Shown here piece after piece: positions 1 to 64,000 of a stretch of 64,000 bases of DNA. The DNA is from Oikopleura dioica (taxonomy: Eukaryota > Animalia > Chordata): contig OU015569.1 in the NCBI GenBank assembly GCA_907165135.1, positions 5,270,001-5,334,000 of the forward strand, given 5' to 3'. Below the pieces are notes generated by a model that saw nothing but the letters and a program-made list of their open reading frames with translations, was not told the origin of the DNA and did no database searches. How positions within the stretch are numbered: position 1 is the first letter of the stretch; the number at the start of each line of letters is the position of its first letter. The position numbers were made by a program, and so were the translations under genes.

Positions 1-626
1 AGACTGAATGAAGCCGGAATAGAAATATATTTTTTGTGATAAAAGTGTTCTTTCTATTCCTTAAACTTGAATGATTATCGGAAGAAAAACTAAAATTGCT
101 GTGGATATTTGGAGAACATAGTGTTTCCAATTAAATGAAGGTTCCGACCTTTGAGATGTCTTCTTAATTGGATAAACAAATAGAATGTATTTATTTCTAG
201 TGAGGAGACTCATTTTGTAGAGAAAACGCTTCCTGACGCCACAGTAGAACAGTAAGCAGTATTTGATGACTCTCTGGACTTTTGGATTATCCATAAAATT
301 CTCTTTAAAAATCAACGATTTAGACTGCAACGTCGAGCGCGGTTTTGTTCGGCTGAGTTTTGAAATTCAAGTGCCTTTTAGCCTAAGTGCCAAGTTTTGT
401 TTCGAACATTGCCGCAGTGAAGACGGACGATTTCTAGTTTGCATAAGAACGCGCTTGAGTGAGGATCTTTTTATTAGAGGAATATCGACAAGGGCAGGAT
501 TCTCTAACAGCAGTCAGATTCTGTACAGGAGTGACTTTCTGCGAGCTGAACTCTTTTTTGGCTTCGCGCGTCAAATCACGGAATATCATTATATAATTGG
601 TATGTGCAAGTGCGTCTTCGTTGATT

Positions 627-3146
627 TCAAGGCTTTCCTTGAGTCTTGCTCCTTTTAGAGCTCTCGGCTGGACTCGTCCACTCCTCGATTCCCAGCTCGT
701 GTGCACTCTCTTCCAGTGGCCTCCAGAAGGTATCGCGAGTGCGCGGGAATGCGCGGAGCAAGACATTGAATAGAGGTAGCACGCAATTGCGATGAAAGTT
801 GAACTGCTGCTGCTCGCGAGGAATTTCAATTTCGCTTTGAGGAATATTGAGTGATGTTGCCAATTCCTGAACAATCAGTGAATTTCCGAAGAAAAACCGA
901 GAAATACCTTTTCCATGTTCATTTCTTGATAAAGTGAGTCCACGATTTTCTGAGCAATCGGTTTGGGGCGGACTTCGTTCGAGATGTCAGCGCATTTTAG
1001 AAAAAGCTTGAGGGTTTCGTCGGTGCTGAGCGAGTCTTTTTTGGAAGCAGAAGCAATGAATTCTGGCTGCTTGGCCATATCCGTGCAAAGGATTAAGTCT
1101 TTGATCCTTCTTAGCAGATTGCTCTTTCTTTAACAAAAATTAAATCTCACTTTCTTACAAATGTTTGGCCATACTTGTCCAGGACATTCGTGAAAATGTC
1201 GTTGTCGCGGTGGTGGAGAATCTTACACAGCGTTGAAAAATGGTGATGCTCCAGCGTGCCGGAATCCCCGTAGAGGATATACAGAGCGTCGCACGAGTTT
1301 TTGAGAAAGCTGTTCGCAACTCCTGGGTGGTCTCCCAGCGGGCTCACAAAAGCTCTACTCTCTATATTTTTTTAGAAATTCTTCATGAACCGCTTCCTAC
1401 GTCGTGGCAAATGGCGGCGAAGATGAGCACACCCCAGGAATCGAGGTCCAGGTGCAAGTCGGATTTGAGCAGCTCGAGCAGCGAATAGACGATTTGCGTC
1501 ACACAAAAGGCATGTCGAAAGTTGTGATAGGGATTGGCTGATAAGAACGGTTAGACCACGCTGGGCTAGACCAGAGCTTTGGTGAAGTGTTTTCAAGTAC
1601 TTCTTAGGAATTTTTACCTCGATAGTTGGACTTGACTGTGAGAAGGAAGTGTCCCAGCCGATCCGTGGAAATCTTCCAATGGCTTATGACGCCCGCAGTA
1701 TCGAGCATCTCTGTGATAACGGACACAAGACCATCTTCATCGTACGAGAAGATAGGAAACTCCACCGAGGTGAGCTCGTGACTGTGGCCGTTTGAGTTCT
1801 CCTCTTCCTAAAGGAACATTAGCTGTTTGAATGTGTTGAGCCCACTGATAAAAATTGAAATAATGATCAGTTTTTGGATCCGTCGAGAGAGCGAGAAAAT
1901 AAAGAAAGGCGATCTATCACTTCTTTGATCTGACCGTAAACACGATTTATCGCCTCTCGCTCTTTTCAGATCTGTTAAGCTCTCTTTCTTCTTTCGATGG
2001 GAGTGCATTCTACAGACATTTAAAGTTAGACTTTCATTAAATTATACACCTAAATAAGGACCTTCTCTCTATTCTAACATTTTCTAGTCATCTTCTAAGC
2101 TACAGAAAGAAGCAATTAGACCGAAAAAAGACAAGAGCCAAAATGTGCCTTGTCATCGTTATTTCTAGCTTGACGAGCGATTTAATTATAATAATCACAC
2201 CTCTTTGGTCGATTTACTTCCGGGCAGTAGTGGCGGCTCTGTGGCGTCTTCCTGCCGGCCCATTCCTCCCGGATGGGGTCTCTTGAGAGTTCCTTTCTTT
2301 TGTTGTTTGGTAGATCGATTTCCTTGTGGCGAGGGCGATGATGCGGGGCGAAAATCAATTCTTCCCAATTTAGCCGATTCAACTCTGAACAATGCGCCAA
2401 TTAGTTAGACTTGGATTTCAATTCAAAAAAATTTAAAAGTCTGTGAAGTGCTTCGTGCTCTATGTGTTTCGCGCAGGTGCAGCCTGGTGCAGACTCTGTC
2501 TCTGCGATTTCAAAGCGATTCGACTCCCAAACTTGGCCTGGCTCTCGTGAACCGCGGGTCTGCCTCAAGTGATGAAATTCAATAAGCTAACAACTTTAAT
2601 GATGAATGGAACTTACTCTCATCCTCCTCCTTTCCCGATTCCGAACGACCTTTTCCAACACAATTATTATATAAATCTCTAAGAAATAAATGTTAATATT
2701 TCTCAGCAATCAGAATAATTTTTTTGGCCGATGTTCCTACTTTAACTTCATTACTTCTTTATATTACAGTTTTATGCGGCTGTCCGTACTCGATCTCTAC
2801 AATAGTAAAACGAGCAAATCTTCCGCGTGGTCGCTTTCGACTTCTTCAAAAAATCGATTCTGAAACGTCACTTTCTCTTTTTTAGATTGCTCAATCTTTA
2901 TGTTTAAAATACCTCTCAGTATATATTAAAAGCAAAGATAGAGCTAATTGTGCGAGAGAAAGAGAGAGTATTCTGACGCCTAATCATAATTGTAGATATG
3001 GGATTGAAGTAACTGTAACTTGCGACAAAGAAATTCGAGGTAGGACTTGACGCTGGCGTGGACTTGGTTTTGGCTAACCTGGCAACGACTCGCCTAGGGC
3101 AAGGTCTTCTCCGTCCGTCAACCGAAGCAATAACTGGCAGTGACAT
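627..3146 (-). CDS. PDE9A: PDE9-like cyclic nucleotide phosphodiesterase (multi-exon; catalytic exons 627-1807, exons upstream of 1807 uncertain)
   Basis: Hand-spliced exons give NPYHNFRHAFCVTQ, AAICHDVDHPGVANSFL, LEHHH, LILCTDM, KCADISNEVRP and QFNFHRNCVLPLF. These are PDEase-I motifs, and DISNEVRP is typical of PDE9. Candidate first exon MSLPVIASVDG at 3146 is tentative. Confidence 0.78.
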
Positions 3147-4641
3147 TTCTCTGTCTCTCCAGCGATGAATAATTCAGCAGTAGAAGAACAGTAGCCCGCG
3201 CGGCGGCAACTTGGCTACAGAAAAAACGTCACTTACACGCTCTGGCTCTAACTCCAGCCGTAAAAATTAGTGAGCTGGCCATTTGCACGGTCACAGCACG
3301 TTATTTATAGTGAGCGAGTGATACTCCTGCAAATTTTTTCCACTTTCAATTTTCCCCAGGAAGAAATCAACGTCAGCCCAGTCGGGCAAGCGTCATCGCT
3401 GGCCGTCATGGAAAAGGCTAATTTGGGAGCTAGAGTCAAGCCCGAGCCAAGCCATTCCAGCGCTATCGTTATTCTCTGCCCATTTTATAATTAAGTTTTA
3501 TAAGTAAATAGCCGCATGCAGCTCGCCAGAAGTATGAGATTTTCAAAAGCACTCACTGATTCTAAAAAAGTCTTAAAAATTGTTGTTATATATATATAAA
3601 CGGAGCGAATATAAAATGAAATTTCCAAATATTAAAATATTATAAATCCTCTTATAGGTAGGCCTCGATGTATCTTTAATAAAAGCGAGCGTTTATGATC
3701 AGCTTCCTATTTTTTGTCTGAGCCTTTTGTTTGACGAAGCTGCCGTTTTCTTGACTTTCAGTTGATTCTTATTCTTCTAGCTATCTCTAGTTATTTTTTG
3801 AGGTCTCTGAGCGAGGTGTCTGATTTTTAATGAATAGAAGGGGGGTCAACTTCCTCCGTGATTTTAGTAACTTGGTGATAGTAAACGGAGCCAGGCGAGT
3901 AGTATTCAAAAGGGCAGAAAGAGCTAAGTCGCGAGCTCCGTAGGGGCCACCTATGCTGTTCAGGCCAATTGGTCACTCCAATTTTAGCAGATTAGGTAAA
4001 TGTGACTCAGTTACCCCAGTGTGCCGCCCAGCGAGTCACAACTCATCCCAGCTCACTTCTCTTACTCACGTGCTTCACGCAATACTGGAATTTGGTAAAG
4101 TTACCTGTTCGACTGCATAGTTCGTTTGAGATTCTCTTGATCAGGAAAACTGCTTGTGGGGAATGGAGATTTGCGAATTATATAGTCCACCGCGGAGCCG
4201 ATAGCTCGATTTATTATATTTATTAATCCTCTGATGTGTCAGATGCTAGCCGATAAAAACTGTCCCCGCTCTTCTCATGAACCTGTTAATTAAAACTGTA
4301 TGCTGGACATTGGCCATCGAACTGCCAAATCTAGCGCCTCTTACTTTCAATAATAACGAATTTACTTTGTTACGTGTATATTTATGTAGACTCCTTGTGT
4401 TTGCATTTAATCTTGAGCTTTTTTCATCAAGACTAACTTGAATAACAAAACTACAGGTAAGCATAGAGATTCTTCAAATTCTGACGTCCGTAACTTTCGC
4501 GTAAAATTCTAAATGAAACTCAAAAAAATTAATCTTCAGCCACGAATATGTTTTATTTACATTAAAAATATAAGTTCGGCTGCGTGTTACAGTTTTTTTA
4601 TAAATGACTTCAGAAAATTAAAAAAGTATAAGATGCCAAGT

Positions 4642-6122
4642 TTAGCAACTGGAGCATGGCTTCGCCACACATCCGCAACAACCGCAGAGAAAGCATATTA
4701 AGATCCAAATGACTGAGAGCACGAGCAGCGATAGTACCACAGCGATAGCTGCTATCGAGCCAGTCGCTACGGTAGAAAAATGCGTCAAATTTCATAAAGA
4801 ATTATTCTGTACTCACCCAGGTCGCAGTTTCCGGTGGATTCATTGAGAACCTGGCCAAATGGACACGAATCACTTGAAGAGCTGTTTGTCTGAATTCATA
4901 TTTTATTAGATACAGTAAATACCGCTGGTCTGGGACGGTCCTAATTCACGAAAGCGTCCCAAACCAGCAGGATTTTCGCTTTCGACTCTCGGGCGCCACT
5001 TTCGCTTTCCGGGTAAAGCGGTCAGTTTAAAAACACTCGCCGTGGGCGCTTGCCTTTGATCCTTATTTTGCCCGACCGTCCCAAACTAGCACGATTTTTG
5101 AGCGTCCCAAACCAGCGGTATTTACTGTAGTTGACGGAAAAATCACTTCAGGTGAGGCCTAGAGTTTATAAAAGTCTTTAACTTTAGGAATTTTGTGATT
5201 TGAGATTTTGTATAAGAAATTATGCATACGGTTGCTGCTGTTGTCGTCGATTTTGTTGTCGTTGTCGACGTGGTTGTTATTATTCTTGTTGTTGTGGTGG
5301 TGACTTTATTTGTTGTCGTTGTTGAGACTTGTCGTGGAGTTGTGTCTGCTGTGTCAAAGAACCCAGATTCAACATTATTATTGTCGGTATTAAAATTGAG
5401 GCTGATCGTTGAAAAATCAGTCTTTGTTGTTGGAGCTTGAGTGCTCGTTGTTGTCGGATTGCCGTCGTCGTTCTCGCACTGTGTTTGCCCTGTACATTGA
5501 CGGCATCGTTCTCGTTGATTTGCTTGGCAACTTGAATCGCTGCAGGTACTCCATTCCTGCCATTCTTGGCATGTTTCTACAGGAAATGAACAAGGTGGGT
5601 TGCATTGTTTTGATTCTTGAGCTTGGCCTGAGCATCCGTCTTCCCCAGGCACGCCATTTTGACAGACTCGTTGTCTTATCTGACTTCCCAGTCCACAGCT
5701 TACGGAGCAAGTGCTCCATGTGGACCAGGTCGCCCATGAACGATAAGGCACGCAGTCCCAATCATTACTTCCTCTTACGCGTTAGAACATCATTTTCAAA
5801 GTTTGGAAGGAAAATTTAGTCAAGGAAACGCTTTCCTGAAGCAAAAATCGATTCCTCGCAATAATTTGATAATGGGCAACCGGTCAATGTCTGCGAATTA
5901 ATCTCATGTCTACAGGATGTTTCGTCATCTACAAATGCACAGTTATCATCTCTTAAATTTTACGATTTATAAGAGGAATTCTTCATTCTTGCGGTTAACT
6001 CAACTTACTTTTTTCGCACTGCAGTTGGTACTTCAAAACATTATCCTCTCTTAAAGTATGGCATACTTCTCCCGCAACGCATGCCGAGCAACTATCAATA
6101 ATACTTTGTTGTGCATTTGTAG
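4642..6122 (-). CDS. Single-pass membrane protein: Cys-rich N-terminus, 2 thrombospondin type-1 repeats, Thr-rich mucin stalk, TM helix, Cys-rich tail (5' end not found)
   Basis: WATWSTWSTCSVSCGLGSQIRQRVC and WQEWSTCS (TSR motifs), then a TTTTT-rich stretch. GT-AG exons at 4889-4817 and 4769-4642 give SCPFGQVLNESTGNCDL-ATGSIAAIAVVLSLLVLSVIWILICFLCGCCGCVAKPCSSC-stop. Confidence 0.72.
4913..5127. mobile_element. Tc1/mariner-type MITE (215 bp) in an intron of the TSP1 gene
   Basis: TIR CAGTAAATACCGCTGGT(C/T)TGGGACG at 4913 and its reverse complement ending at 5127; TA on both flanks (4911-12, 5128-29). Confidence 0.85.
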
Positions 6123-6557
6123 CTGTTAGAAAAATAAAGAAAAACATATTTCGAAGAACTAAGAATAATAGAAAATAGACGAACCTGTTTTACGTTTTGA
6201 TGATTCTACAAAGCTTATTTTCCCAGATCATAAAAGACAGGTCGGGGGAAACGTTTTTACGGGCTCATAATGTTAGTTAATTACTCGCATTCATCAGCCG
6301 CAAGTTACTTAAGGACTCTTAGGAGGAGTATTACTAATACCGTATGTCATAGAATTTGCAATTCAGGAATATTTTTTTAAGTGTTTATGATTTTAATAAA
6401 AGAAGACGTGCAAGCCGCAGTGAACAGAAAAACGCGTGTGTGTTTTTCGAATAAACCTCGAAATTGAGCTCTAGAGTGCTTTTGTGAGAGACGTAGCTGT
6501 TTTCTTTCTGAATTATAGACCCGCACGAGGGATCAAGATGAACGAATTCAGAATAAA

Positions 6558-7181
6558 TGAGATACAGTTGTCTTTGCTTTGTTCTTTTTCTTTTCGCACT
6601 CTGACATGGATCTACCGCGCGATTAACCACATCCCCGTGCCTTTTTTCTCGAACACTTCGTACGAAAAACGATGATCCTCATTCCTGGAAAGAGAGAAAT
6701 CATGGGCCTCATTCAAAACGAACACAAATTGAAGGGTCAAGCAAAACTTATACAGGGCGGTATTCAAAAGTCTTTTGACAAGTTTCTAACGTTAAAGGAT
6801 CGCCAAATTCGTTGGTATTTTTTCCAGAATTCTTTTGCATACGCCTGTTCGGAGCATTACCCAGACGATCTTCCGTCTTATCTTGACCCGAGATGGAAAG
6901 ATGATAGGCAACAGGGAGCGAAAATATACTTGAATCTAAATCGAAGCTCAGAATATTTGTAAGAAAGCGTAAACCTGAGCTTCTTTCAGTCTCTTCTTCT
7001 TTATGATGCCGCTTATTCCCGTAAGTAAATTTGAAAAGCGCAAGAAATGATTTCTACTCAGATGGTGATAATCATATGCATGCTGTGCAGGTTCAACTGG
7101 GAAGCACGGAGACAAAGCAAACTGGCAGAGTCGGGCGTCGTCGAGGTAAACGAGCTCGCAGCCAGTGAGAACGATATCTAA
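6558..7181 (+). CDS. Putative small spliced membrane protein of unknown function
   Basis: Two short GT-AG introns (6959-6989, 7021-7061) keep one frame: ...RSSEYF-LFFFMMPLIP-MVIIICMLCRFNWEARRQ...DI-stop. AATAAA follows near 7285. The 5' part needs frameshifts and no family was recognised. Confidence 0.3.
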
Positions 7182-7447
7182 GGTCATCACCAATAACGGC
7201 ACGAAGGTTTCCGTTGCTGATGTCTGACTTTTTATACAATGCCCTGCGTGCGTTCTTCCTCAGCTACCGCTTTCTTGAATTATTAATAAAACAAAAACTC
7301 TTCGCTGATTTCTTGTAGCTACTTTGGAAAAGAAGATACTCTTCTAAATCACTTTTTAGAAGATTTTTCTCGGATATTTTTTTGATTATTGAAATTTTTC
7401 TTTGTGCCATTTTTTTTTAATTCTCTCTCAGTTTTCCATAAGTCGGT

Positions 7448-8308
7448 CTATGATGGTTTAGCTGGAGAGTTCTGAACTTCGTTGATCATCATGGAAACCA
7501 TCTTATCGCATAGCTTTGCGATAGGGTTCAGTTTCACCATCTAAAAAATTCTATTTTCAAGAAACGAAAAGTCGTAAATTCAAAAAGAGTAAAACTATAA
7601 GTAAAAATTTCGTGCGAATCCTGCATAATGCAATTTGCAAGAATTAAAATATAAAGGAAATTACCATATATAAAAATTCTCTACAAACCTGGGAAGCTGC
7701 GAACTCAGAACCAAGTGCAGCAGCCTTTTCGAAGTCAGCAAGCGCTCCTTTCTCGTCGAGCTTGAGTTGTTTTAACAGCGCTCGTTGAAGAAATGCCTGG
7801 CAAGCGACGCTCCCTTTTCCTTGGCTGAGCTCTATTGCTTTGTCGAGCGAGCGGAAGGCGAGTTGGTCCTTCTTCAGAAGGCGGTAAGCCTGCGCAGTAT
7901 CGTTGAAAGCTCCGGGATGGACTGGCAGCAGTTCTGTACGTTTAATTGAATTAATGAGGGGCACATGATTAACGCACCTTTTGCGCGCTCAAAAACAACG
8001 AGCGCATCCGCCGCCACCGCCGAAATTTGAGAATCGTCCATGCCCACCGCGAAATTGATGGCTTCTATCTTCCGAATCCCCTCAACCAGAAGATTTTTGT
8101 AAGTTCTCAGCTCGTCAGCATCAAACTGGGACTCAAACTGTAACAAGGTTCGCTTGGCCTCGGCTCGTTGCGCCGCACGAGACTTGATTGCGTCGAACGG
8201 CTATCAATTGAAATCAAGGAAGAGAAAACTCAAAACTCAAACCTGAGACGGGTCCAACAAGAGGGAGAGCACGTTTTGGTCTCCTTCTGAAATTTCTTTC
8301 CTCGTCAT
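7448..8308 (-). CDS. TTC36: Tetratricopeptide repeat protein 36
   Basis: AFNDTAQAYRLL...LDKAIELSQGKGSVACQAFLQRALL...DFEKAAALGSEFAASQ-MVKLNPIAKLCDKM matches the TTC36 pattern. ATG 8308, TAG 7448, GT-AG introns. Confidence 0.9.
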
Positions 8309-10077
8309 TTCTCAATTGTCTCTTTTATTTATTTTGATGAATTTTACGAAAGCCTTGGGCGTGTCAAACCAAGCCTTGGCAATCATTAATTACGATTAGA
8401 TTATACATGAGTCATACTTTTGATCAAACTTGTGTCAATCAAAGAATTTTAAATATTACATCTTGAAAATCAGACATTCATCCTCCTATGAAGTTAAAAA
8501 AATAGGTCATATCGGTAAATACGCACACCGGTACCATTGAGCTTCGCGGATTAAGAGTGTTTTGGTTTTGTTTGCTCGGGTGGGCAAAGATAATTAATTT
8601 CGAAAAATTAAAACACAATTGAAATTAAAATAACCGAATTAGCGCTAAAAAGGCCGGATCAGAAGACAATGGGCGACGCGATGCTCCGTTGGAACTCATA
8701 AGGCCGAGGCTATTAAAAGCCATTCACAATCACTGAAAAGATCGTGGCAAGCTTGATTGGGGAGATTCGAATTAATGGCGGAAATTATACCGCACTCGGC
8801 TCTGATGCGTAATAACGTTGGTGGTGCGCGGTGGAGTTTGCGCAGTGAATTTGTCCAGGTGCAGCCGCCGCGTTAATTCGTTTTAACTCTCCCTATTCCG
8901 TCCAGACTGATGATTGTCGCTTAATTTGATTGCGGGCGCAGCGCAAGACACCTCCAATCGTGCAAATATAATATATTATAATGGGATAGATTAATAATTA
9001 CCAACAGCTGCGTGTCTTTTTAATCTCCGAAGCCAAGCGGACAAAAACCAGAATTCCCAGGCCCGACATTTTTGAATTTTAATATTAAAAAAGTTAAATT
9101 CTAGTCAAAATTAAAAAAAAGTTGCCCGACGTAATTCTTCAGTTAATAAGCTCGATAAATGTTATAAATAAAAAGATAGCCTCAAAGAATATTTTTGATG
9201 AAAGAATATTGCACAAGAAGCTCTTTTTAGAGTCTAAAATTTAGACTGATAATTAGCAACAAAAAAAACGCACCCTGAAAGTTGGTATAATTTTGCGGGA
9301 ATAATTGAATGTTATCAATCGGCTTTGCGAAACAAAAATTATTTAATTTTGCAAATAATTGTTTTCTCAGCTCTTCCTGTGCCCTGCACTGTACCCACGT
9401 GCCGGACGGGAGAATAAAGCGTATGTTTGGTGCTTGCCACGGGTTATTAATTCTCTAAGCGCTGCTCAGCCTTGCGGGAGTACTGCTTTGCTTCTCGGCC
9501 GATTGATGTTGCTGTACTGCGGTCGGAAAGGGTAATTAGTCGTCCGTAGAATGTGCAATTAAGGGATAATTAGTACTTTCTTCCGGCGCAGCCACTTCAA
9601 CTTCTACTTTCGATACACGTGTCATTCATTCAACAGATAACAACTCAGCAGCTCCGGAAAACTCCAAATATCTGAAGGGTGTCAATACCGGAAGTCTCAA
9701 ATCATTTTGGAGAAAGTGGTTTCGCCTATAAACGAGTTACCTGTTCAATTTGAAGTTCGTCGTTTTAGATGAAGAGTGTAATCAGTGCCTGGTGGAATGT
9801 TGTGGATACCATTGGCTAAAGAGTCGGACTGGCTTGATGTTGATTTCCGGCGCTAATTGGGGAGGATTTGGCGGCGCGGTGGTCTCGGGCGCCCTCTTAT
9901 TCCTCCGCGCGCGCCACAAAATTCTTCGTTTTCGAAAAAATGAAAAAAATTAAAAATGACCGTGGTAGTAGCTCGTTAACGATCCAGTGATAAAGGATCT
10001 TATCACTGCTCCAGAGATATACATTCAGTCAGAGAGACAGAAAGAGAGACAGAGCGCGCCAGTCCCATGGGGGAAGG

Positions 10078-13000
10078 ATGATGGAGAACGCCGCGCTGGA
10101 AGAGCAACCTCGCCCGCTCGAGCCTACTGTAGCTCCCGCTGAGGGAGACATACAGACAGAGACGCAGACAGAATCTCTCCTTAGCGGCATGCCCCCTTCT
10201 TCAGTTCTAGAGCAGTCTCCGGCGACCCCAGCAAGTAGCTCCCTCCAAAACAGTAATACGTATGTAGTACTAACTCATCTTCGGACTCTATTGATTACGA
10301 TTCGGTTACGATTTGCGTGTTATTGTCGGAGTAAACTCTAAGAAGGGCAGATCGATCAGTGGCAGAGCACTGGCAGGGCGGTGATTAATCCAAATTAAAA
10401 TAATTAGAAGCACTTTGGCAATTAGTTGATTAATACTCGCGCAATTATCTTAATTCCGCGCCAATTACAACAGATAAACCTGTAGAGAGAAAAAGAATGA
10501 GCTCGACTAGAACTCAACTGGCGAGCTCGTTTCTGCCGAGCAGCTAATCAAGTTACGGCTAATTGGATGATCTAATCAGCAACGTTGAGTCGTACTCCGC
10601 CGAGAAAAGCTCTCAACACCAAAAATATACTTCTCTGGTGGAGCTGTTTGTTGACAAATGATAGTTCTACACAACTAAAAATACTATACCTTCATCATTA
10701 TTTCAGTTCTCGCACCACTTTTGAAATCAATAATTTAAGCTCATCTTGCTTATAAGTTATAACAAAATTGATTGAAAATTTTACTTACTAATAGGAATCT
10801 TACAATGCCATTCTTAAGATTCGCCCTTTCAAATGCCATATGTAAAAGTGTATTCGACCACAAAAGTCCAAAATGCGTTTGTGGATTCCGGAGTTGGTTA
10901 AAATCGACCACACGATCATTTTGCGTCTAATTTTACTTTTACTCATGTTTTGTGATGATGATTGGCTTTTTCAGCATTCTGCAGAGTCAGAAGAACGCAG
11001 ACAAGACCCTCAAATGTCCAAAGTGCAACTGGCATTACAAATACATCGAGACGCTAGAAGCCCATATTAGGGAGAAACACTCAGAAGATCTTCTTCCAGG
11101 GAACGGCCGCTAAGATTTTTACGATTTTTCTCTATTTTCTATTATTGCATAAGCTTTTTCTTAAAAAGTCGACATAGAAGCATATTTTCAATTCATATTT
11201 TCAATTGATCAGAATTTACAGTGATTATTTTTGAAGAAAATCATTATTTTTGACGCTTTTTCGTGAACTTATTCTAGGAATCTCGAAAGTCTATTCTGCT
11301 TAGTTTCATGAAATAGACAATAATTAAAAGGATATTATATGTATTCGTACGATAACTTTTTCGCTGAATACTCGAACTCGATCGTAGATGAAATTATTGA
11401 AAAAGTCGTATTTCCTTTCCAAGGTGAATGCGAGCTTGGCTAATTGATTAATTAGGCAACTTAGAGAGACGATAATTAGATAATGATTAATTTATTAAGT
11501 TAAGTAATGCGAGCCTGGCTCGACGGCGGAAAGAAACGTACCAAGATCAATATTTAACGACGAAATTGTGAAAAGCGTGTTAATTGAAATTTGCTCAATT
11601 TTTAATTGGATCATTAATTCGCCACCGCCGGGCTCACCCGCCGCGGGCAAGTTTCAGAAAAAATAGTGTAATTTATGCAGCCGCGCCAAGATGCGAACAA
11701 CTCGAATTGCCGCTTTTGCCGCGAAGGAAGGAAAGGTTCACTAAAGAGACATCTTACTGTGTGTTTTTTATTTTGCATTTCATAAATATTGGGGTTCAAG
11801 TTTAATTGGTTAATTAAGTTAAGATGGTTCGAGTCTGGAATGTAGATATTGCTGAGAAATGAATTTCTTTACAAGAACTTGAATGGCTAATTTTATTTTC
11901 ACACACTAGTTTTGATATCAATAAAAAACTTAACGAATGCTTAGGATAGTCTTTTGATAGATCTTTTTACATAAATTTTTTCTATAAATTAGAGTAAGAT
12001 CTATAAATAGAAAGCAATCGCTTTCTTACCGGCTTGCAAAATCCAAGATGCGAGGGCTTTTTCCACGGAACTTTTCGTTAGGAAATCGCACCTTCAATTT
12101 TTCAATTATCAGAATTTATGATCCATTATTTATGAATCCATTATGAATATTCATTTTTCATTCGAATTTAATTTGATAATTGTTAAGAAAAAGACGGGTT
12201 TATATAAAGAGATGAGAGTATGATTATTCTCCTAATTAACACTCAATCAAATAAGTTTTACGAATCAATACCGTAATAATGAATAAAAACGTAATGGTGA
12301 ATCTTGTGGTCCGGAGTCACCCCCGTCTAGCTCGCGGAGAGTCCTACCCTTGTGGATACAAACCCTACCGCTGCGAGGTCTGTGGCTACAGCACCACCAC
12401 CAAGGGCAACCTCACAATCCACCTTCAATCAGACAAGCACAGCAACAACGTTCGAGTCCTACAAGCAGCCGGAAAACTGCCAAAGCGAATAACCGTCATG
12501 CCGGAGTCGCAACTTCATCTGAGAACGGTAAGGAAGCTAGAATTCGGTCAGTCAAAGATGAATACAGTAATGCATTGGCCAACGTTTAGTATCACTCGAT
12601 TTAATGAAGGCCGATAGCTCTTGCCGACTTGAAAGAGTCGCTTTTTCTATCGCAGCCAGTAATGATAGCTAATTAAAACCAAAGTGGCTATATAATTTGA
12701 GGTACATTGATGATCCTGCTAATCAATTCAACGGTTGAGAGATTTCTTATTTCTCTCCTCGAGGATAACTTCGTTGCCTCCCTAGTAGTAGATCGACATT
12801 CGCGACTACAACGGTGGAAGTTTACGATTTTTTAAGATTCTCCCCGAAGCGAGCGAAGAATCTTCCCGACCCTGGAAGTGTCCTCCTTGTGGATACTCTA
12901 CCGCTGTCGCGTCAAATTTAAGGATTCACCTCAGCTCAGGTAAAAATCAACAGTGTCTATATTAGTGGTTGAAAAGAGGAGGAAAGTAGTTATTCACGAT

Positions 13001-16000
13001 AAAAAATAGCAACTAAACTGTTCTTTCGTAAATTGATCTTTGCGTTAAGCAGATTTAGGGAAACATCAATCAACAGTAGCAGTGCTGGACAGCATCTTTT
13101 TCTGCGGAATCTGCTCGAAGTTTATGAGCGATTCACTGGAGTCGCTCGAGGCACACGTGAACAGCTGGCGTCAGATCGAGGAAGAGGTAGCTCTGGCACA
13201 GCAAGACGACAACTTCGTGTGCACGCTGTGCTCCTACCAAACGCAGGTAAGCAATCAAAAAGCCATTTTTGGAGTTGCTTTCCGGTCGCAGTCCCACATC
13301 AGAAGGCTAATTAGGCGTTAGGGTGCTCTCCATGTTAATTAATTAAAAAATTGCTGGCGAGGATGAAAAGCTCCCACCGCGCTGTGCTTGGCGCCAGCAC
13401 CACCGCCATCTTCAAAGGCCAGCGCCGCGGGAAATCATCTCTAGCCACTTTGGAAACCAAAAGCTAACAATTACAACCAAAATTAATACATTTTAACGTT
13501 ATCCCAATTATCTTCATCGATTTTAGAGGAAAAGGTAGAATTCGATCTTACAATTAATAATTGTTTGATATATTAATAATAAGTTTGGACGTAAAATTGT
13601 GCGTAAAAATGATCGATTGGTTTTTACTGGTTGGGGCTCTGGGCTGGAGCGAATGCGACTTGCGCCGAAGCCGTTTCGGCACCAATTCGGCATCACATTA
13701 AATAATTGAGTGGCTAAGTGCAATTAGTCCCAGCACTAACTCCTTCAGTCGCCCGAGACACTGATTCGAGCAAGAGAACAATAGTACACGCTGGAAGGAA
13801 TGCGCGCACTGCCCTCCGCGTATTTGCACTTTGTTTATTGTATTTATTCGGCGTCCTCGCTGCCAGCGTCGAAGTGCATTTAATCAGCTATTCATTTTAA
13901 TCAAATATTTAATTTGCAATTTGCACGAAAGCTGATTATGCCCAATCAAATGGCCAAGACCATTCCAGGCCCGACACGAAATTACGCTTTTTACACTCAC
14001 TCTAGATTTCTCAAAAGTTAGACAAGAACACGAGAGAAAATAAGAAACACTACACCTTGGGATAAAATAAGACCGAGGCGACTGAATATGCTATGTCTAT
14101 AAAAAGATCTTTTCATAGAATATCTTTTCTAGCCAAAAACTTCTTGAAGCCAATTAATTCGATCAAAATGACCAATTCAGGCTGAGGTGTCTAATTCTCC
14201 TCCCCTGACTGTAGCGACCTGTCTTTCCTTGTACTGATTATAAATAGTTAAGGCCCCTGACGCCAGTTACTGTGGCACAGTAGTGATACAACAGTTACTG
14301 TTCAATTATCGCTGCCAGGATGTGTTTTTACGTCTGCGTGACAATAAGTGCATTGCAAATTTGATTGGGCATTTTATTTCTGATCGAATCGCGAATCCAC
14401 TTTTCAATCTTGTTTTTAAAGAGACCAAAAAAGCGAAAATTAAAATTAACTTTTTCATTTTTTCAGCTGAAGTCGAACTTTACGATTCACTGCAAAACCG
14501 ACAAGCACATCAGTAGACAGCAGCTAGCCGCGCACATTCGAGAAGGAGGTCCTCAGAACGAGTGGAGACTCAGGTTTGCTTTCCTTTCCATTTACCCGTA
14601 ATTACGTAATGTAGGTATCTTCCACAGGGCTTGCAACTGGTCTGCCAGCTCTGTCAGTTCACCGCCGCCAGTTGGGACGGGTTAAAGCTACATGCTGCCA
14701 GTGAGAAGCACATTCATCACGTTCAACTTTACCAGGTAAATCGAGCAGTTGAGATCCATTCAAGAGTTTTTTCATTGATTTTCGTTACTTTCAAAATGTA
14801 GGAAAATATTGACGTGTTCGTTTTTGTGATTGAGAATGGGGCGGTATTTGCTCAGTTTTCCCATAAAGGTGGAGGGACATTTGCAGAGGAAGAGCCGCTG
14901 CGGAACCAAATGTTTTAGTCCATAATTACTAGGTGTAATTGTAGAAAAATGGACCCCATGATCGCACTTGTAAAACTCCAATTATGATGCAGATTTAGAA
15001 TCCCCAGGTCGCGGCGAACATTTTGATACCAAGGTCACCGGAATCAGACTTGATTTTCGACCGATAATGAGCATCTGAAGTCCCCAAATGAGCGCTAGAA
15101 ATTTTCGAGCGGCCGGAAAGGCATGAATACTCCATCCAGTCATTTAACCAATAGTCCCAGTTTGTAGAGCAGGTTCTATTCTACTAGAATCAATTCACAG
15201 AAGTTGTGAACAGGGACTCTTGTAAGGACCAGCGCCGAAAGAGGCCCCCAAAAGGTGCAAAATCGAGGTGAAATCGTGAGTGCGAGTTCTCGGAAACCAA
15301 ATTTGGCATTGATTTCCCCATTTTTCGGCTTCTTCTGGCGCTCATTCTCACTAGAGTCCCTGTTCACAACTTCTGTGAATTGATTCTAGGAGAATTGAAC
15401 CTGCTCTACAAACTGAGACTATTGGTTGAATGACTAGATGGAGTATTCATCCCTTTCCTGGCGCTCGAAGATTTCTAGCGCTCATTTTGGGACTTCAGAT
15501 GCTCATTATCGGTCGAAAATCTAGTCTGATTCCGGTGATCTTGGTATCAAAATGATCGCCGCGACCTGGGGATTCTAAATCTGCATCATAATTGGAGTTT
15601 TACAAGGGCGATCATGGGGTCCATTTTTCTACCATTACACCTAATAATTACTCTCGACGGGCTGTTATCAGGAGATAGGCCGAGATCCTGGCCCGGCGCG
15701 GGCGAAACATTTTAATCGTCGGGTGGCCCCTTATCATCACATCGCACCCCGTCGGGTCGCACTGATTATAACCTGCCGAGCTCCAAATTATACAGAACGC
15801 GGCGAAAGCAAAAATGAACATCAGATTATATAGTTTCTCCCCTATCTCGATTTTATCCGCCATGGAGTTTTTCTCGAATTTCAGTCATTGATTAGAAAAT
15901 GCTAACTGTACTCAACCTCGTTTTGGCATTTAGCGACTTGGGTGAAAATAATCAAAACAAGGCACTCGAAACCATTTGATAAATTTGCTATGTTGGTTGT

Positions 16001-19000
16001 TAGAGGATTAAAATGAGTTGATTGGAAATGCAAAATTAGAAGTGATAGAAAGTAGCAAGCTATATTCGGTGGCGAGGAAGGGAGATCGATCTTCTCCTGA
16101 TGAGGTGCGGAGGAGATGATCCACTGTCGACGAGATGATCCTCAGCTGCCTTTCTACTTTTGTCAAACCAGATTCGCGGATAATTTCGCGCAATTGTTAT
16201 ATATTAATCACTCATTAATTCAAGTCATTAATCAGAGAATCAATACGCCTGCTATTCAACCAGAAAAGAGTAATTGCAGCGTTGCTCACTCATTTGAACT
16301 AACACTTTTCTTTTCAACAGAGAGGACCGAGCAGTGCGCAAATAAAAATGAATACTTTGAATTGAATGAATCTTGAGATATTCGTTTAGAAAGTAAAGGA
16401 GCATCAACTCTCGCCCGAGTGTTCCGCGTGCGGCCAAGTCTTCAAATCGAAGCTGGAACAAGTTCGACACGCTATGGACAGCAACCACCCACTGAAACTG
16501 CCCCAAACTAAAGGTATGAACTGCTTGAACCTGGCTATTTTAAATGGCTACTCGGAAACGAAAGATTCTAGTGGAGATTTCTCCGAGAAGCTCTGCTTTG
16601 TTTTCTCTATTTTCCTGTGGTTCTGTTATAAAACGCATGTATATAAGTGTAAATCCCGTAACTAACAGTAATTAGATGGAGACGCTCCGAACTTTCAAAA
16701 TGGAGCAAGCGACGAGCATCCCTGCCCACTTTGCCTGGTAAGTCGTTCTATCACTTCGCTCGGGTTTGTGTTTACTGTTGGCGCTTGAGCGGAAGAGGCT
16801 CACCCCGGATTTTCCCGCATTTTTGTGAGGAAGACAACAATTAGCCATGTTGGCGGTTGTTGTTATTGTGAATCAATTGAGGCAATTTGGATGTGCGCGG
16901 ATTGCGCTAATTTAGTCGGGCGCGGGCGATTGCGTGGCTTAGTACTTGATCCTGTAGAAAGTGGATCTGGTTAATTTTATTCGCATTTCGTGGGGCAGGT
17001 TTCGAGTATCCCGCCTGTCTGAATTAAAATTTGATCGCTTTGGATAATTTCATTATGTGTGAAATTCGATCGATTAATAATTAATGATGATTAAGTGATG
17101 TACCCAAAAAGTCAGCCGGGGCGGCATTTGTGGCTCCGTCCGACACCCGCAAGTTGATCCATTAAACTCATCCCGTTAATGGACGCCTAATTACAACTGA
17201 CTGACATCACCTCCGCCAAATAGCCAGCGAATTAATGCCTTCTTGTTCAGGAGGCGATCTCGGAGAAGAAACTCGAGCTCCACCTGCGCCACACTCACCA
17301 GGTCTGCCCAGAAGTCGCTCAGCGTCTCGTCTTCCAACAGTCCAATCAGTTCAACCCTTACTGCGCTCCCAAGATGGCGGCGCAACCCTTCAACGGCCTA
17401 CTCAACAAACTTGTGCAGCGAGCCTCAACAACAACTTTCGACAACGAGCTCCAACGCCAACTGCACCAAATGGCCCCAACTCCACCCGCACAGCCACCAT
17501 CGGTTCAACAACTCATCCAGCAGCTCAACGCCAAAGCCACTCCTCCGCCCGTTGCAAATCAACTACAAATGGACTGGGCACAGCGTTTATCGGCGAGCGC
17601 CGGAGCTGCGATGAATCCTATCCTTGCCCAGCTCATTCTAAACCAGTTTCAATCCGCCAGCGACACAAGTCAGAATGAGCAGAAAGTAAAGAAGGAAGAG
17701 GAAAATGAGGCGTCGCGCAAATCCTCTATCGACAACAACCAGGATACGGCGGAGTTTTCGGATGAAGAGAATCAAAATCCGCTTCAGATCGTCGAAATGG
17801 AAAATGAAGAGACAAAGAAGTCGGAGAACAACTCTGAGTCTAGGAGCAATAATTCCGCAGCAAACTCAGAGAACGGAAATTCCACAAAAGAGGAGGGGAA
17901 TCGACGAATGCGCACTTTGATCTCTCCCGAGCAAGCGGAGATCCTCTACCAGGAGTATTTGAAGGTAACTCTAGCGTCTTAAGCCGACAGTAATGAAGCA
18001 TCATCGAATAATTGCCCGGGCTATTAGTCAACGTAGCGTTTGCTATTTCTCTTCTCCCTTCGCGAAAATGACCTAATTGCAGCTTATTTGGTTCCAAAAG
18101 GTTCAGCCTGCAAGGTGCTACCGAAACAGTTCTAATTGCTGAGCCTTTGAAACAAGTGTATAATTTACCGCAAATTAACTCATGGCAGCATCGGTTTACG
18201 GCGTGCCGACCATAATTATCCATTTTCGCACCCGGCAAGGGCAAAAATCACCAATTAATCATCCTCAGCCGTGCCCTTCCGCGAACGCTTGTGATGGGCA
18301 ACCGCCTAAACGTTCCGAGCTAACTTTTCAATTTGTATTCTAGGACAATTGCCCTCCTCGCCATCGTTTGGAAGATATCGCGCAAAGCACCGGTCTTAAA
18401 CGACGAGTGGTTCAGGTCTGGTTCCAAAACACACGTGCTAGAGAACGAAAGGGACAGTATCGCTCAGTCTCACACTTCGCCAGCGCCAAGAAACAGGGCG
18501 TCAATCCCATAAGCAGTAACTCGCTACTCAGCTTGGCTGGAATGAGCGCTAGAAGTCAACAGAACGAAAAAGATCTTGATCGTAAGTGTCCGCTGATGGC
18601 GCTGTTTTATCCCAGCCAATCAGAAATTAGTACTTATCTAAAAATTTATTCAAGTATCTGAATCTGGCTCTAAGAGCTATCCTGCTTCACCTGAAGGATT
18701 TGGCCTTTCCTCGCTCGACGATGACTCTGCACTGCCTACAATGCTGAAGCTCTCGCAAAAGAAAACCTTCGCCAACAACAACTACGTGAAAACACCCAGT
18801 CCGGGCAGCCAAGCGACAGGAAGACTGAGTGCGGATGGATCAGAATCAGGCCAGAAACGTTCTCGAACTCAGCTTTCCCAAGGCCAGGTGATGGCAATGC
18901 AGAGCACCTTCGAAATGTACAGAAGCCCTAGTTTGGCCGAATGCGAAATTCTTGGCAATGGAATTGGCCTTGCTAGACGCGTTGTACAGGTATTTACAGT

Positions 19001-20747
19001 AAAATTTAGCTGAAGAAAAAATCAAAGCGGCTAATCGAATAAGTAACTGCGGGGGTGTTTTTAGTTGCGGATGAACGTAATCAAGTCTTGCTAATTAGTT
19101 TATATGAAATATCGTATTAGGCTTAGCTTGGGAACGGTGGGAGAGTTTTGTGTTGTGCGCTGAGCACTGAAACATTGATGTTTTGCAAGCTAATCTCGTT
19201 AGATGCCTCTACAGACTTAGATTTTGGCAGCGCTTGAATTTAATGAATACCTGTGAGTCGGGCATTGTCGGATCGGAACTTTGTATTTCCCCCGTCCGCT
19301 AGAACTCGCAGCTGCTCTGGCTGAGTGCATAAGTTACCCCTTGCGCACTGTTTAATTAATGCTGGGGCTTTGCCGTGAGTGCGCGCAAACCCTATCATTA
19401 ACTCATTTAAAGGTTTTTACGATTAAATACGCTGCTTCCAAATATTCGTAAAGAGAATTCGTCGCGGTAAAGGAATTGTGGTGATTTGTGCATTAGACTT
19501 AATCTCGCAAGATTACCGCCGCCGGTTAAACGGCGCCCGCTAGCAACTGATGCATCAAGGGTGCACGCTCTAGAATACCTTTTTTCTCGCATATGGTGAC
19601 ACTTTTGTTTTATGGCATGGCATAATTATAATTATAATAAAGCAAGAAATCTATGTTCAGAGATTGTTTCTTTATGCATTTTTGTTCTGAGCAAATAGCT
19701 TAGGAAAGATAATTGAGCTTGTCTAGAGATAGTATCTTGAATTACACGAATGAGTTACTGTAACTAACAGACCTTTCGTATGTGACGTTTAATGTTTCTA
19801 GCAAAGATTTGACATATGAAAATTTGCGCAATGAGAAGAAAATATTCTGGGCCACCCTAGGACCGCGCAACACTCTCCTCTCAATTCAGTGCGACCACAC
19901 GGTGATTAATGGACGCAGCGAGGGATTACCGGGACCAGTTAAACCCCAATCACCGACAAAAATTACTAGTAAAATACGTCTTCGGGAAAAGCTACCGCTA
20001 AACCCTTAATTTTGGCCGCAATGGTGCGTGCGCTAGGAGCTCGATATAAGTCGCCTAGTTAGCCTAATGAGTTGCATGCCCAGCGCCGGCCGGGCAGACT
20101 ATATCGGCAGTAAGACCCCATAATTCCGCCGTTAAATTATAGTCATTTCTGGAATTATAATTATATATTCGATATTCATCAAATGAGCCGCGCGTGGTTG
20201 ATTGAGCCTCCCATCGCAGTACTCACATTAGACTCTTACTCATCACCATGTTTCAGGTTTGGTTCCAGAATCACCGCGCAAAGGAGCGCCGAAACCGTGC
20301 CGCCAGAGGAGAAACTCCGGAACCACCTTCTCCGGAGCCGCCGAAGGTGTGCTCTATTTGCAACGTTCCAATTGAAGGCCATACGGTATGATACAATATA
20401 AAAAAAAAGTATATATACAATTTTTCAAGGAGCTCCGTGAACATCTTTTCTCCGCTGCTCACATCAACCAGCTAAAGATCACGCAGGGAATCACAAACAA
20501 CCCAAGTCCCCCTTCTTCCGTCACCGTGGATGGCGGACTGGAAAGTAATAATTTGTTGGGCAATATACTCGGAGGACAGAACAGCCAGGCAATGGCAAAC
20601 TTCACGATATTCGCCAATATCCAGCGCATCATGGCGTCGCATGGGCTCGCCGCAACTGGCGTTAACCCTGCCCCGCTCGTCAACCCACTAACAAGCGAGC
20701 TCCCCTCTTCTGCCACAGTTTGCGAAGTGAACGAATCGGAGAACTGA
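10078..20747 (+). CDS. ZFHX3/4: ZFHX3/4 (ATBF1/Zfh2) zinc-finger homeobox transcription factor, about 15 exons, reduced form
   Basis: [60 protein letters not shown] and HCKTDKH...HIREGG..NEWRL. Two homeodomains: [11 protein letters not shown]...[16 protein letters not shown] and KRSRTQLS...[14 protein letters not shown]. The first exon (10078) is inferred. Confidence 0.93.
14930..15643. mobile_element. hAT-type palindromic MITE (714 bp) in a ZFHX intron
   Basis: Ends TAGGTGTAA...TTACACCTA with long inverted arms; exact 8-bp TSD ATAATTAC at 14922-14929 and 15644-15651. Confidence 0.92.
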
Positions 20748-21528
20748 TAATAATACGACCCTCTCGCAATTCCCAAGTTCAAAAATCATTGTGACTTTGA
20801 CAGACAGACAATCAGCTATTTATTCATTCATTTTATTTTCAACTCACGAACATGCACTGTACTGTAAATACGCAAGAATTATAAAGTCCTCATTCACCTC
20901 TATTATCTTATTATACATAGGCTTACCGCGGCTAGAAGCTATTTTCCAGGTTCTTTTGAATAATCTCACCAAACTACGAATACATATACTTCAAGACACG
21001 CTTGGAAAAGTTGATCAATTAGATTTTTCAAAATGGATCTTCTTGTTGCTTTTTTTGACAGATTTTTGTGGAGAAAATTGGCACTCATATCAGTTGAAGC
21101 CAATTTTGAGCACCTGCTAGTTTGATTTTGATAATTTTGTGCATACCAAGTGAAAGTTGAGGTCAGCCTGAATCGATAGAGTCAAAAATTTTATGCCAAC
21201 TTAGTTTTTCACACTTTCCCAGGGCTCCAAAGTTGACCAAGACTGTCAGATCTGAAATTTCAGAAATATCAAATTCTGATATAGGGGTGCTATGATGACG
21301 TTCTATAGCTTAAATGAAAGCTTATGATTCACTTGATTCAGTGAGGCGGTATTTTTCAACCAGCCGGTCATTCTCGCGGTTCATCGCGGTTCACTTCGAT
21401 TTTTGCATTTTTTCACGTTGTAACCAAATTTTAACTAATAAAAACTCGGCCAGTTAATGGCCACTTATAGTCACCTTTGGTCTAGTTCGGCCGGAGGACC
21501 CCGGAGGACCTCCCTGCTGGAAGACCAT

Positions 21529-22113
21529 GACGATTTTCAATAAGGATTTCTGAGTGACTTCTGACCCTCCTTTTTATGAGCTAATTGAAAAGAGCGTAAA
21601 AGTTATCCCAGATTTCCCAGGAAAAGGATGAAATTCCGAAGAAATAGCTTCATGACACGTGACTGAAGTCCCAAAAGTACCAAAACTTTCCCGCCCGGGC
21701 ATTTTCGACTCGTCTGAGATACAAGAGCTTGTAATAGCTCAAAATGATCGTCTTGGCGAGCTCTTGGTGGGCATCATATTTTCATCCCTCTTCAACCCTT
21801 TTTCATCCCTTTATCTATTGCTCGAAAAAAGAAATTTAAAAAATGCGTTGAAAAGGGATGAAAACTTAATGCCCACCAAGAGCTCGCAGAGACGATTATT
21901 TTGAGCTATTACAAGCCTTATCAGCTCAGACGAGTCGAAAATGCTCGAGCGGGAAAGTTTGAGTTTTTGGGACTTCAGTCACGTGCCATCGCATCATTCT
22001 TTCGAAAATTTCATCCTTTTCCTGGGAAATCTGGGATAACTTTTACGCTCTTTTCAATGAGCTAATAAAAGGGAGGTCAGGATTTCACTCAGAAATCCTT
22101 ATTGAAAATCGTC
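21529..22113. mobile_element. Palindromic MITE with GACG...CGTC ends and 3-bp TSD (CAT), inserted in the left arm of the giant element
   Basis: Starts GACGATTTTCAATAAGGATTTCTGAGTGA and ends TCACTCAGAAATCCTTATTGAAAATCGTC. CAT flanks both sides, and the mirror arm (about 23710-23735) shows the empty site. Confidence 0.9.
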
Positions 22114-22389
22114 CATCCGCTGGAAGACCAATATTAAAATATTCAATATATGGCCGCGCTCGGCCAGTAAATGGCCACCTATGGCCAACAGTGGTCTAGT
22201 TCGGCCGGAGGAACCCCGGAGGACTTCCCAGGTGGAAGACTATCAGCTAAAAGACCAAAATTATATAATCCTATGGAATGCCTTGCTGGGCTAAGAATTG
22301 AAACTTTAGGCAAACTTTGGTCACTTTTTGCCGGAGGACCCCCGGAGGACCCCTTTTGCCGGATGACAATCTACTAAAAGAGGTCCGTT

Positions 22390-23455
22390 TATTCTTTTAA
22401 ATCAGAGTCAGGGCGAAGCCGACCCGAAGGGGAAGCAACGCCCGTTTATTATTTTAAATCAGAAGCAGGGCGAAGCCGACCCGAAGGTGAGGCCACGCCC
22501 GATTATTCTTTTCAATCAGAGTCAGGGCGAAGCCGACCCGAAGGGGAGGCCACGCCCGTTTATTCTTTTAAATCAGAGTCAGGGCGAAGCCGACCCGAAG
22601 GGGATGCCACGTCCGTTTATTCTTTTAAATCAGAGTCAGGGCGAAGCCGACCCGAAGGGGAAGCAACGCCCGTTTATTATTTAAAATCAGAAGCAGGGCG
22701 AAGCCGACCCGAAGGGGAGGCCACGCCCGTTTATACTTTTCAATCAGAGTCAGGGCGAAGCCGACCCGAAGGGAGGCCACGCCCGTTTATACTTTCAATC
22801 AGAGTCAGGGCGAAGCCGACCTGAAGGAGGCCACGCCCGATTATTCTTTTCAATCAGAGTCGGGGCGAAGCCGACCCGAAGGGAGGCCACGCCCGATTAT
22901 TCTTTCAATCAGAGTAAGGGCGAAGCCGACCCGAAAGGGAGGCAACGCCCATTAATTATTTTAAATCAGAAGCAGGTCGAAGCCGACCCGAAGGGGAGGC
23001 CACGCCCGATTATTCTTTTCAATCAGAGTCAGGACAAAGCCGACCCAAAGGGGAAGCCACGCCCGATTTTTTTTTTCAATCAGAGTCAGGGCGCCTCTGA
23101 TTTAAAAGAATAAACGGACGTGGCATCCCCTTCGGGTCGGCTTCGCCCTGACTCTGATTTAAAAGAATAAACGGGCGTGGCCTCCTTCGGGTCGGCTTCG
23201 CCCTGACTCTGATTGAAAAGAATAATCGGGCGTGGCCTCCCTTCGGGTCGGCTTCGCCCTGACTCTGATTGAAAGAATAATCGGGCGTGGCCTCCTTCGG
23301 GTCGGCTTCGCCCTGACTCTGATTGAAAAGAATAATCGGGCGTGGCCTCACCTTCGGGTCGGCTTCGCCCTGCTTCTGATTTAAAATAATAAACGGGCGT
23401 TGCTTCCCTTCGGGTCGGCTTCGCCCTGACTCTGATTTAAAAGAATAAACGGACC
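22390..23455. repeat. About 57-bp tandem array: about 12-13 forward units, then about 6-7 inverted units meeting near 23092
   Basis: Unit AATCAGAGTCAGGGCGAAGCCGACCCGAAGGGGAGGCCACGCCCGTTTATTCTTTTA; it shows 19-aa periodicity in spurious ORFs. Confidence 0.93.
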
Positions 23456-24491
23456 TCTTTTAGTAGATTGTCATCCGGCAAAAGGGGTCCTCCGGGGGTC
23501 CTCCGGCAAAAAGTGACCAAAGTTTGCCTAAAGTTTCAATTCTTAGCCCAGCAAGGCATTCCATAGGATTATATAATTTTGGTCTTTTAGCTGATAGTCT
23601 TCCACCTGGGAGGTCCTCCGGGGTTCCTCCGGCCGAACTAGACCACTGTTGGCCATAGGTGGCCATTTACTGGCCGAGCGCGGCCATATATTGAATATTT
23701 TAATATTGGTCTTCCAGCGGATGGTCTTCCAGCAGGGAGGTCCTCCGGGGTCCTCCGGGCGAACTAGACCAAAGGTGACTATAAGTGGCCATTAACTGGC
23801 CGAGTTTTTATTAGTTAAAATTTGGTTACAACGTGAAAAAATGCAAAAATCGAAGTGAACCACGATGAACCGCGAGAATGACCGGCTGGTTGAAAAAATA
23901 CCGCCTCACTGAATCAAGTGAATCATAAGCTTTCATTTAAGCTATAGAACGTCATCATAGCACCCCTATATCAGAAGTTGATATTTCTGAAATTTCAGAT
24001 CTGACAGTCTTGGTCAACTTTGGAGCCCTGGGAAAGTGTGAAAAACGAAGTTGGCATAAAATTTTTTTGGCTCTATCGATTCAGGCTGACCTCAACTTTC
24101 ACTTGGTATGCACAAAATTATCAAAATCAAACTAGCAGGTGCTCAAAATTGGCTTCAACTGATATGAGTGCCAATTTTCTCCACAAAAATCTGTCAAAAA
24201 AAGCAACAAGAAGATCCATTTTGAAAAATCTAATTGATCAACTTTTCCAAGCGTGTCTTGAAGTATATGTATTCGTAGTTTGGTGAGATTTTTCAAGAGA
24301 ACTTGGAAAATAGAAAATGCCGCGGTAAGCCTAATTATACAACATTGTGATCCCACTTCATCCATTTCACTCATTGTTATTATTAGTAAAATCGATCTCT
24401 GCCATTGTAACTTTCACAATTTTCAATTTTCCGAAGAAAACAATCAATGCACCAATTACGATAATACATATCACAAATCACTAAGATGTCT

Positions 24492-25708
24492 TTATTTCTC
24501 AGAATCTCCTATTAGCAAGACAATCTGGCCGCTTCGTTTCCGCGTTTCATCTTCTTTGTAGAGATGTGCGATTGAGGCATCTTTTATATTGAACTTAGTC
24601 TCGATCTTGGGGACTATCTTGTTTCTTGCTAGAAATCCAGCTGCCTTAAATTCATTAAATAGATATCTTATAAATCATAATCGCATTGCCTCGTATAAGT
24701 CGTTTACTTTTGCATTCGCTAGGTTGATTCCAGAAAGATACACTTCTTTGGCCAAAAATGGCCTAAGATAGAGCTGTACTTTTTGCTCGTGAGGGCCAAG
24801 GAGAATGACCCGTCCACCTGGATTCATCATAGCCAGGTCTGTTTGAAGATTTTCCGGTTTGGACTCGACTAAGAGGTCGATCCCTCCAATTCGCGATTTA
24901 ACCATTTTGACTAGCTCTTCATTCGTGTTATCGGCATGGTTAAACACTTGCAAGCAACCACATTCTTTAGCAGCTTTTTGACCATTGAATGAACCTGCAG
25001 TGCCATATACGCGCAGGTTGAGAGCCCTTCCGATTTGGGAGAGCGCATTTCCGACTGCCCCGCTTGCTCCCTTGACGAGAAGCGAACCACGAGGAGGAAG
25101 ACGCGAGATCTTTGCGAGAATTCGATGCGCTACAAAGTAAGGAAGGCCGTAGCAGGCTCCCTCGGCGAATGATACGCTATCTTACGCTGAAGTTAAATAA
25201 TTGCCGTCAAACTCTTTTACCTGGAAGGGCATGAACACTTCCATTCAAAACAGAAGCAACGCAGTACTTAGCGTAAGTCCCTGTTTTCGTCGAAATGACA
25301 GTATAAACTCGATCCCCCAAATCAAACTCCGTCACTGAATAATTGCCAATTACTGACTAAAATTAAACCTCACCTTGGCGTCCTTTTTGTACAATTATTC
25401 CCGCCGCATCACTTCCTGAAAATAATTATTTTCCAAAAATGATTTTAATTGTCCTTGCCTAAGATAAACGGCTTCTGGAGCTTACGCCCTTGCGAAAAAT
25501 AGCCCGAGCGTAGAAGCACATCAAAGTGATTGACAGAAGTAGCGCGTATTTTGATCAATACGTCAGTGGCCATCAAACGGAAGTCTAGCTCGTCCAAGCC
25601 GGACCACTGCATCGAGCTTGCTGGGCCGTAGTCTTTCAATAAAATGCCTTTAAACTTCTCTGACTTGAGACGCATGCCATCTCTTATCACGAATCCAGTT
25701 CTGTCCAT
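24492..25708 (-). CDS. CRYZ: Zeta-crystallin-like NADPH:quinone oxidoreductase (MDR family)
   Basis: VLIKIRATSVNHFDVLLRSG, GSDAAG, GDRVY, GACYGLPYFVAHR, LLVKGASGAVG, VYGTAGS, VFNH and GGRVILLG align with the CRYZ motif order. TAA at 24492. Confidence 0.8.
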
Positions 25709-25759
25709 TTTCTCTGAAATTCCGGACTCTTCTCCTGGGGAGGGTTGAAATTCCTCGCC

Positions 25760-26558
25760 ATGGCGCTTGAATATGTATGCTAATTACGCATTGTTTCTTT
25801 CAACACGGTTTTCAATAAGCTGACCTTTCGAATGACTTCTCTAATCCTCCTTTTGCTTCGAGCCGATTTCCTTTGGGAAAGCGATAAATAAGAGACGAAA
25901 TGAAAAAACAGTATCGTGGACTCTATTTTCTTCATTATTCCTAGCACTTGTGGAAAGCAGAAGAGGGTAAGGATCAATTCTAGCAACTGGCCTTCGAAGT
26001 AAGCTTTCAGATCGTCTGGAAAAGGAGGAGGCGGAAATAATGCCAACAATGGACTTGTTTCAGGTGGTGAATACGGAACGGTTTTAGAGAATTATTTTTG
26101 CCGATGATATCAAGGAAGACTCATTTTCTAAAACGACTAAAAAGTATCTAAAATTGATTACGCCTCTGCTGGCTTTGCACATAAAACAAACTATCAGGAC
26201 AAAGATGCAATTATTGAGGGGTTTTTCATGGCCGTAGGTATGAGTTGATAATTTCACATGTTGAGAAATAATGAGAAATAAGCTGTGGCCACGGGAATTT
26301 ACTTGCTTGTTTACGCAGTCGTGCGAATCCTGCATTCCGTTCAAGCTATCGAGTTTGGAAGAGGAGGAACAGGTTTTTTCTCTCAGCTTTTCTCGTTTTA
26401 TAGTTTTCGTAGCAAGAGAGGTTCTGGACCGTGATGCTGTTTCAAAAGAAGAACACTTGGAACTCTTGCGCAAACTGTGGCCAAACGGGGAAAAGAAAAA
26501 TCTTTTCTTCAGGTCTTGGTCACACGGCGTAGACTATGATTCGTTTATTTACGACTGA
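25760..26558 (+). CDS. Putative small multi-exon gene of unknown function
   Basis: Several GT...AG-bounded short segments with coding-like translation (DRLEKEEAEIMPTMDLFQ; VLDRDAVSKEEHLELLRKLWP...FIYD-stop). The frame could not be fully reconstructed. Confidence 0.3.
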
Positions 26559-26586
26559 GATGTATTATAACTGTAAATAAAGAACT

Positions 26587-27452
26587 CTATCCGGCTTTGA
26601 ATAGGAGCACTGCAAAAGTGTTAATGTAGAAATAAAGAAAGTGCTTGGACTCGTGCGTCACGTAAGAGCCGAAATTACGCCCAACGATACAATGCCATGT
26701 AGGGCTAAAATATGATTCAAAGTATGGGAGTCAAACTCACCCATATTTTTTGTCGGCTTCTTTCTTTATCGACGCAGCAATATCCTTCTCCAGCGAGAAT
26801 CGGTCAACCGCTTTATTTTGGGCTATTTTAATAACTTACTGAAGCTGCTTTTCAAATATGTTCGACCCTTTTCCTTTTATCGCACAGTCGATGAGGAAAA
26901 TCTGTTCTGCCGTTGCCATATCCGCGTTTTTGATGGTCGTCTTAGAGATATTATAAAAACGCAATGAATAGTAACTTCTCTCACCTTGCCGCCGTTCTTC
27001 TGAAATCTATCTTTGATTTCCGCCAGTGTTTCCGGCTCTGGATTGGCCTTAATGTTTTATGTTAAATAAGGACCTTATCTCTTTTCATACTTTTGACATT
27101 TGGAAAAATTCGATGAACTAAAAATAATGTGAATGAAGAGGAAACCAAACGCCGCGCCACACGCATTGGTGTTTGTAGTTGCTTACCGGAAGTGCTCTGT
27201 AACGTAGTTTTTAGACAAAGCACATCAGCATATTTACCGAATTATAGCCTAAGATCTATAGGCTCTATGACATATAGTCTATATATGATAAAGACTATAT
27301 GATATAATCGCATAATCGCAAGACCGAGCTTTTGTGCTCGCCTCTGCGGCATTTCCATTTTTTTTAGAGGCGCGCTGCCACTGACCCAGCGCTTTGCTTT
27401 CCAGAAACCTCTTCGTCGAGTTTTTCGAGCCGCTCGGTTTTGCCTCCGACAT
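26587..27452 (-). CDS. DYNLL: Dynein light chain LC8-like protein with N-terminal extension (start uncertain)
   Basis: [81 protein letters not shown]-stop aligns residue for residue with LC8. Confidence 0.87.
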
Positions 27453-27591
27453 TTTTTCTCTGGAGTGATTGGTTGGTACTCTCCACGTGCTTCTCCTTGA
27501 CAATTTAAGGCCCATACCAGCGTTCATTTCTTCACTTGGCAATTCGTAAAAGTCAAAACCAGAGCTCAGCAAGAGACCGGCAACTACGGAG

Positions 27592-30500
27592 ATGGAAAAC
27601 ATCGACCTTATCAACTACCGGCTAAAACGGCACAATGAAGAGCGACGACAAGAGTATCAAATGCTCACGAAAGCTGTCGAGGATCAGCAAAAGAAAACTG
27701 CTGCGAAGAAAGATGATCTCAAGGATTCTTTCCAGGAGAGCAAGGAGAAGAATGAAATCGCCGAGGCTAAACGTAAGTAATCTTAGTCCATCAAAAAGGC
27801 TGTGAAATACTGAATTTAGAGCAAGAACATGCGATCTTGATTTGCAACGAGCTCCAATCGCAGCAAGTAAAGCAAGAAGGGATCGTAAACGAGCTGGGTC
27901 GAATTCAAGACTTTTCGAAAAAAGTTGAGGAAATCAACGACGACCTAATCAAGTAAGAATTTAGCAAGGAAGAAGATGAATCGTGTGTTCAAAAAATTAT
28001 TAAGAGAAGACGCCATGTTGGAAAAAGCGTTGGAAACTTGCAAAACGACGAAATCGGTCCATGATGCGATTTGCAAGGAAGTCGATGAGCTTCAAGCCGC
28101 GTGGGAAGCGAAGAATGAGAAGATCGAGCAGTTCCTTGAGCAGAGTAAGTCACGGAGTTAATCAATTGAAACAATTTTTCAAAATTAATATTGAAAATAA
28201 CTTCTTTTTTTAGAGCTGGAAGATGTGCCAACTTATGAAGACCCAAACTTCGAGGCAAAGGCGATCGAGCAGGAGCGCATCTTTCAAGAAGAAATGAAGA
28301 AGTACCAACAACCAGTTGGAGACGAGGAAAAACTTGTTCGATACGAGGACTTCGCGAAAAACCTTGAAGAACAAATCGCTAAGGAAATCCATGTTCGGGA
28401 AGTCGAAGCGAAGGCTCATGGCGAGTGGATGCAGAAGAAGGATGTAGAGAAAAATGGTGAGATTTCAAATATGATATTTAATAAAAAATTCGCATTTTAG
28501 GACTGATTAAAAAGTCGAAAGCCTTCTGCGAAGAGAACGAACAGAAATACACTACTGCGATGGCTGAGTGTGCCAAGCTCGACTCCTCTTCTTCCACTGG
28601 AGCTGGCACACGCGATCGACTGCAAAAGAAATTCAAGGAACTTGGTGATCAACGAGTCGGCAGAGAGGTAGCCTGTGGAGAAAAGAAGGCCGAACTCGAG
28701 AAAGGCAAGAAAAGGGTCGCTTTCATGAAGCAAATGAATGAAGATAAAACCGGGAAGGTGCGCGAGCTCAAGGAGGGTGCGACAGACTTGAAAAGAAAAG
28801 TTGAACGAGCGGGTAAATTGAACATGCTCAAACGAGAAGACCTCGAGCCGGTAGCCAATGCGATTCAAAGAAAGAGGATGACCATCGACTCTGTCATGAA
28901 TGATCCAATCTTCGCGGTAATTTTCATCAGTTCCTTTATATTTTTAACCAAGCAAATTAGGAAATCAAGGATTTGGAAGCGAAGTTTGCGGCAATTCAGG
29001 TTGAAAAAGAGGGATTTCTTGCAAAAATCGAGCAGGCCAAAAAGCAAAAAGAAGAGAAGCAAGCTCAAATCGGCGAACTTACTAAGAAGGATGACGAGAA
29101 GCAAGCAAAATTCAACGAGCTTGCTGCTGAAAATGCCTCAATCAAGGTACCGTTTTCATGCGTCCTGTCGATGAGTGTTGGCGACTCTTAATCCACTTTT
29201 AGCTTTTGCTCGAGGCTGAAAACGAGAGACTTCAAGAGTTTGAAGAAAAAAAGGAAGGATTCAAGGAAAAACTGGCGAAGGGAGCCACGGCAAGAGAAGA
29301 GCTTCTCGAACGAAAAGCAAAAGAGCAAAAAGTCCTCGAGAGTATTTTGGAAAAAGTCCTCGATCATGGACGAAAGGAGGCGATCATGAAACAGCGCCTC
29401 GCAAAAACTCAAGAAGGTTAGCATTCTCCCGTAAATAAGAGATCTAAAAATGACTCAAATATAGAGCTGGAAAAGAAAGAAGCCGATCTTGTGGAGCTAA
29501 AGGAGCAACTTCGCAAAAAAGAGGAGGAGAAGAATTCAACAGCTGCACCTAATCATCAGACCCTTGTTTCTCTCCCAGTGCAAGAAAAAGAGTCCGAACA
29601 GGCTATCATGTCTGCTCCAACGCCCGTTCTTTCGCATATATCTCCACCTGTGTTACCAGAGCAGGAAACAAATCTTCTTAGCGAAGAAGAGGCTGCTCCT
29701 TCTGCACAATCGAGCATCGACACGACCATTGAACTAATGGCATCTCCCCCGGCTCAAAAAGAAATGGCGAGTGGAAAGGCTCAGAAGGCGATTATTCTCA
29801 AGCCAAGACATCAGCGGAATCGACGTTCGCCCCAGGAGCGAAAACTCAACTCTCAGCCCATTTTGTCCGAAGACGATGAAGTCATTAAGCTTTATGATGA
29901 AGCAGAGCTCGCTCGAACAACTTCCCTCATGAAACGTAAAGAGATATTATTCGTTTAAAATATTTTATTCTCAAAACTTTTTAGCTGCGCGAGCACCTGA
30001 TAATCAGTCGCAAATGTCAGAGGAAAGTTACGCGACTCCTATCGGCCAGCATCCTCCAACCAACTTGTGGGAGCTCAACAGAAAGAAGTCGACGCCGAAG
30101 GAGGCTGAAAACATGTCAAGCCCGCCGTCAGTCCTCTTTGTTGGCGAAGAAGCAGCAGCGCCAACCGAAACCGAATCTATTGGCGACGACTCTCTGCTTG
30201 GATTCCTAACCACGTACGTAACAAATTGAACGCTTGAAACTCATTACAATCATCTTCTCTAGACCAAAAATTCCACCGGTAGCTGTTGTCAAGCCGAAAA
30301 CACAGAAGCCGATTCTCGGGTTAGTTTTTTTGCTTCATATTCGGGATTTATATTATTTCGTAGAGGTTCCCGAAAGAGCCAATCACGCCAATCCTTCCGA
30401 GAACCGAAGAAAGCTCGAAATGCAAGCTCCCAGGAGTCCAACGCTTCTTCCTTGTCGCCTCTCTCTCGAGGCCTACGAAACCACGAATCTCCTCCCCGCA

Positions 30501-30838
30501 TCCAGATCAAGGAGAATCATAAATACGTGCAGACGCCAAAAACTGACCGAGCGAGATCGGTTTCGTCGAAGATAGGACCAAAAACTCCAACGAAATCGCC
30601 GAAGCCAATCTTGAAGACGCCAAAATCGGCGCCTTCCGCCTCTAGGAAATGTTCGAAATTTGCTGTTCTTTTGACAATCGTTAATGCCTAGGAAATTGTT
30701 TTTCGAATATGAAAAAGGCGAAGAGTTAGTTTTTCGAATACCAAGACTCCGAAGAGTACTCCAAAGAAGGCACCGAAGACGCCTAAGAAAATCGGCAACT
30801 TCGATGTCAATCCAAGCGACATTGAGGACTTTTTTTAA
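27592..30838 (+). CDS. Orphan long coiled-coil protein (roughly 900 aa, about 12 short introns) with a Pro/Ser/Thr linker and a basic TPK/SPK-rich tail
   Basis: Consecutive E/K-rich ORF pieces are joined by 40-50 nt GT-AG introns. The tail reads KTPTKSPKPILKTPKS...TPKSTPKKAPKTPKK...DIEDFF-stop. One probable frameshift at about 30430. Confidence 0.7.
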
Positions 30839-31480
30839 ACTGCCCCTTCTGAACACTGTCTCTTGTAAATAGTAAAATTAACAGTGCTACCATCACAATT
30901 GCCTTCTTTTTAAACATAAAAAAATGGGTAACTATTTGATACCGCATTAAACGGCGCAAAGCAATGTTTGCAGCATGGAACAGGTTTTTCTCTTAATGGA
31001 GATCTTGTTCCTAAATGCAACAAGACGGACAGCTGCGTCGGGAAACACAACACCCACGTCTTGACATTCCACTGATAAGGCAAAACTATATAAAAGACGT
31101 TTATTTGCATGAATTCCTGGCCCTATCACGAAAGACAAAATAATTGTTTTTGGATTAGCGAGTGATGCGTTCTCAGGCCTACAAACAGTGAGCCTCAAAA
31201 ATCAGCTCTGCTGAGTTAATGTTTACTGCTTGGGTAGCCAAGAGTTTAATCATATATAGCTATGGACAGCGGAAGATAGCATCTGTTTGTAATCTCAGGG
31301 TCGGAGTGACCCCGGGCGGCTCGCTGAAGCGCAAACTCTTCCTTCCTTTGTAAACTAAGTTTAGTTAGTAGCACCTTTGGAAGTGAGAGAGACCCGTGCA
31401 GCAGTTTGTTGTTGACCTCATTGATTTGGCGATAGCGAGCGCGGAAGAGATCGCTGCCTCTTTACTCGCCCCTGGTCCTT

Positions 31481-31486
31481 TATAAA
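31481..31486 (+). promoter_or_regulatory. Candidate TATA box of the eh1-zinc-finger gene
   Basis: TATAAA about 190 nt upstream of ATG 31669, followed by an A/C-rich leader with no upstream ATG noticed. Confidence 0.45.
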
Positions 31487-31668
31487 GAGAGCTCGAATCG
31501 TCCGTCGAAATCAACTCCAACTCCAACCAACGGCGGATCCGTCCGATCGAGCGAAGACGCACGCGCAATACAAATTTCTTCCACCAAAACAACAACGCCA
31601 AGCATAGGCATCCATCAGCACAAAGAAACAAAGAGAAACAGAGAAAAGCACACGAGAAAGAAAGCAAC

Positions 31669-32437
31669 ATGAAGAGCTTTTTAATCGCCGAAATTCTAGG
31701 GCTCGACGAAGAAATGCCTACGATACCTAAGCTCATTCCGAAGCTAGAATTCAAAGAAAATAAAACAGGAGCGGATTTTTTTATATGCTTCTTTCAAAAA
31801 TATGTTATTGATTTTCATATGGAAATAATTTTAAAGTAAAGGTGTAGGTTTAAATCTCATCAATTAGAAACAATGATTCTAATTATCCATTTACTGTTGT
31901 GGCTCTGGAATATTCCATCTTGCGTTAGAAAATAGGCGGGATAGTGCGAAATCGAAAGATAAAATCAACAGTAATAAAATTAATCCCGCGATAAGAGGAG
32001 TACGAGTGTAAAGTGTGCTCCAAGAGATTTGCGCAAGAGCATCAGTTGGAGTACCACGCGCGCGTGCACGAACGAGTCAAGCAATGCACCCACTGTGGCG
32101 AGTGTTTCAGGTCCAAGTCCAAGTTTCGCCAGCATCTGCGGGAGGTGCACTCCAAACGGGTCGACTGCTCTGTCTGCGATAAGAGGTACCATCTTTTCTC
32201 AGTCAAAAAATCTAAGTCAAGAAAATAAGGTTCCGAGATAAGACAGCGCTGGAGAAACACTTTGCCCGACAACATCCAGGTAGCAACGAAAACATGCCCA
32301 AATCGTCGACAGCATCGCCGTCTCAGCTCTCACCGTTTTCTTCAAAAATCACGAACCCAATGTCGAGTCAGAGTCTATCAAATATCAAATTCAAGGATGA
32401 GATGCTGAAGCGGTACGCCCAGTCCATCAGCAAGTGA
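31669..32437 (+). CDS. Small transcription factor: N-terminal eh1-like motif plus 3 C2H2 zinc fingers
   Basis: MKSFLIAEILG (FxIxxIL). Fingers: YECKVCSKRFAQEHQLEYHARVH, KQCTHCGECFRSKSKFRQHLREVH and VDCSVCDK/RFRDKTALEKHFARQH. Two introns; TGA at 32437. Confidence 0.8.
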
Positions 32438-32664
32438 CCTCGCGAATAAAGAAAATGTCATCTCGTGAAATTTTACTTTCTTTGCGTATAATAAGGTGCA
32501 ACAGACAAAATAAAAGTTCATGATTTGAAAAAGAAGTGCTTATTTATCACCGCAGGGGAGAAAAGACGGGCTGGGGGATTACGTTGAAATCGTACCCACC
32601 CGCGGCTTTTCTTACCGGTTCAGTTTGGTGAAAAAAACAGAGCAGAAAATATTTGCTAAAAAGG

Positions 32665-33555
32665 ATGGGTCGATTCGTTCCAATTGGCTTCGCATTACTT
32701 CTAGGCGCTTTGATTTATTTTGCGCTGCAAAAAAACGAGGGCAAGAATGAGAATATACTAAAGCAAGAGAGAAGAAAAGAAAACGCGAAAAAGAGGGAGC
32801 ATGTTCGTGTCGCGAAGCAGAATATGACGGAAGCCGAGATGCAAATAAATGGAAGTCCGCCCGAGTACTTGATGGTATTTCATTATCTATCCAGGTAAAA
32901 GACAACGACATACTCCATCGATTGCAATACTCTCTAGCTTGGAGTTCAAACAAGAAAGCGATCTAAAGTCAACAAGGACAAAAATAAAAGATTACTATAC
33001 AGATATGGACATGCTAACTGGGTTCGAGTTCCACATGGTAACTCCCTATCCAGAGTTTGAATCCTCTGAAGCTGAATGCGAGGGAAGAAATTGCTACGAG
33101 GAGAGAGTGATGATTAAGTCACTAGGAAAAGAGATCGCACTCAAAGTGAACAGAATGAATCCGAAAAAGGATGGTCTCGATAAAGAGACCTAGACTCTTT
33201 GACTTCAATTTAGAGACCTACAAAGCTTGATAAGGCAGTTATTGTCGTACTTGATGGAAGTTATGTGCTGACGCAAGAGACCATCACTAGTCGTTTGATG
33301 ACGATGCCGAAGGGCTTTCTATGGTGCCTCACTCAGATGACGACGTCGGGCAGAGAAAATGTTGGAGGACACTGCCGCGACAACCGCTTCTCGATTCAGG
33401 GTTCAAACGTAATTGACTACATTTCAAAAGTGCCCGATGCTGGAAAGATTCTTAGCCCTTCTGAGGAATTCACAGGGAGGATGAGAATCGCGTCGCAAAC
33501 AAAGATCAGCTGGCGCAGAGAAAAGCTCTTTCTAACTCCTGTTAAAAGTCTCTAA
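32665..33555 (+). CDS. Putative type II membrane protein of unknown function
   Basis: MGRFVPIGFALLLGALIYFALQK (short N-terminus plus TM helix), followed by further ORF segments to TAA 33555. Splice phases are not fully resolved. Confidence 0.4.
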
Positions 33556-33817
33556 CAACTGCTGCGATAATAAAACTCGACAGAGAAATTTTTGGGATAA
33601 AGTCACACAAACTTCGAATTCTTTGGTATCCTTGAGATAGATTTATTTTGTACACGGCGTTAAATAAGTCAAATAGTCTAGTTTTGCGGCAGCAGGTCGT
33701 TGAGGCCTTCTGCTCGTGCGTTCCTCGGTATTCTTTCCTCAACTGTTAAATTTTCGAATTTGGGGATAAGTCGAATTCGCCTAAAGTTTCAATAAATCAA
33801 GATAATTGATTTTTATT

Positions 33818-34611
33818 TCACCTAAAGAATGAAGAAAGTCGACTCTCATCGTCTTTTAACTCTTTGTTGTCTTCATTGTAGGATGGAATGTCAATGTCAG
33901 ACAAGTGCCATCGATTCATCCACATCGTGCCAAGCCAGCCAATGTCAACCATTGCTAAAATTACGCTGAAAGAGAAAAACGAAAAGTAGAGAGTCTCTAC
34001 TAGAGACTTACATCTAAATTTATCTGAGAACGAGAGCTGCATTTCATCACAAGTTGCCAGGGGATTCCAGTTTCTTTCAGAATATTTGTCCATATAGAAT
34101 AATGTGAAAAAGAAAAAGTTCATTTCTTTTATTTGACCACGACCAAGAGCCTCAGAATTGCACTTGACAAAATTATGTGCTGAACTGTTCATTGAGGATT
34201 CTGAGATCGGCGACGCTTTTGCAGCAAGTCGCCGGAAATCGCAGCGGTAGTCTTCTAACACCGGCCGCGTCCAGTAGGAGGCAACTGCAAGGAAGAAGCT
34301 CGCCCAGGACAAAGTCGCCCAAAAAGGATTTGTTCTTGCATATTTTTTCAGATCCTTGCCAACTTCGTAGTAGTCTAAGAGAACTTTAGAAGATAAATCA
34401 TAACATGACGAACCTAGCACGAGATTTCTTGCCGGAGTATAAACAAACTTGATTGTGGGTCGCTTCACGAATCGATAATAAAAGCGAACGCGAAAAGGAT
34501 GTTTTTGAAGTTTTCTATATTCTCGGCTGGCTTTATATTAAGTCGATATCTGCTCGATTTTAGTAAGGTCTGTCTCCGAGCGATTGCCCAGATATTTGGC
34601 TCACCAGCCAT
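33818..34611 (-). CDS. TIMM29: Mitochondrial TIM22-complex subunit Tim29
   Basis: Arg-rich presequence-like N-terminus, LLDYYEVGKD, a TM segment, and, after removing a GT-AG intron, DKFRSMVDIGWLGTMW...DIDI. This resembles the Tim29 DY.E...D and LDVG..G.WW...D.DI motifs. Confidence 0.72.
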
Positions 34612-35304
34612 TTCAAAATCTAAACGCGTGGAATTATCTTCTGAATTAAAATACAGAAAGGTACATAAATTGGAAAAGATGACTTTGAAGGAACTTTGTA
34701 AGGTTTCAGCAAAAATGGCTCAATAGTAAAGCAATATTTGTAAGCAAGGAAACACTTGAAAATCGCAGAATGCATCTGAAGTCTCCAGAGTCTGGAGGAG
34801 CAAATTGTAGGTTAACAAGCACAACTGGGGGGAACTACCACACACTGCTGTTAGAGAGCTGCCTAATCTGAGATAACAGGACTATCAAAGCTTAAAAGCT
34901 AAGATCAACGAAGACTACCCAAAATAATTTTTGCCTAATTCCTACTTCCATTCACTTTTCTCTAGGCATCTATTTAACATCAGAGTATGTAAAGTTTATT
35001 TTAGGAGAAAGAAAAGTTCTGTTACATGCTGAACTGAAATGCATTTTTTAGTTTTTGACTATTTTTGTCACTAGGGTACACACTTACAAAAGGAGTTTTG
35101 TTGCACAGACAAAGTTTTACATTATAAAATAGTGTCTCAAATTTGTTGCATAATGTTTGCGCATGCTGTTGATACTAATCTAAGGGAGAAACTAATTTTC
35201 ATTATTTTACTAGATGCTATTAGTAATAGCCTATTACTTCGATGCTATGACTCATAAGTTATGAGAAGATGGACTAACCAAAATAATGACGTGATATACA
35301 TGTA

Positions 35305-35703
35305 CAGTTTTTTTCCTCTTTTGTGGACCCCAAGTTTGTGGACATTTTCTTGATTTTAAGGGGTTTACGTGGGACACTATTGCAAAGATAATGTTCCACT
35401 TTTGTGGACATTTTTCCTGATAAGAAAATTTTAGAGGCAATAATAGCATATTTTTTTTCAAAAATCAAGGGTTATTTTTGAGAAATGAAGGGCTAAAGCT
35501 GTTAAATTTGTCGAAAAAACATAAACATAAGCAAGAGAAAGGCGTTTCAAGAATGAAATTTGTCATTTTTCTATAAAAACTTATGTTTGAAAAAATTTTA
35601 ATACACTACGGCGGGACATTTTTTTGGGAACCCTTGCCCACTTTTGTGGACATTTTTCCGAATATTTGGGACAAAGAGTGTCCACAAAAGAGGAAAAGAA
35701 CTG
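35305..35703. mobile_element. Tc1/mariner-type MITE (399 bp)
   Basis: TIR CAGTT(T/C)TTTTCCTCTTTTGTGGAC at both ends, TA flanks (35303-04, 35704-05), internal TTTGTGGACA repeats. Confidence 0.75.
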
Positions 35704-36187
35704 TATATGACTGAATTTGAAAATAGCCCAGCAACGATATCATTTGCTATAAGTAGGTCTGATACAAACGGTGGATCGTTTGCTTGTCAACTTAATCTGC
35801 TAACTAACCCTATGATATTCGACGATGAAATATTTATTTGTACAGTCAAAAGCAGTCATACATGAATGTGCATTAAAGATCGAAAAAATTAACAGTTGAA
35901 AAAATGTTCAGTTTAATTTATGAATTACAAAATAAGGATTTTCATCCTCTCCCAAGGCCAAGACAGTAGAATGCGCGCAAAAATGATACAACACAAATGA
36001 AACATTATCTTATTTTATTAGGAATAAACTGGAACTGACGTAGTTTTTTCTTCTTGTTCCTGGAATGCTGGTGGCGACAATGTGAAGGGTTGAAGGGTTT
36101 TTGTCTCCTGAGACGTGTGTGAAGATGAACTGCAGATAATACACTTTGGATTGGACAAAGAGTGGAAGGAAAGGCGGAGGTGGATGA

Positions 36188-39100
36188 TCAGGAAGCGGCA
36201 ATTGCCTCTTCAAGCGAGGCGAACACTTGACGTCCACCCCTTCGTGATCTTGTTCGGTTGTCTCCTCCTCCGTCGGTAGGAACTCCACTGCGGCGAGCCC
36301 GTCGTCGCTTCTGAAAACATATATTTAGTTAATGGGCTACCCTAAAGATCTGTAAAGTTGCTAAATGGTTTTTCATGCAGCATGCCATTGTGTCCTTAAG
36401 AGCTCGTGTGTTTGTCTTTAATGTCTTAAATGTTACCATCTTGGCTTGCGTCTTCGGCGTTTGTCGCCCCTCAGCTATAATTCGCATGTTACGACCTCGC
36501 TACTGCTAACTGTGTTCATAGAATGCGTTAGAGAATGAATGAAGAAATCGCACTTTAACGATCTTGCTCTTCCCCACTTTTCGCTGGAAGAGCGAAAACA
36601 TCTGACGATTCCTCTGGTAAGCCCTCGCAAAAAAGAATCTCTTTTGCGTAAAATGTCTTGAGTGAAATGAATGCTGATGAAGAAATCTTTCGGTATCAAT
36701 TACAACCGGCACTTTATACGTGTGGCCTGAAAATGAATGCTGTTTATACAATTTCGTAGGGATATTTAAAAAATATCCCGCAGAAAGGTTATGCTGTAGC
36801 GACGTAAGACCCTGAATCAATCACATTCGAGCCTGGATACTTGAACTGATCAATCAAATTCGCAAAATGACGGCGATAAAATTCACGAGGAACTTTATCC
36901 GGAACGGGCGTGTTACCTTATTCCCCTCGCCGGACTGAAGAGCCTTGAGCATATCATCGATGACATTTTCAGATTCATCGTCGATGATCTGTGTTTTTGA
37001 CGCAGAGCTTTGAAGTTTTTGCTTCTTCTTTATTTTGGCCTAGATAAGAGCGTTAAATGAATTCATAAATGGAAGTAACGGAATGAATAAAAATCAGTTT
37101 TATATTTACCTGCTCCGCTGCGACTTTAGCCATTTCTCGTCGTGATTTCTTCTCTTCCTCCTCTTTCCTCATTTGATTCTCGCGAACGGCAGCCGCGTAA
37201 TCCTCCCGGAATTGATTCATCATCGAGAAGAATGCTAAATTAATACTATAAAATTTCCACTAAAAACATATGTTTACCTTCAATAGGTGTTTTCTTGGTG
37301 TTAAAACATAGGTAATCTGCTAATGACTCGTACTCTTGATCAAGAGTCGCTTTCAGATCAAGGCACAATTTGTGTTGTTCCGTGGCAGTGATCAGGAATT
37401 CATTCATCGTCTCATCAAATTGATCGTCTTGGTCCTTGTTCAACAGCTTACTGACTTGCTCGACATTCTTCTCCAAGTTCTTCACCTCTTTCGTCAGGTT
37501 GTTGATGCTCTTGTTGAGATCGTCTTGAGCAACGCGGCGCGCTCGATCAGCTGCATGCAGGTCTTTATCGAAGCCTCGTATTTCTTCGTATTTGGGGTCG
37601 GTTTCGATAAGCTGGGCAATAAAATGCAGCATCGTCATTGAGTTATCGGCGGTTTTAGAATCGCGAAGTTTTGGCAAGTATTCTATATCAAAACCAAAAC
37701 TCTGCTGGTTTCGTCCACCAGCATTCATGACGTTTCCAATGAACAGAACCAATTCAAGGAACAGCCTGAAAGGCTTCGACTTTGAAATCTTTCTCGACGC
37801 TTCTGTTACGCTGACGATATCTGGTTTGATGTTTCGGTCAACGATCTCTTCGAATTCACGCTGGAATTTTATCGTTTCCAGACGCATGTGAACTCTGTGC
37901 ATGTCGGAAACGACGACGCAGAATTTTTCCGCTTCGACTAACTCGTTGTATTCGTCTTTGAGCTCTTTAAACATAGAAATCTGCTCAGCATCCGGCAACT
38001 GATTGAGTAAACCGACAACGAATGATGTTTCTAGTTCTGGAGAGCATTGAAGGATCTGTTTGCGTACGGTCTGGTATGGAACCTTGACTCGGCCAAGGAA
38101 AATTGACAAGTTCTGGGCCTTCTTTGCGTCAAGAATCTTATTCTCCTTTTGTCGTTTCTTTTCAACAGCCGGTCCGTCTGATCTTGTGTTTTTAGGAGCC
38201 TTAGTAGCAAAGACGGAGGCGATTTCAGACATGAGGGATTCATTCGCGAATTTTTGTTCATTCGCCTTTGTCCAGATTGAGCCCTCCTTCAACTTAACGG
38301 GTTCTATTTTTTGCCAATTAAGTCGTTTAGTCTGGGCGGACTCGTATTTTTTCTTCATTGTAAGACCAAAAGGAAGAGGCCGAGCCCCACCGATCATGCC
38401 GCCTGGTGGAGGAGGCAGGCCACCCATTCCAGGAGGACCTGGTGGTCCAGGGGGACCGCGCATACCGGGAGGTGGAGGAGGGGGAGGACCACCAGGGCCA
38501 ACCATTCCAGGAGGTGGCGGCGGAGGTGGTGGACCACCAGGGCCAGTCATTCCAGGAGGTGGAGGCGGAGGGGGTGGACCACCTGGACCAGCCATTCCCG
38601 GAGGTGGGGGCGGAGGGGGTGGACCACCAGTGCCAGCCATTCCAGGAGGTGGAGGAGGAGGAGGCGGCCCACCCATTCCAGGGGGTGGGGGTGGAGGTGG
38701 AGGACCGCCGGGAACGGCCATACCAGGAGGAGGCGGAGGGGAGGAGGCCCTCCCATTCCAGGGGGTGCTGGAGGACCAGGTGGAGCGGGGCCAACAATTG
38801 TTTTCGCCGCTTTCAAGGCGACAATTTCTTTTTGCAAATTTGATATTTCAACATTTTTCTCGACTCTTTCTTTCTCTAGTTCTGCGGATAGCTCTTCATT
38901 GTTCACTCTTAGACTTTGTAAATCAGCATCGTTGACCAGCTCGGTGAGAAGGCCATCGACATTCACAGGCAATTTATTTGAGCTCTTTTGAACACGGAAG
39001 TCTGGATCGGTGCCGTTGGGCGTAATGACAAGCTGCGCGACGCAGTCCTCGATCAGACGATAGTGCTGTGATTTGGTGACAGGGTCATCGCGAACGAATA

Positions 39101-40820
39101 GTAAGTGCTGTAGAATAGAGACAAAGTACTGCTCGGCTTCGGTGCCTTTCGTCGAATGATAAAGATATTTGAAAAGTTCGGACGAGAGTTTGAGATCTTC
39201 TCGGATTGCGCTGAACGATGGCTAGATTTATGCGTAGTTGGTAAGACTTACCTAAGTCTATCATGAAGCTCCTGCTGATCGTCTTCTCGCTCTTTTATAT
39301 AATCGTCGCACTGTCGTATAAGCAGATCTTGCTTGTCGTCGACCGCTTCGGATCGTATCCTGCTGATAAGCGTATCTTTCAGCCCGTTGCGGATAAACTC
39401 ATTTCTCAGGGATATTCTCACGTCGATGTCGCCGTCCGATTCCTCGTCGTTATCATTTTTGTTTTTTAAAATTTCATTGATCAAAATAAGCACGTACTGC
39501 CTCGTAAATATCTGGTTTTGTCGTTGAGTAACGGAATCAGCCTGGAATCAGACATAAGAAACTAGAATTCATTTGAAAGAACTTGCCTCATGATCTTCAG
39601 GAATTTTGAGACGCAAAATATTGACTAGATTTTTGAATCGTGATTTCGGAAAGCCATTTTCGTCGGTAAACTCTTCCGCATTTTCTGTCAGCGCACGGAT
39701 GATGTGACTCTGCCCGTCGGCATCAATGGCGACGACTGCCAGTAGCTTCGACGATTGATGAATCACAGAAAGTGGTATGTCAGGATTGAGCGTCAGGCAT
39801 AGTGCCTTGATAGCGCGGAACTCCTTCACGAGCCGCTTGTAACCGAAGCCAACGTTTCCAATTTTGCAAATACTGCGAGAATCAAAGGGATATGAAAGCA
39901 AGAGAGAGATAATGACTCACCTTAGAACAAGGTTTTTTATGTTAAATTCCACTCTTCTCAGTTCTGCGTCAAGCCGCGTCGCGTCCTGTGTCATCCCAAA
40001 CATGTCGATCGAGTATCTCAGTTTCCTCTTCGTTTCGAGATACTCAACTGTTTGTGCTCTCATAATTTCGACGAGGGTAGACAGTCCATCTGTTTTCTGG
40101 CCAGCATCGTCTCCACCGCGGTCCACAGGACTGCAGAACTCTTTCAACCAGTTGACCGTATTTGAGCTCGCTCCGACCTAAAAATGATAGAAAAGTCCCT
40201 CGCGGTCAGAAAAAACTACCTTTACGGCCTCAAGAGTAGCCCTCAATTCGCTCTTTTTCATCGTTTTCCACGAAAGAAGATCTTGCGAGTGATTCCTCGA
40301 GTCGCTTGCAAGCGCTTTGTTCGAATTAAACATCCACATGACGACCCTAGAAATGGAATGAAAACAACTCGGTTTCAGATTACAACTTACATTTGCTCTT
40401 TTATTGGTCTTATATTTTTTCGAATTGGACCTCTCGATGCTTCTTTGATGTCCGTATCGTTCATCATTTTCTCAAGTAACTCATCGAGCTAAAGGTATTT
40501 TTGTCAGAATTTTTCACAAATCAAGGAAGAGAAAGGATTTGAAAAAAATCAAGGAAGAGACTGTGACAACAAGATTTTCAAGAAATTACCTTTTTATCTG
40601 ATATCGCTTGGCAAAACGCTTTTGTCTGGTCCATGGTCATGTTTCCACCAAAGCCGCTATCTACTCCCGATTTGGTCGATCTCATTTTGTGTTTCTCTGG
40701 CTTCTCTCCGGATATGTAACTAAACAAGTGTTATGTTTCATACACTCTTTTCCGATAGCGATTGTCACTGTACCTAGTTATCCTAGAGAGGCCTCTATCT
40801 TTGTCTTTATGTTTATCCAT
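36188..40820 (-). CDS. DIAPH: Diaphanous-related formin (GBD/FH3, FH1, FH2, DAD)
   Basis: GBD-like LDELLEKMMND..IKE...PIR; FH1 (PPPPPPPGMxG)n; FH2 KRLNWQKI, ILDAKKAQNLSIFL, LFIGNVMNAG, GFDIEYLPKLRDSK; DAD VIDDMLKALQSG. The 3' exons are uncertain, with one probable frameshift at about 38740. Confidence 0.93.
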
Positions 40821-42109
40821 TTCCGACTACAGTTCTCTTTTCATTTCTTAATCATTTTTATGAGCATATGAAATTTCTTTTTTAAAATTGAAAAATTTCC
40901 GCGCTGATCAAAGAAAAACGCGCTTGGCCGTTTGTTTGTCAACGGTTGTGTCTCTCTCTCTCTTTTATCCCGGACGCGAATCGCGAAATCACACATTTCG
41001 AAAAAAAATGTTCAGCAGGCCAAAAAAGCAAATTGAATCATCTCAAAAGTAGTAAAACGGCTACATGATTTATTTCTCATGACGTGGTCAGGTTAATTTT
41101 TCACTAGCTAGGCTCCTTTCACGAAACTTTTGCTTATCAGACGGAAATTTAATTAACGACCGCCGTTTTATCTGGCTATAGATCGGGCTTTCCTATGAAA
41201 ACTCATGCTAGATATCTACTTGATGGGCAACGTTAATGTCAAAATGGACCAGGGGAAACAATAACTCATATTCATCATTTCAGTTAAAAGGTTATTCACG
41301 TCATAAAAATGCTCATCGATTTAAGCAAGTCAATGCCCTATAAAATACACCAACTCGAATAGGATGATTTATACCTTTTTGTAGTTGCACTTCTTCCGAT
41401 AAAACGCGTTCTAGCCATGATATTTTTTAAAGAAAAATGTCTCTTTCAAAAAAATACGCAAATTTGAATAATAGCCAAGAATAGGCAAATCAGCCGGCGA
41501 AAAAGTAAAACGGTCGGATGAGAATCTACCCAGTGTGGCGGAAATTTCGACCCAGTTTCATTTGACCCTTGTTATTGTGAGATTTTTGAGATCGTAGATA
41601 AGGATCGAAAACGAATTTTTAATAGGTTTTGAAGTTCATTGTTGAATATGGTTTTTTTTTGAATGGAGGAACAATTGGATGACGCTCACAAACTCAAGAC
41701 TCAAGAATCGGATAGGGCATCATAAGTTTTAGTATTTATTACTTACGATGAAAGATAATTGCTCGAAAATGCTTGAACTCCTGAAGATTAGTCGTAATTT
41801 TAGCTTTTCAAGTGGGTATTTAGCACGGATAAAGAAAAAAATGAAGAACACCAGCAGCTACTTAATTTTGCTTTCTGAGAGTTGAGCCTGTGAGCACCAT
41901 AGCTTTATTTCGGATTGAGAAAATAAGGAGAAATAAGTTCAAAATTAATGCTAGGTAAAGATTTTGCGAGATAAAAAGAAATTCGAAGGGCACAGTCGGG
42001 AATACAGCCTAAGGCTATAAAATAAATACACACGCATTGAAAAAATCTGGTTTGCGAACTGGCAAACTACAGGAAGTACAGTTAAAAATCAACGTCAATT
42101 GTGTCAGTG

Positions 42110-45100
42110 TCAGTGACAATCGGGAGTAGTCTGGATCATGTTGCCAGAGAGGATGATCCGCTTCCAAGCGAACAAGTAAAAACCGAGGCCAGCCGAAAAC
42201 ACAACAGTAAGACACAAGTATAGATTGAACGTCATAAAAACAAGCATCAGACAAAGGCTGATAAACTGCTGCAGCACATAAGAAACGCTGAGAAGAATGT
42301 GGGTTGATGATTTAAGTCCGTGGCGGTAGCTTGGGGCCAGCTGTCTAGTGACGAGGGGTGTACGCGAGCCAGGTCGCTCTGGCTCGCCACTGTCAGATTG
42401 ACTCTCGTCTTGGACAGCTTCGTACTTGTTGTGGAAGGAACAGATGAGCTCTGAACAAAAATTTAACCAACAAAAACGAACCCTGTTCCAGTTTAACTCG
42501 TCAATAAATCAAAGGACATCTTTTATTGTCTTACATCGTTGAGGACTGAGCAGAGTTCGAAATTTTTGCGGCTCCCGGGCAAGGGGGCGGCGGGCGGGCG
42601 GGCACGGGCAGAATATTTAAGATTCCCGGGGGCAAAAACGGTCACGGGCACAAAAACGAATTTTCCCGCGAGCCAAGCGGGCACGGGCACTATAACAAAT
42701 TTTCCCGCGGGCAGATACGGGCACGGGCATGAATGAGAAGATTCCCGCGGGCATAAACGGGCACGGGCGATTTGCCCGCGTTCCCGCACGAAATATTCCC
42801 GAGGGCAGCCCGGGGGAACATTTTTTTCTACTGCTAAATCTCAAGCCTATTTTTCAAAATAAGAAAATAAAATAAAAACGACCCTGAATCAATTCGGATT
42901 TTTAAATCGCAAGTTTTAGGAGCTAGTTGAAACTACGACCGAATGGTCTCCGTTTGGGGAAACGGCGACTTGGGCAAACGGCGATGTGAATTAATTTAAA
43001 TTGATTAATCATATAACTTTTATTGTCTTCTTCACAGTCAATCCTGGCTTCACTTATTTCAATCCCGGCTTCAAAAACTTCGATCCTAGCTTTTCAGACG
43101 TCAATCTTGGTGGCTCAAACTTGAGTCCTGGCATCTCCAGCGTCAATCCCGGCTTCTTCAATGCTGATCCGTTATCAATGTTGATCACTTACTTCAATCC
43201 AAGCTTCTCAAACGTCACTCCCGGCTTCTCAATTGTCAATCATCGCTTCTTGAATGTCGATCATGGCTTCTTCAAGATAAAAATGGCGTTGAAAAAGCCG
43301 AGATGGAGATGGATGAAGCCGGAATCGACGTTGGAGAAGTCGGGATCGACGATGGAGAAATCGGGATTGACGTCGAAGAAAGAAAATGAGAGAGAGACAA
43401 TGGAGAAGCCATATTTGAACTCGGTGAAGCGAGAATTGGCGATGGAGAAGCCATAATTGATATGGAAGATGATATTGGAGAAAACATGATTGATGTTGGT
43501 GAAGCCAGGATTGGCGTTGAAGAAGCCAGGATTGACATTAAAAAAGCCAAATAATGTCTAATGATTTGATAATGTCTAATGAACTTTTTTCAGATCGCCG
43601 TTTCTCCAAGTTGGGCAAACGGCGATTTGGGCCAACGGAGAGGGGATATTAAATGAAGATTTGTAAAATGCACTAAAATCCATGAAAATTTGTCAAGCTT
43701 CTCACGTCTATTTGTGATGTCGTAGAGATATCATGATGGTATGTACTGATAGAGTAGAGTCTCTTCTATCTAAAAAATCAAAAATTTTCAAAAATTTATC
43801 AACCTGCGGTTCTAGAGAGCTTCAAAACATCATTTTCGCAGAAGAGGAGCCTCTTTTTGCTGGAAGACCAGATTTAGGTCCTCCGCTCCTTTTTCACATT
43901 TCTAGCTCATAGAACGCTTAGGTTCATACTTTTAAATGATGTTTTTAGTTTTTACGATAGTTTCAGATATACTCTATCAGAAAATTACATCATTACAGTC
44001 GTATGACGTCACACTTAGCCGCAAACGGCTTGACAAAATTTCCCAAATTTAAACTTTAACTCTCATTTTCTCAGCTTCTAGCGCCTTATTTTGAAATCGG
44101 GCTGGTTAGAAAAGTTCGATGTTGTCTTAAGAATTAATTGAAATATAAAATAATTTAAATTCACTAAAAATGTGATTTTTGAAAATTTTCATTTGAGATC
44201 CCCAGACCAGTCCGATTTCTGATCGAAACAATTCTGCATTTTGCAGAACTATTCTGCATGCACAATGTGCATTGTACATCGTCCATGAGTTTATTTTTGC
44301 ATATAGACGTGCTTTTTTAAGGTTAACGAAGTTTTCCAGCCCACTTCCGCCTTATAGACCCCCGAACACCATACTTTTTTAGAATCAGCAGAAAATTTCA
44401 AAAACTTTGGCGGTTTAAAATTCTAGAGAATTCTAGTCTCTGTCGATTCTAGAGCCGGAAGTTGACGAAATTTAGTTAAAATGGTAGAGTGTGACCTATC
44501 AAATTGATGCTAAGAAGATTTCGAGTCATCCTTAAATCAATATTTCAGAAGAAACAGTCCCAAACCTGGTCAAACCGACCGTTAAAATTATGTAAAAAAG
44601 GCATAAAGTGATGAATTTTTTTTCACTTTTTTCCGGTTTATATTACCGCGGTTGGTCTTGATTCTTGGTCTAAAATGATATGAAATCGTCTAAGCATCAA
44701 TTTGATAGGTCACACTTCACCATAACACCTAAATTACGTCAACTTCCGGCTCTAGAACCGACCGGAAGTGGAGTTTTCTAGAATTTTGAACCGTTAAAGT
44801 TCTTAAAATTTTCTGTTGATTTGTAAAGGTATAATTAGGTGTAATGGTAGAAAAATCAACCCCACGATCACCTCTTCTAAACTTCTTTTTTGATGCAGAA
44901 TAAGAATCTTTAGGTCGCGGCGATCATTTTGATACCAAATTCATCGAAATCCGACTTGGTTTTCGACATAAAAGTACCATTTGAAGTTCGAAAATGAGCA
45001 CTAGAAATTTTCTAGCGCCCGGAAAAGGATGATTACTCCAGCCTATCAGCACGTGCCTCATTCCAGATTGTAAAGCAGGTTATATTCTATCAGAATCTAT

Positions 45101-46540
45101 TCTCAGAAGTTGTGAACAGGGACTCTAGCGAGAACCAGCGCCCGAAGAAGCTCGAAAAATGAAGCAAAATTGAAGTGAAAATTTCACTGAAATCGTTTGT
45201 CTGAGTTCACGGCAGCCATTTTTGGCCTTGATTTTACCCGATTTTTTGAGCTTCTTCGGGCGCTGGTTCTCACTAGAGTCCCTGTTCACAACTTCTGAGA
45301 ATAGATTCTGATAGAATAGAACCTGCTCTACAATCTGGAATTAGGCACGTGCTGATAGGCTGGAGTAATCATCCTTTTCCGGGCGCTAGAAAATTTCTAG
45401 TGCTCATTTTTGAACTTCTAATGGTATCTTTATGCCGAAAACCAAGTTGGATTTCGGTGAATTTGGTATCATAATGATCGCCTCGACCTCAAGATTCTGC
45501 ATCAAAAAATAAGTTTAGAAAAGGCGATCATGGGGTCGATTTTTCTACCATTACACCTAGGTATAATGTTAGGGGGTCTATAAGGCGGAAATGGGCTGGA
45601 AAACTTCGTTAACCTTAAAAAAGCACGTCATAACAGTTCTGTATGCAGATTAGTTTTCAATATACTCCCTCAAGTATTTGGTGTCTATTTCCACGCTATT
45701 TAAATAGTTTAAACACTTTTTCATAAGGTGCATTGAATCTGCCCGTGCCCGTTTAAGCTCGCGGGAATCTTGCCCGTGCCCGAATTTGCCCGCGGGAATA
45801 TTTTTTATTGTGCCCGTGCCCGCTTGTCCCGCGGGAAAATTCGTTTTTTTGCCCGTGACCCCTTTTGCCCTCGGGAATCTTCACTTTCTTGCCCGTGCCC
45901 GTATCTTCCCCCGGGCAAACGCGGGATTTCGAACTCTGGGACTGAGTTGCGCCAGCGACATTCTAGGCGTGAAACTTACTTGTTACGAGATTGTCCCTCC
46001 AAACACGAAGCCACTCGTGGAACAACGTAACGAGGAAGAGCACCAAGCAACTGAGGATCATCTCTTTAGGGGAATTGACAACCCAGGCTTTGAAGATCAT
46101 CTGAACGTCTTCTACTCCAAAGTAAAAATACATCTTCATCATTTCGTCGTGGCTCATCATCATCATATTACTAAAAAATCAATAAAAACTTCAATAGCTG
46201 CATTTCCCATAGGAACTAAGTAGGAGTGAAGAAAATTGACACATTATGGTTGATATATCGACTCTCTATCTATCTCTATGTCTAATTTTGATTTGAAAAA
46301 GTGCCATTGTCAGACAAAATGCAGAAAAACAGCGAAGTAAATATAAACAGAAAGTAGTCCAACTTATAGTGAGAATATTTTCTGTCTCTAAAACTCAAGT
46401 GTTATTCTATTGAGATGTAGATAGATAGACTCTAGCGGCGTTTACTTGTGTTGTGAGTGGTCCATATTCCCGTGGTTCATGTTCGAGTGGTCCATGTTTG
46501 AATGATCCATGTTTGAATGATCCATATTGGAGTGGTCCAT
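42110..46540 (-). CDS. SLC31A1: Copper transporter CTR (SLC31), 3 exons: 46540-46446, 46170-45980, 42450-42110
   Basis: (MDHSN)n N-terminus, MMMM..MKMYFYFG, TM2 LMLVFMTFN (MxxxM), TM3 AGLGFYLF, C-terminal CH-stop. Splice phases match across both introns. Confidence 0.92.
42947..43641. mobile_element. Foldback-like element with opposed 21-bp tandem arrays
   Basis: Ends TCTCCGTT...AACGGAGA with AAACGGCGA subrepeats. Units like GTCAATCCCGGCTTCTTCAAT (about 43030-43270) are followed by their reverse complement (about 43290-43550). No TSD found. Confidence 0.7.
43688..44040. mobile_element. Degenerate palindromic element (old MITE)
   Basis: Nested inverted pairs: TTTGTCAAGC/GCTTGACAAA, CTGATAGAGTA/TACTCTATCAG, AAACATCATT/AATGATGTTT. 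True ends unclear. Confidence 0.4.
44306..45629. mobile_element. Palindromic MITE with GACG...CGTC ends and probable 3-bp TSD (ATA), interrupted by a hAT MITE
   Basis: GACGTGCTTTTTTAAGGTTAACGAAGTTTTCCAGCCC at 44306 and its reverse complement ending at 45629; ATA on both flanks. Confidence 0.82.
44836..45559. mobile_element. hAT-type palindromic MITE (724 bp), same family as 14930-15643
   Basis: Ends TAGGTGTAATGGTAGAAAAAT...ATTTTTCTACCATTACACCTA; 8-bp TSD GGTATAAT at 44828-44835 and 45560-45567; shares internal GAAGTTGTGAACAGGGACTCT with the ZFHX-intron copy. Confidence 0.92.
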
Positions 46541-47609
46541 ATTCACAAATTTCTCTTTCAAAAATAACTCTCGCGATCGACTTCAAACTAAATTGAATTG
46601 GGTCAGAACAAAAGTGTCCCTTTTACGGACTAGTTTTTATTATTGTCGTAAGTGAGGTTTGCGCACAATGCGAAAACAATTAATAAGATGATCGGGCCGT
46701 GAGCTGGGCGCGAGCTCAATTGACGTAAAAAGTAGACGAAGAGCAGAGAAAATCCGGAAGAAAGTTGATCTGTAGGCCTTGCTAATGATAAATGGAGAAA
46801 ACAGACAATATCTTAATGGACTAGAAAGCTAGGGAGAAAACTTAAAATGCTGATAAATAAACCTAAAAACGGAAAAGGTAAAAACGAAAAAGAATTAGTC
46901 GAAATACAGAAACAAAAAAGAACAAGATAAATCTAGTAAAAAAGCTTTGCTTTCATAATTGGTGAAGATAAAGAAAATTATTTCTAAGCATTGCCAAAAA
47001 ATTTAAAAAAAATAGAAACACTTCTGGCAGGTACAGTAAAGCAAAAGTAATATAAAATTTGTAATTGTTAAAAGCTGCGGCAAAAGAAGAATAAACTAGC
47101 TGATTTTCGATGAAATCTCTGCTCTGACAAATAAAGCAATAGTTATAGAGTAAATCGGAAAGTTAATTTTACAAGGGAGCGCCACAGACTCGGCAAAAAC
47201 CACAGTGGTGGGTAATATTACTAATTGGAACAGTTGAGGTGTATAACAGCTTTTGATTGAGGATTGATTCGAAGCTAAGTTCGAAAAAACGAGCTCTATG
47301 TTGGCTGAATTAAGTGGAAAACGCCAGGCGAATCGCAAAACAATTATTCATCAGTAGTGAGCCAGGATAACGATTCAAAAAGATAGGTGGCTAGAAAGGT
47401 TCTGAGATGTGCGTTTTGATTCGACAAGGCTGACAGATTATGGGCTTCTCAAAGAAGGATGAGTTAATGGGAAACAGACTAATTATAAAGCTAAAAGTGG
47501 GTCTAGTTAAATTTACAAGTGTTTGAAGATTGTTGAGCGAAGTGGCTTTCGATCGTTCAGCAAGAGGATACGGCATTCCTCCTCCAAAAACGGTCGGAGT
47601 AATTTAGCT

Positions 47610-49627
47610 CTAGTAAGGATTAGACCTGTTCATCCCCTTGTTCTGTCGAGCGGGACCGCCACCAGCGAAATGACCGTACGAGGAGCCAAAGCTGGGCCCA
47701 CCATAAGCTATAAATTCCGGTAAGTCGCTATCTCGCATTTGTTAATCAGATAACCGTAGCGAGCAGATTCTCTCAAAGAAATTGAAATCAAGGAAGACAA
47801 CTTTCTTTATTCCTCTTTTTCATAAATAAACCTTGATAGACTTGGATGCGTGGGGTCAAGAATTTCTGGTTAGTATATTTTTTTTTGATTTTCCATTTCG
47901 AATTTGTTCCGTTTTCGTTTTCACGTGCGATCAAACAAACGAAAACTTGTCTCTTTCTAAATATCGTGGCGATATTTCAATGACGCTTATTTCAGAGCTT
48001 GTGTGGGTTTTATACATTGTGCAAGTTACGAATTTTGAGTTGTTACAGTGCAAGTTACAGCCACTGTGGGCTCCTCACGCTGTGCAAGTGTGGGTGGAGT
48101 TTGCGATGATGCTCGATCCAGTTAGTAAATTTAGAATCTAAGTTTAGGTATCTCTTCCACGGAAACTTACAGTCGTATCTATAGTTGTTTTGGTAATGAA
48201 AGTTTCGCTGCTGCTTGTACTGGTAGTTGTCTACCGCCGATTTGCACTCTACTTGTTTATCGTCGATCGTGTGCCACTTTTCTTTGACGCATTTGGCTGA
48301 AAGAGGAATTATTCTCTCTGTTTTCGGTCGCGGAGATAGAATGTTGTGAATTGAACTCACCCGCTAGATCTTCATCTTTCAGCGTCATGAAGGCGAATGG
48401 CCTGAACTCCAAATTTGCGCTGTGGTTATTAATCTCTAGCCGTTACCTGGGCATTTCGGAGTGTTTGTCGATTCCACGCTCAAAGGAAACGATTTCACCG
48501 TATAAGTCCGTGAAAAAAGTTTTGATTGTTTCGTCGTCGGTTTCGGGCTTCAAGCCGCCAACAAAGATCTTAGAGTTTTTCGATGCGCCCTTGGGATCAA
48601 TGCGCTTTCCATCTTACCGGTGGTAACAAATTTCGCCAGCTATTTCCACTTTCTCGTTGTTTTACAAGGGACCGGGGTCTAACCAGAGCATCGTTACTTA
48701 CAAAACTGGCCTTGAAAATCAAAAACTCGAAAAAAGTAAGAGAAAACGCCCTAAGAGGAAAACAATGAAAGAGATTTTCATTAGACCCCATGGCTTCGGA
48801 AGTATTTCTTTTCTTTTCGGCCCTGTCACGTGGTTATACTGTGGCTAGTGGGAAATTTGTGACCTTAACTAGATTATGGGCCTCCTGAGCCTTAACTTTC
48901 TCCACTGAGGCAGCATCCTAGAGAGCAAATGTCATCTCAAGAGATCGAAGAGGGTCAATTACCTTGAATAGGATGAAACCAAAGCCCCGAGAGCAACCAG
49001 TGTAGACATCCGTTTTGATGTCAACATCTTCAAGTTCCCCGAACTGCTCGAAATATTCCCATAAGTTGGCCGTCGTCGTCTCGTGCGCCAGTCCCCCGAC
49101 GAACATTTTTCGATCCGAGGAGCCCATGTGCTTTTTGAGTATTTGACCGTGTTTTTCATCGCTCTTCAACTGGAGACGATTCGCGTCGTCTTGTGGCAAG
49201 CCTGCGCCGGTACTTCCGGCTGGAGGGACACTGCCTCCGCCGTAGCCACCGTAGCCAGCATTAGGATCATAACCGCCGTAGTTTCCTTAAAATTCTTTTC
49301 AATCTCTCTTGTACTAGTCGCCTTCAAAAAAATCATGAATGCTTGTATGAGCAGCAATTCTTACGCCAGGCAATAAAATCATAAAACACTCATTAAAGTG
49401 TCGATTCTCTTCATTTTTTTGTAAAAACGGCATAATTTAGGATAGCGGTTGTACTGAGCGAATCGAACTGGCGTGGTAGACAAAGATAACGGACACAAAA
49501 TGAGGGATTGGCATAATCTATCAAAAGTGGAGTCTCTTATCTTACCTGACGCGCCTTGCTCCGAATAGCCGCCGGACGCATCGAAACCGTTAAATCCATA
49601 GCAGTAATCGTAGGGGTTCTGTGCCAT
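47610..49627 (-). CDS. HNRNPD: hnRNP D/AB (AUF1/Squid)-like protein, 2 RRMs, C-terminal PY-NLS
   Basis: RRM1 KMFVGGL...SRGFGFILF; linker DGKRIDPK; RRM2 KIFVGGLKPET...PFAFMTL...HTIDDKQVECK; last exon YGGPSFG...RSNPY-stop (47707-47610). Confidence 0.75.
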
Positions 49628-49938
49628 GCTGAAGTAGAACTTTTCACTCAAACTGATTTTGGATCAACTCCGAATGCTTTTTAGTTTAATGAACGAAGTA
49701 AATTAATCTTGATGGCACTAGAACGAAAAAATGAACAAAAATAAGGAACTGTAATGAAATGCATGTTGAACGATTCGAAATGAAGACAAACTTTTTGATA
49801 GGATTCTTTTTTTCGATTCATTGAAGATTTACAGTAGTTTTTTGATTGGAAGATGTTTTTAACGAACTGAATGTCAGAAGCTCAGAAACTCGGTGAGAGT
49901 CACTGAGTGAATTAATCTGTCGGCGGGTGGATAAATTA

Positions 49939-51398
<1,460 letters not shown>

Positions 51399-52101
51399 TT
51401 AAATATTGCCAAAAAATCGTGATGGTTATGCAACTGCTCTCTACGGAGAGGCGTGATTATTGACTCAGGTCAGTGCAATCTCTTTCTCAAGCATACACCC
51501 TTTTTATTCTAACTACCTTTTATAGCACAAACTAAAAGCAGATGACCTCATTCAGAAAAAATTATCATAAGTTCGGCAATCTAGAAATAACATGACCGCA
51601 AAGTCAAGGATTGCGACTGAACTAAAAATCCACTGTCTGGATTTCGTTCTTTTGCAAACAGACAAATATTGCATTATGAAATATACGGTATATTATATAC
51701 CTCGTTCTTCTTCTCAATTTAAACATCGTGAAAAAAAACCTTGTTCTTGAAGAGTAATTTCCTGTCTTGAGTATGCATCGAAAAACGCGGTTCAATTTAA
51801 ATAAATATATTTTCATGTATTTTTTGTTGTATAGTAGAAGCTACTTAATTGCACTTTTGTTGATATTTTCATACAGTTGTTTGTTTTTGCAAATGTAAAA
51901 GAAAAAGAGGAAACAGAAATATGTAAAAAAAAAGAAGGTTGGCAAGCGAAATTTCTTAGATGATAATGAAGTGACCGAGTTTAGTAAACTGGAAATTGTT
52001 AAATGCAAAAATCAGTCACAGTTTGAAGAGAGGTAAAGCTTGGATTAAATTAATTGACACTATTCGAAAATAGAAATGCTGCAGATTGCACGAAACTTGT
52101 T

Positions 52102-55100
52102 TTACTTTTTGCTACTTTGAATGGAAGGCGCGATTGAGCCTCTGGGGGCGGGCGGTTTCGCGCCGAACCAGCTCTTTTTGTATTCTAGCGTATCGCTCAC
52201 TAGCTTTTTGTCGTCACTTGAGAAGGCCAGCGCCTGGCCGAGCGCCTTGAGAATGTGCTCCCTGTCATGGCTGGGCGCAGTGATGTACCGCAAGACGATA
52301 TGCTTCAAATAGTCTAGATCGACCTCTGGGCCGTTGTTGCTCGCCTCTTCTATCACTCGTGCTTTTTCTATCTCAAGCTCGTTTTGCTTCTCAAGAACTT
52401 CTTTTTCCCTGTCCATTACTTTTTGCAGCTCTTTTTTCAACTCTTGCACCTGCTTTTGCGACATCTTCGCCGTTTTTTCAGAGTCTGCTTTTTGACTAGA
52501 GACGCTCTCAAGCGTCTTGTGGAGCTCTTCTTCTTTACTGCGAAGCCTGGACTGAAGCTCTTCCGCAATTTCCTGTTGCTTCAATGCTTCAGTTTCGAGA
52601 TCGGCGATCTTTCCCAATCTTTCAGCGGCAAGTTCCTCGGCTGCGGCCACATTTTGTTCGATTTTAGCACATTTGGCCTCGAGCTCTGTAGATATGCCAA
52701 TCAGTTTAGACCGCTCTTCCTCAGCTTTCTCCAGCAACGAGCCCTTTTGAGACTCTTTCTCTTCGCGTAAATCGCGAATTTGCTCCAGCAACGAAGTTTT
52801 CTCTTTCCCAAAGTCGGCTGACTTCTGATTTACTGATTCAAGCTCGCCACGTAGTTCTTTTAGCTCGCTGCTGATGCATTTGAGCTCGGCGGATTGACTC
52901 TCGGACAAGCTCTCAACTTGAGCGAGCTTTTTCTTCGTTGATTTCAGTTCGTCCTCGACGTTTTTCAAAGCACCAGTCGCGTCACTTTCCGACTTTTGCG
53001 CCACAACGAGTTTTTCCTCCATCTCCTTCACTTCATTTGCCGCCTTCTCGGAGCGATTCTCTGCGTTCCCAATGTTCTTTTGAATTGCATCGAGTCTACT
53101 GTTGAGTGTCGCGTTTTCTTCGCTCAAGGTAGTGTGCTCATTCAGAGCAGTTTCGAGCTTGATACCGACGATTGTATTTTGTTTTTCTAGTTCTTCAACC
53201 TTCGATTTTGTCGAAGAAAGCTCGTTCATCGTCTGCGCTTGAGATTCTTTGAGACTTGCGAGTTTCTCTTCGAGACGACTCTTTTCTGCAATCAGGCGAG
53301 TGTTCTCTTCAGACGAAGCAGCAAACGAGTTCTTGTTATCGGTGACGATCAACTCCAGTGATCTTACGAAAAGCAATAATTTGAAAGGAAGTTAATGAAA
53401 AAATACCTTTTCGCTTGATCTATCGACTCTATTTTGTTTGAAAGGGCGGTACACCTCTTTTCTTTTTCGTTCATCTCTGCTTGGAGTTTTTCGTTCTCGC
53501 CTTTGAACATTTCTATTTTCTGAAGAAAAGATGGGGGAACGAGCTTACGAGTTAAGCTTACAGTTTCAATCTCTCTTGATTTCTTCTCGAGATTTTTGTT
53601 TTCCTTTTCCAAATCTTTCACCTTCTTACTTTGCTCCGTTTCGCGCTTTTGACATTCGCCAAATTTCTTCTCGATTTCATCAAGACTTTCTTCAGCAGTT
53701 TGGTGCTTCGATGAGACGACGGATAGGCGCTGTTCGAGCTCCATTACTTTTACTTCTGCTAGCTTTTGGGAGTCATGTGCAGTTGAAAACTTTTCCTTCA
53801 AGTTTTGAGCAGCTTCATCGGAAGACGCGAGTTGTTTCGTCAAGTTTTCGATCGTACTTGCGTCAGCTTTGCATTTGTTCACGACTTTCTTTAACTTGTC
53901 ATGCGCTAGAAAACGCATTTAACTTGAAAATATGCTGTCCATTTTACCTTGTTTGAGTGACTTGTCTTTTTCGTTGAACTTTTGCTCGCAGTTTTTCACT
54001 CTGTTGATATTCGTTTCTAAGTCTTCCTTGGTCTGATTGTGGATTCGAACTTCTTCGGCAAGTTTGCTCTCGGTTTTCTCAAACTTGTCTCGGAGCTCTT
54101 CAAGATCGCCGGACAACTAATGGAATCATAGGAATTGCATTTATGAAATCGAGTCTTACCGTCGTTGCTCGATCTTCGGCCTGTTCGATTCTCTCCATGA
54201 GACTTTTGCGTTCCGCCTCTCCCAGCGCCGAGTTCTCCGCGTTGATTGAAGTTGTTTCTTCCAAATCGGCAAGGCGGCCGTGTAGGTTTCTGAAAATCCG
54301 GTTAGTCTCCAAATCATGGCGAGATGACGTACTTGAGATCGTTTTGGAGTGTTTCATTTTGATTCTCGCTCGTGCTCAATGACGCCTTGATCTCCGAGTT
54401 TTCGCTTTGCAGCTGCTGCAACTTGCTCTGAAGCAGATCGATTTCTTCTTGCAGCCTTTGAGATTTCTTGGCAGTCTCTTCAGACTCTTCGAGAGCTAAA
54501 TTCCACTCGTGAGAAAGATAGTCCACAGAGAGAGAAAAAAGTTTATAAAGAGTTTCGTCCATTATGTTTCTTGGAGAACTGTATTTATTTTACAATCGCA
54601 GCTAGGTGGCTCATTTTCAAATATTGAAACAAGCAAAAATGTCGAGCTTGGTTCGTTCGGAGCACCGCGCAAGGGCTCACCGCCGCGGAAAATTTTCACG
54701 CGCTAAATTTTACCCGAGACTTTTGAATTTGTATGAAATCTGTTGAAATAATAACTGTATGTATTTGAAATAGATTCAATTTCAATTCTCTACCTTTACT
54801 TTTCTCAGTCTCCAACGAGCTCAACTTTGACTCCAAATCTTTTCGGATCCCCAGAGCTTGCTCAAGTAGGTCTCGATAATTGGCGAGCTCGTTTGAATTA
54901 GCTGTCAGTTGAGCTTCAATTTTTTCAGCTTCAGAGGTGAATCTTTGGTTTTCTTTATAAATATCGGTGGCGGTGCTTTTGGCGTCGGCCGTTTCGCGTT
55001 TGCAGCGTTCGTTTTCGCGCTGCATTTCTTCGTATTTGGAAGACATTTGGCTGTGCTCGTCGGTCATCTTCTTGTGTGCGTCTTGCAACTTGTAGTTTCC

Positions 55101-57083
55101 CTCTTTGAGACGCGCATTGACCGCTTCCTGCTCGACAAATTTTTCTGTGTAAGCTTGGTTCTCCAAAGAAAGCCGCTCATTTTCTTCCGATGAAGAGGCA
55201 AGATGCTTCTCTCGGTTAGCGAGCGCAGCTTCAAATTTGCCGCTTTCGACAATTTTCTCCGAAAGCTGGAGTCGTAGTTTTTCACCTTCGTCGACAAGCT
55301 TGCGTCGCTCTTGTGTCAACTCAGAGTGTTCGTCTCGTAGTCGTGATGCTTCGGAGTGTGCAGACTCGAGCTCATATTTTAGCCTAAAGATTTGTTACTA
55401 GCAATTTGAGTGAATTTTATACCTAGAGAGCGCATCGTCAGTTTGAAGTTTGTCAGTCTTGAGCGACTCCACATTTGCTAGTGCACTGTTGAGTTCTTCA
55501 CGAGTATTATCAAGTTCGATTTTTAAGGCGATCGCATCTTCACTAGAGTTTTCTTTAAGTTGGCTCCTTGCTTCTTCCAGCTGTGACTCCGCTGAAGCAG
55601 AGTTAAAAAAGGCACAAGAATAGTACTCTTCCTTGATTTCAAGAAAAATTACCTACCTAAGAGAAGCATGTGCTTGATCTTCGCTGACTCTTGGTTAGCA
55701 AAATCGCCCGTTTCTTCTAGCTCGTCTCGATGAGTAACAACTTTAGAAAGCTCTCGTTCGAGATCTCTGACTCTGTCTTGCGCCAGGCGAACTGAGTTTT
55801 CGGACTCTTTTGCGATCTTTTTCGCTTGTGATGCCGCTTCTTGGCTATAAAGGATAAACAAACTCATTCCAGTTTTTGCTGCAAACCTGACTTCCAGTTG
55901 GCCAGAAAGTTTTTCCCTCTCGTGTTCTAGCTTTCGTATCATCACCGCGCGTTCTAATTAGATAATTGAAATTTGCAAGATCAAGAGGTTCCGCAAATTG
56001 GGTGAAAACAAGACGATTCAGGTTAGATGAAGGTAAGTTAATTTTTGGAGTACATTTGGGATATATTTACTATTATTGTTTCGACGTAGAGCTGAATGCT
56101 TTTTACTGGCGGATATTGTTGGCGAGGTGCGCGAGCGAATAAATATAATCATCGGCTACCCTTAACTATGCTAGCACACCCTTAATTGTCAGGAAACATG
56201 AATGAAGATCTTTCCTGACAATTCTAAGCCATACGGAGACATTCCTTTGCTTCTTTTCCCAGTTCCAATTTAATCTTTAACTGGTCAAGACGGAAATAGC
56301 TCCTACTGAAAAAAAATCTTTCTGCGACAAGCTTAATTCATTCATGCAAAAGAATTTCAATATTTTTAAGGACTCTTACTTGCCAAACGATGGTAAAATT
56401 TGTCAAAGACATCGAAGTCGTCGAGAAAATAGTCCATTTCTTTGGTACTTTTGTTGATAAGTAAGTATTTAAGAGGGCTACCAGCGAGTCCTTAAAATGA
56501 GTATAGAAAACTTACTCGCTAACTAAAATAACTAAATAACAGTCGTACCCGTACTGTATTTTTGCACCGCTTACGTTTTGTTTACAATGGTGACACAATC
56601 TTGAAGCTACATTTTAATCAGCTTCAGGATTTTCGCCATATCCATATTGACACTTTGTACACCAGCGAGAGTTTTTGACACCAAGAATTATTGTCCTAGA
56701 ATTTGAAACATGCTGTTTTCTATCTTTTGCGTTAATTTCACCAGAATGCGGAAGCGATTAGGAATGATTGAGAATTCGAATCATGCGATCTCGTTGAGTG
56801 TGATGATGTTCGAATCAAATGAAATGGAATGAGAATCTACTGTACCAGCGAGTTTTGCCTCCAGCTGTCGAACTCGCACGTCGTTTTCGGTGGCACTCCC
56901 TTGCAGATTTGAGGCCATGCGCATTCTGTTTCGATTCTGCGGGGTGCTGCTCGAGTGAGAGACCGCCGAAGACGTGGAATGTGTCGAGTTTAGCGAGGTC
57001 TGCGAGTCGGATCGCTTCAGAGGACTACCCTGAGCGCTCGACCCGCCCTCCGATTTCGTCTTGTCTTTCAATTTCTTGAACAT
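52102..57083 (-). CDS. GOLGA1: GRIP-domain golgin (golgin-97-like), long coiled coil
   Basis: N-terminus MFKKLKDK; C-terminal GRIP DLDYLKHIVLRY...LVSDTLEYKKSWFGAKPPAPRGSIAPSI matches the golgin-97 tail ([23 protein letters not shown]). Confidence 0.85.
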
Positions 57084-57202
57084 CACTCAATCTAAAAGTC
57101 CCCGTGATCATTGATTTGAACGGCAGCGATCATTAGCATTTTGAAGCTACAGGAAAGACATGTAGCAGGAATAGATAGAAGAAGAAGCCTTGGACTTTAT
57201 TA

Positions 57203-60472
<3,270 letters not shown>

Positions 60473-60538
60473 TCTTTAATGGAAGTGAGTTTATTTAGAG
60501 TATTTATTGGGTACATGAAACGGTGACAGAGAAAGAGT

Positions 60539-61082
60539 TTATTTTGTCCACGAAATTTTGGGAATATCAAAGTGCAGTTCAGCGATGTCGGCGAGTTTTC
60601 GGTTGTAGTCTTCAACTTTTTCTTTGTGGCTTTTGCCAGCCTGAAGTAATCGTTTAATGGATAAGTGAAATAGAACATTACCTTTTTTAGAATACGATCC
60701 ATTTCTCGTTCGCGTTGTTTTTCGAGGAATTTTCGCTCGGTTGACGTGAGCATAGGGCGGTATTCATCTGGTTCCACTACTGGCACCTCTGTTCTTGTTG
60801 AGCCAGGAACATCGCCTGGATTCCACGGCTCTCTGTTGTCAACTGGCTTGGCGAATCTGTAGTTGGGTGCGCCTGAGAGTTTATCGAGCCCCTTCCCCGG
60901 CTCCGGCGAGGCGCTTCGATCACGCTTCTTCTTTTTCTTCTTACTTTTCTTCTCTTTGCGCTAATCGGACAGTAAAATTGGTTCAGGTCATCGTACTGAA
61001 TTACCTTTGAGATTTTCCCTGATCCGTCTGTTTTCAATTTTAACGCACCGCCAGAGACATAAGCATATGGATTGTCTGCCAT
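60539..61082 (-). CDS. FAM32A: FAM32A-like small nuclear protein
   Basis: YAYVSGGALKLK...KKKKK and C-terminal KSHKEKVEDYNRKLADIAELHFDIPKISWTK-stop; 3 exons. Confidence 0.92.
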
Positions 61083-61831
61083 TTCGACTATCTTAAAATG
61101 CAAAATAAAAAGTGCTGTTGACTGGTTTTTTTTTGTTCAGGAATATATAGGCTTGGTTGTTCTTCAGGGTTTGACAGATAAATAAAGATAATATTTTTGA
61201 AAGAAATTGCACTTACAATAGGAGCAAACATTGATTAAGGAATTCTGCTGGAAACATGACCTGATTGATTTTCGCTGAATGAAATGCGAAGTGAACGAAT
61301 GACGCGAAAAACGGAGAAGCTTCCAAGAAATTACTTTCACTGCAACCTTCTTTTTGTTTATTAATAATAATATATTTAATATATAAATAGTAGCTTGTAC
61401 TTTTCGTTATCGTTTCGTTAGTAAACACTAGATACATGATATTTCATTTTTATTATGTTTTTCAGGATTTTCATACAAGGGTTTAATTATTGCTAAGTTA
61501 GCTGGAAACCCCTTTGGCAGAATACAGAAAAAGAAGTAAATGCTTTTTCGATCTTTGCCCCACATGACATCCCGAACTACTGAGAGTAACCATAGGGAGG
61601 AAAGATGAAACGAGATAGGTTATAAGTGTAATTACAGAAAGGAAGCGATTATAATAATATAAGGATTGTCTGTTGCTGTCATGTTTGCTTACTTAGATAA
61701 ATATAAGAGAACGTACTGAATGAAATTTGTTGTTTAGCCTAGTTCGTTGAGTTTAACACTGCGGCTGTTGTTGTTTTATAATGTTTCGAATACAATTTAT
61801 CCACAGGGTCTGTTGCAAACAGGTCGAGCAT

Positions 61832-63591
61832 TTACGCGTTCATAGCGTCCTTAAAAGCAGCTTGCATTTCTGGGTAGTGATGCAGCGAGGAGACCATTCC
61901 ACCTTCGTTCTTTGGATCAGCGTCATATCTAAAGTCGAGCTATGTAACTAGATCGGGGAGAAACGAGCATACTTGTAGTTGATCTCCGATCCATCCAATT
62001 TGGACATGTTGCCTCCGTAGGCCTTGATAATGGCGTGACCAGGACAGAGATCCCACTTTTTGATCAGAGTAGTGTGGATGTAAGCTTCTGCGACACCTTC
62101 GAAGAGACTGACCGCTTTATAACCTACATATATCGATAAACCCCTGATGCATGTTTCAAAACTATACCAGCGCCGCCAGCAGGGACGACAGTGACATCTT
62201 CACCGAGACTGGCCTTGGCGACATCCTTGACACCACCAGCGTGAGATCGAGAAACGATGACAGAGTTCTTGGGAGCCTAAAAAGCGTGTCGATATTTTTA
62301 AGAGACTGTGTTGACTTACGCTGGCAGAGTTGTCAACCATGTTTCCACCGTGGCCAACCCAAGCCCAAGAAGTAGACTTTTCGAATGGTTTATGGATGAT
62401 ACCAGCGATTGGCTTTTCGTCTATAAATGCAATTTTCATCACAGAATAATAATTGTTAGGAGCTTACCGTAAACAATGCAGACCATAGTGGTGACGTACT
62501 GACGAAGATCTTCAGTGTATTCTTGAGTGGCGTCGAGGGGATCGATCCAGACTGTGATTCGGTTGGGGTCGAGGAATTCGTCAGAAGTGAGAATTCTGTC
62601 GACCTGATAAGAATATATTGAATCGTTAGAATATACAACAAATCTCACCTCTCGGTTTCGGTTGGAAGGAGCGGCAACAGCGTCCAAATCGGGCTTGGCG
62701 GTGTGTTCTTCAGAGACAACGTGAATGGTTGGGAAGTACTTGGTAAAACCGAAGGTCATTGCCTTGTGTGATTCCTAGAATGGTCAAGATAATTAAAGTG
62801 AAAGATTGAAGATAGATTTACTTTGTCTCCGTTTGTGACTGGATCGTCAGCGCCAATATCGCCAGCGGCGACATCGTCGTGAGTGCCCTTTGAAGCCTGT
62901 CCAATGTCGGGGGAGTTTCGAATGTCGACGAGGATCTTGCCACCTCGTTCGGCGAATTCGATTGAAGCCTTGATCAGCTCTAGAATGATGATAATAAAGC
63001 GAATTAACGGGTAAAGATGGTACCTTTCATGGAAACTTGAGTTGCAGTGGACTGAAGGGGCACTGGTGCGGGCACCAGGATGTAGTAACAGAGTGCAATC
63101 ATAGAGAAGAATCCAACGAGAAGACCAAGAGGGGAAATTCTGACGCCGGTGTTACCAAGTCTCACCTAAAAAGACATACTCAATAACTGTCCAACAAGTA
63201 ATTGAACATGGAATGATTGCACCTTAATTATTTGAAAGGTCAATTATATAAAAAATCGCAATTATTTTTATTATTCGAGAACATTTTAGACACTGACATC
63301 GAGGTGACATCTTAGACTCACATAGCGAAAATGTTTGCGGGCGAACTAAATTTAGTTTAATTTGAAAAGTAGGAAACAAAGACTTTCGAGAAAATCAAGA
63401 AAATGAACACCGGAAGGATAGAACATGATTTACCTCCTAAAAAGGGTCAAGAAGAGGTTTCATTTTGCGAAAAAGTCCAACTGGGCAGTTTCACCCGTGA
63501 TTAAATCTAAATAAAGCAGCGAATTTTTGCTCACCTGAAGCTTTTGCAAAGCGGAGAGTTTACCCAGTGGGGCATACTTAGTATCCGACAT
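61832..63591 (-). CDS. IMPAD1: Golgi PAP 3'-phosphatase (IMPAD1/BPNT2)
   Basis: GVRISPLG plus TM; SEEH, WIDPLDATQEYTE, VSRSHAG, PAGGAGYK, KKWDLC..HAII. The first exon at 63591 is inferred. Confidence 0.9.
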
Positions 63592-64000
63592 TTCCTTTCT
63601 TAAAATAAGTAAATTATTAGCAAACCGGTTTTCGATAAATGGATCTTTCGCCCGTAACAGTTGAGGGGAAATAGCGCGCGTTCGAGGCCCATTAGTGTAT
63701 AAAAAATAATTGTCGTATCAGTAATTACGAATGTGATGAAGAAAGTGGGGGCCCAGCGGAGATTGACGGAATACAGGAGATAAAAGTGAATGTAAAATAT
63801 CGAGATCGAGCCATTCCTGAGTTTGGGGACTTGCTGAATTCTTATTTTAAATGGCGAATAACTGAGGGTGGAAAGGACTGCGAAATTGTATTCCCATTAG
63901 GTTGAGGTCGTTGGGTTATTGTTCATTTGTTGATGTTCTTGGGCTTCGGTAAGGTTTGTGATATTATCGGTGAAAGTGCAGCCAGTGAGACCGGGACCGT

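Follow-up and report, generated by a model that had tools for sequence, protein, structure and literature searches.

The 64,000-nucleotide stretch of Oikopleura dioica DNA analysed here (contig OU015569.1, positions 5,270,001 to 5,334,000; hereafter the window) carries a foldback element of 3416 bp, whose extent at 20918–24333 was read directly, between two genes that converge on it. The upstream gene encodes multiple homeodomains (ZFHX-like), and its stop codon at 20745–20747 lies 170 nt before the element; the opposing gene is zeta-crystallin/quinone-oxidoreductase-like, and its stop codon at 24492–24494 lies about 158 nt past the element. Both genes were searched exon by exon, and their domains fit the ZFHX and CRYZ identities given in the original prediction, as do the distances of about 170 and about 160 nt; a 3.4-kb palindrome with inverted arms and opposed 57-bp arrays had likewise been placed at these coordinates. 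The features of the locus are as follows.

20388–20747, + strand: final open frame, with its stop codon, of the upstream ZFHX-like gene with multiple homeodomains; homeodomain matches in exons 18368–18658 and 18741–19010
20910–20917, no strand: left TSD copy ATTATACA, 8 bp, identical to 24334–24341, with AT at positions 4–5
20918–20932, + strand: left TIR TAGGCTTACCGCGGC, from the sequence read; its first 14 bases occur 33 times exactly genome-wide, mostly as +/- pairs
20918–21528, + strand: left outer (flanking) arm domain, pairing with 23721–24333 at 97.4–98%
21529–22113, no strand: nested MITE of another family, 585 bp, in the left arm only
22114–22384, + strand: left inner arm, 126-bp sub-repeats 2 and 3 with CCGGAGGAC double motifs, within the substitution-free pairing stretch
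22385–23093, + strand: forward 57-bp array, 12.5 units, 88% (TRF score 1068)
23094, no strand: palindrome centre, where the two arrays join virtually without a spacer (loop of the hairpin about 9 nt)
23095–23452, - strand: reverse array, 6.4 units of 55–57 bp, 91% (TRF score 586)
23453–23804, - strand: right inner arm, three 126-bp sub-repeats, unbroken (repeat search, period 126)
23805–24333, - strand: right outer domain including the right TIR at 24319–24333 (repeat search, sequence read, MAFFT)
24334–24341, no strand: right TSD copy ATTATACA, 8 bp, from the sequence read
24492–24953, - strand: 3' end of the convergent zeta-crystallin/quinone-oxidoreductase-like gene (ADH_zinc_N, E = 9.5e-8; ADH_N)

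The element terminates in TAGGCTTACCGCGGC and its complement, a perfect 15-bp TIR that starts with TAGG, and it is flanked by ATTATACA on both sides, in agreement with the perfect 8-bp TSD and the TAGG...CCTA ends claimed for it earlier. Apart from the arrays, the inverted arm measures about 0.88 kb (0.87 kb was expected), and the pairable length per arm is about 1.24 kb; the arms contain the 57-bp arrays and the 126-bp sub-repeats. The outer arms, 20918–21528 and 23721–24333, are 97.4% identical by BLAST and 98.0% by MAFFT, and the inner arms, 22113–22544 and 23294–23724, pair with zero substitutions and one single-base offset. The internal repeats foreseen in the near-identical arms are CCGGAGGAC-type double motifs, three per arm, which lie within the sub-repeat of about 126 bp. 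Perfect complementarity over 319 nt places the palindrome beyond chance; folded as single-stranded DNA, positions 22385–23800 reach -566 kcal/mol.

About 485 bp of the left outer domain is homologous between the subfamilies of this element. It contains an end-specific segment at about 20933–20961, and the first 126-bp sub-repeat with its CCGGAGGAC motif lies innermost; the domain shares 93–96% identity with its counterparts at C5:1794804 and C1:1815643, and about 71% with a second subfamily. No dense short subterminal repeats were found in the outer domain, where the one conserved motif is TCGCGGTTCA, at about position 465. The arm-specific insertion that had been noticed before corresponds to the 585-bp MITE, which is itself palindromic and is bordered by CAT at 21526–21528 and 22114–22116; at the equivalent point of the right arm CAT occurs once, and the MITE is lacking. 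About two dozen further full-length copies of the MITE family are found elsewhere in the genome, at 69–94% identity.

In the 57-bp unit an AT-rich spacer is combined with a conserved core, an imperfect palindrome of 33 nt (GGGCG..GCC..CCC-GAA-GGG..GGC..CGCCC), and a hairpin of the unit is predicted as DNA (z = -2.8). Between the subfamilies, whose outer domains are about 71% identical, 7 of 23 spacer positions differ, against only 2 of 34 in the core, and these two form one compensatory pair (GGGCG/CGCCC versus GGGCC/GGCCC). On the basis of this conservation and the one compensatory change, the core is probably a reiterated transposase-binding site; alternatively, it might be a hairpin-forming module. 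Precedents are the repeats of Galileo and Tetris, proposed as transposase-binding, and the subterminal repeats of Hermes, for which binding was shown. A metagenome scan with the 57-mer core found no array, just 8 single matches attributable to chance.

The element belongs to a dispersed family. Its 14-base terminus, TAGGCTTACCGCGG, has 33 exact and 7 one-mismatch occurrences in 64 Mb, and forms 14 end pairs spaced 0.58–7.8 kb apart; the element is one of at least 14 complete copies. Perfect 8-bp TSDs, all different, flank 13 of the 14 paired copies, which marks independent insertion sites and bears out the earlier view that the element moved as one unit. AT occupies TSD positions 4–5 in all 22 flanks read, of which 16 have Y at position 3 and 17 have R at position 6 (consensus nnYATRnn); the DNA read does not include the termini at C4:197408, C3:439897, C5:121900 and C5:13138271, nor the surroundings of the MULE loci and of the TAGGGTTACC termini. 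No coding ORF occurs in the 14 complete copies or the 7 solo ends. The long ORFs considered as transposase candidates (e.g., 423 codons, L043:2375–3646) are the 57-mer, equal to 19 codons, read through, and have no Pfam match. The modular FB/Galileo-like build without an ORF, as described for the single element, is the same across copies. With long arms that contain tandem repeats, TSDs at independent sites and no coding content, this is a foldback family; the structural kind is already known, and the O. dioica element is one copy of such a family.

The two arms of one element are 97.4–99.2% identical, as against 92–95.6% between elements, and the within-element differences (1–2.6%) are of the same order as the error rate of 1.3% stated for the assembly (PMC8008620). 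In the 6–8 bp adjoining the TIR the two ends differ, in the same way in all copies. Solo and half elements, broken off inside arms or arrays, are also present. No pair of copies is closer than about 94–96%, so that the copies do not attest recent activity. The predicted empty site had 0 matches in a metagenome scan, two viral-contig scans gave 0 as well, and no paper was found that joins 'Oikopleura' and 'foldback'.

It is barely credible that the palindrome is an assembly artefact in which Nanopore reads formed a fold-back chimera. The assembly does rest on Nanopore reads, with an error rate given as 1.3% (PMC8008620), and the 12.5 forward and 6.4 reverse units found, with a junction at 23094 (about 13 and 7 units meeting at about 23092 were predicted), are counts that may be wrong, since assembly is difficult across perfect palindromes and tandem arrays. 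However, the perfect 8-bp TSD lies on unique flanks, the MITE is in one arm only, the arrays are unequal, the end-specific segments beside the TIRs are conserved in other copies, and thirteen other loci share the architecture, each with its own TSD. The TSD and the arm-specific insertion had been held against an artefact from the outset; the unequal arrays and the conserved end-specific segments are added here. A palindrome selected by the host, for instance as an intergenic terminator or insulator for the convergent pair or to supply hairpin small RNAs, is highly improbable as well. Its position about 160–170 nt from both stop codons would suit such a role, and the 57-mer core is better conserved than the spacer; however, this conservation is family-wide, over at least 14 unrelated sites, and therefore indicates a role for the element rather than for the locus. 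The Rfam matches, to miRNA-precursor models and to AbsR25, lie in the nested MITE and score far short of the gathering thresholds; they were set aside as generic hairpins. The locus is an ordinary selfish insertion in the 320-bp gap between two convergent genes.

We therefore read the element as a copy of an O. dioica non-autonomous foldback cut-and-paste family that was moved in trans, most likely by a hAT transposase, and give this reading a probability of roughly 0.7. Each copy is built from a conserved 14–15-bp TIR that starts with TAGG, an outer domain that is unique and about 485 bp long, sub-repeats of 126 bp or about 275 bp, and arrays of the 57-bp unit, usually opposed, without a middle gene. 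A transposase supplied in trans would have made an 8-bp staggered cut and inserted the whole unit at an 8-bp AT-centred target between the two convergent genes; the searches did not recover the gene for this partner, so that the family may by now be orphaned. Once inserted, exchange within the element would keep the arms alike except for the first approximately 45 bp, which would stay unlike at the two ends, and the arrays would expand or shrink, which could account for copy lengths of 0.58–7.8 kb.

As for the enzyme itself, a member of the hAT superfamily appears the likelier source, if by no means a secure one. The hAT superfamily is defined by 8-bp TSDs and short TIRs (PMC3517528, PMC3942097), and the AT-centred palindromic target of the foldback family resembles the weak Tol2 consensus, TNA(C/G)TTATAA(G/C)TNA (PMC2753552). 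The target nnYATRnn is neither of the Ac (nTnnnnAn) nor of the Buster (nnnTAnnn) type. The TIRs of hAT elements start with YARNG, which TAGGC, at the start of the perfect 15-bp TIR, matches at only four of five positions; related termini with the full YARNG start, TAGGGTTACC, occur 10 times, versus once in the control. The hAT-type transposase originally predicted is favoured by the 8-bp TSD, the TAG start and the Tol2-like target, and by a palindromic flank junction in one copy (described below), but no transposase was found that shares the ends. ORF and profile searches of the genome revealed no transposase gene between or near the family termini. Nine matches to PF05699 (Dimer_Tnp_hAT) were obtained, of which the seven strongest, the loci that were walked to their ends (two weaker C3 matches were left out), belong to one family ending in CAGGGTGTCAAATCGCGG, with five full-length pairs of about 6 kb and MITEs of about 1–1.8 kb; the ends of this family are unlike those of the foldback family and do not mark it as the partner. 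PF14372, PF14291 and PF04937 had no match in the genome and none in the control genomes either, so that these negatives do not establish absence; zf-BED had one weak match (C5:314465), and the hAT ORF as a single-protein query returned its own family and one distant match (C4:9246011).

The main rival is that the same non-autonomous element was mobilised by a Mutator-superfamily (MULE/Foldback) transposase, which we consider unlikely. Mutator families typically have TSDs of 9–10 bp that vary within a family, whereas all 13 copies scored here have a TSD of exactly 8 bp; in addition, the short TIR starting with TAG is hAT-like, and no MULE match lies within 10 kb of any family terminus, though a partner acting in trans is conceivable. 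In favour of Mutator, most described foldback elements have been placed in that superfamily, including Tetris with its 8–10-bp TSDs (PMC4079207), and the genome contains at least 13 MULE-domain matches, only one of them above the Pfam cut-off. One copy (L031, C1:5867334–5872117) carries, between its right end and a displaced TSD, 7 nt that repeat its flank in inverted orientation, a palindromic junction as expected from the off-centre opening of a flank hairpin; flank hairpins are, however, also made by Mutator-like elements, with a chemistry common to Mutator and Transib (PMC5499845), so that this junction does not discriminate between hAT and Mutator. It is not a P-type footprint, and an origin as a P-superfamily (Galileo-like) foldback element has only the slightest probability. 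The P element itself makes 8-bp TSDs and Galileo 7-bp TSDs, and with 8 bp the present family departs from Galileo. Its terminus is also unlike P or Galileo ends, and Tnp_P_element (PF12017) had no match in the genome, a weak negative given that the control genomes gave none either. What speaks for this origin is the architecture of Galileo, in whose long inverted repeats lie tandem repeats bound by its THAP domain (PMC3688188).

The genome of O. dioica is very compact and repeat-poor, and 44% of the repeats predicted in it have no assigned class (PMC8008620); the present family gives a name to part of these, with a 14-bp terminus, a strict 8-bp AT-centred TSD and a shared 57-mer as diagnostic features, with which one can screen published assemblies to see where copies are present or absent and whether they are over-represented at breakpoints. 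The cryptic species of O. dioica differ by a scrambled gene order; published work does not settle what causes the breaks and notes that few interspersed repeats could be enough (PMC11067885). We suggest, as a decidedly speculative and on balance improbable proposal, that spacer-less palindromic transposons, present in dozens together with sister foldback families that have the same 57-mer, might act as fragile, recombinogenic sites that contribute to the extreme scrambling between O. dioica lineages; if so, half elements would be left behind at rearrangement breakpoints, either by breakage at the palindrome centre or by exchange between copies. The long dsRNA from read-through and the cruciforms raised in the original prediction are conjectural too, and the solo and half elements give no more than an indirect hint in this direction. 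The family is a clear example of foldback architecture on apparently hAT-type ends, and the homogenisation of arms within elements, the persistently unlike ends and the conserved core of the repeat unit are worth following.

Among known systems, Tetris of Drosophila virilis and DAIBAM are non-autonomous as well, with arms composed of a flanking domain, a tandem-repeat outer domain and an inner domain; they too have few complete copies, an autonomous partner that was not found, and MITE-sized relatives that share their ends (PMC4079207). Tetris differs in its 220-bp repeats, its 8–10-bp TSDs and its assignment to Mutator (PMC4079207), in contrast to the 57-bp unit, strictly 8-bp TSD, invariant central AT and TAG-type ends of the O. 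dioica family. Galileo, of the P superfamily in Drosophila, has similar foldback-like long inverted repeats with internal tandem repeats, which have been shown to hold additional transposase-binding sites (PMC3688188), and has been implicated in inversions. However, Galileo carries a gene for a P-type transposase, and the O. dioica search detected none of that type. Drosophila FB, which is related to Mutator/MuDR, shares the hairpin-forming modular build, the variable number of arm repeats and the frequent absence of the middle gene. FB repeats extend to the termini and its TSD is 9 bp, whereas in O. dioica the unique 485-bp outer domain and the 15-bp terminus precede the repeats and the TSD is 8 bp. 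The sea-urchin TU elements of Liebermann and Hoffman-Liebermann (1980s) are reportedly modular deuterostome foldback transposons with tandem-repeat domains and 8-bp TSDs, whose repeat unit and termini we take to be unrelated to those of the O. dioica family. Non-autonomous hAT elements and MITEs such as Mar have an 8-bp TSD and a short TIR (PMC3517528), and the two ends of Hermes are likewise non-equivalent (PMC10368747). In contrast to the hAT elements, described as shorter than about 4–5 kb, with repeats of 5–27 bp and without long arms, the O. dioica family has arms of more than 1 kb, and the central AT of its target, weak in Tol2, is invariant.

The foldback palindrome spans 3416 bp where the original prediction had placed it, and the inverted arms, opposed 57-bp arrays and 8-bp duplication described there were all confirmed in the sequence (window coordinates):

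20918-24333: element, starting with TAGGCTTACCGCGGC and closing with the complement of TAGGCTTACCGCGGC, as read directly
20910-20917 and 24334-24341: target-site duplication ATTATACA, on both flanks of the element
20918-21528 paired with 23721-24333: outer arm, 97.4-98% identity
22113-22544 paired with 23294-23724: inner arm, 0 substitutions, one single-base offset
22385-23093, + strand: forward array, 12.5 units of 57 bp
23095-23452, - strand: reverse array, 6.4 units, one base away from the forward array
21529-22113: nested insertion, 585 bp, itself palindromic, left arm only
14923-15650, 44383-44821 and 44903-45498: other hairpin-shaped elements, arms of 338, 147 and 279 nt (82-91%)
42599-45901: 134-nt inverted pair, arms 3 kb apart, with two of the hairpin-shaped elements inside

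The central 1.4 kb is predicted, as single-stranded DNA, to fold into one long hairpin (-566 kcal/mol). The element lies between an upstream + strand gene, which has exons with a homeodomain and a final frame stopping at 20747, and a convergent - strand gene with ADH_zinc_N and ADH_N domains (stop 24492-24494); apart from the element, the two stops are separated by ~320 bp. The nested insertion is a palindromic MITE of a family separate from its foldback host, with about two dozen other full-length genome copies (69-94% identity) plus fragments. It is bracketed by CAT and CAT, with a single CAT at the equivalent right-arm point, and its duplication is this 3-bp CAT, or possibly 4 bp, CCAT. Foldback-like MITEs seem to be common in the O. 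dioica genome.

The genome searched comprises 64,281,565 bases in 19 contigs; OKI2018_I69, a Nanopore-based assembly of Okinawan O. dioica, has 64.3 Mbp in 19 scaffolds, and 44% of its predicted repeats are unclassified (PMC8008620). A genome-wide search with the 611-bp outer arm revealed that the element is one of a family, as two other contigs carry 93-95% copies in +/- pairs, and ~71% relatives occur at many sites, also in +/- pairs. The 14-base terminus has 33 exact matches and 7 with one mismatch, where ~0.5 exact matches would be expected in 64 Mb. Twenty loci bearing the terminus were read, and 14 are complete end pairs, with lengths of 581, 964, 3383, 3416, 3630, 4201, 4571, 4784, 4924, 5211, 5258, 5889, 6192 and 7829 bp. 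The element is one member of a family whose type of structure, the foldback, was already known in the 1980s; no description of this family in Oikopleura was found in the literature, and scans of public metagenomes and viral contigs found no relative.

Perfect 8-bp duplications flank 13 of the 14 complete copies, no two alike, and AT occupies positions 4-5 of the flanking 8-mer in 22/22 flanks, 7 solo ends being counted in. Position 3 is a pyrimidine in 16/22 and position 6 a purine in 17/22, with no other conserved position within +/-12 bp of the insertion in these flanks. Since the duplications are private to each copy and the AT centre is invariant, the element moved as one unit, just as had been proposed; a cut-and-paste type of insertion, with an 8-bp stagger centred between the A and the T, is settled.

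The enzyme behind the family is probably a hAT transposase (probability roughly 0.6), a reading that the original prediction had also favoured. The duplication is strictly 8 bp, and the terminal repeat is short and starts with TAG; hAT elements are defined by an 8-bp duplication and a short terminal repeat (PMC3517528, PMC3942097). The AT-centred, palindromic target does not fit the consensus of Ac or that of Buster; it agrees with the weak consensus of Tol2, TNA(C/G)TTATAA(G/C)TNA, in which insertion occurs at the centre (PMC2753552). An enzyme of the Mutator type is the main rival because most described foldback elements are placed there (PMC4079207), although it is unlikely to be the one that moves this family.

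The junctions of L031 (copy C1:5867334-5872117; locus G000:C1:5867034-5872417, G000 being the whole assembly searched), the only complete copy without a matching duplication, also bear on this choice. At its right junction (locus position 5084), the element end is followed by a 7-nt inverted complement of the adjoining flank and then by a displaced 8-mer, which agrees with the left one at 7/8; the base beside the left end is changed to its complement. Such a junction would be expected from the off-centre opening of a flank hairpin and resembles the P-nucleotide-like scar that an aborted excision would leave on hairpin opening. Flank-hairpin chemistry is common to hAT, Mutator and Transib (PMC5499845); L031 therefore argues against a P or Tc1-type enzyme and does not speak against Mutator.

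No credible coding ORF is present in any of the 14 complete copies or in the solo ends, which agrees with the absence of an ORF noted originally. The core of the original interpretation, a foldback element that is mobile, lacks a gene and is probably moved by a hAT enzyme, is supported overall. Long open frames, such as the 423 codons of copy L043, were rejected as genes: they result from in-frame reading of the 57-mer (19 codons), without a Pfam match and with matches only to other arrays. All paired termini with <=1 mismatch were read and are gene-less; therefore, the assembly contains no autonomous copy that shares these ends. Dimer_Tnp_hAT (PF05699) gave 9 genome matches; the other hAT-related Pfam models, zf-BED, the P-element model and a single-protein search gave no useful match in the genome, and none of the MULE matches present adjoins a foldback terminus. 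Walking out from the seven strongest PF05699 matches led to a family of autonomous hAT elements, ~6 kb long and bounded by CAGGGTGTCAAATCGCGG, with five full-length pairs:

G000:C5:13843992-13850064
G000:C4:376493-382430
G000:C4:391232-397170
G000:C1:634560-640569
G000:C1:730273-736288

Its frame with the dimerisation domain is open, long subterminal tandem repeats (~30 and 60 bp) lie beyond the transposase gene, and several derivatives measure ~0.9-1.8 kb. The termini of this family are dissimilar to those of the foldback family, so it is not supported as the partner. Termini of the TAGGGTTACC type number 10 in the genome vs 1 in the control, as the following words:

TAGGGTTACCTCGG: 3 times, all + strand
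TAGGGTTACCGCAG: 6 times, all - strand
TAGGGTTACCGCGG: once, - strand

These ten sites (e.g. C1:12308280 and C4:13122801) have no partner within reach and may bound either a sister family or large elements.

All copies share the 14-15-bp terminus followed by a unique outer domain of ~485 bp, which is homologous across three subfamilies and contains conserved blocks, e.g. TCGCGGTTCA at ~position 465. Inward lie sub-repeats, which measure 126 bp in the window element and ~275 bp in the larger subfamily. The 57-mer arrays come next, and their length accounts for most of the variation in copy length; the 581- and 964-bp copies are MITE-sized, with few arrays or none. The arrays are usually opposed and often unequal (12.5 vs 6.4 units in the window element, 32 vs 4 in L031, 38 vs 0 in L043). 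Another >=25 loci carry the 57-mer, in nearly every case with a + block and then a - block, and some of these elements match only the sub-repeat part of the foldback arm; the array module is therefore common to foldback families with other ends. The copy L030 (G000:C1:1815343-1821905) has a single left end and then two right ends, spaced 1039 bp apart: the terminal 703 bp of the element are duplicated in tandem together with 336 bp of flank, the flank part being 100% identical. The one-left, two-right pattern recurs in the autonomous hAT at C1:634560 / 640569 / 645435 and may be genuine or stem from the assembly.

At least six solo or half elements occur. L047 (G000:C4:6554650-6562950), L044, L045, L046 and L049 consist of one terminus and a 150-2260 bp arm or array, followed by unrelated DNA; in L047 the left arm leads into 15 forward units, and the array ends mid-unit. 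They show breakage or deletion inside such elements, which by itself does not tie them to synteny breakpoints; the role of repeats in scrambling has been left open (PMC11067885). In L044, retroelement-like ORFs with a DSG protease motif follow the solo end. A truncated copy of 831 bp, L048 (G000:C4:14501934-14510234), adjoins a long satellite with a different unit, close to where contig C4 ends. This satellite reads as a 2400-codon open frame and is another repeat of period divisible by three mimicking a giant ORF.

In the three closest elements, the outer arms are 98.0, 97.4 and 99.2% identical within an element and 92.3-95.6% identical between elements; thus, once the copies had separated, the arms of each element were homogenised with one another. 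Only the terminal ~45 bp depart from this: positions 16-44 hold 8/16 left/right differences of the window element. The same end-specific segment recurs in the other copies, and the second subfamily possesses two end types of its own; thus, the two ends are kept different, as are those of the hAT element Hermes (PMC10368747). The inner 432 nt of the window element are essentially identical, the outer part has 16 differences, and the nested MITE forms the boundary. This is compatible with an exchange that would spread from the palindrome centre and halt at the MITE heterology; the differences are comparable in level to the 1.3% error rate stated for the assembly (PMC8008620), so this reading is not relied on.

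A profile of 707 57-mer units (467 distinct) displays a variable AT-rich spacer and a 33-nt core that is >90% conserved, an imperfect palindrome (GGGCG-AA-GCC-GA-CCC-GAA-GGG-GA-GGC-CA-CGCCC) with a predicted hairpin as DNA (z = -2.8). Two unit types, belonging to subfamilies with outer domains only ~71% identical, differ at 7/23 spacer vs 2/34 core positions, and both core differences form one compensatory pair (GGGCG/CGCCC vs GGGCC/GGCCC). In 82% of cells the proposed pairing is maintained, vs 25-51% with the partner slid 1-3 positions. As a sign of core pairing, the swap is suggestive only, because it is a single event, and the core would suit a hairpin as well as a symmetric site for protein binding. 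By analogy, we favour reiterated, putative transposase-binding sites, for which the foldback elements Galileo (PMC3688188) and Tetris (PMC4079207) offer parallels in their putative transposase-binding repeats, and Hermes in its quasi-palindromic subterminal repeats (PMC10368747).
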